A stretch of 57,196 nt of DNA from a bacterium. Its GTDB lineage: Bacteria > Planctomycetota > Planctomycetia > Pirellulales > UBA1268. The stretch covers positions 1 to 57,196 of the forward strand of contig JAPOJV010000003.1 of assembly GCA_029978085.1 (NCBI GenBank). The letters are read 5' to 3'. This document shows positions 1 to 57,196 of the stretch, piece by piece. How positions within the stretch are numbered: the stretch's first letter is position 1; the number at the start of each line of letters is the position of its first letter. The notes beneath the pieces were generated by a model. That model had not been told where the DNA came from and ran no database searches. It saw only the letters and a list, made by a program, of their open reading frames with translations. The position numbers were made by a program, and so were the translations under genes.

Positions 1-2
1 AC

Positions 3-3000
3 GTCGGCTTGGGAGCCGGCGGCGGCGCCGGGGAAGTTCGCGATCGTGGCTGTCGTGCGGCCGAGGGCGTCGTAGAGCGTGCGGGCGACGATGCCCTTGG
101 GATCCGTCACGTCCTGCACGCGGCCGGCGGCGTCGTAGGTGTAGGTCGTGACGAGCGCCGTGTCGGAGCCGGCCGGGGCGGTGCCGGGGCGAGCGGAGGC
201 GATGCCGCCGTTGGTGCCGACGTTGACAGATGCGGTGAGCCGGTCGGCTGGGTCGTAGTAGCTGGCCGCGAACGAGACGCGGGCTGGGATGCCGCTGGTG
301 GGTGTGCCGAGGGAGCCGAGGAGCGACGACGAGGCGTCGTGGAACCGTTGGCGGTTCGTCGTGAGGATCACGTTGCTCGCGGCGTCGTAGGTGTATTGGG
401 TTTGTTCCAAAATTAGCGACGCAGCAAGCGAGGTGGCATTGGCCCACGTGGCACTTGGCACGTTGCCAAGCGTAAAACTCGTCGTGAGCCGGCCAGCGCC
501 GTCGTAGCGGCTTTGCATTACGGGGGCGTTCGGGGCGTAGACGGCCGCCACGTTGCCGCGGCGGTCGTAGAACATGTTCGTCGTCAGCCGGGGCGTGCCG
601 ACCGCGCCCGTGGTCTGATCCACGAACAGCTCCTGCGTGCGATACACGCGGTCCTGCGCGTCGTAGAGCGAGACCTGGGAGCTGCGGAGGAGCGCCGCGG
701 CCGGCTTGTCGGGCACGCCGTCGGCGTTCGCGTCGATCACCTGGACGCCGTCGCCGTCGAACACGCTCCGGCCGGTCACGCGGCCGAGGTTGTCGTAGTC
801 GGTGAACGAGAGCGGACGGTTCACGGAGGGGTCTTCCGTGGCGAGGGTGCCTGTGGCGCCGGACTTCGTGGCCACGAGGCGGTTCCGCCAATCATAGGCG
901 TTTTGGGTGACACGCGGGGAGGCACCGCCCCCCGGGAACTGCGTGGACTTCGTGAGGTTGCCGTTGCCCACGCCGCCGTTGTCGTATTCGTAGGCGGCGA
1001 CTTGGACCATGTTGGACGTCGGGCCGGCATTGGACGGCTTCCACTTGAAGCCGTTGGTCGTCGAGTCGTCGGTGCCGACGTACGTGCCCGTCAGCCGGGC
1101 GAGGCCGTCGAACGTCGAGATCGTGATCGTGCCGGCGGGGTTTTGGAGGCGGTCCACCTGGCCTTGGTCGTTGTAGGCGTATCTCGTGCGGAGGTAGTTG
1201 GCGCCCTCGAGGCCGAGCGTGGCCGTGGTGGTGGAGTAGGTGAGGCCGTCGAGGTTCGTATAGCGGTCCACCGCGATCACCTGGCCGGCTGCGTTCATGA
1301 GCGACCGCGTGAGCGATTGCATGGTGGTGATCGGCTCGGTGCCCGTCGGGCGGCCCTGGGCGTCCACCGCGGGCACGGCCGAGTAGGTGAGACTCTCGGT
1401 GTAGGTGCCCGAGAGATCGCGGCGCGAGACCGTGATCGGGCCGGTCGGGGTGCGGGTGGTGGCGTTCCAGCCGACGTAGGTGCGGGTCGAGTGGTTGACG
1501 TCGTCGTAGACGGTGTAGGTGATACTCCCGCGCGGGTCGGTGGCCTTGGTGATTCGGCCGAGCGAGTCCACTTCGTGGGTCGTCACGAGATGCAGGCCGC
1601 CGCCGGTGGGCGTGGCCCAGCCAGAGGGCAGACTTTGCGCGTCGAAGTCGCTCGTGCGAGATGTGTTGACGTCCACGATGCTCTTCACGACGGCGCCGGT
1701 CTGCACGTCGTACTGTGTGTGCCTCAAAAACCCGTCGCCGTCCCGCGACCAGATCTCGCGGCCGGCTGCGTCGAACACGCGATCGACCACGACGGCCGTG
1801 CCGGGGCCGTTTTGGGCGGTGGTGACCGTCGGAAGCGTCGTCCGCTGGGAGACGATCTGCGTCGTGCCAGCAGTAAACGTGTAGGCGTAGCTGGTCGTCT
1901 GGGCGCCGGCTGTCGTCGTGTTTGGATACGTCGTGCGGGTGGCCAGCGGCATGACCGTGCTCCCGCCGCCCGACTGCACGAAGTACGTAAACGCTTCCTG
2001 TGTGACGGCCGTGCCGCGGTCGCCCCGCATCACGGCCGTGCTCGACACGAACCGGTCCACGCTGCCGGCGAGTGTGGCCGTGGCGGTGGTGGCCGTGGCG
2101 TAGTTCGTGACCTCGATCAGGCCGCTCGAGTCGCTGATGTATTGAAAGTTGCCCGCGACCTCGTTCAGGAGATCGGGGTACTGCTCGATCTCGGCGAGGT
2201 TCGCCGGGAGGGTGATCGCCTCCGGGCTCACCTGCCAGATCGCCTGGCCGCGGGCGTCGTAGCGGGTGTAGGTGCCTTGTTGCTTGGTGACGCCGCCGTC
2301 GGTCGTGCGGATCACTTCGAGCATCGGCTGGGTGCGGGCGTTTGAGTAGACGATCCGCTCGGTGCCGTCGGGGCGGGCCTCGGTGGTTTTTGTGCGCCAG
2401 TCGAGGTTGCTGCCGAGGACGGGTTTTGGATTCTGGGCGTAGGAGTAGGTAAAGGTGCCGATGCCGCCGGTGCAGGAAGAGCAGCCGGCGCCCTGGACGT
2501 CGTGGCGGATGACGCGGCCCTGGGAGTCGTACGCGTACACATTCGTCGCAAAGGGCGCGACACTCGTGTTCGAGGCCGTGGCGAGGTCGATTCCCGCGGC
2601 GGTGGCGCGGCGGACGGCGTCGGTGTCGAAGGTGGAGAGTACCCGTGAGCCGGCCGTGTAGCGGTAGGCCTGGGCGTCGAGGAGGGCACCGGCGGTGTCG
2701 CGGACGCTGATGCTCGCCAGGTCGCCAAGCGTGCCGAACGCCGACGTGCCGTCGTAGTAGGCGTAGGAGACGCTGCGGACGAGCGTGCCGTCGCCGCGGC
2801 GGACGTCGATCCGGGCGACCTTGCCTGCGTTCGGGTCGGTGGCGGGGAGGGAGACGTAGTCCTGGATCTCGACGGGGGTGGTCTGGCCCGCCAGGAAGCT
2901 CGTGACGCTCGCGATCGAGCCGTCGGCGTTGAACGCGTAGACGGTCTGGTTGCCGCTCGCGTCGCCCTGGGCGATGACCCGGCCGCGGTTAACCTCGGGG

Positions 3001-3653
3001 ATACTCTCATCGAACCCGTTGAACGTGAACACGGTGCCTGAGGCGGTGCGGTAGCGATACTGGCCGCCGCTCGCGGAGAAGCTGTCGGCCGTCGCGAGGC
3101 CGCGGGCCCGCGTGAAGCTGCCAGAGTCGCCGCTGGCCTGCCAGACCCGCTGGTCGGCAGAGCCGAACATCACGGCCATCATCGCTGGCGCGCCTGTCGG
3201 CTGGGGAATCGACTCGAGCGTCGGCAGGCCCGCCGCGGACCAGCCGTTGCCAAAGGGGCTCCATGACTCGGCGGGGGACGTGGCGGCTGGGGTGGCGAAA
3301 GTGGCCGCCGCGGGACCGCCGCCGGTGGACGTGGACGTGTGGGTCAGTGACTGGCCGGCGCCGACGCCCGCGTGCACCTGCAGAATCCCCGTGGCCGGGT
3401 GCACGCCGGTGTCGCACGTCGTGGGGCAGTCGTCCTCGCCTGGATCAATCGGCGTGGCTTCGACGATCCAGCACCAGTCGTTGTAGTCGTAGTCGTCCCA
3501 GTCCTCGAAGGCGATGGCCCAGACGGGCGACTCGGGGCTGCCAAAGCCGAAGTCGGACCCCGGCTTCACCGTGAAGCGGCTGCCGGGGAACGAATAGGTG
3601 CCCGCGGAATCGCCGTCCGGGGAAATCGGGGACGGGAGCCGATTTCGCAACAT
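3..3653 (-). CDS. Rhs/YD-repeat protein (partial; C-terminus runs off the window start; 5' end possibly truncated)
   Basis: Absent from the ORF track, consistent with no stop before the window edge. Spot translation gives ~1217 codons with YD repeats (TYTYDAAGRVQDVTDPKG, LYDALGRTT, SYYD), a PFGNGWS motif typical of Rhs N-terminal regions and FEDWDDYDYND near the start. The ATG at 3653 lies inside an inverted repeat. Confidence 0.88.
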   Translation of the reverse strand, partial: MLRNRLPSPISPDGDSAGTYSFPGSRFTVKPGSDFGFGSPESPVWAIAFEDWDDYDYNDWCWIVEATPIDPGEDDCPTTCDTGVHPATGILQVHAGVGAGQSLTHTSTSTGGGPAAATFATPAATSPAESWSPFGNGWSAAGLPTLESIPQPTGAPAMMAVMFGSADQRVWQASGDSGSFTRARGLATADSFSASGGQYRYRTASGTVFTFNGFDESIPEVNRGRVIAQGDASGNQTVYAFNADGSIASVTSFLAGQTTPVEIQDYVSLPATDPNAGKVARIDVRRGDGTLVRSVSYAYYDGTSAFGTLGDLASISVRDTAGALLDAQAYRYTAGSRVLSTFDTDAVRRATAAGIDLATASNTSVAPFATNVYAYDSQGRVIRHDVQGAGCSSCTGGIGTFTYSYAQNPKPVLGSNLDWRTKTTEARPDGTERIVYSNARTQPMLEVIRTTDGGVTKQQGTYTRYDARGQAIWQVSPEAITLPANLAEIEQYPDLLNEVAGNFQYISDSSGLIEVTNYATATTATATLAGSVDRFVSSTAVMRGDRGTAVTQEAFTYFVQSGGGSTVMPLATRTTYPNTTTAGAQTTSYAYTFTAGTTQIVSQRTTLPTVTTAQNGPGTAVVVDRVFDAAGREIWSRDGDGFLRHTQYDVQTGAVVKSIVDVNTSRTSDFDAQSLPSGWATPTGGGLHLVTTHEVDSLGRITKATDPRGSITYTVYDDVNHSTRTYVGWNATTRTPTGPITVSRRDLSGTYTESLTYSAVPAVDAQGRPTGTEPITTMQSLTRSLMNAAGQVIAVDRYTNLDGLTYSTTTATLGLEGANYLRTRYAYNDQGQVDRLQNPAGTITISTFDGLARLTGTYVGTDDSTTNGFKWKPSNAGPTSNMVQVAAYEYDNGGVGNGNLTKSTQFPGGGASPRVTQNAYDWRNRLVATKSGATGTLATEDPSVNRPLSFTDYDNLGRVTGRSVFDGDGVQVIDANADGVPDKPAAALLRSSQVSLYDAQDRVYRTQELFVDQTTGAVGTPRLTTNMFYDRRGNVAAVYAPNAPVMQSRYDGAGRLTTSFTLGNVPSATWANATSLAASLILEQTQYTYDAASNVILTTNRQRFHDASSSLLGSLGTPTSGIPARVSFAASYYDPADRLTASVNVGTNGGIASARPGTAPAGSDTALVTTYTYDAAGRVQDVTDPKGIVARTLYDALGRTTATIANFPGAAAGSQAD

Positions 3654-3749
3654 CCTGCTGGTCAAGCTGTGATCGCCGTGGTGCAGCTGAGCGAGTTGAC
3701 AGTCGTGCGTCGCGAAATCGGCTCCCGTCCCGAGTTTTCCCCGGACTAC
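3615..3749. repeat. MITE-like inverted-repeat element (~34-bp arms)
   Basis: Left arm gtccggggaaatcggggacgggagccgatttcgc (3615-3648) and right arm gcgaaatcggctcccgtcccgagttttccccggac (3712-3746) are near-perfect reverse complements. The interior also pairs (gtcaa/ttgac, agctg/cagct). The right end reads CTAC. Confidence 0.75.
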
Positions 3750-3824
3750 GGGCCGAGTCGCCACGCGTTCGGGAGTCGCCGGGTATCATGTGCTTGTTGT
3801 TTCCTCGGAGCTGGGCCCGTGGCC

Positions 3825-4865
3825 ATGCTGCAGCGGCTGCTGATCGTGACCTGCGCGAGCCTCGTTGCCGGCGGCCTGCCGGCGCTGGCGGTGGCGATGA
3901 CCGCAACGGCCGCTGCGGTCGACGACGAACTGGCCCGTGAGCCGTCGTGGCCGGCGCCGTCCCGGGCCGAGCTTCGAGACCGCACTACTGCCTGGCTGGC
4001 GACACGCGGCCACGATGCCGCGGCCGCGATCGAGGTGTGGGACGATGGGGCCGAGCCGCTTGATGCGGTCGTCGCCGTCATCCGCCGCGCGGATCCGCGG
4101 GCGGCCGCAGTCGACACCGCCACGTCTGATCCCGTTGCTGCCTGGCTCGATGGCTCCGACGTCGACTCCTTCGAGCGCGACAGCCTCCGACTGTGGCTGG
4201 CCCGCGAGCTCGTGCGCCGCGACCGCTTCGACGAGGCGCTCCCGCTGCTGGCCGGCCTCGACCTGGCGACGAGCGTCGACCCCGCGACCCTCCTCTTTCA
4301 TCGTGCCGTCTGCCAGCATTGGCTGCTCGATGCCGAGGCGGCGGTCGATTCGCTCGACCGGTTGCTGGAGCGAGCCGGCGAGATCCCCGTGCGGTACGAG
4401 CGAGTCGCGCGACTGCTGCGGGCCGACATCGCGGGCCTGGAAGACGGCTCACTCGATCACATCGCCCGCCGGATGCGGGACATCACCCGCCGGCTCGATC
4501 TGGGCCGCGCCGGCCCCCGCACCCGGCAGGTGCAGGAGAGCGTGGTCACATCGCTCGACCGCTTGATCAAAGACCTCGAAGACCAGCAGCAGCAGGGGGC
4601 GTCCGGGTCGGCCGGCGCCGGAGGGGGTGCCGCCGGAGGCCAAGGGGGCGCGGCCACACCCATGGACGACAGCCGCCTGGCCGGCGGCCAGGGCAAGGGG
4701 GAGGTGCAGGCCCGCGACGTCGGCTCTGGCGACGGCTGGGGCAATCTGCCGCCACACGCCCGCGAGGCCGCGCTTCAGCAGATCGGCCGCGAGTTTCCGC
4801 CGCACTATCGCGAAGCGATCGAACTCTATTTCAAGCGGCTCGCTACCGGCTCCGAGGAGCGCTGA
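3825..4865 (+). CDS. Secreted helical hypothetical protein (TPR-like segment, Gly-rich linker, WGxLPP...YFKRLA tail)
   Basis: ATG 3825 is followed by a signal-peptide-like stretch. The C-terminal WGNLPPHAREAALQQIGREFPPHYREAIELYFKRLA resembles tails of conserved planctomycete proteins. Confidence 0.7.
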   Translation: MLQRLLIVTCASLVAGGLPALAVAMTATAAAVDDELAREPSWPAPSRAELRDRTTAWLATRGHDAAAAIEVWDDGAEPLDAVVAVIRRADPRAAAVDTATSDPVAAWLDGSDVDSFERDSLRLWLARELVRRDRFDEALPLLAGLDLATSVDPATLLFHRAVCQHWLLDAEAAVDSLDRLLERAGEIPVRYERVARLLRADIAGLEDGSLDHIARRMRDITRRLDLGRAGPRTRQVQESVVTSLDRLIKDLEDQQQQGASGSAGAGGGAAGGQGGAATPMDDSRLAGGQGKGEVQARDVGSGDGWGNLPPHAREAALQQIGREFPPHYREAIELYFKRLATGSEER

Positions 4866-4870
4866 CCGCC

Positions 4871-6043
4871 ATGCCGCGCTGGCTCGTCATCCTGCTCGCC
4901 TGCGGCTGCCTCACCGCGATCCCGGCTCGGGCCGCAGCACCGCAGGCTCGCGTGGAGCGGAGCGACGGATCGATCATCGAGGCCGCGCTCGTCGCGATCG
5001 ACGCCAACGACGTGCGGCTCCAGGCGGTGAACGGAGACACGACGCTCCCCGTGACGGCCATCCGTCGCGTCGTGGTCGTGAACGAGGCTGCCGCAAAGCC
5101 TCGGCCGGCTCCGGTCACGGTGACGACGACCACGGGCAGCCGGATCACGGGCGACGACTTTACGTGGACGGGTGACGTGGCCGCGGTCATCCGCGGTGAG
5201 GAGCGAATCGAGCTGCCGATCGGCCTCGTGCAGCTCGTCGCGTGGCGGCGGCCGGAGGATGCCGCCGGCGACCCCGCCTGGATCCCGACGCTGCCCGAGC
5301 AGCCGGAGTCGGACCTCGTGATCGTGGGGGCCGGACCCGAAGCGGAATGCGTGGCCTGTGCGATCACCGCCCTGTCGGCCGAGAGCGTCACCGTCGTGCT
5401 GGAGGGCGAGACGATCCCCGTGAAGCGAACGAGGGTCGCTGGCCTGCGCTGGCTGCGACCGCCAGCCACCCCCCAGGGACGGATCGACGTGGCCACGGCC
5501 GCTGGCCGGTTCGCCGCGGCCAGCGTGACCTGGTCGCCCGCGGACGGGCTCGTGCTCGATGGCCGCATGCGGATGCCGGCGGCCTGGCTTGAATCCATCA
5601 ATTACGCCGCCGACCGCACGGTGCGGCTGGCCGCCTTGGATGCCGAGCGGATGAACGTGGAGCCGTTCTTCGGCGGCCTCCGCGGCGTCGAAGGACTGGC
5701 CGGTTTCTTCGCGCCGCGGCTCGTGAAGGTGCCGGCAGGTGATCAGTCGGCCCTGCTCCTGCGTCCTCGCACGGTGGGTGTATGGCGGGTGCCGGCCGAC
5801 AGCCGCCGGTTTCTCGGTACGCTCCGTGCGGCAAACGCAGCGGCGCCACGCGCTGAGGTCGTGATCGATATCGACGGCCGCGAGGTCTTCCGCGGCACAG
5901 TCACCACCGCAGCGCCGGCTCCCGCAGGCCTGCCGATCGACCTCGACGTGGCGGGCGGCCGTCGCCTCACACTCACCATCGATTTCGCAGACGGCGGCCC
6001 GGGCGGCCCGCTTCGTCTCGACGACGCCCGCTTCGAGAAGTGA
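4871..6043 (+). CDS. Secreted protein with C-terminal NPCBM/NEW2-like domain
   Basis: Signal peptide MPRWLVILLACGC. C-terminal VVIDIDGREVF...IDLDVAGGRRLTLTIDF...LDDARF fits an NPCBM pattern. Confidence 0.65.
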   Translation: MPRWLVILLACGCLTAIPARAAAPQARVERSDGSIIEAALVAIDANDVRLQAVNGDTTLPVTAIRRVVVVNEAAAKPRPAPVTVTTTTGSRITGDDFTWTGDVAAVIRGEERIELPIGLVQLVAWRRPEDAAGDPAWIPTLPEQPESDLVIVGAGPEAECVACAITALSAESVTVVLEGETIPVKRTRVAGLRWLRPPATPQGRIDVATAAGRFAAASVTWSPADGLVLDGRMRMPAAWLESINYAADRTVRLAALDAERMNVEPFFGGLRGVEGLAGFFAPRLVKVPAGDQSALLLRPRTVGVWRVPADSRRFLGTLRAANAAAPRAEVVIDIDGREVFRGTVTTAAPAPAGLPIDLDVAGGRRLTLTIDFADGGPGGPLRLDDARFEK

Positions 6044-7815
6044 TGCCCTCGCTCCGTCACTGCAGCCGTTTCGCCAACGCCGTCGCGGGCGCAGCGGCAC
6101 TCGTTCTGGGTGTTTCCCGCCTACCTGTCAGGGCCGAGGTCGAGCCGGCTGTGCTGCAGGCCGAGGCCGCGCGGGTCGAGGTGATCCGGGCCGCATCGCA
6201 GTGCGCCGTCTCGATCTTCGCCGGTGATGCCGGCGGCGGCTCCGGCGTGCTCGTCAGCCCCGATGGCTATGCACTCACCAACTTTCACGTCGTCGAGCCG
6301 GCCGGTCCGGCGATGCGGTGCGGCCTGAACGACGGCCGCCTGTACGACGCGGTGCTCGTGGGCCTCGACCCGACCGGTGACGTCGCCCTGGTGCGGCTGC
6401 TCGGACGCGACGACTTTCCGCATGCCACGCCGGCCGATAGCGACCGCGTGCAGCCGGGCGACTTCTGCTTCGCGGCCGGCAATCCGTTTCTGTTGGCCAC
6501 CGACCTCCAGCCCTCGATCAGCGTCGGCATCGTCTCGGGCGTGCACCGCTACCAGTTTCCGGCCGGCACGATCCTCGAGTATGCCGACTGCCTCCAGGTG
6601 GATGCCGCGATCAACCCGGGCAACTCCGGCGGCGGGCTGTTCGACGAGGCCGGCCGCCTCATCGGCGTCAACGGCCGGGCCTCGTTCGAGAAGCGGGGCC
6701 GGGTGAACGTCGGCGTGGGCTACGCGATCTCGATGAACCAGGTGCGGAACTTCTTCGGCCTGCTCAAGGGGGGCCGGCTGGTCGATCATGCCACGCTCGG
6801 CGCGACCGTGTCATCGAGTGCCGACGGCCGCGTGCTCGTGTCGGACATCCTGCAGTCGTCCGATGCCTGGCGACGCGGACTGCGGTACGACGACGAGATC
6901 GTGGCCCTCGCGGGCCGCCCCATCCGCACGGTCAACGCCTTCAAGAACGTGCTCGGCACGCTGCCGGCCGGCTGGCGGGTCCCGCTCGCCTACCGGCGGG
7001 CCGGCCGGCGGCATGAGATCGTCGTGCGACTGGCGGCCGTGCCCTCGGCCGCCGCGCTCGCGGCCCTTGTCAGCGGTGAGCCGGAGCCGCCCCCTCGCGG
7101 TCCGAAAGATGACGCGCCACGCGTGCCTGCCGACCGCCGCGCCCCCCCCGATGCCGCGCGGCTGCCGGAGTCGGTCCGCGGGCTCTACGATCCTCGCCCC
7201 GGGTTCGTGAACTTCCACTTCAACACACTGGAGCGTGACCGCGTGGCCGCCGCCATCGCGAAGAGCCGCCCGGCCACGATGCCTGGGGCATGGGAGTTCG
7301 CCGGAGCCCGGGCCGAAGGGGGCCGGTTCCAACTCCGGCTCGCCGACGACGACGCGGTGATCGACCTCCCCACGGGCACGTCGCGGATCGATCCGGCCGG
7401 CGATCTCGCGGCGGATGCCTCGCCACCGGGAAGCGGAGGCCTGCTCGCGGCGCTCGCCATCTGGAGACAGCTGGTGCGATCGGGACCGACCGCCGTCGGC
7501 GGCACGACCTACTGGGGTACGGCGCCGCGGGATCCGCAGGCGTTCACGGCTGGCTTTGCCGCGGAACTCGTCGACGTGCTGGAGGTGGCCGTCTCGGGTA
7601 TGACGGCCGAGGTCGCCGTCGATGCCGCCGGCGTCGTCACGCAGGTGGAACTCTGGCAGGACGCCGACTCCGATTCGTGCCTCGTGCGATTCGGACGGCC
7701 GCACCCCGACGACCCGCGCGGCCTGCCGACGCGGTTCGACGTGAGCCGCGGCGACGAGGTCTTCGGCGCGTTCATCGTCGAGCCCGCCCCCCCGGCCCCG
7801 GGGGCACAGCCATGA
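6040..7815 (+). CDS. S1C (HtrA/DegP-like) serine protease with PDZ domain, intact triad
   Basis: LTNFHVV (His), GDVAL (Asp) and INPGNSGG (Ser); PDZ-like SDAWRRGLRYDDEIV. Confidence 0.88.
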   Translation: MMPSLRHCSRFANAVAGAAALVLGVSRLPVRAEVEPAVLQAEAARVEVIRAASQCAVSIFAGDAGGGSGVLVSPDGYALTNFHVVEPAGPAMRCGLNDGRLYDAVLVGLDPTGDVALVRLLGRDDFPHATPADSDRVQPGDFCFAAGNPFLLATDLQPSISVGIVSGVHRYQFPAGTILEYADCLQVDAAINPGNSGGGLFDEAGRLIGVNGRASFEKRGRVNVGVGYAISMNQVRNFFGLLKGGRLVDHATLGATVSSSADGRVLVSDILQSSDAWRRGLRYDDEIVALAGRPIRTVNAFKNVLGTLPAGWRVPLAYRRAGRRHEIVVRLAAVPSAAALAALVSGEPEPPPRGPKDDAPRVPADRRAPPDAARLPESVRGLYDPRPGFVNFHFNTLERDRVAAAIAKSRPATMPGAWEFAGARAEGGRFQLRLADDDAVIDLPTGTSRIDPAGDLAADASPPGSGGLLAALAIWRQLVRSGPTAVGGTTYWGTAPRDPQAFTAGFAAELVDVLEVAVSGMTAEVAVDAAGVVTQVELWQDADSDSCLVRFGRPHPDDPRGLPTRFDVSRGDEVFGAFIVEPAPPAPGAQP

Positions 7816-8846
7816 CCACACGCGCCTGGAACACCGAGTGGGCCCGCGGTCTCGTCTGCCTGATCGTGGGCGGCTGGGTCGGGCTGACCAGCGCCGCCGG
7901 TACGCCCCAGGAGACCATCCGCTCCGCGGCCCGCAAGGTCGTGAAGCTCTACGGCGCGGGGGGCCTGCGGGGCCTCGAGGCCTACCAGTCCGGCATCATC
8001 GTCTCACCCGACGGCACGATCCTCACCGTGATGAGCACGGTGCTCGACACCGACGAGATCGACTGCGTGCTCGACGACGGCAGCCGCCATCGAGCGACGC
8101 TGAAGGGAGTCGATCCGCAACGCGAGCTGGCAGTGCTTTCCATCGACGCGGCCGATCTGCCCGCGTTCGCCCTGGAGCCTATCGGCACGGTCGCGGTCGG
8201 CACCCGCGTGATCGCACTGTCGAACCTCTTCGGCGTGGCCGTGGGCGACGAGCGGGTGAGCGCCCAGCGGGGCGTGGTGTCGGCCAAGGTTCCACTCGAG
8301 GCCCGCCGTGGTGCCGCCGAAGCGCCGTTCACCGGCGACGTCTACGTGCTCGACTGCACGACGAACAACCCGGGCGCCCCCGGCGGTGCGGTCGTCGATT
8401 CGCAGGGCCGTCTCGTCGGCATGCTCGGCAAGGAACTGCGGTCGACGTCGACCGGCATCTGGCTCAACTACGCCTTGCCAGCGGCCGAACTCGACCGCGG
8501 CGCCCGCGCCATCGCGGCCGGCACGACGGCACCGGCCACCGCCGACGCCCCGGCCTTCGATCCCCGGCTGTGCGGCCTCGTCCTCGTGCCCGATCTCCTC
8601 GACAAGACGCCGCCATTCATCGAAGCCGTGCTCCCTGGCTCCGCAGCCGCGACGGCCGGCCTGCAGCCCGACGACCTCGTGATCGCAGTCGCCGGCCGCG
8701 CCGTAGCGTCACGGGCCGCAGTCGAGCGGGAGTTGGGCCGGCTCGCGGCCGGTGACCCCGTGCGGCTCTCGGTGATTCGTGGTGGCCGGATCGTGGAGTG
8801 CGATCTCGGCCCGCGGCCCGCAGCCAAGGAGCAGCCCACGCCATGA
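7812..8846 (+). CDS. HtrA-like trypsin/PDZ protein, degenerate catalytic triad
   Basis: SGIIVSPDGTILTVMSTV lacks the His; NNPGAPGG lacks the Ser; PDZ GSAAATAGLQPDDLVIAV. ATGA overlap with the upstream gene. Confidence 0.8.
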   Translation: MTTRAWNTEWARGLVCLIVGGWVGLTSAAGTPQETIRSAARKVVKLYGAGGLRGLEAYQSGIIVSPDGTILTVMSTVLDTDEIDCVLDDGSRHRATLKGVDPQRELAVLSIDAADLPAFALEPIGTVAVGTRVIALSNLFGVAVGDERVSAQRGVVSAKVPLEARRGAAEAPFTGDVYVLDCTTNNPGAPGGAVVDSQGRLVGMLGKELRSTSTGIWLNYALPAAELDRGARAIAAGTTAPATADAPAFDPRLCGLVLVPDLLDKTPPFIEAVLPGSAAATAGLQPDDLVIAVAGRAVASRAAVERELGRLAAGDPVRLSVIRGGRIVECDLGPRPAAKEQPTP

Positions 8847-11002
8847 GTGGTCGACGGCAACGCCTAATGGCCCTCATCGGCTCGGGTGCGATGCAAGTCT
8901 CGTCGCTGGACCTCGAAGACTCGGTCCAAATGCTCCTCGAGCTTGCACCGACACCCTCGCCTTTCCCTAGCGGTAAGGCAGCCGGCGCCCCAGCAGGGGC
9001 GACCCGTCCGAGCCTTCTCTTTCCCTGGATCTGGATTGCTGTCGCGATCCTCGTCACCGCGACGGCGGTGGCCCAGGCTGGGGAGCCGACGCTGGCTGAA
9101 GAGGCGGCGTTTCGGGCGGCCGTCGCGCGGGTGGCGGGGGCCGTTGTGCGGATCGAGCCCGTGGTGGCGTCGGAGGCGGCGGTCGGGAAAGGCACCGAGG
9201 CGGTCGCCGGCACTGGGCCCTCGACGGGTCTCGTGATCGATCCAGGCGGCTGGGTGCTCACGACGGCGTTCGCCGTGCCGAAAGACGTGGTCGACGTCGT
9301 GGTCGTGCGGCCTGACGGCGGACGGCAGGCGGCGCGGGCCGTGGGGCGTGATGTGCCACGCGGACTCGTGCTGCTCAGGACGGATGCGCTGCCCGACGCG
9401 CCGTCACTCGAGATCGTGTCACGTGCCGACCTCGCGCCGGGCCAGTGGACGATCGCCGTCGGCCGTGGCTGGGCATCTTCGGAGCCGGCCGTGGCGGTGG
9501 GCGTGCTCTCCGCGGTGAACCGGGCCTGGGGCCGCGCCGTGCAGACGGATGCGTCGGTCTCACCGGCCAACTATGGCGGCCCGCTCATCGACATCCGCGG
9601 CCGCGTGATCGGCATCCTCGCGCCACTGCCGGCCGATACGGCGGGCATGAATCTCGGCACGGAGCTCTATGACGCGGGCATCGGCTTTGCCGTGCCGCTC
9701 GCCGACGTGGCGCCGCTCCGCTCGCGGCTGGAGCAGGGGGAGACGCTGGCCGGCGGCGTGCTCGGCATCTCGTATCGTTCCGACGACCTCATCAACGGCG
9801 AGCCGGTGATCGCCAGCTGCCGGCAGGGCTCGCCCGCCGTCCGCGCCGGACTGCGGCCGGGCGATCGGATCGTGGCCATCGACGGCCAGGCCGTCACGCG
9901 GATCGCCGACGCCCGACAGCAGATCGTGCCCCGCCATGCCGGCGACACGATCCGCATCGACATCGTGAGGGGCGACTCAACGCCAGAGACGCACTCGTTC
10001 GCGGCCACGCTCGTGGCGGCCATGCCCCCGTGGCGGCAGGCGATGCTGGGACTCATCGCGGCGCCGGCGGCGGCAGACGCTGCCGACACGAAGGCCGCGG
10101 GCGTGACCGTCGAGTGGGTGCTGCCCGAGGGGCCGGCGGGCCGGGCGGGAGTGCAGGTCGGCGACGTGATCGAGGCGTTTGCACTGGAGGATGCTGCTGC
10201 GGTCGGTGATGACGAGTCGCGGCTGGACGGCGCCACCGATCTCGCCGGTCGTCTCGCGGGCCTCGAGCCAGCCACGAAGGTCACGCTCTCACTTCGCCGC
10301 GGCGACGACCGCCCCCGGCTGTCGATCGAGGCGACTGCCTTCGATCCGCGACTGCCCGCCGATCTGCCACCCCTGGCGGCCGATACGACCGGCGATGCCG
10401 CGAAGGTCATCAGGCTGACAGCCGCCGAAGTGGCCGAGCCGGCGCTGGCGGTCGTGCCGGCTGGAGATGCCGATGCGCCACTGGGCGTGCTTGTTTATTG
10501 CGGTCCGCCGCGCGGGCCGGTCGCCGACGCCGAGGCGACCCCCTGGAAGGCCGCCGTGGCGCGGCACGGCGTCGCAGTGATCCTCGCCGGCTCGGCCGAT
10601 CCGCAGCGCTGGAGCCGCGACGACGCCGACGGGATCAAGCGGGCCTTGGCAGCGCTGCACGCGCGGCGGCCGATCGATCCGCGGCGGGTGGCGGTCGCGG
10701 GGAGCGGAGCAGGGGGGAGCTTTGCCTGGGTCGTGGCCGAACGGCTGCCTGCCGTGATCCGCGGCGTGGCGCTCCAGAATGCCGCGCTGCCGCGCACCGC
10801 TGCGATCCCGACTGCCGAGCCGAGCCGCAGCCTCTGGGTGTTGCTGGGAGAATCCGCAGGAGATGTCGGCCGCCGACTGGCCGACGACCGTCGCCGGCTC
10901 GAGCAGGCAGGTCATGCCGTGGGCACGCTGCCCACGCCTCCGAACGACGCGATCCCCACCGACGACCTCTGCCGCTGGGTGCGGCTCCTCGGATTGCTGT
11001 AG
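8843..11002 (+). CDS. Multi-PDZ HtrA-like pseudoprotease fused to an alpha/beta-hydrolase-like domain
   Basis: LTTAFAV and VQTDASVSPANYGG (triad lost); two PDZ motifs (GLRPGDRI, GVQVGDVI); C-terminal IDPRRVAVAGSGAGG. The true start may be further downstream. Confidence 0.78.
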   Translation: MSGRRQRLMALIGSGAMQVSSLDLEDSVQMLLELAPTPSPFPSGKAAGAPAGATRPSLLFPWIWIAVAILVTATAVAQAGEPTLAEEAAFRAAVARVAGAVVRIEPVVASEAAVGKGTEAVAGTGPSTGLVIDPGGWVLTTAFAVPKDVVDVVVVRPDGGRQAARAVGRDVPRGLVLLRTDALPDAPSLEIVSRADLAPGQWTIAVGRGWASSEPAVAVGVLSAVNRAWGRAVQTDASVSPANYGGPLIDIRGRVIGILAPLPADTAGMNLGTELYDAGIGFAVPLADVAPLRSRLEQGETLAGGVLGISYRSDDLINGEPVIASCRQGSPAVRAGLRPGDRIVAIDGQAVTRIADARQQIVPRHAGDTIRIDIVRGDSTPETHSFAATLVAAMPPWRQAMLGLIAAPAAADAADTKAAGVTVEWVLPEGPAGRAGVQVGDVIEAFALEDAAAVGDDESRLDGATDLAGRLAGLEPATKVTLSLRRGDDRPRLSIEATAFDPRLPADLPPLAADTTGDAAKVIRLTAAEVAEPALAVVPAGDADAPLGVLVYCGPPRGPVADAEATPWKAAVARHGVAVILAGSADPQRWSRDDADGIKRALAALHARRPIDPRRVAVAGSGAGGSFAWVVAERLPAVIRGVALQNAALPRTAAIPTAEPSRSLWVLLGESAGDVGRRLADDRRRLEQAGHAVGTLPTPPNDAIPTDDLCRWVRLLGLL

Positions 11003-11005
11003 CCG

Positions 11006-12352
11006 TTATGTGGGGGTCATAGCGAGGGCCGACCGCTTGACCTGCTGCCAATAGCGCGAGAACCGCCCGAGGTCGGTGACGCGGGAGCGGTCGCAGAACG
11101 TGGGCCACGCCCGCACCTCGACCGGCAGCCGTGCGGCCATCTCTGCCACGGCCGCCCGCACGAGCGGGCAGGGCGTGTCAGCGAGGCTCACGCCATCACA
11201 GCCGTGCGCCGCGGCCCGCTCAGGAATCACCGTGCGTGGATCGCCGACGATCACCTCGACACCGGACACGTCGGCCAGACACTCGAACAGGAACACGAGC
11301 CGCTTGAGCGTCGGTCGCTCCCGTCGCAGCCAGACGGAGTCGATCACGTGCACACGTGGCGAATCGGGATACGCGGTCGCCGCGGGACTCCGCGGTGACA
11401 CCGAGTCGAGTGTGAGCCAGACGAGCGGTCGCGCAAGGGGCGGCTGCGGCGCCGGCCGCCACGGGGCCTCAGGACGGATGCGAAGCGGCGGGCGAGCCGC
11501 GGCCTCCCCGACGAACAGCCGCGCCGTCAGGTCGTCGTAGGATCCCTCGACGTCGCAGTGCCCCAGCACCGGACACGCTCGGCAGTGCACGCCGGCGGTG
11601 AACGTGTCCAGATTCTCACGATTGAAGAGATAGGGCTTGGCGGCGAACGTGCCCGCGACCCACTGCCAGGAGAGATGGTTGCTCGCGGGATCGCCATCGA
11701 GCAGATGCTCGAGGAACCAGTCGGCCCCTGCCTGCCACCGCACCCCGCGGACATGCACGAGCCAGGAGGCGAGCCACATCCGCTCATGGTTGTGCAGCCA
11801 GCCGGTCGTCTGCAGCCGCCGCACGAAGGCATCGATACAGGCCATGCCCGTCGCCGCGATGCGGACATCGTCGGGCACGTGGTCGAGGCGGGCCGCCGCA
11901 CGCGGGGCCGAGGCCGGTGGCTCGATGTCCGCATGGATGCGATCGCCGAGCGCCGCATGCACCTGCCGCCAGTAGTCGCGCCAGCCGAGTTCTGAAATCA
12001 GCTTTTCCGCCTGCTCCGCCGTGGCGACGCGGACGAGCGCCGCATCGCGCACCTCGGCCAGCCCGAGCACGCCGTGCCGGATCCAGGGAGAGAGGCCGGT
12101 GACGGCACCGGCGACGTAGTTGCGGCTGCGGGCATAGGCGACGGGATCGATCGCGGCGAGACGTTCGAATGCGGCGCGGCTGCCCCCCGAGGGAATGCCG
12201 AGTGCTGCGGCTCTCTCGGCTGCGTTCGAGTCCGCGTGACATCGCTTGGCCAGCGTCGCGACGAGCGTGGCCCGGTCGCTGCCGACGATCGAGGTCAGGT
12301 CTGCGTGATCGGGGTGCGACACGGAATCAGTCACGGGCGAGTGGTCCGCCAT
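11006..12352 (-). CDS. Short photolyase with inverted domain order (NewPHL-like)
   Basis: N-terminal FAD-domain motifs YARSRN..VTGLSPWIRHG, GWLHNHERMWLASW and LLDGDPASNHLSWQWVAG; C-terminal antenna-like segment LKRLVFLFECLAD...RFSRYW. Confidence 0.82.
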   Translation of the reverse strand: MADHSPVTDSVSHPDHADLTSIVGSDRATLVATLAKRCHADSNAAERAAALGIPSGGSRAAFERLAAIDPVAYARSRNYVAGAVTGLSPWIRHGVLGLAEVRDAALVRVATAEQAEKLISELGWRDYWRQVHAALGDRIHADIEPPASAPRAAARLDHVPDDVRIAATGMACIDAFVRRLQTTGWLHNHERMWLASWLVHVRGVRWQAGADWFLEHLLDGDPASNHLSWQWVAGTFAAKPYLFNRENLDTFTAGVHCRACPVLGHCDVEGSYDDLTARLFVGEAAARPPLRIRPEAPWRPAPQPPLARPLVWLTLDSVSPRSPAATAYPDSPRVHVIDSVWLRRERPTLKRLVFLFECLADVSGVEVIVGDPRTVIPERAAAHGCDGVSLADTPCPLVRAAVAEMAARLPVEVRAWPTFCDRSRVTDLGRFSRYWQQVKRSALAMTPT

Positions 12353-12377
12353 TGGAGTGGATCAGCGGGCGAACGAG

Positions 12378-12417
12378 TGCGCTCTTCGCAGGCAGGCGAC
12401 TGCACTGAAAGTGGGCG
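12378..12417 (+). promoter_or_regulatory. Tandem NtrC-like enhancer sites
   Basis: TGCGCT-N5-CAGGCA (12378-12394) and TGCACT-N5-TGGGCG (12401-12417) loosely match TGCACC-N5-GGTGCA, ~140-180 bp upstream of a sigma54 site. Confidence 0.45.
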
Positions 12418-12554
12418 CGAGACGACAGCCGAACGAGAAGGTGGCGGCCCACCCAACGGGAAGGATAACGGAGCATACGCCTTTTCGCCGCGAAATACCG
12501 CATTCACGCCGTGCAGGAGCTGCCGACCGCTTTTTTGTCGCGAGTGAAACGCGA

Positions 12555-12570
12555 TGGCACGGTGTTTGCA
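12555..12570 (+). promoter_or_regulatory. sigma54 (-24/-12) promoter
   Basis: TGGCAC-GGTGT-TTGCA matches the TGGCAC-N5-TTGCW consensus exactly and lies upstream of a P-II gene. Confidence 0.8.
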
Positions 12571-12588
12571 ATCTGCCCGAAGTCTGCG

Positions 12589-12695
12589 AGACGGCGGCCG
12601 CCCGCCGTCTGCGCCCATCGTCCAGAAGGATGCCCCAACGGCTTGGGTAAGCACTCCGCCTAGCTTGCCCAGGCCGGGGCATTCTGGATGGTGGG
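12589..12695 (+). ncRNA. Candidate structured 5' leader or sRNA upstream of glnB
   Basis: Hairpin 12589-12610 plus an 82-nt hairpin 12614-12695 with four G-U pairs on the + strand; starts just downstream of the sigma54 site. Confidence 0.45.
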
Positions 12696-12754
12696 CAAGT
12701 CACGCCGTGACTTGTTTTTTCCGGTCACGGCGTGACCGGGCTACTTCGGGCTAC
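12691..12754. repeat. REP doublet (BIME-like), cluster 1
   Basis: GTGGGCAAGTCACGCCGTGACTTG, T-linker, then CCGGTCACGGCGTGACCGGGCTAC, followed by a duplicated cgggctac foot. Confidence 0.85.
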
Positions 12755-12813
12755 TTTCCCCCGCGCGAGTCTACACTGTCGGGTAGTCCCCTCGCTCGCC
12801 CGGCAGAGACTCT

Positions 12814-13161
12814 GTGAAACTCATCATCGCGATCATCCAGCCCAACAAGCTCGAGAGCGTCAAGCAGGCGCTCTCCGAGGTGGAGGTGTTTCGTCTCACC
12901 GTCCTCGACGTGCAGGGTTTCGGCCGCCAGCGAGGACACGCCGAAACCTACCGCGGCCACGAGATCGCGGTGAACCTGCTGCGGAAGGTGCAGCTGCAGA
13001 TCGCCGTCAACGACGACTTCGTCGAGCCGACGATCGCGGCGATCGTGAAGGGGGGCCGCACGGGCGAGCGGGGCGAGATCGGCGACGGCAAGATCTTCGT
13101 GCTCCCCATGGACGAGTGCGTGCGGATCCGCACGGGCGAACGCGGCCGCGAAGCGATATGA
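12814..13161 (+). CDS. glnB: P-II family nitrogen regulatory protein (GlnB/GlnK)
   Basis: MKLIIAIIQPNKL, GFGRQRG..ETYRG (T-loop Tyr), GEIGDGKIFV, RIRTGERG. Confidence 0.95.
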   Translation: MKLIIAIIQPNKLESVKQALSEVEVFRLTVLDVQGFGRQRGHAETYRGHEIAVNLLRKVQLQIAVNDDFVEPTIAAIVKGGRTGERGEIGDGKIFVLPMDECVRIRTGERGREAI

Positions 13162-15914
13162 CCGGCCTGAGTGGCCGTCGGATCGCGGTGCTGAATCCCG
13201 ACTCGATGGGGGATCTCATTCTGCGGCAGTCGCTCTTCGCGGCAATCGCCGCCCGGGCCGCGAGCCTCGCGCTCGTCGTGAGACCGGGACTGATTCCCGT
13301 GGCGGAGCGGCTCGCACCAGACGCCACGCTCGTGCCCCTGCCCGCCGATCCCTACGACCCCGTCGAGGAACCCGACCCGCTGCACGTGGCGCAGGTCGTC
13401 GCGGAACTGCGGACGCTCGACGTCGACACCGTCGTCGTCGCCGCCTACCAGCGAACGCGGTTCGACGAGTTGGTCGTCGAAGCGCTGCCGGAGACGACGC
13501 GGATCGGCTTCGCGGGCGACCGCTATCCGGCCAACACGCCTGCCGCCCAGCCCCTGGGCTGGCCCAAACGGTTGTCACATGCCGTGGCCGTACCCGAACA
13601 CGAGCACGACTGGCTGAAGAACCGGCGGCTTACCACGGTCATCTGCGGCGAGCAGCCTGACTGGCCGCGGCCACACCTCACGGCCACACGGCATGAGCTC
13701 GACGCCGCCGGACGCCTGCTCGCGAGGCAGGGCGTGGACTGGCCGTCGTTTCACGTAGCCTGCATCGGCGCGAGCGACCGCGTGGCGGTCCGCAGCTGGC
13801 CGGCCGACCGCTGGGCCGCCGTGCTCGACCATGCGATCCGCAGGCATGGCTGGCGGGTCGTGCTCGTCGGCACGCCCGACGAGCGCGAGGGCAACGCGTG
13901 CATCATGCGGCAGCTCGCGTTCGACGGGCAGGGCAAAGGCGGGTCCGCGTGGCTCGACACCACCATCGAGTTCGAGGCGATCCTCGGCCTGCTCTCACGG
14001 GCGGCCGGCTACATCGGCCGCGACTCCGGGCCGATGCACCTCGCGGCGGCGTTGGGCAAGCCGGTGATCAGCGTGACAGGGGGCGGCACGTGGCCACGGT
14101 TCGTACCGCTGGCACCGGCCGGCGCCAGCTTCTGCCTCGATGTCCCGTGCGCGGGCTGCGGCTGGTTCTGCCACCTCGACGAATCCTTCTGCGTGACGCA
14201 CGTGCCGACCGCACCGGTGCTCGAAGCCGTCGATGCACTCGCGACCAACCAGCTGACAACCGTTGCGGCGCGGGCCCTGCCACGCAGTGAGTCGCTCGCC
14301 ATCCACATGGAGCGGGAGGCGGCCCGCGTCGGCCGCAGCCTCTCCTGGGAGCTGCATCGCGCGAGCGGGCAGCAGCCGCACGCGGCACCTGCCCCGCGTG
14401 AGACACCGCGCAGCGATCGGCCGCGGGTCTTTCTCGGGATGCCGTTCTACGGCGCCGGCAACATCGGCGACGACCTCGCGCTCGCAGGCTTTCTGGAGGC
14501 ATGGAGGCGGCTCGGACGTCCGGCGGACCTCGTGGCCGCGATCCCGTTTCCGCTCGCCCCTCAGGCGCGGCGGTTTCCCGACATCGAGTGGCATGCCGAC
14601 GCGCCGCACGTGCGAGAGGCCGCGATCCGTGACTGCGACGCCTGGCTCGCCCTCGGCGGCAGCCCGTTTCAGACCGACAGTGGCCCGTGGATGCTCGATC
14701 ATCTCGCCCGCGACACCCATCTCTGCCGGCGGTTCGACCGGCCGATGTATTTCCTGGGCACGGGACTCAACGACCGAGCCGCACTCGCCGACCCGCGGGC
14801 CCGCGACGCGGTCGCTGGTGCGACCCATCTCTGGATCCGCGACGCCGACTGCGCCGCCTGGCTGGCGGATGTGGCCGGCGCCGAGCGGGTGACCGCCACC
14901 GCCGACCTCGCCCACGTCTTTCTCGAGCAACTGTCGACATCGGCACCGGAACCGAACCGGCTCGGCTGGACGCTCGCCTTCGAAGACGAGTCGCGCTGCG
15001 AGCCGGGGGCGATCGAGCAGGTGGTCGCCCGGCTGACCGACTGGACCCACGACTGGCTCGTGCAGGATGTCCGCCTGCTGCCCGGCGGCGAGCGCTGGTG
15101 GCACCGACAGCTCGACGCGACCACGCGGCACGCCACGCACGTGAAGCTGCCCGACTATGCCGCGGCCACGACCGCACAACTGCTCGCCGCCTGGCCGTGC
15201 GGCGAGGCTGTGGTCAGCAGCCGCTACCATGCGTTGCTCGTGGGGGCCTGGCGAGGAAGTCGGCTCGTGGCCGTCTCCCGGAGCGACAAACTCGCCGCCG
15301 CAGCCACCTCACTCGGCTGCACGGTCATCGATCGGGCCGACGATGCTCCGACGCTGTGTGCCGCGATCGCGGCCGCGACACCGATCGATTGCGGGCGGCT
15401 CACCGCACTCGCGGCATCGGCCTTCGACGCCTGCCAGGCCTTTGCAGACCGGCTTCGTCGCGATGCCTTGGCCGCAGCCTCGAAGTCTCTCTCGGGCATC
15501 GAGTTCGGCCCGCGGCTCGCCGGCGGCGGCTGGCACGAACCCGAGCGCGATGCGGTGTCGTGGTTTCGCTGGCTGGGAGCCGCGCCGTCCGCCTGGGTCG
15601 ACGTGCCAGTGCCGGCCACCGGCGCGATCCGCCTCCGCTGTGACGTGGGGCATGTCGCAGCGGCCGGCATCGCCGAGGGCGTGCAACTCTGGGCCGACGG
15701 CGTGCCGCTGGCGACCAGCCTGCAACACGGCGATCAGGGGTGGACGATCGAGGCCGACCTGCCGCCCCGCGCCGCAAGGAGCATCGTGCGGGTCGAGTTC
15801 GTCTCGCGCGATGCGATCCGCCCGTGCGACCTCGACCCCACCAACCCGGAGATCCGCCGGCTCGCGATCGCCGTGCGGCGACTGCGGCTGGAGCCGGCGG
15901 TGGTTCAGGACTGA
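13158..15914 (+). CDS. GT9 (heptosyltransferase-like) glycosyltransferase fused to a polysaccharide pyruvyl-transferase-like domain and a C-terminal beta-rich domain
   Basis: MGDLIL and DSGPMHLAAALGKP (GT9); FYGAGNIGDDL, WIRD and SSRYHALL (pyruvyl transferase); GWHEPE..FRW. ATG 13158 overlaps the glnB stop. Confidence 0.78.
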   Translation: MTGLSGRRIAVLNPDSMGDLILRQSLFAAIAARAASLALVVRPGLIPVAERLAPDATLVPLPADPYDPVEEPDPLHVAQVVAELRTLDVDTVVVAAYQRTRFDELVVEALPETTRIGFAGDRYPANTPAAQPLGWPKRLSHAVAVPEHEHDWLKNRRLTTVICGEQPDWPRPHLTATRHELDAAGRLLARQGVDWPSFHVACIGASDRVAVRSWPADRWAAVLDHAIRRHGWRVVLVGTPDEREGNACIMRQLAFDGQGKGGSAWLDTTIEFEAILGLLSRAAGYIGRDSGPMHLAAALGKPVISVTGGGTWPRFVPLAPAGASFCLDVPCAGCGWFCHLDESFCVTHVPTAPVLEAVDALATNQLTTVAARALPRSESLAIHMEREAARVGRSLSWELHRASGQQPHAAPAPRETPRSDRPRVFLGMPFYGAGNIGDDLALAGFLEAWRRLGRPADLVAAIPFPLAPQARRFPDIEWHADAPHVREAAIRDCDAWLALGGSPFQTDSGPWMLDHLARDTHLCRRFDRPMYFLGTGLNDRAALADPRARDAVAGATHLWIRDADCAAWLADVAGAERVTATADLAHVFLEQLSTSAPEPNRLGWTLAFEDESRCEPGAIEQVVARLTDWTHDWLVQDVRLLPGGERWWHRQLDATTRHATHVKLPDYAAATTAQLLAAWPCGEAVVSSRYHALLVGAWRGSRLVAVSRSDKLAAAATSLGCTVIDRADDAPTLCAAIAAATPIDCGRLTALAASAFDACQAFADRLRRDALAAASKSLSGIEFGPRLAGGGWHEPERDAVSWFRWLGAAPSAWVDVPVPATGAIRLRCDVGHVAAAGIAEGVQLWADGVPLATSLQHGDQGWTIEADLPPRAARSIVRVEFVSRDAIRPCDLDPTNPEIRRLAIAVRRLRLEPAVVQD

Positions 15915-16891
15915 GGCTTCGCCCGCACGGTTGCGGCCACGGTCTCGTGTGGGATGCGGGCGATGCCGCACCGCTCGTCGTTCAGGCCATAGCTGATCAG
16001 CCATGTGCCGCCATCGATCGCGGCACCACATGGATAGACGACCGACTCGACGGCTGGATTGAGCGACGGCAGGTGCCGCACGTCGCGGTGCGGCCCGGCC
16101 AGATCGAGCGACATGACCGGCTCCGCGCGCGGAGCAAACGGAACCGCGGCTGCGAAGGCATAGGCGGCCGCTTCGTAGCGATATCCCGTCGCGCCGTCGT
16201 GGATCGAGTGGGCGAACGACCAATAGTGACCGTCGTGCCAGACCGGAGGCGCGCCGCCGCGGAGCCCGCCGTGGCTCGCCGGATAGCCGGCTGCTGCGAA
16301 GGCGGTCTCCGCGAGCGGTGCGCACCGCACCTCACCGGCGACGTCGAACGACGCCCGCAGCACGCGATGGGGCATGATCGAATAGACGCACAGCAGGTCG
16401 CCGTCGGCCGTGGTGAAGAACGTCCAGTTTTTTTCGAGCGGTCGACGCTCGCCGCAGAGCACGAGTTCGCGAGGCTGGCCGAACGGCGTGAGCGTCCGCG
16501 CGTCGAGCTCCTGCAGAAACTGGTGATTGCAGGGCTCATGCCAGCCCGAATTCCAGTACACGAAGAGCCGGTCGCCCCAGCGGTAGAGCCGCGGATCGGC
16601 AAACCAGCGATGCACGACGTCGGGATAGCGATCGCCCGGTGGCAGCCGGAGCTGATCCGACAGGCCGCTCGGCGAGCCGGGCATGACCCGCAGGTCGCGG
16701 TCGAGCCGGCAGATCGCGATCCGGCGCAGCTGATCGGCCAGCACGATGCGATAGGCGAGCAGCCAGCCGTCGCCATCCCGGACGAGCCCGGGGTTGAACG
16801 CCCACACGGGGCTGGTGCCCGCGGCCTTCCGCCAGACGTCGGGCAGCAGCTCGGTGGAGTCGAAGACGACGCAGTCGGGGGCTCGGCTCAT
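15905..16891 (-). CDS. Five-bladed beta-propeller glycan-active protein (GH130/beta-mannosyltransferase-like)
   Basis: FNPGL, ADPRL, EKNWTFF, LRGGAPP, VVYPCG and ISYGLND motifs. Confidence 0.6.
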   Translation of the reverse strand: MSRAPDCVVFDSTELLPDVWRKAAGTSPVWAFNPGLVRDGDGWLLAYRIVLADQLRRIAICRLDRDLRVMPGSPSGLSDQLRLPPGDRYPDVVHRWFADPRLYRWGDRLFVYWNSGWHEPCNHQFLQELDARTLTPFGQPRELVLCGERRPLEKNWTFFTTADGDLLCVYSIMPHRVLRASFDVAGEVRCAPLAETAFAAAGYPASHGGLRGGAPPVWHDGHYWSFAHSIHDGATGYRYEAAAYAFAAAVPFAPRAEPVMSLDLAGPHRDVRHLPSLNPAVESVVYPCGAAIDGGTWLISYGLNDERCGIARIPHETVAATVRAKPQS

Positions 16892-16914
16892 CGCTGACCC
16901 GGGAGGGCGTCGAA

Positions 16915-18456
<1,542 letters not shown>

Positions 18457-18642
18457 GGCCGAAGCAGGGCGGAAACGCGGGCGGCCACCCGGGCGGTCCG
18501 GGCGGCACGCCGGCATCGTACCTGCCCGCCGCGACCGCGGCACCCTATCCCTGCAGTGCCGCGGTATTGGGCCGGGTTGTACACTCGGCCTCCCTGCGGC
18601 CGTCCGCGCCATCCCGCTCCTGCGTACCCCGGTGAGATCGAC

Positions 18643-18942
18643 ATGACCCTCGGCGAGTTCCAGTCCCTGATCCGCAGGATGTACCACGACAAGGACGCAG
18701 CCCGCGGCGTGGAGGGCACGTTCATGTGGCTCACCGAAGAGATTGGTGAGCTGGCCACGGCGCTCCGCAGCGGCACCCACGACGAACAGACGCTCGAGTT
18801 CGCCGACGTGCTGGCCTGGCTGGCGACGATCGCCAACGTGGCCGGCGTCGATCTCGACGAGGCGGTGCGCCGCAAATATGGCGGGGGCTGCCCGGGCTGT
18901 GGCCAGCTCGCCTGCACCTGCCCCGATGCCGAAAAGCCCTGA
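18643..18942 (+). CDS. MazG-like nucleotide pyrophosphohydrolase
   Basis: WLTEEIGELA...EFADVLAWL; Cys-rich tail CPGC..CTC. Confidence 0.85.
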   Translation: MTLGEFQSLIRRMYHDKDAARGVEGTFMWLTEEIGELATALRSGTHDEQTLEFADVLAWLATIANVAGVDLDEAVRRKYGGGCPGCGQLACTCPDAEKP

Positions 18943-18997
18943 CGCCCAATCCTGAATCCCTGTTGACCGCCGGAGGCTGCCAGCGGCCGCCCGACCG

Positions 18998-21187
18998 ATG
19001 AACGCACTCATGTGGCCCGTCGCCGTCATGGCCCTTGCGTTGGCGGGGGGAGCGACGGCCGCCAATGCAGAGACAGCCACCGAGGCGTGGCGGATCGACG
19101 CAGGCTTCGCCGGCGTGTATCGCGCGGGCTCGTGGACGCCCGTGGTCGTGTCGCCGCACGATCCCGCGACGGCCAACGTCGGCGACACGATTCACGTGTG
19201 GGCCGAGGATGCGGATGGACAGTTCGTGCGGTCGCCCCCCGCCGCGCTCGCCGCCGTGCCAGGCCGCGAGACGCCGGCGGCTTGCGTCTGCCTGCGTGTG
19301 GGACGGCCGACTGGCCGCGTGCTCATCGAGCGGGTGACCTCCGGGGGCACGACCATGGCGGAGCAGAGTCTGCCCGCACCTCTGCCAGCCACCCAGCGGG
19401 TACTGCTCGTGCTCGGCGACGTGCCGGCGGCCCGTCGTGCTGCCCGCCTGCTCGGTGCAAACGAGGCGACGCGGATGCAGGCCGTGGAGATCGGCGATGC
19501 TGCGACCCGCGGACGGCTTGCGGCCGGTGCGGCGGGCCGCGACTTCGATGCCGCCGACGCGATCATCGTCTGCGGCCGCGACGTGGCGGTGCTCCCCGCC
19601 GACGCGATCGCCGGCATTGACGCCTGGGTGCGTGACGGTGGTCGGCTGGTGCTGGCGGCCGGCGCATCGGCCCGCGACCTGGAGCAGGGCGGGGGGCCGG
19701 CGGCGACCTGGCTGCCCGGACGCATCGAGCGGCTCGTGCCGCTCCGTCGGCTGGCGGCCCTCGAGGCCTACGCCCGCGCCGGCGGCCTCGCCTCACGGCC
19801 GATCCCGACCCCACTGCAGGTACCGCTCTTCGCCGACCGCAACGGGTTCGATGGGGTCGTCGATGCCTTCGACGGCGCAGCGGCCACCGACCTGCCGCTC
19901 GTGGTCAGGATGGCGCACGGCCTGGGCACGGTCACATGGCTCGGCATCGACCTCGAGACGGAGCCGTTCCGCGGCTGGCCGGGCGCCGACAGCCTGCTCC
20001 TCCGCCTGCTCGGCGAGCGGTCGCGCGACGGCGATGACGAACGCACCACCACCGCCACCGGGGGCGGGCCGCCGGACCTTGCCGCGCAGCTGCGGGTGGC
20101 TGTCGAGTCGGACGGTGACAGCGGGCGGATCGGCCCCGTGCCGTTCGAGGCCATCATCGGCCTCGGCCTTCTCTACGTGGCGTGTCTGTACCCACTCGAC
20201 TGGTGGCTCGTATCGCGGGGCCTCCGTCGCCCCTGGCTGGCCTGGGTCACGCTGCCGGTCGCGATCGCCGCGTTCACCGCCGTCGCCGCGATCAGCGGCC
20301 GCACCTGGCAGCCCAGCGAGCCGCTCACCTGCCGCGCCGCGGAGATCGTCGACATCGATGCCCGCTCGGGCCAGGTTCGGGGGGGGTCCTGGGCGGTCGC
20401 CTGGTGCCAAGACAATGGCAGCCTCGACGTAGCCCTTCCCACGGCGTCGCGGCAGGCGGCTGTATCGTGGTGGGCCGACGCCGGCCCCGGGTTCGGCGCG
20501 ATCGACGCGGCAACCGCCCATCCCTCGCTCGCGGCCCGCGACTACCGCTACGGCGCGTCCCTCGCCGCGCTCGAGTCCGTGCCCGTCGCGGCAGCGGCCG
20601 ATCGGCTCTTCGAGGCGGCGTGGACGGCGGCCAGCGGCACTGCGGCGGTCGTCACCTCCACGCTCACGCGCGACGCGCAGGGCGCCCTCGAGGGATCGAT
20701 CGCCCACCATCTGCCGTTCCCGCTCGAGGCCTGCCGCCTCGCCTCCGCCGGCTGGATCTACGACCTCGGGCGGCTCGCGGCTGGCGAAGCCTACGATCTG
20801 CAGCAGGGCAGGGGACCGCGGTCGCTCGCCAGCGCCCTGGCCCGCCGGGAGACGGTGCGGGAACGGGAGATCGCGCCTCGCTGGAATCCTGGTGAGAGCG
20901 ACGCGTTGCGGATCCTCGAGGTCGCCGGTTTTCATGCCGCGGCCGGCGGCCTGGCCTACACAGGCCTGCCGGCGGGGCGGCTGACGCGGCTCGATCTTTC
21001 GCCGCTGTTGGCCGTCGATCGAGCGGTGCTCTTCGGCACGGCCAGTGATCCACCGCCTGAATGGACGGCTGACTGGCAGATCCGTGAGGCCGGGGCTGGC
21101 GGAACGGCCGCCGCGGCGGTGAAGATGGCGGGCCGCCTCTATCGGATCGTGATTCCGCTGGCGGCTGCGGGAGACGCGGCGCGATGA
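18998..21187 (+). CDS. Large membrane-anchored hypothetical protein, ABC-transporter associated
   Basis: Signal peptide, WVRDGGRLVL segment, two central TM helices; ATGA-coupled to the ABC ATPase. Confidence 0.65.
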   Translation: MNALMWPVAVMALALAGGATAANAETATEAWRIDAGFAGVYRAGSWTPVVVSPHDPATANVGDTIHVWAEDADGQFVRSPPAALAAVPGRETPAACVCLRVGRPTGRVLIERVTSGGTTMAEQSLPAPLPATQRVLLVLGDVPAARRAARLLGANEATRMQAVEIGDAATRGRLAAGAAGRDFDAADAIIVCGRDVAVLPADAIAGIDAWVRDGGRLVLAAGASARDLEQGGGPAATWLPGRIERLVPLRRLAALEAYARAGGLASRPIPTPLQVPLFADRNGFDGVVDAFDGAAATDLPLVVRMAHGLGTVTWLGIDLETEPFRGWPGADSLLLRLLGERSRDGDDERTTTATGGGPPDLAAQLRVAVESDGDSGRIGPVPFEAIIGLGLLYVACLYPLDWWLVSRGLRRPWLAWVTLPVAIAAFTAVAAISGRTWQPSEPLTCRAAEIVDIDARSGQVRGGSWAVAWCQDNGSLDVALPTASRQAAVSWWADAGPGFGAIDAATAHPSLAARDYRYGASLAALESVPVAAAADRLFEAAWTAASGTAAVVTSTLTRDAQGALEGSIAHHLPFPLEACRLASAGWIYDLGRLAAGEAYDLQQGRGPRSLASALARRETVREREIAPRWNPGESDALRILEVAGFHAAAGGLAYTGLPAGRLTRLDLSPLLAVDRAVLFGTASDPPPEWTADWQIREAGAGGTAAAAVKMAGRLYRIVIPLAAAGDAAR

Positions 21188-22122
21188 TCGAAACGATCGA
21201 CCTCACAAAGAAGTACGGCGACTTCTGCGCCCTCGACTCGCTCGACCTGAAGCTGGCCGAGGGGGATCTGTTCGGCTTCATCGGCCCCAACGGCGCCGGG
21301 AAGACGACGACGATCCGAATTCTCTCCACGCTCCTGGCCCCGACCTGGGGCGAGGCCTACGTCTGCGGCCACTCGATCTACACGCACCCGCGGGAGATCC
21401 GCCGTGCGATCGGCTACATGCCCGACATCTTCGGCGTGTACGACGACATGCTCGTGATCGAATATCTGGAGTTCTTTGCCGCGGCGTATCGGATCGACGC
21501 GCCGGCCCGTCGCCCCGTGGCCGAGCGGTGCCTGGAGCTGGTCGATCTCACGGCAAAGCGGGACGAGCTCGTGACGAGCCTCTCCCGCGGCATGACGCAG
21601 CGGCTCGGGCTGGCCCGCGTGCTTCTCCACGATCCCCAGGTGCTCTTGCTCGACGAGCCGGCCAGCGGCCTCGATCCGCGGGCGCGGATCGAGATGCGGA
21701 ACCTCCTCAAGCGGCTCCAGGGGCTCGGCAAGACGATCCTCGTGTCGAGCCACATCCTTCCGGAGCTGGCCGACATCTGCAATCGCGTGGGCATCATCGA
21801 ATACGGCCGGCTGCTCGCCTGCGGCGACGTGCAGGACCTGCTGGCTCAGGTGCGCGGCCGACCGACGCTGCGAATCCGCGTGGCCGGCTCACCCGAGGCC
21901 GCGGCGAAGACGCTCGAAGGCTGCCCGGAGGCTGCCGGCATCGCCGTCCGCGACGGTGAACTCGTGGTGGCGCTCGCCGACGGCGTGACGGATCATTCGC
22001 CGCTTGCGGCGCGGCTCGTTGCCGCGGGCCACGGCCTCCTCGGCATGCGGGAGCAGGAGGTCAATCTCGAAACCGCGTTCCTCGAGCTCACCCGCGGCGC
22101 GCTCGCCAAACCCGCCGACTGA
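21184..22122 (+). CDS. ABC transporter ATP-binding protein
   Basis: GPNGAGKTT, LSRGMTQR, LLLDEP, SSHIL. Confidence 0.93.
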   Translation: MIETIDLTKKYGDFCALDSLDLKLAEGDLFGFIGPNGAGKTTTIRILSTLLAPTWGEAYVCGHSIYTHPREIRRAIGYMPDIFGVYDDMLVIEYLEFFAAAYRIDAPARRPVAERCLELVDLTAKRDELVTSLSRGMTQRLGLARVLLHDPQVLLLDEPASGLDPRARIEMRNLLKRLQGLGKTILVSSHILPELADICNRVGIIEYGRLLACGDVQDLLAQVRGRPTLRIRVAGSPEAAAKTLEGCPEAAGIAVRDGELVVALADGVTDHSPLAARLVAAGHGLLGMREQEVNLETAFLELTRGALAKPAD

Positions 22123-22172
22123 TCGCCTGCATGCCTGATCGCAGCAGCACCTTTTTCCGGAGGATCGAATCC

Positions 22173-22994
22173 ATGCGTCTGCCATTCGCCTGCCTGCGGC
22201 ACGGTCTCGCCGCGTGCCTGCTGATCACGCTGATCGCCGCGCCGCTGGCCACACCGGCTGGCGCCGCCGACACCGATGTCGAGCCGATCGCGCCGCCGGC
22301 AGCGCCGGCAGCCCAGCCGCCGAAGCAGCCTGACGCGCCGCTGGCCACGCCCGCGCAGCAGCTCGGCTACGCGCTCGGCTATCGCATCGGCGGGCGAATC
22401 GTGGCCGACCACAAGTCGCTCGACATGGCGATCGACGAGCAGGCGCTTGCCCGCGGCCTCGCCGACGCCGTGCTGGGCGCCGCGCCGCAGCTCGACGAGC
22501 CAGGGCTTCGCGCCGTGCTGGCTGCATTCGAGACGGCGATGCAGAAGAAGCAGCAGGAGTTCATGGCCCGCATGGCTGCGGCGGCCAAGACGAATCTGGA
22601 GACAGGTCGCGAGTTCCTCGTGGCCAACGGCCGCCGCAAGGGGGTCACGACGCTGCCGAGCGGCCTGCAATATGAGGTGCTCACGCAGGGCACCGGCCCG
22701 CAGCCCGGAGCCGATGACCTCGTCTTCGCCCGCTACAAAGGCACGCACATCGACGGTCGGGAGTTCGACAGCACCGATCCTGCCGGCGAGCCGGCCTCGT
22801 TTCCGCTGCGGGGCGTGGTGCCGGGCTGGCAGGAGGCCCTTCCGCTGATGAAGGCGGGGTCGAAGTGGCGGATTTACCTCCCGCCGGACCTCGGCTACGG
22901 GGAGGAGGGCTCGCCCCCGGCGATCGAGCCGAACGAGGTGCTCGTCTTCGAAATCGAGCTGGTTCGCAGCGAAAAGCCCCCATCCAAGCCCTGA
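22173..22994 (+). CDS. FKBP-type peptidyl-prolyl isomerase (FkpA/Mip-like)
   Basis: GGAGG RBS; signal peptide; LPSGLQYEVL, YKG..IDGREFDS, VVPGWQEAL, LVFEIEL. Confidence 0.92.
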   Translation: MRLPFACLRHGLAACLLITLIAAPLATPAGAADTDVEPIAPPAAPAAQPPKQPDAPLATPAQQLGYALGYRIGGRIVADHKSLDMAIDEQALARGLADAVLGAAPQLDEPGLRAVLAAFETAMQKKQQEFMARMAAAAKTNLETGREFLVANGRRKGVTTLPSGLQYEVLTQGTGPQPGADDLVFARYKGTHIDGREFDSTDPAGEPASFPLRGVVPGWQEALPLMKAGSKWRIYLPPDLGYGEEGSPPAIEPNEVLVFEIELVRSEKPPSKP

Positions 22995-23086
22995 GCGCGA
23001 GCGACGGGATCCCGCGGCGGAAGCCGCGAACGCGTGGCCCCGCCCCCACGCCCCCGAATGAAACCGGAATAAATTGCCTAGGTTTC

Positions 23087-23114
23087 TTGATTTACCTAAC
23101 CCGCAAACTATGTT
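23087..23114 (+). promoter_or_regulatory. Putative sigma70-type promoter
   Basis: TTGATT-N16-TATGTT in an AT-rich patch upstream of the TIGR03000 gene. Confidence 0.35.
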
Positions 23115-23197
23115 TGGGGGCTATTGAGCGTCCCTCGCCCGGAAGCGTTTCGGGGCCGGCGACGTCGTCACGGGCAATTTTCACCGGAGAAGATCGA

Positions 23198-24307
23198 ATG
23201 TTGGCGCAGCGTCGTGGGTTGCGGGTTGCCGGAGTGATCACGTTCGTTGCCGTCGCCGCGACGGCCTGCGACGTGCACGCCGGGTGGAATCATCGTCAGC
23301 GGGCCTATGGCTCGTCGGGCGGAAGCTATGGCTCGTCCGGTGGCAGCTACGGCGGATCGTCCGGCGGCAGCTCCGGCGGTTCTTCGGGCGGCTCGTCTGG
23401 TGGTTCTTCGGGCGGCAGCTACGGCAGCTACGGCTCGTCGGGCGGCTCGTATGGCTCGGCCGGCTCGCACGGTGGCTGGGGCTCGCACCATGCCTACAAG
23501 CGGGCGATGCGTGCCTATCGCCACGGGAGCTACGGCTCGTCGGGTGGTTCGTCCGGCGGATCGTCGGGCGGCTCTTACAGCACCAGCTATTACGGCAGCT
23601 ACGGCTCCTCGGGCGGCGGCTCCTCGGGCGGTTCCTCGGGTGGCTCGTACGGCGGCTACGCCGCCCCGGCCTACTCGTCGGGCATGCCGATCGAGTCGTA
23701 CCGCGTGCTCAACGAGACACCCTCGATGACCGGCGGCGAGATCATCGGCACGCCGGCGGCCACCGACTCGACGCAGGTCGAGAGCGTGCCGGCCGACGCA
23801 GCCCTGCTCGTGGTCGAGGTGCCGACCGGCGCCACGATCTTCGTGAACGGCACGGAGACGAAGTCGACCGGCACCGTGCGGCGGTTCATGTCCCGCGGCC
23901 TCGTGGCCGGCAAGCAGTATGACTTCGCGGTGAAGATGACCGTCGATCGCGACGGTACCCCCGCCGAGGAGACGAAGGTCGTGTCGGTCACCGCCGGTGA
24001 GCGTTCGACCGTGTCGTTCACGGCCGCCCCGAAGACGAGCCTCACGCTCCGCGTGCCCGCCGACGCGAAGGTGTGGCTGGCCGGCAACGCCACTGGCGCC
24101 GCCGGCACGGTCCGCCACTTCGAGACCGCCGGCCTCCAGGCCGGGCAGTCGTGGAAGAACTACGAGATCCGCGTCACGGCCGTCGTCGACGGCAGTGAGC
24201 AGACGATCTCGAAGGTGATCGACCTCGCCGCCGGCGACCAGATCGAGCTCGCGCTCGATCCTGCCCAGCGGGTCGCCTCGGCCGACGCCACCGCCTCGCT
24301 GCGGTAA
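23198..24307 (+). CDS. Secreted TIGR03000-domain protein (two domains) with Gly/Ser/Tyr repeats
   Basis: Signal peptide; GSSG/GSYG repeats; two copies of the VP..A.(I/V)...G..T...GTVR.F....L..G..Y pattern. Confidence 0.85.
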   Translation: MLAQRRGLRVAGVITFVAVAATACDVHAGWNHRQRAYGSSGGSYGSSGGSYGGSSGGSSGGSSGGSSGGSSGGSYGSYGSSGGSYGSAGSHGGWGSHHAYKRAMRAYRHGSYGSSGGSSGGSSGGSYSTSYYGSYGSSGGGSSGGSSGGSYGGYAAPAYSSGMPIESYRVLNETPSMTGGEIIGTPAATDSTQVESVPADAALLVVEVPTGATIFVNGTETKSTGTVRRFMSRGLVAGKQYDFAVKMTVDRDGTPAEETKVVSVTAGERSTVSFTAAPKTSLTLRVPADAKVWLAGNATGAAGTVRHFETAGLQAGQSWKNYEIRVTAVVDGSEQTISKVIDLAAGDQIELALDPAQRVASADATASLR

Positions 24308-24340
24308 GCGTTCCGAGACAAGGACATCACGTGACGATTC

Positions 24341-24381
24341 CTGCACCCGTGCGGCGTGAGCCGCACGGGTGCAGTGCTTTT
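24341..24381 (+). terminator. Probable intrinsic terminator
   Basis: Perfect 15-bp stem ctgcacccgtgcggc-GTGA-gccgcacgggtgcag followed by tgctttt. Confidence 0.65.
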
Positions 24382-24388
24382 GGCGCTG

Positions 24389-24520
24389 GTAGCCCGGCCC
24401 CGGTAGCCCTGTCACGCCGTGACCGGAAAACCTGTCACGGCGTGACAGGGCCACACCGGAAAACCTGTCACGGCGTGACAGGACCACACCGAAAAACCTG
24501 TCACGGCGTGACAGGGCCAC
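24389..24520. repeat. REP cluster 2 with a 33-bp tandem expansion
   Basis: GTAGCCCTGTCACGCCGTGACCGG, then three CCTGTCACGGCGTGACAGG(G/A)CCAC units at 24431, 24464 and 24497. Confidence 0.85.
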
Positions 24521-24645
24521 CTGACGCCTCCCCGTATCGCCTGTGCGGGTTGTAGGGCCCGCGCCGTATGGGCAATCGTGACCTACGGTTCCCAAGAGCG
24601 GCCGGTGAACCCACACCGCCCGACGATCCGATCACGATCTCAACC

Positions 24646-25257
24646 ATGTCCGCCCCGCGCACCGCCGCCGTTGTATCCGCGCCGCACGACCGAGGCTGGC
24701 CTGCGGCCGCGCGACTCGCCGCGTCGATCGCGATCCTCGTCTACCTCGCCGCCGTGATCGTGCCGCCGCTCGCTGGGCCGCCGCCAGCGAGCGAACTGGC
24801 CGGCCGACTCATGCAGCCGCTCCGGCCACTCGTCGGGCTCTTGTATCTCGGCCACGGCTATCGGTTCTTCGCCCCCAATCCCGGTCCGGGGCACACGATC
24901 CGCTGGTCGATGCAGTTCGCCGATGGCTCCACCCGCTCCGGATCGATTCCCGATCGCGACGGCGACTGGCCACGGCTCCTCTACCACCGACGGTTCATGG
25001 TGGCCGAGAAGATCGCCGCCCTCGTGCCCCCTCCAGACGCACCCGAAGGCGTGCAGTTCGCGGCCCGCCAAGACTGGCAGCCGCTCGTGAAGGGCGTGGC
25101 GGGGAACCTTCTCGCCGCGCACGGCGGCGCGCAGGTGCGGCTCGAGATGGTCGAGCACTTTCTGCCGGGCCCCGACGACGTCCTCCAGCAGAAGTCGGAG
25201 CCCGATCTCGTCACGCCACTCGGCACCTACGCCCGCCTGAAGGGCAGGGGACCATGA
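24646..25257 (+). CDS. SdpA/DUF5819-like membrane-anchored protein
   Basis: One N-terminal TM helix followed by YLGHGYRFFAPNPGP; ATGA-coupled to the HTTM gene. Confidence 0.55.
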   Translation: MSAPRTAAVVSAPHDRGWPAAARLAASIAILVYLAAVIVPPLAGPPPASELAGRLMQPLRPLVGLLYLGHGYRFFAPNPGPGHTIRWSMQFADGSTRSGSIPDRDGDWPRLLYHRRFMVAEKIAALVPPPDAPEGVQFAARQDWQPLVKGVAGNLLAAHGGAQVRLEMVEHFLPGPDDVLQQKSEPDLVTPLGTYARLKGRGP

Positions 25258-26252
25258 CACGCCAGCCTTTCGATCATCGCGGTGCCGCGTTGGACGATGT
25301 CGCCTCCGAGCCGTGGGGCCGCGCCTGGCTCCGGTCGTGGAACGCATTCTGGTTCACGCCGGCTGATCCGCTCCCGCTCGCGGTCGTGCGCATCGCCACC
25401 GGCCTGTTGCTCGCCTGGTCATGCTGCGTGTGGCTCCGCGATGCCGACGCCTTCTTCGGTCCCGGCGGCTGGCTGCCCGCCCACGAGGTCTGGCGGATGA
25501 ACGACCAGCCCTGGCAGTGGAGCTGGTTCTTCGCCGCTTCGTCCCCCACGGCCGTCCGCGTGCTCATCGGCATCACACTCGCCGCCGCCGTGCTCCTCAC
25601 GCTCGGCCTTGCCACCCGGCTGGCCGCGGTGGTGGCCCTGGCCGGGCTCGTCAGCGCGGCCAACCGTACCCCGCTCAATGTGTTCGGCTTCGACGACACG
25701 CTCGGCCTGCTCTTGATCCCGCTCGTGGTGGGGCCGGCCGGTGCCTGCCTCTCGCTCGACCACCGGTTCGGGCTCACCGCCGCGACGCCCTCGGTCGGGG
25801 CGGCCATCGCCCTGCGGCTCCTGCAGGTGCAGCTCTGCGTGGTCTATTTCTTCTCCGGCTGCGGCAAAATGTTCGGTGCCAGCTGGTGGGAGGGCACTGC
25901 CCTCTGGGGGGCCGTCGCCAACGTGCAGTACCGCACGCTCGACCTCACCGGGCTGGCCCGGCACCCACTTGTGACGAACGCCCTCACGCTGGGTACGCTG
26001 GTGTGGGAGGTCGCCTACCCGGCCATCGTTTGGCCGCGGCTCACCCGCCGGCTCGCGCTGGCGATGGCCGTGGTCGTTCACCTGGGCATCGGCCTCGCGA
26101 TGGGCATGCTGGAGTTCGGTCTGGCCATGATCACGGCCAACCTCGCCTTCGTGCCCGCCGCCACCTGGCGGTCCCTCGCCCGTACCTGCCTCACGTCCCC
26201 GTCTCGTCCTGCCGCACGTTTTTCAGAAAGGTCATCCGCAGGTTCTCCATGA
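25254..26252 (+). CDS. HTTM-domain (SdpB-like) membrane protein
   Basis: WNAFWFTP..P.PLAVVRI, LRLLQVQLCVVYFFSG..K...W.EG.AL, HLGIGLAMG. Confidence 0.85.
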   Translation: MTRQPFDHRGAALDDVASEPWGRAWLRSWNAFWFTPADPLPLAVVRIATGLLLAWSCCVWLRDADAFFGPGGWLPAHEVWRMNDQPWQWSWFFAASSPTAVRVLIGITLAAAVLLTLGLATRLAAVVALAGLVSAANRTPLNVFGFDDTLGLLLIPLVVGPAGACLSLDHRFGLTAATPSVGAAIALRLLQVQLCVVYFFSGCGKMFGASWWEGTALWGAVANVQYRTLDLTGLARHPLVTNALTLGTLVWEVAYPAIVWPRLTRRLALAMAVVVHLGIGLAMGMLEFGLAMITANLAFVPAATWRSLARTCLTSPSRPAARFSERSSAGSP

Positions 26253-27265
26253 TCGACACGCTTGCAGTGGTCGGCGCCACCGGCGCCGTGGGCCGAATCA
26301 TCGTCGATATGCTCGTGGCCCGGAAATTTCCGGCGCGGCGGATCAAGCTGCTCGCCTCGGCGCGGTCGGCCGGCAAGCCGATGACGGTCGGCGGCACGAG
26401 CTTCGACGTGGAAGAGATGCGGCCCGAGTCATTCGCGGGCGTCGACATCGCGATCGGCAGCACGCCCGACGAAGTGGCGGCCGAGTTCGTGCCGTGGGCG
26501 GTGGAGCGGGGCACGGTGGTCGTCGACGAGAGCGCGTTCTACCGCATGAACCCCGACGTGCCGCTCGTGATTCCGGAGGTGAACCCGGAGGCGATCGCCA
26601 CGCACAAGGGGATCATCGCCAGCCCCAACTGTTCGACCACGCAGATGGTGATGGTGATGAAGCCGCTGCATGACGCCGCGAGGGTGAAGCGGGTGATCGT
26701 GAGCACGTATCAGGCCGTGAGCGGCGCGGGCCTCGCCGCCACCGACGAGCTCAAGCAGGCCAGCCAGGGCTGGCTCGCAGGGGCCGCCGAACCGCGGCAG
26801 GTGTTTCCGCATCCGATCGCCGCCAATCTCATCCCGCAGATCGGCTCGCCGAAGCCCAACGCGTTCACGAGCGAAGAGATGAAGATGGTGCTCGAGACGC
26901 GAAAGATCCTCGGCGACGAGTCGATCCAGGTGAGCCCCACGTGCGTGCGGGTGCCGGTCGCCAACGGCCACAGCGAGTCGATCCTGATCGAGACGGAGAA
27001 GAAGCTCACGGCCGACGAGGCTCGGCGGCTGCTCGCTGGCTTTCCGGGCATCGTCGTCGTGGACGATCTCGGGGCGAAGCAGTATCCGATGCCGCGGCAA
27101 TGCAGCGGTCGCGACGAGGTGTTCGTGGGCCGCATCCGCGAAGACATCTCGTGCCCCACCGGCATCGCCCTGTGGTGCGTGTCCGACAACCTGCGGAAGG
27201 GGGCGGCCACCAACGCGGTGCAGATCGCCGAACTGCTCGCCACCCGCGGCGCGAGCCGCACGTGA
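26249..27265 (+). CDS. asd: Aspartate-semialdehyde dehydrogenase
   Basis: VGATGAVG, SPNCST, TYQAVSGAG, CVRVPV..GHSE, DNLRKGAATNAVQIAE. Confidence 0.95.
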   Translation: MIDTLAVVGATGAVGRIIVDMLVARKFPARRIKLLASARSAGKPMTVGGTSFDVEEMRPESFAGVDIAIGSTPDEVAAEFVPWAVERGTVVVDESAFYRMNPDVPLVIPEVNPEAIATHKGIIASPNCSTTQMVMVMKPLHDAARVKRVIVSTYQAVSGAGLAATDELKQASQGWLAGAAEPRQVFPHPIAANLIPQIGSPKPNAFTSEEMKMVLETRKILGDESIQVSPTCVRVPVANGHSESILIETEKKLTADEARRLLAGFPGIVVVDDLGAKQYPMPRQCSGRDEVFVGRIREDISCPTGIALWCVSDNLRKGAATNAVQIAELLATRGASRT

Positions 27266-27278
27266 GCGGCCTGCAGCC

Positions 27279-28079
27279 ATGACGAGGCGGATCGGCCTGC
27301 GGCTCGCCTACGAGGGCACTCGCTACTCGGGCTGGCAGATCCAGCCCGAGCGGCAGACGGTGCAGGGGAGTGTGACCGCGGCCGTCCGCGAGGTGTCGGG
27401 CGAGGACGTGCTCGTCCGCGGGTCGAGCCGCACCGACGCGGGCGTGCATGCGCTCGATCAGGTGGCCGCCTTCACGAGCGAACGGGAGTTTTCGGCGGAC
27501 GTCTGGGGCAGGGCCCTGAACGCGAAGCTGCCCGCCGACATCACCGTCGTGGCGTCGCGGGAGGTGGCCCCCGAGTTCGATCCCGTCGCGGCGGCCCGCC
27601 GCAAGCGGTACCGCTATCGAATTCACGACGCCGTCTGGAAGCCCGTGCTCGCTCGGCCGTTCGTCTGGCGGTGGCGGGGCCGGCTCGACGCCTCGGCCAT
27701 GCACGCAGCCGCAGCGGCGCTCGTGGGCGAGCACGATTTCACCAGCTTCGAGACCACCCCCTCCACACGCCTTTCGAAAGTGCGCACAATCCATGCTCTC
27801 TCGGTCTTCAGGCCCGCGCCTGCAGACGCCCCCGGCGCTGCCGAGGTGTGGATCGAGGTCGAGGGGAACGGGTTCCTCCATAACATGGTGCGGATCATCG
27901 CCGGCTCGCTGGTGATGGTGGGCGCCGGCCGGAGGCCGCCCGAGTGGCTCGCCGAGGCGCTGGCGGCGCGACGCCGGCCCGCGGCTGGGCCGACGGCGCC
28001 CCCCGAGGGTCTCGTGCTCGTACAGACAACGCTGGATCCCACCGCATGGCCCGACTCCCCGAACAGATCGGCCCCCTGA
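27279..28079 (+). CDS. truA: tRNA pseudouridine(38-40) synthase
   Basis: YEGTRYSGWQ, SRTDAGVHA, GEHDFTSF, GFLHNMVR. Confidence 0.95.
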   Translation: MTRRIGLRLAYEGTRYSGWQIQPERQTVQGSVTAAVREVSGEDVLVRGSSRTDAGVHALDQVAAFTSEREFSADVWGRALNAKLPADITVVASREVAPEFDPVAAARRKRYRYRIHDAVWKPVLARPFVWRWRGRLDASAMHAAAAALVGEHDFTSFETTPSTRLSKVRTIHALSVFRPAPADAPGAAEVWIEVEGNGFLHNMVRIIAGSLVMVGAGRRPPEWLAEALAARRRPAAGPTAPPEGLVLVQTTLDPTAWPDSPNRSAP

Positions 28080-28888
28080 AGCTCGTGCAGCAGCTGGGCG
28101 TCGGGCGCCACTGCCAGATCTGGGAGGCCCGCGACGGCGCGGCGGCCCGGCCCGTGGCCGTGAAGGTGGTCGTTCCCGACATGGCGGCCGACCCGGTGCA
28201 ACGCAAACTGCTCACGCATGAGTTCAAGGTGCTCAAGTCGCTCGACCATCCGACGGTGATCCGGGCCGACCGGGTGTCGGAGGAGGGGGGCCTGCCGCAT
28301 CTCGTGCTGGAGCTGTTTCCCCACGCCAACCTCAAGAAGCAGATCGCTGCGGGCGTGGAGTCACTCGCCCCGCGGCTGCAGCGGATCGTCACGGAGATGG
28401 CGCTGGCGCTCGATCATGTGCATGCCCGCGGCTGGGTGCACCGCGACGTGAAGCCCGACAATGTGCTGGCGGCGGCCGACGGCCAGGTGAAGCTGATCGA
28501 CCTCGCGATCGCGACGAAGTCAGCCGGGCTGTTGGGGAAGCTGCTCAGCGGCGGCACGAAGGCCCAGGGCTCGCCGAGCTACATGCCGCCGGAGCAGATT
28601 CGCGGCCAGGCCCTCGACGCCCGCTCCGACATCTACTCGTTCGGCTGCGTGCTCTTCGAGCTACTCGCGGGCCGGCCGCCGTATGCGGCCCCGACGGCCA
28701 ACGAAATCCTCAACATGCACGTCTCGGCCCCGGTGCCCTCGATCAACGCGTTCAACCGCAACGCCACGACGAGCGTGTCGGAGTTTCTGCGGCAGCTGCT
28801 CGCCAAAAAGCCGTCGGCCCGCCCGGGCTCGATGAAGGAGGTGCTGAAGCAGCTCCGCAGCATCCGCCTGCTCGAAAAGCTCGGCTGA
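28046..28888 (+). CDS. Hanks-type Ser/Thr protein kinase (catalytic domain only)
   Basis: VAVK, HRDVKPDN, DLA in place of DFG, YMPPEQ, DIYSFG. Confidence 0.9.
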   Translation: MARLPEQIGPLKLVQQLGVGRHCQIWEARDGAAARPVAVKVVVPDMAADPVQRKLLTHEFKVLKSLDHPTVIRADRVSEEGGLPHLVLELFPHANLKKQIAAGVESLAPRLQRIVTEMALALDHVHARGWVHRDVKPDNVLAAADGQVKLIDLAIATKSAGLLGKLLSGGTKAQGSPSYMPPEQIRGQALDARSDIYSFGCVLFELLAGRPPYAAPTANEILNMHVSAPVPSINAFNRNATTSVSEFLRQLLAKKPSARPGSMKEVLKQLRSIRLLEKLG

Positions 28889-28891
28889 CCG

Positions 28892-28977
28892 GTAGCCCGG
28901 TCACGCCGTGACCGGAAACAACAAGTCACGGCGTGACTTGCCTACCGTAGCCCGGTCACGCCGTGACCGGAAACAAC
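28892..28977. repeat. REP cluster 3
   Basis: GTAGCCCGGTCACGCCGTGACCGG-aaacaa-CAAGTCACGGCGTGACTTGCCTAC, then a second GTAGCCCGG unit. Confidence 0.85.
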
Positions 28978-29062
28978 GCCCCTCCGTCTTCGCATTGACG
29001 CGGGCGGGCCCAGCCGGGGAAAATCCTGGCCTCCGTCCCCGAACCCGTGAGGCTCTCTCCCG

Positions 29063-30028
29063 ATGGCTGCCGGCCTGCATCGACTGCCGCTCGAAAAACC
29101 GATCTACCAACTGGAGGACCAGATTGCGGCCCTGGAGGCGGCGCCTCTCGGCGGCCAGCAGCAGGAGGAGCTGCGGCGGCTCAAGCGAGAATTGGTCGAG
29201 GTGCAGAAGCAGGTGTTCAGCAACCTCGACCCGTGGCAGACGGTGGAGGTCTCGCGGCACCCCGACCGCCCGAAGACGAGCGACTACCTCGGGCTCGTGT
29301 TCGATGAGTTCGTGGAACTGCACGGCGACAAGTGCTTCGGCGACGATCCGGCCCTGCTCACGGGGTTCGCGAAGCTCGATCAATACAAGGTGCTCGTGGT
29401 GGGGCATCAGAAGGGCAAGACCCTCGCCGAACGGCAGGCATGCCACTTCGGCTGCGCCCATCCCGAGGGCTATCGCAAGGCGATGGGCAAGATGCGGATG
29501 GCGGCGAAGTATGGCCTGCCGGTGATCTGCCTGATCGACACGCCCGGCGCTTATCCGGGCGTCGGCGCGGAAGAGCGCGGCCAGGCGCAGGTGATCGCCG
29601 AGAGCATGTTCTTGATGGCCTCGCTCCCGGTGCCGATCGTGTGCGTGGTGATCGGGGAAGGGGGCTCGGGCGGAGCGCTCGGCATCGGCGTGGGCGACCG
29701 CGTGGCGATGCTCGAGCATGCCTACTACAGCGTGATCAGCCCCGAGGGCTGTGCCGGCATCCTCTGGAAGAGCGTCGAGTTCAAGGCCGACGCCGCACGG
29801 GCGCTGCGATTCCGCTCCCGCGACCTCAAGGAGTTCGGCGTGGTCGATGCGGTGATCGAGGAGCCGGCCGGCGGCGCCCATCGTCATCCGCGGCAGATGG
29901 CCACTCGGCTCAAAACGTTCCTCTCCCGCAGCCTCCGCGAGCTTGTCGGCCAGCCGCGGGACGAACTCGTGGCAGCCCGCTACGAGAAGTTCCGCCGCAT
30001 GGGCAAGTGGCTCGACCTGCCGGCCTGA
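29063..30028 (+). CDS. accA: Acetyl-CoA carboxylase carboxyltransferase alpha subunit
   Basis: RHPDRP, ELHGD, PEGYRKA, IDTPGAYPG, GEGGSGGALG, YSVISPEGCA. Confidence 0.95.
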   Translation: MAAGLHRLPLEKPIYQLEDQIAALEAAPLGGQQQEELRRLKRELVEVQKQVFSNLDPWQTVEVSRHPDRPKTSDYLGLVFDEFVELHGDKCFGDDPALLTGFAKLDQYKVLVVGHQKGKTLAERQACHFGCAHPEGYRKAMGKMRMAAKYGLPVICLIDTPGAYPGVGAEERGQAQVIAESMFLMASLPVPIVCVVIGEGGSGGALGIGVGDRVAMLEHAYYSVISPEGCAGILWKSVEFKADAARALRFRSRDLKEFGVVDAVIEEPAGGAHRHPRQMATRLKTFLSRSLRELVGQPRDELVAARYEKFRRMGKWLDLPA

Positions 30029-30029
30029 C

Positions 30030-30959
30030 ATGGCTGACGAGCGGGAACGGCTGCGATTCTGGCGCGACGCCGAGCAGGCGGCGGCCACGCCGAGCAACCA
30101 AGCCTCGTACGACGTCGCTTCCGGCGTCGCGCACCTTCAGTCGCTGGCGCCCGCAGCAGGCCCGTCGGACGACGACGATCCGATCTTCCTGCTCGCCGCC
30201 GGCTGGCGATCGGGCTCGACACTGCTCCAGCGGTGCATCATGTCGGACACGCGTGTTCTGATGTGGGGCGAGCCCTATCAGGAGAGCGGCCTGGTGCAGC
30301 ATCTGGCCGAGAGCACGCGGGCCTTTCGAGCCGAGTGGCCGAAGCCGAAGTGGTTTTTCCGGGGCACACCGCCCGACGTTCTCGCGACCTCCTGGGTGGC
30401 CAACCTCTTTCCGCCGCCCGATGACCTGCGGCTGGCGCACCGCGCGCTCCTCGACACCCTCTTCGCCGCGCCGGCCCGACGTGCCGGTGCTTCAAGGTGG
30501 GGCATCAAGGAGGTGCGGTGGACGAGCGGCCACGCCCGCTATCTGCGCTGGCTCTACCCTCGGTGCCGGCTCGTGTTTCTCTACCGCGATCCGTTCATGG
30601 CCTATCGCTCGTATCTCAAGCGGGGCGGCGGCTGGTACGACACGTTTCCCGGCCGGCCCGTGTTCACGCCGACGGCATTTGGTCGACACTGGCGGACGCT
30701 CACCGAGGGCTTCGTCCGCGACGCAGCCGAACTCGATGCGGTCGTGCTGCGGTTCGAAGACGTCGTCGCCAGCCGGGAGTGGATTCCGGCCCTGGAGCGG
30801 CACCTCGACATTCGCATCGACCCCGCCACCCTCGATGCCAAACTCGACGGCGCCGCTGACGGCACGCCCGACGTGACGCTCGGCCGCGTTGAACGCTGGC
30901 TCCTCCGCCGGGCCGTCTCGCCGCTCGGAGAAAGCCTCGGCCTGCGCGGCACCGGCTGA
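30030..30959 (+). CDS. Sulfotransferase family protein
   Basis: 5'-PSB loop WRSGSTLLQR; WGIKE; 3'-PB YRDP..AYRSY. Confidence 0.85.
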   Translation: MADERERLRFWRDAEQAAATPSNQASYDVASGVAHLQSLAPAAGPSDDDDPIFLLAAGWRSGSTLLQRCIMSDTRVLMWGEPYQESGLVQHLAESTRAFRAEWPKPKWFFRGTPPDVLATSWVANLFPPPDDLRLAHRALLDTLFAAPARRAGASRWGIKEVRWTSGHARYLRWLYPRCRLVFLYRDPFMAYRSYLKRGGGWYDTFPGRPVFTPTAFGRHWRTLTEGFVRDAAELDAVVLRFEDVVASREWIPALERHLDIRIDPATLDAKLDGAADGTPDVTLGRVERWLLRRAVSPLGESLGLRGTG

Positions 30960-30960
30960 T

Positions 30961-31578
30961 TCAGCCGCCGATCGCCGCGCGAAACTCCTTGATGAGGGCG
31001 GTCTCACCGCGGTCGAACCGGCGGGCCACGAAGGCATCGATGACCGCCGTCGTCAGCCCGGGCAACCCCACGCTCGAATTGATCGGCTCGTACCCGCCGC
31101 CAATCAGCGCGAGCATCGTGAGGCGGGTGCCGTCATGCCGCCAGACCTCGGGAACACCCATCGCGGCAAACAGCTTCAGCTTGGCGATCGACGATGACGT
31201 GATCTCCACTTCGATCACCAGATCGGGCGGCGGATCTAGCACGAGATCGACTTCGTCCTTGGGCCGAATCTCGTCGGCGTGGGCGATGGAATACGACTCG
31301 TCCTGCTCGAAGGCCCGGTCGAGATCCACCCGTTTGAACGTCGCCGAGGCGCAACTGAGAATCTCGATGCCGCGGACTTCGGAGTACGTCTCGACCATCC
31401 GGCCGATGAGGCAGCCGAGCTGTTCATGCTGGCGACGGGGCGTCATGAGCTCGAGCACTCCGCGGTCGTAGGTCATCCGGGGCACGCTTCCGCTGCGGCC
31501 CTCGGCCAGTTCCAGAAACGTCTCCCACCGGACGTTGTCGAGCACGGCGCGGGTTTCGGCAGACGCGAGCAGCGGCAT
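30961..31578 (-). CDS. Uma2 family (DUF820) putative endonuclease
   Basis: AGGAGG RBS; V.WE.F, RMTYD.G.LELM.P...HE, PPDLVIEV, GVPEVW. Confidence 0.88.
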   Translation of the reverse strand: MPLLASAETRAVLDNVRWETFLELAEGRSGSVPRMTYDRGVLELMTPRRQHEQLGCLIGRMVETYSEVRGIEILSCASATFKRVDLDRAFEQDESYSIAHADEIRPKDEVDLVLDPPPDLVIEVEITSSSIAKLKLFAAMGVPEVWRHDGTRLTMLALIGGGYEPINSSVGLPGLTTAVIDAFVARRFDRGETALIKEFRAAIGG

Positions 31579-31672
31579 CGAAAACCTCCTCACAAAAAAA
31601 CGACCGCATTCACCGCAGGATACTGAACAGAATATTAGTACGCGCATCAACGCCAAGATCGACACTGCCGGA

Positions 31673-31758
31673 GTGGCCCTGTCACGCCCCGTGGCCCTTT
31701 CACGCCGTGACAGGTTTTTTCCGGTCACGGCGTGACCGGGCTACCGTGACCGAGATAC
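31673..31758. repeat. REP cluster 4
   Basis: Truncated plus full GTGGCCCT(G/T)TCACGCC unit, T-linker, CCGGTCACGGCGTGACCGGGCTAC, then a degenerate duplicated half-arm. Confidence 0.8.
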
Positions 31759-31818
31759 CCGCAGGATCCAAAACATCCCAGTAGATGCCCCCAGGCAGAT
31801 GGGCACGCTGGCGGGCCC

Positions 31819-34033
31819 ATGCACACCCCGCAGCCCTCCAGCACCCCAGCCGACACGCCGCCAACCCCAGGGCAGGGCGGGGGAGGCAGCGCGGCGGCGG
31901 TCGATGCCTTCATCGCCCGCTGGGGCTCGAGTGCCGGAGCGGAGCGGGCCAACTACCAGATCTTCCTGGCGGAGCTCTGCGACCTGCGCGGCGTGCCGCG
32001 GCCCGACCCGAGCGTGGCCGACGAGGCGGCCAATCGCTACGTGTTCGACAAGGCGGTCACGTTCCCGCTCCTCGACGGCAAGACGACCACCAAATACATC
32101 GACCTCTACCGCAAGGGGGCGTTCGTCTGCGAGACGAAGCAGTCGGTCGAGCGGCCGGAGAAGGATCCGCTCTCGGTCGCCGATCCCACCGCCCCGAAGG
32201 CCCGCCGCAAGAGCGGCACGAGCGTCCGCGGCCTCGCCGACGACAATCCACCATTTCTGCTCGTCATCGACATCGGCCATTCGTTTGAGCTCTACGCCGA
32301 CTTCTCGCGGCTGGGCAAGGTCTACACGGCGTTTCCGGATGCCCGCAGCCATCGTTTCGCGCTCGCCGATTTGTATGACGAAGCCATCCGCGACCGGCTC
32401 CGCACGCTTTGGCTCGCCCCGCTCGCCCTCGATCCCGCCAGACGAGCGGCGCAGGTCACCCGGGAGATTGCCGCCCGAATCGCCGTACTCGCACGGCGGC
32501 TGAAGGCGAAACAGCACGACCCCGAAAGCGTGGCCTGGTTTCTGATCCGTTGTTTGTTCGCCTTCTTCGCCGAAGACTCGGGGCTCCTGCCCAAGGGAGC
32601 CTTCACCGATCTCCTCGTGAGCATGAAGGATTCACCGGACCAATTTGTGCCGCTCGTCTCCGAGGTCTGGAAGACGATGGGGCAGGGGGGCTTTTCGGCC
32701 GCGCTCCGCACGCGGATCAGAAAGTTCAACGGCGGCATCTTTCGTGAGCATGAGCCGCTCAAGCTCGACGCCGAGGAGATCAGCCTGCTTATCGACGCAG
32801 GCAAGTCCGACTGGAAGGACGTGGAGCCGGCCATCTTCGGCACGCTCCTGGAGCGGGCCCTCGACCCGCGGGAGCGGACGGTCGATCCGCAGCAGTTCCT
32901 GGGGATCGAGATCAACCTGCGGGCCGTGGCGATCGCGGAGGTGGTGCTCTGGATCGGCTGGCTGCAGTGGCATCTGCGCGATCGCAAGTCGCCCGAGAGC
33001 TTTTCGGAGCCGATCCTGCAGGCTTACGGCAACATCGAATGCCGCGACGCACTCTTGGAGTACGACAAGAAAGAACTCGTCCGCGACGAGTCAGGCAAGC
33101 CGGTCACGCGATGGGACGGCGTGACCACCAAAAAGCATCCGGTCACGGGTGAGGACGTGCCCGACGACACCGCCCGCGTGGCGGTCGAACGGTACGTGAA
33201 CCCGCGCAAGGCTGAATGGCCGCAGGCGGATTTCGTAGTGGGCAATCCGCTGTTCCTGGGAAAGCTACGGATTCAATCGGCACTCGGCGAAGGCTATGCC
33301 GAGGCATTATCGCAAACGCTCTCGGCGCTGCCACGCCATGCAGGCTTGCGTTTGCTGTTCCCGATCACCCTTGGGTCGCAACCGAGGACGGTGCGGCGGT
33401 TCGGATCGCTATGACTGTCGGGGCACGGGAGGTCCATCACGGGTCGCTCATTCTCGTGATCCGCGAGGAAATCCGCGAGGACGTCGTTCATGCCTCGCTG
33501 TCCTCTCGTTTCGGTGTCATCAATGCGGATCTGTCCGTTGGAGTGGACGTGACGTCTGTCGTGCCATTGATGAGCAATCGACTTCTGGCGTCGATGGACC
33601 CGCTTTGGGCAGCCACGGGCCGGATTCACGTCACTTGGGCGCTCGCAACGGGCGGCACGCTCGAGGATCGCCCTCGCTACAACAAGACCTCCTGCTTCGA
33701 CCCGTTCCCGTTTCCTGCGGCTACCGAAGCGCAGACGATGCCGACACCGCAGCGGCCGAAAAGAAACCGCGCCGCGGCAGGGGGGCTGCGAAGAAGTCAG
33801 CGGGCAGGGCGGCACAGCCGGCGAAGGCGGCCAAGCAGGCCTGGCCCAAGGACCTCGCCGAGCAGACGCGGGCCGTTCGCACCGCGCTCGCAGCCGCGGG
33901 CGGCATCGTGACGACCGCCGACGTGGCCCGGCAGTTCAAGAACGCCAAGGCTCCACGGGTCGAAGAAATCCTCGCCACCCTCGTGGCCCTCGGCCACGCC
34001 CGCCGCACCGACTCCGGCTACGCGTCGGCGTGA
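31819..34033 (+). pseudogene. Decayed MmeI-like (Type IIL/IIG) restriction-modification gene
   Basis: FIARW..S...ERANYQIFL.ELC, IDLY.KG.FV.E.K, FNGGIF and VEPAIFGTLLERAL are present. The SAM-binding motif I region is missing, NPPF reads NPLF, and the remainder lies in two other frames (PDHPW, RPRYNKT.CFDPFPFP; VEEILATLVALG). Confidence 0.85.
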
Positions 34034-34383
34034 GGCGTCCTGCGGATGCGGACGGATTCAGGGGCGATGACCGTGAACGCAGTAGCCAGTTCCGACGCGT
34101 GCGACGCAAGGACGGCGAGAACGACATCGGCTCGAACGTCGATAGACAGTCCAGCCTGTCGTAACAACACCACTCCGCAGTGCGCCATCCGACGGCGATA
34201 CACAAGTTCGCCGAAGTCCTTGTCGGCTGTCAGAAGCAAGACGCCCGCGGCATCGGACTTGGTGAGCACGAGGTCGTCAGGCGTGCCCGGGGCAGATTCA
34301 GCTATCGCGAGGATATCGTGTCCGGCGATCCGCAAGCGATCGACGATGCGACCGTCAACGCTTTCATCGACGACGATCCTCAT
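34018..34383 (-). CDS. DUF5615 PIN-like (VapC45-type) toxin
   Basis: MRIVVDESV..., PD, LLTADKDFGELVY; coupled to DUF433. Confidence 0.85.
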   Translation of the reverse strand: MRIVVDESVDGRIVDRLRIAGHDILAIAESAPGTPDDLVLTKSDAAGVLLLTADKDFGELVYRRRMAHCGVVLLRQAGLSIDVRADVVLAVLASHASELATAFTVIAPESVRIRRTPHADA

Positions 34384-34616
34384 GCAGACTGCCGTGGCGC
34401 TGGATAGACGGTGTCGGCCCGTAAGGCACCAGCGGCAAACTTGAGGGCGGCCGAAATGGCATCCGGTGTCAGCGCTGGATGGCCTGCGATCAGTTCATGC
34501 ACCGATGTTCCGGCAGCGAGCTCTTCCAGGATGAGTTCAACGGTGATACGGGTGCCGGCGACCACGGGCTTTCCCATCATCACGTTTGGATCGGACACGA
34601 TTGTCGGTGCGGGCAT
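34380..34616 (-). CDS. DUF433 antitoxin
   Basis: DPNVMMGKPVVAGTRITVELILEELAAG...HP.LT...I.AAL. Confidence 0.9.
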   Translation of the reverse strand: MPAPTIVSDPNVMMGKPVVAGTRITVELILEELAAGTSVHELIAGHPALTPDAISAALKFAAGALRADTVYPAPRQSA

Positions 34617-34731
34617 GAAAAACTCCTTATCCTCCGATTATCACGCGACGCAGTTCCCGGTGCCAACTGTGGGCGAATCGCCCCTCCTGGTTGCCGTGGC
34701 CTGCCGCGATGCCTCTGGGTAGCATGAGAGC

Positions 34732-35073
34732 ATGGCCACAGCGACCACGCCCATCTGGGCACCGACACCCGAGAAAATGCAGGCCGCCGTCGAGCGGCTC
34801 GTGGCTGTCGCGCGGCCGACGAAGATCATCCTTTTCGGGTCACAGGCCCGCGGCGATGCCGATGACCGCAGCGACGTCGATCTCCTCGTGATCAAACCGC
34901 ACGTGACGGACCGTTTTGAGGAGATGGTTCGCCTCCACCGCTCCTTGAGGGGCCTGCTGCTGCCGGTCGATCTGCTCGTGGTGAGCGAGCAGGAGTTTGA
35001 GGACCGAGTCAACCAGCCCGGGTCGGTTGAGCGGGCGGCGGGACGGGAAGGTCGCGTGCTTTATGGCAGCTGA
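34732..35073 (+). CDS. Minimal nucleotidyltransferase (MNT) antitoxin
   Basis: LFGSQARGDADDRSDVDLLV (GS-x10-DxD). Confidence 0.88.
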   Translation: MATATTPIWAPTPEKMQAAVERLVAVARPTKIILFGSQARGDADDRSDVDLLVIKPHVTDRFEEMVRLHRSLRGLLLPVDLLVVSEQEFEDRVNQPGSVERAAGREGRVLYGS

Positions 35074-35443
35074 CGACCCGGAAGTGTTGATACGTAAGGC
35101 GAAGCAGGATGAACTCGTGTTGGAGCGGCTTCTGGGCGACCAGGATGTCGATGACGACACGCTTGGATTTCACGCCCAGCAGGCTGCCGAAAAATTACTG
35201 AAAGCGGCGATGGCAATCCGGGGCTTGGATTACCCCCGCACGCACGACTTGGGCGCATTAATCGACATGCTTGCCAAAGGCGGCATGACACTGCCGGAGG
35301 ACTTGGTCGATATCGACCTGCTCACGCCGTTCGGGACGATTTTTCGTTACGACGAGGTTGTGGAACGGGCGGGTCGAGATCGCCAACAATGGCTCGGCTG
35401 GATCCGATCGCTGCGTTCCCTCGTCACGGCAATGAAACGCTGA
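35063..35443 (+). CDS. HEPN-domain protein
   Basis: FHAQQAAEKLLKA, PRTHDL, RY; overlaps the MNT gene end. Confidence 0.88.
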   Translation: MAADDPEVLIRKAKQDELVLERLLGDQDVDDDTLGFHAQQAAEKLLKAAMAIRGLDYPRTHDLGALIDMLAKGGMTLPEDLVDIDLLTPFGTIFRYDEVVERAGRDRQQWLGWIRSLRSLVTAMKR

Positions 35444-35468
35444 CGATCCCTGCGCGTTCGGACAACGG

Positions 35469-35677
35469 TTGCGAACCACTACGCCGTGAGGGGGTGCCCG
35501 TGCCCCAGGAGCCGGCGTATGCCGCCGAGCGCAGGCAGGATGCCGGAGCGAAGGCGGCATCCGAGCGAGCGAAGGACAGGATGTCCGAAGCGAGCGTCCG
35601 GCGACGGGGCATGGGCAGCCCCGAACCCACGCCACAGGAGGTCGACCCACCGAGGAATAGACGGGCCTGTCCCCTAC
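35469..35677 (+). repeat. ~180-bp multibranched palindromic element, copy 1
   Basis: Core 35469-35648 is ~90% identical by manual alignment to the reverse complement of 48066-48246; nested stems; distal CCCCTAC end. Confidence 0.85.
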
Positions 35678-35774
35678 GTCCGATAATGTCTCTTATGTCC
35701 GTTTCGGGCTCCCCTGCTTTCGCCGCTGTTTTTCAGGGCCATACGCGACTCGGCGTGCCCTGCTCCTCGACGCG

Positions 35775-36668
35775 TCAGCGAATCGGAAGCGGGCTCTGGG
35801 CACCGACGGGAAACGGCTGCGGCGGGGCCTGCGGCGCGACGGACTGATACCGCGGACCGGTCGGTGCGAAGCCCGGTGCCGCGGCGGGCGCGGCGCCCTG
35901 AGCGGGCGCGGTGAATCCGCTTGCCGCAGGTCGTGGCGGCGGCGCGAAACCGGGTGTCGGCTGCGCTGGTGCCGGCGCGTTCCAGCCGGCCGGCATCGGC
36001 GCACCGCCGAATGCCGTTCCGCCGCCCGCCTGCTGCCCCCCCTGCCCGGCCGGCCCGCCTCCTGTCCAGGCGGCCGCCGATGTCACCCCTTCCCAGATGG
36101 CGGCGAGCGCCGACGGCTGGCCGGCAACCGGCGACTGCGTGGCATCACCACCGTTCCGGAGCGTGTCCTCGAACTGCTTCACGAACGGATTGACGGCCTC
36201 AGCGACCTCGCGAGGGAGGATCTCGTCGGCCCGGCTCATCACCTCGGCCACGATGCGTCCGCTGTGGCTGCCCACGATCTGCGGCCGGTAGGCGGGAGCC
36301 ATGGTGACGGCGAAAAACGTGATCACGATGCACAGCAGCGCCCCCTTGGCGATGCCCAGGAGCAGGCCGAGCTGGTGATCGAAGGCCGACAGGTGAACCG
36401 CATCGATGGCCCCGGACACCACACGAAAGAGGAGCCAGACGACGAGCGACGTGCCCACATACAGGGCGAGCATCGCGATCAGCCGGTTCCACGGGGCGGG
36501 CTGCCCGATGAAGGGTGCGAGCTGTCCCGCGAATCGCATGGCGACAAACGTGCTGGCCGCGATGCCCGCGATCCAGGCGATCTGCCAGACGATTCCTTTG
36601 AAATAGCCGAGCACGGCCGCGGCAGCCAGGATGCCCAGCATCATCAAGTCATAGCCTTCGACCGCCAT
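35775..36668 (-). CDS. CvpA (colicin V production) family membrane protein
   Basis: D......LGYFKG...Q, LSAFDHQLGLLLGIAKG; Pro/Ala-rich tail. Confidence 0.85.
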   Translation of the reverse strand: MAVEGYDLMMLGILAAAAVLGYFKGIVWQIAWIAGIAASTFVAMRFAGQLAPFIGQPAPWNRLIAMLALYVGTSLVVWLLFRVVSGAIDAVHLSAFDHQLGLLLGIAKGALLCIVITFFAVTMAPAYRPQIVGSHSGRIVAEVMSRADEILPREVAEAVNPFVKQFEDTLRNGGDATQSPVAGQPSALAAIWEGVTSAAAWTGGGPAGQGGQQAGGGTAFGGAPMPAGWNAPAPAQPTPGFAPPPRPAASGFTAPAQGAAPAAAPGFAPTGPRYQSVAPQAPPQPFPVGAQSPLPIR

Positions 36669-37051
36669 CGCATATGGTCCGAGGGTGATGAAAAGCGCCG
36701 TGTCGGGGCGGAAGTCTAGAAGGGTGCGCCCGAAATCCGAAGCCCAAAAGACGGAACAGACGTCCAATCTTACGCAGAAGCACGCGGCCGCAACGCCGAC
36801 GCAGCCGACACAAGCCACCTCGCCTTCCGCAAGCCCCCAAACACCCCAGGCGTCGCGTATTCCCATCAATTTGGCGGCGGTGGGGAAGTGCAGGGGATAG
36901 CGGACGGTCCGCTGACGGCCGCCCGCAGGTTTGTCGATAGATACCGCGAGGAACCGCGCACGGGGGCCGAAGGCTCCCGGTGCGTCGTGCCTCCGGCGTG
37001 GCTGCAATCTTGCATAGCCACCTGAAGCGGTGTTCAAGGGGGATCGTCGCA

Positions 37052-37777
37052 GTGCCCGGGTTCCGCGAGCACATCACGGGGTCGTCGATCGTGGGCGTGG
37101 CCTACGGTGCAGCGGCCTGGTATGTGGGCGACATGCACCCGCTGACATGCGCCCTCGGCGGCGGCCTGTGCGCCGTGTCGGGCATGCTGCCCGACCTCGA
37201 TAGCGGCCCGGGCATCCCGCTCAAGGAGAGCGTCGCCTTCGCCGCGGCGGTGGTGCCAATGCTGATGATCCACCGTTTCCAACAGCTCGGCTTGCCGCTC
37301 GAGGCGATCATCCTCGCCGGCGCCAGCATCTATCTCGCTATCCGCTTCGGTCTCTCCTGGCTGCTCAAAAACTATTCGCACCACCGCGGGATGTTTCACA
37401 GCCTGCCGGCAGCCGCGATCGCAGGCCAGACCACGTTCCTCGCCTTCGCGGCAGAAGAGCCGCTGCGCCGCTACTTCGTCTCCAGCGCCGTCGTGCTCGG
37501 CTTCCTCACGCACCTCGTGCTCGACGAGATCTGGAGCGTGAAGATGGGATGGTTCGGCCCGAAGGTGAAGAAGTCGTTCGGCACGGCCATGAAGTTCAAC
37601 GGCCCCGACCTGTGGCCGAACCTGCTCACCTACGCGCTCGCACTCATCCTCGGCCTGCTCGCGGCGGGCGACGCCGCCTGGACCGAAAAAATGGCCAATG
37701 TCCGGCAGCAGATGGAGCAAGCCACCCGCACCTACTCCTATCCCCAGACGCCGCAACAGTGGCAAATCCGCCGCTAG
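37052..37777 (+). CDS. Membrane-bound metal-dependent hydrolase (YdjM-like)
   Basis: FREH, MLPDLD, HRGMFHS, THLVLDE. Confidence 0.85.
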   Translation: MPGFREHITGSSIVGVAYGAAAWYVGDMHPLTCALGGGLCAVSGMLPDLDSGPGIPLKESVAFAAAVVPMLMIHRFQQLGLPLEAIILAGASIYLAIRFGLSWLLKNYSHHRGMFHSLPAAAIAGQTTFLAFAAEEPLRRYFVSSAVVLGFLTHLVLDEIWSVKMGWFGPKVKKSFGTAMKFNGPDLWPNLLTYALALILGLLAAGDAAWTEKMANVRQQMEQATRTYSYPQTPQQWQIRR

Positions 37778-37822
37778 AAGCGCCAGCCGGTAGGATGGGG
37801 CGCTTCCCGACAACGGTGACCG

Positions 37823-38743
37823 ATGGATCTGCTGTTTGCCGCCTCGCTGCCTGACGCCTCGGCGCTGACCGGGCTCGTGCTCTATCTCACCCTGATCGCG
37901 GCCGCGGCCTTCGCAGGCGGCTCGTCGGTCGCGTTCCTTTCGCTCGGCCACCGGCCGATGCAGGTGCTCTTGTCGCTCACCGGCGGCGTGCTCCTGGGCG
38001 TGGGCATGCTCCATCTCTTTCCCCACGCCTGCCTCGCCCTGCGGGGTGATGTCGAGACGACCGCCGGATGGGCGCTCGGTGGATTCTTTCTCATGTTTCT
38101 GCTGGAGCGAGCCTTTCACGGCCACGCCCACCACACGGCCGATGGCGGGCACGACTGCGGGCATGACCATGATCACGACCACGGCCACCATGACACGCAC
38201 GCCCACGCGGCGCCGACCTCTCCGTGGGCCTGGTGCGGCGCCTTTGCGGGCCTCGCACTCCACAGCCTCGCTGACGGCGCGGCACTCGCGGCGTCGGTCA
38301 ATGCCGACGCGGCGCACGGCGGCGGCCTGCTCTCCGGCCTGGCGACGTTTCTCGCGATCCTGCTCCACAAGCCGTTCGACGCCGCGATCATCGCCACACT
38401 GATGGCCTCGGCGGACACCGCCCCACGGCTGCGCACGATCGTCAACGTGGCCTACGCCCTGGTCGTGCCCCTCGGTGCGGCCTGCTTTCTCGCCAGCCTC
38501 CAGCTCTTTGGCGGGCACCAGACCGAGGTGCTCGGCATCGCGATGGCGATGGCCGCCGGCGCCTTCCTCTGCATCGCCGCGGCCGACCTCCTGCCCGAAG
38601 TGCAGTTCCACAGCCACGATCGCGTGCTGCTGACGGCGTCACTCGCTCTCGGGCTGGCACTCGCCTGGGGCATCAGCCTCGTCGAGCGGTCGTCGCATTC
38701 CCACGCCGCCCACGCGGCGGCAATCGCCCCCGACGCTCACTGA
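37823..38743 (+). CDS. ZIP family metal transporter
   Basis: HLFPH, His-rich loop, LHSLADG, LLHKPFD, DLLPE. Confidence 0.9.
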   Translation: MDLLFAASLPDASALTGLVLYLTLIAAAAFAGGSSVAFLSLGHRPMQVLLSLTGGVLLGVGMLHLFPHACLALRGDVETTAGWALGGFFLMFLLERAFHGHAHHTADGGHDCGHDHDHDHGHHDTHAHAAPTSPWAWCGAFAGLALHSLADGAALAASVNADAAHGGGLLSGLATFLAILLHKPFDAAIIATLMASADTAPRLRTIVNVAYALVVPLGAACFLASLQLFGGHQTEVLGIAMAMAAGAFLCIAAADLLPEVQFHSHDRVLLTASLALGLALAWGISLVERSSHSHAAHAAAIAPDAH

Positions 38744-39294
38744 GGCTGGTCGACGTCCAGGCCGCGGGCGACTCGTTCGTGGCGGACGGCCTCCATGACC
38801 TCGCCGATCAGATCCTGCTGACGGCGAATCTGCGGCACCTGGGCCTGAAACAGCCAGGCGATGGCTGCCGCCAGGCCGATGCCGCCGACGAGATGCGGCG
38901 TCACCCACTCCTGCGTGCCCTTCCGGCCCGACGCCGGATCGGCCGCGCCGCCGAGAGCCACGATCCCGACCACGGCCAGCATGCCGAGGAGCGCGAACGG
39001 AAACGCCCGACGCTTCAGCCGCTTGCTGCGTTCGAGCAGCGACGCATCGAGCCGGTAGGTCTCGACGACCTCGCGGCACCAGCGACTCGTGCCGATGAAG
39101 TAGGTCACCGCCATACTGTTGACGAGCACGACGACGAGCGCCGCGAGCACACCCGACAGCCGGTGGACGGTGCCCCACCTTTGCACCTGCGGATCGACGA
39201 CTCCATGGAGATCGCCGAGCCAGAGCCCAAGGCCGGCGGTGGCCGCCATGAGGGCCACCGCGAACCACGCCGCCCGGGAAAACACCACCGCCAT
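38737..39294 (-). CDS. Hypothetical 4-TM membrane protein
   Basis: Four hydrophobic segments; TYFIGTSRWCREVVETY. Confidence 0.65.
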   Translation of the reverse strand: MAVVFSRAAWFAVALMAATAGLGLWLGDLHGVVDPQVQRWGTVHRLSGVLAALVVVLVNSMAVTYFIGTSRWCREVVETYRLDASLLERSKRLKRRAFPFALLGMLAVVGIVALGGAADPASGRKGTQEWVTPHLVGGIGLAAAIAWLFQAQVPQIRRQQDLIGEVMEAVRHERVARGLDVDQPQ

Positions 39295-39368
39295 GACTGC
39301 CTCTGTTCGTTGCCGCACGTCTGCCAGCGGCGCTGCACCGCCGCCGTCGCCGTTATAGGCTGAGACCG

Positions 39369-40460
39369 ATGAGCCCACCACCGACCAGCCCCGTTTCCGC
39401 CGTGGATCGCCCCGTTCTCCTGCTCACCTGCGGCGACCCGGCCGGCATCGGCCCCGAGATCATCTGGCTCGCCTGGGCGGCCACGCCGGCCCACGCCCGC
39501 GTGCGGCTGCGTGTCGTCGGCGATACCGCCATGCTCGCCGCGACCATCCGCGGGCGGCATGGCCTCCCTCCCCTGCGGATCACGTCGATCCCCGCCGATG
39601 ACCCACGAGCATCGGCCCGCGACGAACTGCTGGTGATCGATCCCTCAACACCGGGAGCCACTGCCGACGCAATCCCGCTGGCCACGATCACGGCTGCTGG
39701 TGGCCGCGCGGCCGCCTCGGCGGTGCTCGGAGCGCATGACCTCGTCGCCCGCGGCCTCGCCCACGCGATCGTCACGGGCCCACTCCACAAGGAGGCGCTG
39801 CACGCGGCTGGCTATGACGTTCCGGGCCACACGGAATTGCTCGCGCGGGCCTGCGGCCTGCCGGATGATGCCGCCTCGATGATGCTCTGGCTGCCAGCGC
39901 AGGCGGACGGCGCGCATGCCGATCGGTCAGCTGGCCTCGGGGTCGTGCACGTCACGCTGCACGAGTCGCTCCGCACCGCGATCGCCCGGCTCTCGACGTC
40001 TGGCATCGTCGCCGCCGGCCGGCGGCTTGCAGCGCTGCTGCCCCCCCTGCTCGGCCGCCCGCCGCGAATCGCCGTGGCCGCGCTCAACCCGCACGGCGGC
40101 GAGGGGGGCCTGTTTGGCGACGAAGAAGGTCGGCTCATCGCGCCGGCCGTGGCCGCCCTGTGTGCCGCGGGCATCGACGCCGCCGGCCCGCTCCCGGCTG
40201 ACACGCTGTTCCTGCGTGCCAGCCGCGGCGAGTTCGACGGCGTGGTGGCGCTCTACCACGACCAAGGCCATATCCCGATCAAGCTGCTCGGCATGCACCG
40301 CGCCGTGAACATCACGCTCGGCCTGCCGCTCGTGCGGACGAGCGTGGCACATGGCACGGGGTTCGACATCGTGGGCACCGGCGCCGCTGATCCGGCGAGC
40401 ATGCTCGCGGCGATCGACGCCGCCGAGCGACTCGTCCACGCCGGCTGGCCGCCGTTGTAG
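39369..40460 (+). CDS. pdxA: 4-hydroxythreonine-4-phosphate dehydrogenase
   Basis: GDPAGIGPE, PGHTE, LNPHGGE, YHDQGHIP.K, RTSVAHGT.FDI. Confidence 0.92.
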   Translation: MSPPPTSPVSAVDRPVLLLTCGDPAGIGPEIIWLAWAATPAHARVRLRVVGDTAMLAATIRGRHGLPPLRITSIPADDPRASARDELLVIDPSTPGATADAIPLATITAAGGRAAASAVLGAHDLVARGLAHAIVTGPLHKEALHAAGYDVPGHTELLARACGLPDDAASMMLWLPAQADGAHADRSAGLGVVHVTLHESLRTAIARLSTSGIVAAGRRLAALLPPLLGRPPRIAVAALNPHGGEGGLFGDEEGRLIAPAVAALCAAGIDAAGPLPADTLFLRASRGEFDGVVALYHDQGHIPIKLLGMHRAVNITLGLPLVRTSVAHGTGFDIVGTGAADPASMLAAIDAAERLVHAGWPPL

Positions 40461-40528
40461 GTGCAGATTGTCAATCTGCACACGGCAGCCAACCGCAGAT
40501 TACCAGCCTGCGGCTACGGGTAGTGCGA

Positions 40529-41551
40529 TCACGGCCGCATCAACTGCAACGATTTGACGTGCTGCTCGGTCACGTCCATCAGGCCCGTGGTGGCGGGCTG
40601 ATAGAAGAACGCCGCCGTATCGACCGGACCACCGAGCTGCGGCTCGTCGATGTCGAGCACCGCGATCGGTTCGGGCTCCGCGCCGCTGGCGACCGGCCGT
40701 GGCCCCGGAATGCCGAGCCACTCCACGCGGCGCAGCAGGAGGTCGCTGCGACCGATCGCCAGTCGAATCCGCCACGGCATGCCGTCAGGAAGCGCGGCCG
40801 CTGGCACGCCGTCGGGCTGCTTCGCCTGTTCGGCCAAATCGGGCATCAGACCGGCGAACCGTTCCGGAACCCAGACGCCCTCGACGACCCACACACTCGC
40901 GCCGCCGAAGTCCGCGGCTGTCGCAGTCGTGAACCGAAATGACTCGCGGAGTAGCCAGAGCATCCGCGGCAGCCCTCCGAGGTAGGGCGAGGAATCGACG
41001 CCCTCCGGAGCCTTGAGCTGTTCGAGCTGGTCGAGCACGCGGCGGACATCGACCCGCTGGAGCATCGCCGTCTCGGGGCCGTTGCGTCGATAGCTCCAGC
41101 AGAACAGGCCGTCGCAGACCTCCAGTTGCTCGAACGATTCCGTGTCACACTTTAAAGTTGACTCGAAGCGAAACCGCCGCTCACTCCCCTGCCCTGCCTG
41201 CACGTAGCGGCCGGCGCCGACGAGCACGCGGTCGCCAATCCGCGCCTTCTGTCTGATGCGGCAGGAAAACGAGTCGGCCCGCGAAATCGCGGCGAGCGCT
41301 CCGGCCACGATCCGTTCCGCCTGAGGGCTGTCAGCGGCATCGGCAGCCGCGACGCCTGCCGCCCTCGGCGGAGCAGGCGCAGTCGTTGCCAGCGCGGCCG
41401 CCGGCCGTCGGCTGTAGACGCTCGCGGCCGGCGGATCTGCCCAGGCCACGCCCCATGCGCTGCCGGCCACGACGAGCACCGCCACAGTCGCGCGCTGCCG
41501 CCACGGCAAACAGGGAGGTCTGCGAAGGGTGAGGCACGTCAGGCGAGGCAC
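40529..41551 (-). CDS. Hypothetical secreted protein (possibly LolA-like)
   Basis: Plausible GTG start at 41551 with a signal peptide; beta-rich pattern with VCDG..W. Start is uncertain. Confidence 0.55.
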   Translation of the reverse strand: MPRLTCLTLRRPPCLPWRQRATVAVLVVAGSAWGVAWADPPAASVYSRRPAAALATTAPAPPRAAGVAAADAADSPQAERIVAGALAAISRADSFSCRIRQKARIGDRVLVGAGRYVQAGQGSERRFRFESTLKCDTESFEQLEVCDGLFCWSYRRNGPETAMLQRVDVRRVLDQLEQLKAPEGVDSSPYLGGLPRMLWLLRESFRFTTATAADFGGASVWVVEGVWVPERFAGLMPDLAEQAKQPDGVPAAALPDGMPWRIRLAIGRSDLLLRRVEWLGIPGPRPVASGAEPEPIAVLDIDEPQLGGPVDTAAFFYQPATTGLMDVTEQHVKSLQLMRP

Positions 41552-41764
41552 GGCTGCGTCGAGTTTGAGGATTTTGCCAAAGAATCGGCCACGGCCGCGT
41601 CGAAATACCACCGTCGGAGCGATCGAATCGCACGCGAGCGGCCGCGGTGACCAGCGGGCCGGGAGTGTACGGAATCGAGACCGGTTCGGCCCACGGCGAA
41701 ACCGCGGGCAAAACCGCCGATCGCGGCCGACGCCAACCCGTTTTCCAGGCCCGGAGGTGATCTG

Positions 41765-43039
41765 ATGCTGAACCGACGTCTGCACGGATTCGTCGGCATG
41801 TCGTTGGTGGCGTCGCTGACAGGCTGCCACATCGCAGCCAACTCACCGCTCAGCGGCCTCGCCCAGATTCGCCCCGTGGCGACCCCGCACACCAACGTTC
41901 TGCCACCGGCAGCGATGCTGCAGCATCCGGGCCCGGGTGTGGAAGGCCCTGGCCCTGGCATCATCACGCCCGCCTCCTACGAGGCCGCGCTCGATGCGTC
42001 GGGCGCCGGTGGTGGCTTTGGCGGTGGCGGCGACGGCGGAGCGATCGGAGCGGCCTTCGCCCCCACGTCGCAGATCGGCTTCATGGGCCCCGACGGCATG
42101 CAGGTGCGTTGGGACATCTCAGCCGCCGGTGGCTTCGACTCGCCGCCGCTCGTGAGCCCCGGTCGCTACGACTTCCCGCAAGGGGGCATCTATCGGCTCA
42201 AGCTCACCGACATCCCGGGCCGTGAGGGGCTCGAACTCTATCCCTCGCTCGAAGTCGCTCCGGTGACGCCGCGGACGGCGGCCTACCTGGCCCACAACGC
42301 GGTGCCGTTCCAACTCACCGAGGAAGACCTCGACCAGGTGACGACCGGCAACTTCGTGACGAAGGTCGTCTACCTGCCCGACGCGGAGTATCAGGAGCTT
42401 GCGGTCGCCGGCGTCGAAACGCTCGTCAGCACCCGGCTCGATCCGGGATGTGATCCGGTGGTCGAGGCCGATCGCCGCGGCTCGATCCTGGCGATCATCC
42501 GCATCGGCAACAAGGACCTCCAGGCACCCGGTTCGGCAGGCACAGGCGGTGGCGGCCTCGCGGCAACGGGCTTCGGTGGCGGGGCCGGCGGCGAGGCCTG
42601 CGGCATCGCGGCGCCCATGGGCATGCCCGCAGGCGGCGATCCGTCGCAGCTGCCGCCGGCGTTCGTCGCCGGAATGACTGCACCCGAATACGGCATGCCG
42701 CGGGTCGGCACGCCGATCGGCCTGCCCGGTCCGGCCCACATCCCGCTCGGCATCCCGGCCGGCCTGCAGCGGCACTCGATCACGAACCACACCAAGATGC
42801 ACATCCCGCCGCCGTCGCGGTCGGTCGGTCTGCACGTGCAGCAGGCCCCGGGACTCAGCTATCCGAAGCCGGCCCGCCATGCCTATGTGGCCGAGCGGCA
42901 TGACGTGCCCCACATCAAGCTCCGGCAGCCGCCCGAAGACCGCACGCGGTTCGTCGGCAACGGCGGCCCCGACCCCGACGCCCTCGGCCCGGGCCTGATC
43001 CTCGGCGGGGCCCCCTGCCCGCCCGAGCCGATGGAGTGA
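41765..43039 (+). CDS. Hypothetical lipoprotein
   Basis: GGAGG RBS; lipobox LTGC; domain PGRYDF..G.IYRLKL..IPG..G.ELYPSLEV. Confidence 0.75.
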   Translation: MLNRRLHGFVGMSLVASLTGCHIAANSPLSGLAQIRPVATPHTNVLPPAAMLQHPGPGVEGPGPGIITPASYEAALDASGAGGGFGGGGDGGAIGAAFAPTSQIGFMGPDGMQVRWDISAAGGFDSPPLVSPGRYDFPQGGIYRLKLTDIPGREGLELYPSLEVAPVTPRTAAYLAHNAVPFQLTEEDLDQVTTGNFVTKVVYLPDAEYQELAVAGVETLVSTRLDPGCDPVVEADRRGSILAIIRIGNKDLQAPGSAGTGGGGLAATGFGGGAGGEACGIAAPMGMPAGGDPSQLPPAFVAGMTAPEYGMPRVGTPIGLPGPAHIPLGIPAGLQRHSITNHTKMHIPPPSRSVGLHVQQAPGLSYPKPARHAYVAERHDVPHIKLRQPPEDRTRFVGNGGPDPDALGPGLILGGAPCPPEPME

Positions 43040-43743
43040 CACCCGTGCCCATCCGCTGGACTCGAAACCACACACCACACCTTTTCCGGACAGGGACCGT
43101 GCTGCTGAACCCATGCTGGCAGCCGGCGATCACTCTGCTCGTGCTCGTGACCTTGGTGGGCATTCCCCGCCAGGCCATCGCAGCCGAGCGACTCGAGCGG
43201 ATCGCCGTGCTTGCAGAACCGGGAGCGATTGGCGCCAGCCATGGGTCTCAGCTCGGTCCCCGTCCGGAATCGGTGTGCCCCGACTTCGTCCAGCCCGTCG
43301 AGATCCGCGGTCCCGAAGGCATGCTCGTCTCGATCGAGACGGCGGCCGGCTGGTCGCCGCTTAGGCCGGCCCCCTACCGCATGGGCCTCGTCGTCGGCGA
43401 AGCCTATCGGGTCCGCATCGGTGGGATCGAGGGCTCTGAGGGACAGGAAGTGTTTCCGTCGGTCCGGGTGCTCGCGAAGCTCGCCACGCCTGCCGGCCAG
43501 GCCTGGCGGTTTCCCGTGGAGATCACGATCGACCCCGACGACCTGCGGCTCGCGCTCGACGGCGCCCACGTGCGGCGGGTCGTCTACTCCGCCTGCGATG
43601 CCGAGCAGCCCGACATCCTGCCGGCAGCCTGGTTCGACGTGAAGCCGGGCCACGACGCCCTGGCCGTGGCGGGCACGCTCGGTGATCCCGTCGCCGAGAT
43701 CGTGATCGGCAACCGTGTGCCCTCGGCGGAAGCGATCCGATGA
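43036..43743 (+). CDS. Hypothetical secreted protein sharing a domain with the upstream gene
   Basis: YRVRIGGIEGSEGQEVFPSVRV...DDL..A..G..V.RVVY aligns with the upstream protein; 4-bp overlap. Start is uncertain. Confidence 0.65.
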   Translation: MTPVPIRWTRNHTPHLFRTGTVLLNPCWQPAITLLVLVTLVGIPRQAIAAERLERIAVLAEPGAIGASHGSQLGPRPESVCPDFVQPVEIRGPEGMLVSIETAAGWSPLRPAPYRMGLVVGEAYRVRIGGIEGSEGQEVFPSVRVLAKLATPAGQAWRFPVEITIDPDDLRLALDGAHVRRVVYSACDAEQPDILPAAWFDVKPGHDALAVAGTLGDPVAEIVIGNRVPSAEAIR

Positions 43744-44879
43744 CACACGACACGGCCGACGGAGCGACGCGGTGGCTGCGGATCCTCGCGATCGCGATCG
43801 GCGCGGTCATCCTCGCATCGTGCCGCAGCCTGCCACCGGCGGCCGCCGTCGCCACATCCGCAGCCGTCGCGACCTGCGAGGAAGTGCCGCAGTGCCCCCC
43901 TGCCCCGTGCGACACGTGTGGCCCCATGGCCTGCGTCTGCCTGCCGCGGCCGGTACCGGTGGTCCGCCCCTGCCTCGTCTGCGACGGCGGCGATCATGGT
44001 GCGCCGGCGAAGCCGGTGGGCGCTGCCGATCTCGCGAACCTCACGGCCGGCGACACCGTCGCGCGGTTTCGCCCCGCCGATGAGGGGCCCGACGCCGACT
44101 GCGTCGACATCGCCGTCGCCAGTTGCGCCTGCGTCTACGCGCCGCGGTTCGCCTCCGTTCGTGAGGTCGTGAGGCCCTTCGAGGATGCACGTCCGGAGGG
44201 GCCCCGTGGGCTCGCGCTGAACGAGCGGGCCGGCGAGGAGTCGGAACGCCTGCCGCCCCTGGAACGCACGCAGCCGGTCGGACCGCAGCTCGCCCGCAAG
44301 ACGCTGCCTGGTGTGGCTCTCGAAGAACGGCTCGGCCCGCTCGCCGTCGATCAGGGAGCGATGCCGCACGAAGACGACGGCGTCGTGCAGCCGGTGGCGC
44401 ACGCACTCGACGACGCACCGGAACTTGCCCGCACGTCGCGGCGACCGCTCGCCGTGGTCGGCTTCGACGTGCCGCTCGCCTGGACCCGCGTACAAGCCGC
44501 CAACGTCCTCTCCGACGGCCGTGAGCCGCGGGTCGTAGCCGCCGACAGGGGCACGGCGACGCTCCGGTTCGAAGAGCCGGGCCGTGCCGAGCTCACACTC
44601 TGCAAACGGGCCGGCAGCGACACCGCGAAGCCGGGTGAGGAGCTCGACTTCACGATCGTGCTGCTCAATTCGGGCGACCGGCCGCTCACCGACATCGTGC
44701 TCGTCGACGCGGTGCCGCAGCGGCTCGACTACATCCCCGGATCGGCGGCCGCGAACCTGCCCGCCGACATCACCACCGAAACGGCCGACGACGGCTCGAC
44801 CGTCGTGAAGTGGCGGTTCACCGCACCGCTCCCGGCCGGTGCCAGCGGCTTCGTGCGGTTCCGCACGATCGTCCGGTAA
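43740..44879 (+). CDS. Cys-rich lipoprotein with C-terminal DUF11 domain
   Basis: Lipobox LASC; Cys-rich N-terminus; AKPGEELDFTI...N.G...LTDIVLVD.VP..L.YIPGS. Confidence 0.8.
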   Translation: MTHDTADGATRWLRILAIAIGAVILASCRSLPPAAAVATSAAVATCEEVPQCPPAPCDTCGPMACVCLPRPVPVVRPCLVCDGGDHGAPAKPVGAADLANLTAGDTVARFRPADEGPDADCVDIAVASCACVYAPRFASVREVVRPFEDARPEGPRGLALNERAGEESERLPPLERTQPVGPQLARKTLPGVALEERLGPLAVDQGAMPHEDDGVVQPVAHALDDAPELARTSRRPLAVVGFDVPLAWTRVQAANVLSDGREPRVVAADRGTATLRFEEPGRAELTLCKRAGSDTAKPGEELDFTIVLLNSGDRPLTDIVLVDAVPQRLDYIPGSAAANLPADITTETADDGSTVVKWRFTAPLPAGASGFVRFRTIVR

Positions 44880-44980
44880 CCGGCCGAAAGTTGCGGCCCG
44901 GTCGCCGACCGGGGTAGCATTTCAGGCTTGTGCCCCCTCCCCTCCCCTGCCCGCACATGGGCGACCTTCCCGAGGCATTC

Positions 44981-46159
44981 ATGTCCCAGCGTTCATCGTT
45001 TCTGTTGGCGGCCGCTCTGGCCGGTGGCCTCGTTGGCGTGTGCATGTTCCAGGGGGGTGCGGCCGCCTTTGCCAAACAGCCCGCGACCGCCGAGGCGCCC
45101 GCGGCCGCCGGCGGCCTCAAGGTGCCACCGCTGCCCGAAGGCACGCCCGCCGAACTGCTCGCCTTCGTGGAAGGACTGCGGCAGCCGACCGTCCGCCCGA
45201 AGTCGCGGGAGGAGATGATGTCGTACATGAAGGACGTCGCCACCGTCACGGTGCAGGCGGCCGACAAGATCCTCGGCCAGGTGCAGCCCGCCGACGCGAC
45301 TGCAGTGCAGGCCGCGAAGCTCAAGCTCGAGAGCCTGATGATGCTGGGCCGGCTCGGCGACGAGAAGGCCGCCGCCGACATGGCCGCCTACGCCAAGACG
45401 CTGGCAGCCAGCCCGAATGCGGAGCTTGCCGCCGAGGCGCAGCGGATGATGGTGGTGGCCGACGCCCAGCAGATGTTCGCGACGGGTGACCTGAAGGCAG
45501 GCCCGGCGATTGTCGAGCGGGCAGCGGCGCTCCTCGCTGCGAACCCCGACGATGCCGAGACGGCCGGTCTGGCAATGCAGTTGTCCGGCGCCTTCGAGAG
45601 CCTGCCCGGCGGCGAGGAACTGGCCGCCGCGTCCATGCAGGCCTTCGGTCCGCTCTTCGCCAAGAGCACCAATCCGCAGATCAAGCAGATGGGCGAGAGC
45701 TTCGCCGGCACGCTGCGGCGGCTGTCCCTGCTGGGCAAGCCGATGGAGATCAAGGGCACGCTGCTCGACGGCACGCCCTTCAATCAGGCCTCGGTCGCCG
45801 GCAAGGTGGTGCTCGTCGACTTCTGGGCCACCTGGTGCGGCCCCTGCGTGGCCGAGATCCCCAACATGATGGAGCAGTACGAGAAGTACCACGCGAAGGG
45901 CTTCGAGATCGTCGGCGTGAGCCTCGATGAAGACCGCGACGCCCTCGTGCAGTTCGTCACGGAGAAGAAGATCCCGTGGCCCGTGCTCTTCGAGAAGCCC
46001 GAGGGGGAAGGCTGGCGGCATCCGCTGGCGACGTTCTACGGCATCACCGGTATTCCGCAGCTGATCCTCATCGGCCGTGACGGCAACGTGATCACGCTCA
46101 ACGCGCGGGGCGAGAAGCTCGGCGAGCAGCTTGCGGAGCTCTTCAAGGACGCGGGCTGA
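44981..46159 (+). CDS. TlpA-like thiol-disulfide oxidoreductase
   Basis: LVDFWATWCGPC, YGITGIP, LIGRDG. Confidence 0.9.
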   Translation: MSQRSSFLLAAALAGGLVGVCMFQGGAAAFAKQPATAEAPAAAGGLKVPPLPEGTPAELLAFVEGLRQPTVRPKSREEMMSYMKDVATVTVQAADKILGQVQPADATAVQAAKLKLESLMMLGRLGDEKAAADMAAYAKTLAASPNAELAAEAQRMMVVADAQQMFATGDLKAGPAIVERAAALLAANPDDAETAGLAMQLSGAFESLPGGEELAAASMQAFGPLFAKSTNPQIKQMGESFAGTLRRLSLLGKPMEIKGTLLDGTPFNQASVAGKVVLVDFWATWCGPCVAEIPNMMEQYEKYHAKGFEIVGVSLDEDRDALVQFVTEKKIPWPVLFEKPEGEGWRHPLATFYGITGIPQLILIGRDGNVITLNARGEKLGEQLAELFKDAG

Positions 46160-46189
46160 GCCCGGCGTCTGGAGACCCGTCGCGTGAGC

Positions 46190-47332
46190 ATGCCGACACC
46201 GCAGCCACAGAAGCCGCCGCGGAGCCCGATCTCCCGGCGGGCCGCGGCCTTCGATTCGTCGGGCATCCGCAAGGCCTTCGACCTCGCGGCCCGGCTCGAG
46301 GATCCGATCAATCTCGCCATCGGCCAGCCCGATTTCGAGATGCCGGAGGCGGCCCGCGCGGCGGCGAAGGAGGCGATCGACGCCGGCAAACACGGCTACA
46401 CGCCCACGCAGGGCATCCCGCAGCTCCGCGAGCGGCTGGAGCAGGACGTCCGCCGCGAGACGGGCCAACCGGGCCGCTCGCTCTGCGTCACCAGCGGCTC
46501 GAGCGGCGCACTCGTGCTCGCGCTCATGGCCCTGGTCGATCCCGGCGACGAGGTGATCCTCTTCGAGCCGGCGTTCGTGATGTATCGGCCACTCGTCGAG
46601 TTTCTCGGCGGCCGGGCCGTGGCGATCGACACGTCGCCTTCGTTCCGGATCGACGTCGATCGCGTGGCGGCGGCGATCACGCCGGCTACGAAGGCGATCC
46701 TGCTCAACACGCCGGCCAATCCGACCGGCTTCGTGGCTGACGCCGACACGGTCCGCGACCTCGCCGCCCTCGCCGAGCGGCACGGCGTGACACTGATCAG
46801 CGACGAGCTCTATCGCTCCTACTGCTACGACGCCCCGTTCGCCTCCCCTGCCCTGCACTCCGACCGCGTGGTGGTGATCGACGGCTTCTCGAAGTCGCAC
46901 GCCATGACCGGCTGGCGGGTGGGCTGGGTGCATGGCCCGAAGGAGATCATCGACGCCTGCACGATGCTCCAGCAATACACGTTCGTCTGCGCCCCGCACG
47001 TGGGCCAGTGGGCGGCGCTCGCCGCCCTCGACGCCCCGATGGATCTGCCGCTCGCCGAGTGTCGTCGCAAGCGGGATCGGCTCATGGCCGGCCTCCGCGG
47101 CCACTACGACTTCGTGCAGCCAGGCGGGGCCTTCTACCTCTACCCGCAGGCCCCGGGGGGCTCGGGCAAGGCCTTCGCCGCCCGCGCCGCCGAGGAGGAG
47201 AAGCTGATCGTGGTGCCCGGCAGCGTGTTCGGCGCCGCCGACACCCACTTCCGCATCGCCTACACCGTCACCGACCGCACGCTCGACCGCGGCATCGCCG
47301 CCCTGTGCCGGCTCGCGGCCACGGCGGGCTAA
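46190..47332 (+). CDS. PLP-dependent aminotransferase class I/II
   Basis: IGQPDF, NTPANPTG, SDELY, GFSKSHAMTGWRVG. Confidence 0.92.
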   Translation: MPTPQPQKPPRSPISRRAAAFDSSGIRKAFDLAARLEDPINLAIGQPDFEMPEAARAAAKEAIDAGKHGYTPTQGIPQLRERLEQDVRRETGQPGRSLCVTSGSSGALVLALMALVDPGDEVILFEPAFVMYRPLVEFLGGRAVAIDTSPSFRIDVDRVAAAITPATKAILLNTPANPTGFVADADTVRDLAALAERHGVTLISDELYRSYCYDAPFASPALHSDRVVVIDGFSKSHAMTGWRVGWVHGPKEIIDACTMLQQYTFVCAPHVGQWAALAALDAPMDLPLAECRRKRDRLMAGLRGHYDFVQPGGAFYLYPQAPGGSGKAFAARAAEEEKLIVVPGSVFGAADTHFRIAYTVTDRTLDRGIAALCRLAATAG

Positions 47333-47350
47333 GACCAGAGCGAGAGCGAG

Positions 47351-48049
47351 ATGCCTGGCCGCACCGTCGCCCGTACCGTCACTGACGTTGCCAAGACGCT
47401 CGACCACGCGGTGCTCAAGCCCGAGTTCACGCGGGCCGACCTGGCCCGGCATGCGGCGATGTGCGTGGAGCGGGGTGTCGGCTGCCTGTGCGTGCGGTCC
47501 AGCGACGTGGCCGAAGCCGTGCGGCTCCTCGCGGGCAGCCCGGTCGTGGTGGCGAGCGTGATCGGCTTCCCGCACGGCGCCTGCCGGCCCGAGGTGAAGG
47601 CCCTGGAGGCCCGGCTGGCGATCGCCGAGGGCGGCCGCGAACTCGACATGGTGATGAACATCGGCCTCTTTCGCTCGGGTGACGAGCCAGCCGTCGAGGC
47701 CGACATTGCGGCGGTGGTGGCCGAGGCCCGACCGCACGGCGTGCTCGTGAAGGTGATCCTCGAGACCTGCTATCTCACGCCCGCCGAGATTGCCGCGGCC
47801 TGCCGGATCGCGGAGCGGGCCAGGGCCGATTTCGTGAAGACCTCGACGGGCTTCGGCATGAGTGCCTCGGGCCCGACCGGTGCCACGCCGGCGGCCGTAC
47901 GGCTCATGCTCGACACCGTCGGCGGCCGGCTGCAGGTGAAGGCCTCGGGGGGCATCCGCACCTGGGACGACGCGGTCATGTATCTCGACATGGGCTGCAC
48001 ACGACTCGGCGTCGGCGACGCCGCCGCCATCCTGGCCGGCGCCCCGTAG
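47351..48049 (+). CDS. deoC: Deoxyribose-phosphate aldolase
   Basis: DHAVLKP, VIGFPHG, ELDMVMN, KVILET, FVKTSTGF, KASGGIR. Confidence 0.95.
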   Translation: MPGRTVARTVTDVAKTLDHAVLKPEFTRADLARHAAMCVERGVGCLCVRSSDVAEAVRLLAGSPVVVASVIGFPHGACRPEVKALEARLAIAEGGRELDMVMNIGLFRSGDEPAVEADIAAVVAEARPHGVLVKVILETCYLTPAEIAAACRIAERARADFVKTSTGFGMSASGPTGATPAAVRLMLDTVGGRLQVKASGGIRTWDDAVMYLDMGCTRLGVGDAAAILAGAP

Positions 48050-48246
48050 GGGTTCCCAGCCGCGCGGGTCGACCTCCTATGGCGTGAGTTCGGGGGTGCC
48101 CACGCCCCGTCGCCGGACGCTCGCTGCGGGCATCCATGCCCTCCGCTCGCTCGCATGCCGCCTTCGCTTCGCCATCCTGGCTGCGCTCGGCGGCATACGC
48201 CGGCTCCCGGGGCATGGGCACCCCCTCACGGCGTTTTGGTTCGCAA
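48046..48246 (-). repeat. ~180-bp multibranched palindromic element, copy 2 (inverted)
   Basis: Reverse-complement match to 35469-35648; its GTAG end overlaps the deoC TAG stop. Confidence 0.85.
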
Positions 48247-48330
48247 ACGGGGGCGTGGGCTGCGGCTCCGTCGTTCGGCCCGCTTCTTGCGACCGTCTAC
48301 AATGCTGCCACGCTTGGAGACCTCCGCGAT

Positions 48331-49755
48331 ATGACTCATCCCCGACTGCCGAAGACGCTGGCCGAACTGCGGGCGAGTGGCTGGACGAGCCGCTCAGTAA
48401 AGGACGAGGTGCGGGAGAACTTCCTTCGGCTGCTGCGCGACGGCGGCGAGCTGTTTCCCGGCATCGTGGGCTACGACGACACCGTGATCCCGGAGATCAA
48501 CATCGCCCTGCTCGCCGGCCACGACATGCTCTTCCTCGGTGAGAAGGGGCAGGCGAAGAGCCGGCTCATGCGGCTGCTCGTGCGGTTTCTCGACGACCAG
48601 CTCCCCTACCTCGACGATCCCGCGATCCCGCTCCACGACGATCCCTACGCACCGATCACCCGGGCCGGCCGCCGGCTCGTGGCCGACCGTGCGGCCGAGG
48701 AGGTGCCGATCGCCTGGTGGCCGCGCGACGAGCGGTATGCCGAGCGGCTGGCGCCGGGCACGAAGTTCGCCGACATCATCGGCGAGATCGACCCCGCCAA
48801 GCTGGCCGGCGGCACGAGCATGGCGAGCGAGGAGGCCCTCCATCTCGGGCTGATCCCCCGGATGCACCGCGGCATCTTCGCGATGAACGAGCTGCCCGAG
48901 CTCGATGAGCTTGTCCAGGTCGGGATGTTCAACATCCTCGAGGAGCGGGACGTGCAGATCCGGGGCTATCCCGTGAAGTTCGATATCGACGTGATGCTGC
49001 TCTTCTCGGCCAACCCCTCGACCTACAACCGCTCCGGCAAGGTGATCCCGCAGCTCAAGGATCGGATCGGCACCGTCATCCACACCCACTACCCACGAGA
49101 TCGCGACCTCGGCATCCGGATGGTGGAGCAGGAGGCGGGCATCGATCTCGGGGGCGACTGGCCGGTTGTCGTGCCCTGGTTCATGAAACAGGTGGCGGAG
49201 CAGATCACGATCGCCGCCCGGAAGAGCAAATACATCGACCAGCAATCGGGCGTGAGCGCCCGGTTCTCGATCGCCAACTACGAGACGATGGTGGCGAGCG
49301 CCCGGCAGCGGGGCGTGCGACTCGGCGAGCGGCCGGCCGTACCGCGGATCAGCGACCTCGGCCACCTCTATGCGTCGAGCCTCGGCAAGCTCGAGCTCGA
49401 CCTCATGGGGAGCCACCAGATGACGGAGCGGCAGGTGCTCGACGCCGTCATCGCCGAGGCGATCGCCACGGTGTTCGAGGAGTATGTCGAGGCCCACGGA
49501 CTCGACGAGATCGCGAAGGTGTTCGCCAAGGGCGTGAAGATCGAGGTGGGCGACATGCTGCCGAGCGCGGCCTATGAGCGAGTCGTCGAGGACGTGCCCG
49601 CCGTGTGGGAGAAGGCCTTCGAGGTCAACGCGTCACAGGACCCGGCCGTGCGGGCGAGCTGCATCGAGTTCGTGCTCGCGGGGCTGTATGCGACGGAGCG
49701 GATCTCCCGGCTCCAGTCGCATGGCCGCACGCTCTACGACACCGGTGGGTTGTGA
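48331..49755 (+). CDS. Magnesium-chelatase-like AAA+ ATPase
   Basis: Walker A GEKGQAKS, Walker [22 protein letters not shown]. Confidence 0.8.
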
Positions 49756-49767
49756 CTCGTGTCCGGT

Positions 49768-49833
49768 GTGGGCAAGTCACGCCGTGACTTGTTTTCCGGT
49801 CACGGCGTGACCGGGCTACCGTGACCGGGCTAC
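49768..49833. repeat. REP cluster 5
   Basis: GTGGGCAAGTCACGCCGTGACTTG-tttt-CCGGTCACGGCGTGACCGGGCTAC plus an exact duplicate cgtgaccgggctac; lies between convergent genes. Confidence 0.85.
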
Positions 49834-49859
49834 CTCCGCAGGTTCGACAATCTGCCGCA

Positions 49860-52472
49860 TCACCCGCCGAGCATTGTCGCGATCGCCTTGCGAGCGGCAT
49901 CGAGCGCGGCCGGCACCTGATCGACGAGCTTGCCGCCGGCCTGGGCGAGGTCGGGACGGCCTCCCCCCTTGCCGCCGACGGCGGCCGCCGGCTCCTTGAT
50001 CCAGTTGCCCGCGGAGAGGCCGCGGGCCTCGAGCTCCCGCGAAATGCCGGCCACGAGCGTCACCTTGTCTCCCTCGGCCGCAGCCAGGAAGACCGCGATG
50101 GGGCTCGCCTTGCGCCGCAGCTGATCGATGCACTGCCGCATCGCGCCCGCATCGCTCCCCTTGGCCTCGGCCACCACGATCTTCGTGCCACCGATCTCCG
50201 TGGCGGCTGCCAGCAGTTCGTCGGGCGAGGCGCCGGCGGCAGCCGCAGCGGGCTTCGCCTTCTTGAGCTCGCGGAGCTCCTTCATCACCGCCGCGAGGCG
50301 GTGCGTGAGCTCGTGGGCGGGCACCTTGAGGGCTCCGGCTGCGTCGGCCACGGTCTGCTCGGCCTGGCGGAACCGCTCGAGTGCCTTGCCGCCGGTGACG
50401 GCGGTGATCCGCCGCGTGCCGGCCGACACGCTCTCCTCGCCGATGACCCGCACGAGGCCGATCTGGCCGGTGCTCGAGACGTGCGTGCCGCCGCAGAGCT
50501 CGCGGCTCACGCCGTCCATCGTCACCATCCGCACGACGTCGGGATACTTCTCGCCGAAGAGCATCATCGCCCCCTCGTGGCGGGCCTCGGCGAGCGGCAG
50601 GAGCCGGGCCGACACGGGCACCGCAGCGAGCACGTGGTCGTTGACCATCGACTCGATCTTGCGGAGCGTGTCGGTATCGATCGAGCTGGTGTGTGAGAAA
50701 TCGAACCGCAACAGATCGGCGTCCACCTTCGACCCCTGCTGCACGGCATGCGTGCCGAGGTGGTGCTGGAGCGCGGCATGAAGCAGATGCGTGGCCGAGT
50801 GGGCCCGTCGCAGCGCGGACCGCCGGTGGTCGTCCACCACCGCCGTGACGGTGTGGCCGAGATCGAGCCGCCCCTCGCGGAGATGGCCGACGTGGAGCAT
50901 GAAGCCCCCTTCCCGCTGCGTGTCGGTCACCTCGAACCGTCCACCAGGCCATTCGAGCCAGCCGCTGTCGCCGACCTGGCCGCCCGACTCGCCGTAGAAG
51001 GGCGTGCGATCGAGCACCACCGTCACCGGGTCGGCATGCCCCACCTCGCGGAGTTCGTCACAGAGCGTGTGCTGCGCGATGATGCCGACCACCTTCCCCT
51101 CGGCCCGCGTGGCGTCGTAGCCGAGGAACTCGGAGCCGTGCATCGTCTTCTTGAGGGCATCGAGGGGCCCCGAGGCAAACACCTCCACCCGGCTCCCGGC
51201 GCCCGACCGCTGGCCATGCTCGTCCATCGCGGCTCGGAAGCCATCCCAGTCGAACCGGCAGTTCCGCTCCGCGGCGAGCGTCTCCAACAGTTCGGGTGGA
51301 AAGCCGTAGGTCGTATACAGCTCCGCGGCATCGCCGCCGGCCACGACGGCCTTGCCCGACGAGCCGATCGCCGCGAAGAGCTTTTCGATCCGCTCGAGGC
51401 CCCCGTCGATCGTGGCGAGGAACGACGCCTCTTCCCGCTCGATCACGGTCGCGACCCGACCGACCGTATCGGCCAATTCGGGATACGGCTTCGCCATCAT
51501 GGCCGCGACGATCGGGGGCAGCTTGTGGAGGAAGGGCTCCTGCATCCCCATCTGGCGGCCGTCGAGCACGGCCCGGCGGAGGAGCCGCTTGACGACGTAC
51601 TTCTCCTCGTTGTTGCCCGGCAGCACGTTCTCGTGAATCGCGAACGTGCAGGCCCGCACGTGGTCGGCGATCCGCCGCATCCGCCGCCCGTCGTCGGTGG
51701 CCGGCTCGTACCGTCGGCCGCACACGTCTGCCACAGCCTCGACCACCGGCCGGAGGATGTCGATGTGAAAATTAGAGTCGACGCCCTGGAGCATGGCGCA
51801 GGTCCGCTCCAGCCCCATGCCGGTGTCGATGTTGCGGCTGGGGAGCGGATGGAGATTGTCGGGGGGCGGGCCCACGCGATTGAACTGCGTGAACACGAGG
51901 TTCCAGATCTCCACATCGCTGCCGTCGGGCATGCGGTAGAAAATCTCGCTGCACGGGCCGCACACGCCGTCGGGCCCCTGGGACGGCGAACTCGCCGGCC
52001 AGAAGTTGTCATCTTCGCCCATCCGCGTGATCCGTGCGGCCGGCACGCCGATCTCGTCGGCCCAGATGGCGAAGGCCTCGTTGTCGTCCTGGTAGACGGT
52101 GATCGAGAGCTTCTCGGGGGAGATGTTCAGCCAGTTCCGGGCCGTGAGAAACTCCCAGGCCCAGTGGATCGCCTCCCGCTTGAAGTAGTCGCCGAAGCTG
52201 AAGTTCCCGAGCATCTCGAAAAACGTGTGGTGCCGCGGCGTGCGGCCGACGTTGTCGATGTCGCCCGTCCGCAGGCACTTCTGGCAGGTGGTGGCCCGCG
52301 TGAACTCCAGCTTGCACTTGCCGAGGAAGTGATCCTTGAACTGGTTCATGCCCGCGGGGGTGAACAGCACCGACGGATCCCAGCGCGGCACGAGCACGTC
52401 GCTCGGGCGGCGTACGCAGCCCTTCGATTCGAAGAATGCCAGGTAGGCTTCGCGGAGATCGTCGGCCTTCAT
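49860..52472 (-). CDS. alaS: Alanine--tRNA ligase
   Basis: LFTPAGM, HHTFFEMLGNFSFGDYFK, IDTGMGLER, HSATHLLH, ELCGGTH, GGKGGG. Confidence 0.97.
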   Translation of the reverse strand: MKADDLREAYLAFFESKGCVRRPSDVLVPRWDPSVLFTPAGMNQFKDHFLGKCKLEFTRATTCQKCLRTGDIDNVGRTPRHHTFFEMLGNFSFGDYFKREAIHWAWEFLTARNWLNISPEKLSITVYQDDNEAFAIWADEIGVPAARITRMGEDDNFWPASSPSQGPDGVCGPCSEIFYRMPDGSDVEIWNLVFTQFNRVGPPPDNLHPLPSRNIDTGMGLERTCAMLQGVDSNFHIDILRPVVEAVADVCGRRYEPATDDGRRMRRIADHVRACTFAIHENVLPGNNEEKYVVKRLLRRAVLDGRQMGMQEPFLHKLPPIVAAMMAKPYPELADTVGRVATVIEREEASFLATIDGGLERIEKLFAAIGSSGKAVVAGGDAAELYTTYGFPPELLETLAAERNCRFDWDGFRAAMDEHGQRSGAGSRVEVFASGPLDALKKTMHGSEFLGYDATRAEGKVVGIIAQHTLCDELREVGHADPVTVVLDRTPFYGESGGQVGDSGWLEWPGGRFEVTDTQREGGFMLHVGHLREGRLDLGHTVTAVVDDHRRSALRRAHSATHLLHAALQHHLGTHAVQQGSKVDADLLRFDFSHTSSIDTDTLRKIESMVNDHVLAAVPVSARLLPLAEARHEGAMMLFGEKYPDVVRMVTMDGVSRELCGGTHVSSTGQIGLVRVIGEESVSAGTRRITAVTGGKALERFRQAEQTVADAAGALKVPAHELTHRLAAVMKELRELKKAKPAAAAAGASPDELLAAATEIGGTKIVVAEAKGSDAGAMRQCIDQLRRKASPIAVFLAAAEGDKVTLVAGISRELEARGLSAGNWIKEPAAAVGGKGGGRPDLAQAGGKLVDQVPAALDAARKAIATMLGG

Positions 52473-52585
52473 CTGCTGCGGGGCTCCGGGGGATCGTTCG
52501 GCTGTGGAAAAGCCGAACTATACACGCCCCCGCCCTTCGCGCGGGATGCTGGTTTCGTGGTCCGGACGACCGCGAGACCACCACC

Positions 52586-52650
52586 AAAAACAGCACCGCC
52601 CGCGGCGGCCGCTTGGGTCGGCCGCGCGCGGGCGGGGGGGAGCGTGCTGG
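52586..52650 (-). terminator. Possible recA terminator
   Basis: GC-rich imperfect hairpin followed by gttttt on the minus strand. Confidence 0.4.
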
Positions 52651-52705
52651 TCAGGGCATCCCACCGGCGGGCGAGAACGCCTCGCCGGCGGGCGGCATGA
52701 GCGAA

Positions 52706-53872
<1,167 letters not shown>

Positions 53873-54008
53873 GGCGACTGCCTCCCACGCTTCCCGGCGC
53901 CTCGTCGGGGTGGTTGCTTTGCCACCATGAATCGAGCGATTTGCCGCGAAACCGTACACTGAACGCGGGTATATTATCGGCCGGCATCCATCTTGGCAAG
54001 CAGATTTT

Positions 54009-54024
54009 CTGGACGGCCGTACAG
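54009..54024. promoter_or_regulatory. Candidate LexA-like operator upstream of recA
   Basis: CTGGACGGCCGTACAG, an imperfect palindrome of the form CTG-N10-CAG. Confidence 0.4.
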
Positions 54025-54074
54025 ATCGCGATCCGCGGAAACCGGCGGCGAAACCACCACTTCCCCGAAATCCC

Positions 54075-54400
54075 ATGCCCGAACCTGCCGTCCCCGTCTG
54101 CGTGTGGCTGAAACGCGACCTCCGCGTGATCGACCATCCGGCGCTCGCCGAGGCGGTGGGCCCGCGAGGCGGGCGTCGAGTTTCTCGAACTGCCGCAGAC
54201 TGGCGTTGTCCGCCGGCTCGCGTCGCGGAACGGCTGGAACAGACACTGGGAACAGTAGGATCCGCGCGGGATCTTCATCCGTCGCTGGGTGCCGGAGCTC
54301 GCCGGCGTGCCGCCGGCCTACGTGCACATGCCGTGGACGATGCCAGTCGCCACGGCAGCCGCCGCGATCGCCGCGGCTCGATGCAGCAGGCCCCAGTGCG
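54075..54400 (+). pseudogene. Cryptochrome/photolyase remnant (large internal deletion)
   Basis: N-terminal [15 protein letters not shown]; after an in-frame TAG in another frame comes the C-terminal [26 protein letters not shown]. Confidence 0.8.
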
Positions 54401-54483
54401 ACAGTCGCTCGGCAACGACACCACGGATAGCGACACGAGTGGCGCACCGGTCCCCGCAGGCCGCTCCAAAGACTCCACCGGAA

Positions 54484-54684
54484 TCATGCGGCGGAGAAAA
54501 GAAGCTCCTTGAGATTGAGTTTCTCCTCCCGCTTGGATAGCCCGAGGATTTCGACCCCAACGACTTCACCACGGGCGTTGAAATCCAGAATCACGCCCGG
54601 CGCCACCTCCTGCGATTCAGCAATCGGCGAGTCCTCTATCGTTAGATAAAGAGCGTCTGCCGCTTCGTCTACTTTGAGCTTCAT
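54484..54684 (-). CDS. DUF2283 protein (putative antitoxin)
   Basis: DEAADALYL...ES.EV.PGVILDF...GEVVGVEIL. Confidence 0.85.
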
Positions 54685-54932
54685 AAAAAATCCTTCACTG
54701 AACGATCAAAGTATACCGTCACGACGCGAAGGGGAACCGCTTTCGGGTCGAAAACCACACGAAGGGCCCTCCCGCCAAACTCCTCGATGTGCCTGACGTG
54801 ATGCACCAGCGCTGGGTCGCGTCGATCAGACTCAATACTGCCAGGCGCATCAATCGTCCTCGCAATCCAGTCCGCTTGGATTCCCCGACGGCTGGCGACG
54901 TGTGCGGCATGCCGCGTCATTTGATAGGCCAA
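54681..54932 (-). CDS. DUF4258 (BrnT/RelE-like) putative toxin
   Basis: TTG start with a GAGGAG RBS; TRHA....RGI...WI..TI..P; LRVV..VVTVYFDR; overlaps DUF2283. Confidence 0.75.
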   Translation of the reverse strand: MAYQMTRHAAHVASRRGIQADWIARTIDAPGSIESDRRDPALVHHVRHIEEFGGRALRVVFDPKAVPLRVVTVYFDRSVKDFL

Positions 54933-55264
54933 TGCGTCGCTCCTCGACGACTCGGGGATTTGCCTTCGTCAAAATGGCCTTGGTCGGATGAAACAGCCCG
55001 TCGCAAACCAGACCGAGCCGGAAACCACAAAACTGAATATATGTCCACCTCTTGAAGTGAGTCAAGACGTCATCGGCAAAGAGGGATGGAGGTTGTCCTC
55101 GCAGCCCGGGCAAAAAATGCCCGGCTTGGCCGCATTCAATAAGCGAATGGCCGTCTAGGCAAACTGCCGCTGCTCTAAACTATCTGTGTGGTGTACGTAA
55201 GTGGGTGTGGCCCCGAACTTCCAGTCCTCACGGGGCGGGCTTCGGCCGGCGAGGGCGATTTTCC

Positions 55265-56392
55265 ATGATGTCCATGATGTTTGTTTCCCTTCCACGAACG
55301 CGTCGCTTGGCACCTCGACCAGTCCACGGTCTCACGCTCGTGGAACTTCTGGTGGTGGTCGCCATCATCGTGTCGCTCTTGGCCCTGCTGCTTCCGGCGG
55401 TCAACATGGCGGTCGCGTCATCGAGGCGAGCGGCGTGTGGCAACAACCTCAGGCAAATCGGAGTCGCGCTGAACGGCTACGCCAACACGCACCACAACCC
55501 CAGCCTGCCGGCAATCGCCTGGCGAGGGGGGCCCGGCGACGTGACCAAGTGCAAATTTTTTAGGAGCGGGTGGACCGGCGGTGTCGATAGCCCCGGGAAG
55601 GAGGGGGGATTCAGCTGGGTCGTGCAGATTCTGCCGTTCGCCGAGCAGCTCAACACGTTCGACACGATCGGCAGCCTCTCAACGGTCGACGGGCAGCCGT
55701 TTGCGCCGTTTGATGTTGTCCAGGGTGTTTACGGATACGGCAAGTTCGCCGACTGCCTCGTGGGAAAGAACGCGGGACCGGCCGACCCCAACAACTGGAA
55801 TGGCGGCCTGAATCCGAACCTCATCGACGACGAAACGATCGACAGAGTCAAACTCAGCTGGGCGGTCTGCCCGTCCCGGTCGACAGGCGGCGTGAATGAA
55901 CGGCGGGCACAGTGCACCTACCGGGCCAACGGGGGAAAAGAGCCGACCACGGTCATTCCTGCTCCTGAGGACGGTCCCATGAAGCACGCCAGCGCGACGG
56001 ACGGCCGGGGATTCGCGCTCGACTCGATTTCCGACGGGCTGTCGATGACCTATCTCGTGTGGGAACGGAACGACGGGTCGCTGCTGAGGGTCACAAGCCC
56101 TGTGAACTCGTACAACACCACTCCTTTCTACTGCGGCAAGTTACTCTCGGTCGGTCTGTATCCCGCCACGGTTTCTGATCTCGACGGACCGCTTGTCTTG
56201 AAAGCGCCTTATCTTCCCGTGCCGTCGGGGACTCCTAGTCCCTACTTCGGCCCGAATCCGAACTCCGACCACCCGGGGGGCGTGTTTGGTGCCCTGATGG
56301 CCGACGGAGCGGTGCGATTCGATTCCCTCAAGATGACGAACCGGGCGTTTCAGGCGCAATCCACCCGGGCGAAGTCCGACCTGGTACCCTAA
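55265..56392 (+). CDS. DUF1559 prepilin-type N-terminal cleavage domain protein
   Basis: G|[47 protein letters not shown]...ADG. Confidence 0.9.
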
Positions 56393-56469
56393 GGCTGTGG
56401 GACAACCCAGCGAGATATCCCAAAGCCTCAAACCACATCCTCCCCTTCCGTCGCCACAGGGTGACCACC

Positions 56470-57196
56470 ATGAGCCTGCGTCGAGCGATAGGACGGAGCC
56501 GGCACCGCACGGCGTTTACGCTCGTGGAGATGCTCGCCGTGATCGCGATCATCGGCGTGCTAATCGGGCTCTTGCTGCCGGCGATCAAGAGTGCGCGGGA
56601 GGCGGCCCGCCGAGTTTCGTGCTCCGGCAACGGCAAACAGGTAGGGCTGGCGATTCACAACTTTTTGAGTGTGCACGACAGATTTCCGCGAGCTGGGTAT
56701 TTCCACGGCATATTTCCTTGTCCGGATGAAACCATCGCGAAACTTGAGGGTACCCGGGATAGTTGGATTCTCGCGATTTTGCCGTTTCTCGAGGAAACAC
56801 AGCGCTACAACAGTTGGGCCGGTGGTACTGCGGCGGCGAACAGCCTTGATAAAGGGGCCATTCCCGCAATCGCGTGCGCGTCGTCAGCCTGGGCGGCCAG
56901 TGCTCTTGGTTACAACGGAAAGCCGGTGAGTAATTGGGGGGCGGTGTACGGGGACACTCTATTGCCTATGTCAACGTCAGGAAACGGAATACTCGGTTCT
57001 CTTCGGGGCGAAGCTCCGGTTCAGCGAGATTCAGTCACGGACGGGCTTTCCAACACGGCGATGCTCGGTGAGATCGCCACCCACGATAAAGCCACGAAGA
57101 AGTATCTCGTCGTCCCAATAGTTCCTACCACCCGGAAAAGTTGCCAAGACTCTACCGTAGCCCCACGTGATAGCGATGGCCATGGTTTGGAGCCCT
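56470..57196 (+). CDS. DUF1559 prepilin-type protein (partial, runs off the window end)
   Basis: Manual translation: A|FTLVEMLAVIAIIGVLIGLLLPAIKSAREAARRVSC, SWILAILPFLEE, VTDGLSNTAMLGE; no stop seen. Confidence 0.9.
   Translation, partial: MSLRRAIGRSRHRTAFTLVEMLAVIAIIGVLIGLLLPAIKSAREAARRVSCSGNGKQVGLAIHNFLSVHDRFPRAGYFHGIFPCPDETIAKLEGTRDSWILAILPFLEETQRYNSWAGGTAAANSLDKGAIPAIACASSAWAASALGYNGKPVSNWGAVYGDTLLPMSTSGNGILGSLRGEAPVQRDSVTDGLSNTAMLGEIATHDKATKKYLVVPIVPTTRKSCQDSTVAPRDSDGHGLEP

Follow-up and report, generated by a model that had tools for sequence, protein, structure and literature searches.

To our knowledge, nearly all studies of small structured repeats such as REP, ERIC and Correia sequences have concerned Proteobacteria and a few pathogens. 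Integron attC sites (e.g., the VCR repeats of Vibrio) are imperfect palindromes of about 60 to 140 nucleotides (nt) of which one DNA strand is read as a fold, and some hosts harbor many copies of them in one-directional cassette arrays. For elements of the IS200/IS605 type, an orientation bias to one replication strand is expected. REPs are defined in PMC3733652 by a GTAG (or CGTC) tetranucleotide beside a stem-loop of 6 to 13 bp. REPIN populations, as portrayed in bioRxiv 10.1101/2021.07.10.451892, duplicate slowly, persist vertically over long times and keep a master sequence that is stable across species. ERIC sequences (or IRU; 127 bp) form long stem-loop transcripts and are listed in PMC2229807 with short terminal inverted repeats, TA ends and target duplication. 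For RNAs of the CsrB type, the account in PMC7652899 gives the repeat CAGGA(U/A/C)G and the SELEX consensus RUACARGGAUGU, with the GGA located in a short hairpin loop.

Here, we analyzed a window of 57,196 nt, which is contig C151 of a 3.31-Mb planctomycete assembly of 263 contigs (genome G000). The initial annotation had reported two look-alike copies of a folded element in inverted orientation, and both were found as placed: copy A at 35465-35680 on the forward strand and copy B at 48066-48249 on the reverse strand. By BLAST, the two copies are 90.2% identical over 184 columns (about 18 differences; E value of 1e-66), in agreement with the roughly 17 differences in 181 positions counted before. 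Both proposed compensatory changes, GGCA-GGA-TGCC versus GCCA-GGA-TGGC and GGACA-GGA-TGTCC versus GGGCA-TGGA-TGCCC, are present in the comparison of A and B. The proposed outer stem exists in both copies and comprises 17 bp, and the distal GTAGGGG end is present in A and B as CCCCTACG, which reads GTAGGGG on the opposite strand. A BLAST search of G000 with copy A yielded 161 pieces in 150 places, many of them at contig ends, which is far beyond two copies and beyond chance.

An alignment of 107 near-complete copies revealed a very well conserved core with much weaker conservation of the flanks. Between genera, the flanks differ and what is common extends just from GTGA (or GCGA) to GAAC; therefore, the unit corresponds to positions 35486-35626 in copy A and 48088-48229 in copy B. 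Thus, the repeat initially described with a span of about 180 bp is real, but its true unit is narrower and does not include the 3' tail carrying the GTAG end, which forms a module of its own. A covariance model of the core (R1; 141 positions, 42 pairs) was derived from 45 copies of 12 species of the genus and produced 134 matches in G000, the best copy scoring about 169 bits. Cores are scattered over the genome in both orientations at a spacing of about one per 25 kb. The parts of both copies and their neighboring genes in the window are as follows.

35486..35626, forward strand: core of copy A (GTGA, 17-bp stem, three-way junction, GAAC), 157.2 bits with R1
35490..35506, forward strand: 5' arm of the outer stem of copy A, pairing with 35606-35622 according to pair counts in the alignments
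35606..35622, forward strand: 3' arm of the outer stem of copy A, pairing with 35490-35506
35534..35544, forward strand: hairpin 1 of copy A, GGCA-GGA-TGCC, with the GGA loop at 35538-35540
35574..35586, forward strand: hairpin 2 of copy A, GGACA-GGA-TGTCC, with the GGA loop at 35579-35581
35627..35678, forward strand: shortened 3' tail of copy A, with the linker CACAGGAGGTCGACCC, then GGAATAG and further sequence, and the end CCCCTACG; the tail hairpin is missing
48088..48229, reverse strand: core of copy B, 149.7 bits with R1
48046..48087, reverse strand: shortened tail of copy B with the end CCCCTACGG, as read from the sequence and the listing of tails
34997..35443, forward strand: HEPN-domain gene (Pfam HEPN, 59.8 bits), its stop codon 42 nt before core A
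35775..37037, reverse strand: CvpA-like gene, convergent on copy A (Pfam Colicin_V, 77.8 bits)
47351..48049, forward strand: DeoC-family aldolase gene (Pfam DeoC, 39 bits), its stop codon 38 nt before the near end of core B
48331..49755, forward strand: AAA+/Mg-chelatase-like gene (assigned by Pfam) downstream of copy B, to which copy B is antisense

The core fold consists, in this order, of the 17-bp outer stem, an internal loop (often AGGA), a 5-bp stem and a three-way junction with two arms, the first being an 8-bp stem capped by hairpin 1 and the second a broken stem capped by hairpin 2. In an alignment of 38 copies, 98.1% of the pair cells are standard and 12 of 47 pairs carry changes on both sides, a number reached by none of 500 shuffles (5.3 ± 1.4 two-sided pairs) and not by slid partners (2 to 4). 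Similarly, 99.0% of the pair cells are standard among 45 copies of 12 species, with two-sided changes at 11 of 42 pairs (0 of 500 shuffles), so that covariation exceeded the shuffles in both alignments. Some pairs appear as two or three Watson-Crick types among the 107 copies, one of them as CG in 49, AT in 28 and GC in 25 copies. The second stem pair of hairpin 1 toggles between CG (23) and GC (21) in the 45-copy alignment, and in hairpin 2 one stem pair is GC 25, AU 18 and CG 1 times and the next is AU 33, GC 6 and CG 2 times. More distant copies (e.g., L116) have entire helices rewritten with the pairing preserved. A predicted pairing between the 5' flank and the tail is unsupported, since only 17 to 74 of 107 cells are Watson-Crick at the respective pairs.

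The pattern of mismatches distinguishes the two strands. Over 101 cores, paired columns contain 108 G·T and 11 A·C mismatches, a tally that omits one pair at a stem end adjoining the AGGA loop, which is frequently A·C (24 A·C versus 11 G·T). The ratio of G·T to A·C is unchanged by the direction of the neighboring genes (22:2, 30:3, 36:3 and 10:0). In RNA folding, the strand named above reached a minimum free energy of -90.8 kcal/mol (z score of -8.5) for copy A and -103.9 kcal/mol (z score of -9.7) for copy B, compared to -75.2 (z score of -5.1) and -87.4 (z score of -7.2) for the complements. DNA folding parameters gave the same order, with the named strand of A and B folding better than its complement. 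The fold is selected on one strand, and a single-stranded intermediate or ligand would account for this. We rejected the idea that recombination between the arms commonly flips the interior: the wobbles of the arms would then no longer be tied to the interior, but when scored against the interior G·T still outnumbers A·C by 10:1.

Conservation is also pronounced in the loops. The initial annotation had recognized the CsrA-type motif CAGGAUG in them, and CAGGATG is indeed found in both loops of 97 of the 101 cores. The GGATG of hairpin 1 is without variation in 45 of 45 aligned copies, and its GGA is kept in all 19 copies read from other species and genera while the stem covaries. Both loops match the CsrB repeat, and hairpin 2 matches the ACA..GGAUGU part of the SELEX consensus; CsrB/RsmZ-type RNAs, as described in PMC7652899, likewise expose CAGGAUG in loops of short hairpins with several GGA per molecule. 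AGGA is present in the internal loop of many copies. Furthermore, CsrA was found in 61 of 61 genomes of the family, mostly with three to five paralogues. The core RNA could thus be read as a predicted CsrA docking module of two high-affinity hairpins about 40 nt apart plus a single-stranded AGGA, the approximately 130 copies acting as transcript tags or as a dispersed sponge. The constraint on resident copies described below would fit this reading, as would a contig from an RNA library (metatranscriptome) at 35301-35527 that runs from the HEPN gene into core A, given without strand and possibly derived from DNA carry-over. Beyond 35527, RNA contigs at the locus of copy A do not cover the element, and three other RNA runs cover the flanking genes only; nothing is concluded from this gap, because the contigs show neither strand nor ends.

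We nevertheless consider a role as CsrA docking module unlikely. Among the 19 copies from other species and genera, the GGA of hairpin 2 is present in 16 and replaced in three, and no upstream promoter is conserved. CsrA is equally present in the nine genomes of the family that are devoid of the core, although its phylogenetic profile is uninformative because all 61 genomes have it. CsrB/RsmZ-type RNAs are single- or few-copy genes with their own promoter and terminator, whereas the core has about 130 copies in random orientation. As a discrete small RNA gene, the core would also be unusual in its surroundings: the flanks are unconserved between genera, no conserved promoter was found, and there is no T run after the stem.

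The distribution of the core is limited to one family. By BLAST, all 24 other genomes of the genus contained it, and a set of 16 genomes, each from a different other family, gave no hit. With R1, for which at most 53 candidates per genome were scored, 51 of the 60 other family genomes had the core, covering 11 of 12 genera including that of the window, with scores reaching about 150 to 160 bits in other genera among the candidates scored. By the same model, it is missing in two well-assembled genomes of the family (G058 with 5 contigs and G047 with 20 contigs) and in all of 131 genomes from 29 other families of the order. All genomes compared are metagenome bins, and those of the RAYT survey described below are 69 to 98% complete. 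In Rfam, neither the whole window at gathering scores nor positions 35400-35760 at E values up to 10 gave a match. An exact 22-nt pattern of the core had no match in IMG/VR viral contigs, nor did blastn detect the core in plasmid and phage records, and we found no description of the 141-nt core in the literature. The initial annotation, too, knew of no description in planctomycetes; this differs for the GTAG end, as GTAG REPs were previously reported in Planctomycetes (PMC3733652).

Analysis of the sequences downstream of the core identified the origin of this GTAG end. The full tail lies on the same strand and consists of the linker CACAGGAGGTCGACCC leading to GGAATAG, a hairpin, and then a CCGCACAC-GGA-GTGTGCGG hairpin with ACTACGG. 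This ACTACGG-ended hairpin is a GTAG-tagged REP on the opposite strand. As judged by reading the sequences, a full tail ending in the REP follows about 45 of 112 cores; the shortened tails of A and B retain the CTACG end only. Many cores are also preceded by other hairpin-plus-CTAC repeats. A regular-expression search located 95 tail REP hairpins in the genome, 61 of them away from any core, and most of these core-free hairpins form inverted doublets about 120 nt apart. Head-to-head doublets of the same hairpin lie on both sides of a RAYT-like open reading frame on contig C219, which encodes 231 amino acids with an HVH motif and scores 62.4 bits with NCBIfam NF047646, "REP-associated tyrosine transposase" (cutoff of 80), and 21.4 bits with Pfam Y1_Tnp (cutoff of 23). 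A different repeat, of 35 nt, borders another RAYT-like gene, located on contig C99. As candidate partners, larger HUH-like open reading frames were observed on contigs C172 and C222, neither of which carries a core.

The GTAG foot, initially taken as a mark of HUH/RAYT substrates, is a real trace of a REP/RAYT system, because the tail REP hairpin flanks the RAYT-like gene; this part of the claim stands for the REP-hairpin remnant, but the core itself is not linked to RAYT. No core was found within 2.5 kb of 22 RAYT-like genes (2 from G000 and 20 from other genomes; 102,523 bases in total), so the check for a linked TnpA-REP/RAYT gene that had been proposed initially gave no link to the core. 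RAYT-like matches (NF047646, E values up to 1e-5) occur in 28 of the 60 other genomes of the family, namely, in 26 of 51 with the core and in 2 of 9 without it. Conversely, 25 of 51 core-bearing genomes have no RAYT-like match, among them 13 genomes with at least 30 core matches. A RAYT linkage of the core was rejected on these two results. REPIN systems decay after loss of the RAYT, whereas the cores in these 13 genomes are intact.

The core resembles REPs in several respects: REP/REPIN-RAYT systems, as outlined in PMC3733652 and bioRxiv 10.1101/2021.07.10.451892, share with the core high-copy extragenic hairpins, G·T pairs in stems, inverted doublets, a slow rate of duplication, long persistence by vertical descent and a master sequence that changes little from species to species. 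The notion that the core is an ordinary REP or REPIN moved by the RAYT of its genome, as the GTAG end hints, draws on the REP-ended tails, on the hairpin doublets at the RAYT-like gene, on the preceding CTAC repeats and on fixed inverted pairs of cores. It is very improbable and for the core largely refuted, given the results on linkage and the lineage specificity of the tail: other species and genera fuse other sequences to the core, and most tail REP hairpins stand apart from cores. In addition, REPs measure 20 to 40 nt and carry GTAG, whereas the core is three to four times longer, at 141 nt, with GTGA and GAAC ends, a 17-bp stem and no GTAG beside it.

To place the element relative to genes, a simple codon-usage caller was used, which predicted 2,122 genes covering 79% of the genome and whose calls agreed with Pfam for the four genes checked, those beside copies A and B in the window. 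The 128 places of at least 100 nt comprise 35 between convergent genes, 13 between divergent genes, 30 antisense and 24 sense to co-directional genes, 19 at contig edges and 7 within called open reading frames, 5 of which are within 125 nt of a probably over-extended start. Convergent spacers are in excess, with 35 of 102 classifiable copies compared to 342 of 1,859 background spacers (the others being 333 divergent and 1,184 co-directional). Sides of the element face 3' ends of genes in 116 cases and 5' ends in 74, and 49 of the 116 are 20 to 60 nt from the stop codon. Copy B illustrates this placement, as it is located between the DeoC stop codon and a TACAAT box that precedes the start codon of the AAA+/Mg-chelatase-like gene in G000 and nine other species. 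Within 250 nt of this gene, a core is present in 11 of 21 assessable species of the genus (8 antisense, 3 sense), a count that excludes three further loci that are too short.

These positions raise the question of a host transcript-end device, i.e., a hairpin acting in both orientations as terminator, insulator or 3'-end protector that spread because it is useful. Apart from the spacing to stop codons, the convergent excess and the recurrence of the core in either orientation behind DeoC, such a device would agree with the strong folding of both strands (z scores of -5 to -9.7) and with effects on mRNA stability reported for REP and ERIC in PMC2229807. However, a plain hairpin leaves unexplained the invariant junction and loop sequences, the conservation across genera and a one-strand bias in which G·T outnumbers A·C by 10:1 irrespective of gene direction; there is no T run after the stem, and 13 of the 102 classifiable copies are between divergent genes. 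We regard this explanation as quite unlikely.

Orientation of the core is random relative to neighboring genes and GC skew. Besides the 24 sense and 30 antisense copies between co-directional genes, sense and antisense copies number 28 and 33 when the nearest stop codon within 80 nt is taken as the reference. Deviations at conserved columns average 1.50 in antisense and 1.05 in sense copies (P = 0.40), and GGATG occurs 1.92 and 2.00 times per core, respectively. Antisense copies are thus as conserved as sense copies and show the same G·T excess, which together with the random orientation further argues against CsrA docking in transcripts. A more general version, in which the core would throughout the family dock a conserved protein that binds nucleic acids, with CsrA as the obvious candidate, about 130 selected copies as a sponge or regulon tag, and one strand read regardless of neighboring transcription, also appears improbable to us. 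With respect to local GC skew, no bias was observed (55:62 and 43:50) in this fragmented genome; the skew itself is autocorrelated, adjacent 10-kb windows correlating with r = 0.62. In this, the core differs from single-stranded DNA (ssDNA) elements of the IS200/IS605 type (PATE-like), with their expected bias to one replication strand. It also differs from attC sites, which it may resemble as an imperfect palindrome of which one strand is read as a fold, in that cores are scattered in both orientations and not in one-directional arrays. Core pairs less than 300 nt apart are head-to-head in 5 of 5 cases, and overall copies occur solo, in head-to-head pairs or fused to lineage-specific modules, e.g., GTAG REPs.

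Comparison of species revealed turnover of the element, with gains, losses and replacements of copies. The syntenic spacer of copy A is coreless in four more distant species in which both flanks were found (G024, G041, G022 and G009). In the closest species, G013, whose flanks are about 92% identical to those of G000, a contig begins right after the site of the element. We sampled 20 element loci of G013, which were the best scorers, and this sample is biased toward intact copies for that reason. A counterpart region exists in G000 for 19 of the 20; in 16 of these the element is clearly present at that position, and for a 17th the position falls on contig ends of G000. One counterpart has a single arm left after an internal deletion running from the GGGGC word of one arm to that of the other, and another has unrelated sequence instead of the element. 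Starting from G000, a block of some 300 nt (5' extension, core, tail and REPs) was found to be missing in G013; in G000, this block replaces 22 nt that include the stop codon of a gene. At a second polymorphic site, G013 has only the remnant GCCCCGAACCCAC plus two other GTAG hairpins, and at a third the core is in opposite orientation and about 100 nt away. No target-site duplication was seen at these three G000/G013 sites, a small sample without a clean empty site.

With these data, the core can be compared with other non-coding repeats. Correia/NEMIS elements and other MITEs, as characterized in PMC2229807, are non-autonomous, shorter than 200 bp, intergenic and polymorphic between species, with inverted ends forming a long stem. 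The core shares these traits and has terminal inverted repeats in the form of its 17-bp arms (35490-35506 and 35606-35622), in which 99% of the cells are paired; it differs in that neither TA ends nor a target duplication were seen and that the arm search of the 263-contig genome described below revealed no parent insertion sequence sharing its ends. An imperfectly palindromic sequence of similar size, intergenic location, use of either orientation, transcripts folding into a long stem-loop, lack of coding capacity, and occurrence across genera of one family in tens to hundreds of copies are features of ERIC in PMC2229807 and of the core. The two are probably unrelated in sequence, and the core has a three-way junction, two conserved GGA loops and the 17-bp stem, again without TA ends or target duplication seen. 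Among the ERIC, REPIN and MITE kinds, ERIC comes nearest in size, conservation across genera and use of both orientations.

We next consider the age of the copies. Among 101 cores, no pair is 1 nt or less apart, and only 3 of 5,050 pairs differ by 2 nt or less; the nearest copy lies at a median distance of 7 nt, compared to 13.75 nt with columns shuffled independently. In the absence of near-identical cores, the copies are old, and constant re-insertion of young copies was rejected on the same grounds, i.e., that no pair is within 1 nt and that the median nearest distance is 7 nt. Recent activity is accordingly not visible, as no identical or near-identical copies exist among the 101 cores.

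Orthologues were compared using 12 of the 16 G000/G013 pairs. At 95 columns that are at least 95% conserved among paralogues, 10 of 1,140 positions differ between the orthologous pairs (0.9%), while third codon positions of the flanking genes differ at 16.4% between G000 and G013. At 37 variable columns, 122 of 434 positions differ (28%). Random paralogues differ by 1.7% at the conserved and by 40% at the variable columns. Changes on both sides of a pair, with pairing in both orthologues, were found in 22 cases. A core matches its orthologue best in only 2 of the 12 pairs, and the GC or CG state of the toggling pair in hairpin 1 differs in 7 of 12 orthologous pairs, which is near random. Differences at variable columns amount to 19.4% in the outer 30 nt and 34.7% in the center. 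This scrambling of variable columns may be due to gene conversion, replacement, template switching at palindromes or mis-threading of repeats in metagenome assembly. The near-invariance of the outer conserved columns, which are anchored by unique flanks, is the firmer result. In total, about 72% of the columns barely change between paralogues, orthologues and genera. That resident copies vary so little is more in keeping with a host function than with a purely selfish element.

Taken together, we lean, with some reservation, toward the interpretation that the core is a family-specific, non-coding dispersed repeat of the mobile-element type, a planctomycete counterpart of ERIC and REPIN, with slow copying of a folded strand and a conserved partner protein. 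The mobile type is suggested by the number of copies, their sharply bounded unit, a spread that is confined to the family and includes losses, the turnover, the doublets, the mosaics with REPs and the placement after stop codons. A non-autonomous ssDNA mobile element had been one of the initial readings; it is borne out in that the element is dispersed, folded, non-coding and selected on one strand, but not in that the core is without RAYT linkage. A conserved partner reading the fold of one strand is postulated because old copies are constrained, and the junction and loops are conserved across genera without a linked transposase. In such a scenario, the element would multiply slowly by copying of the folded strand, as ssDNA or RNA, and a protein conserved in the family would recognize this strand. 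Recognition by the partner, or use of it by the host, would keep resident copies intact, and as a by-product each copy would place a very stable hairpin at transcript ends. Searches of the 263-contig genome for a parent element with the arms of the core gave 74 solo-arm matches with up to 3 mismatches, nearly all of which looked chance-like, and no longer element, and no mobilizing enzyme was found for the core.

For work on these genomes, the repeat has practical consequences: it breaks assemblies, with many contigs ending inside the element, and the covariance model R1 can be used for its annotation. The core is a large, cleanly bounded structured repeat in an uncultured planctomycete family. 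It combines a three-way junction, two loops of the CsrA type, conservation across genera and near-invariant old copies without a linked transposase. The conserved loops and junction could serve as bait for the partner protein. This combination provides a concrete case for asking whether such repeats are replicators, host tools or both.

Both copies of the repeat in the window lie beside protein-coding genes. Between copy B and the AAA+ gene downstream of it, we found a conserved TACAAT box followed by GGAG (48290-48330), which nine other species carry at the corresponding position. The box lies about 25 to 45 nt 5' of the AAA+ start codon and is probably the -10 element of this gene. Two reading frames are found upstream of copy A:

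34732-35073, small ORF ahead of, and overlapping, the HEPN-domain gene
34997-35443, HEPN-domain gene

These may form a HEPN/MNT-type pair, with the small ORF as the putative MNT partner.

CsrA is present in all 61 genomes of the family, mostly as three to five paralogues (range, 1 to 7). In the window's own genome (G000), a core, i.e., the 141-nt folded intergenic repeat, lies about 570 nt downstream of one CsrA paralogue (C246:8276-8446). This proximity is not beyond chance, given four CsrA genes in the genome and a core density of one per 25 kb.

Analysis of the sequences adjoining the cores of G000 revealed the following elements:

C24:23195 and C262:1584 (examples), GTAG-tagged hairpin families upstream of cores, with stems CCCGTTGC/GCAACGGG and CCGGTCAC/GTGACCGG
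C230, directly 3' of the core at 6631-6785, tandem array of roughly 15-nt units (GTTTGGTCTGGTTCC and variants)
C88:13470-13794, C2:10069-10364 and C102:22868-23274, head-to-head core doublets

The additional GTAG-tagged hairpins stand directly 5' of many cores on the same strand, and the resulting mosaics of hairpins and cores resemble BIMEs. The doublets come from a subfamily with the 5' flank GGAGGCT(C/T) instead of CCGTGA, and the spacers between their paired cores are palindromic in part.

Furthermore, RAYT-like and HUH-like genes were identified in G000:

C219:1800-2948, RAYT-like gene, 231 amino acids, HVH motif
C99:3626-4435, second RAYT-like gene (NF047646, 76 bits)
C172:3011-4120, larger HUH-like protein ORF, complete, about 350 amino acids
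C222:2-781, larger HUH-like protein ORF, truncated at the contig start

The ORFs on C172 and C222 are closely alike and contain NHLHVL, FWEARY and YIDLNP motifs; several other family genomes gave weak hits to ORFs of this kind. On either side of the RAYT-like gene on C219, a GTAG-type REP hairpin occurs in head-to-head doublets. A regular-expression search yielded 95 matches to this hairpin across G000; many of those distant from cores form inverted doublets spaced about 120 nt apart, an arrangement that resembles REPINs. The RAYT-like gene on C99 is flanked by a 35-nt inverted repeat distinct from the C219 hairpin. Pairs of this repeat are also present on at least 20 further contigs, suggesting a second REP system.
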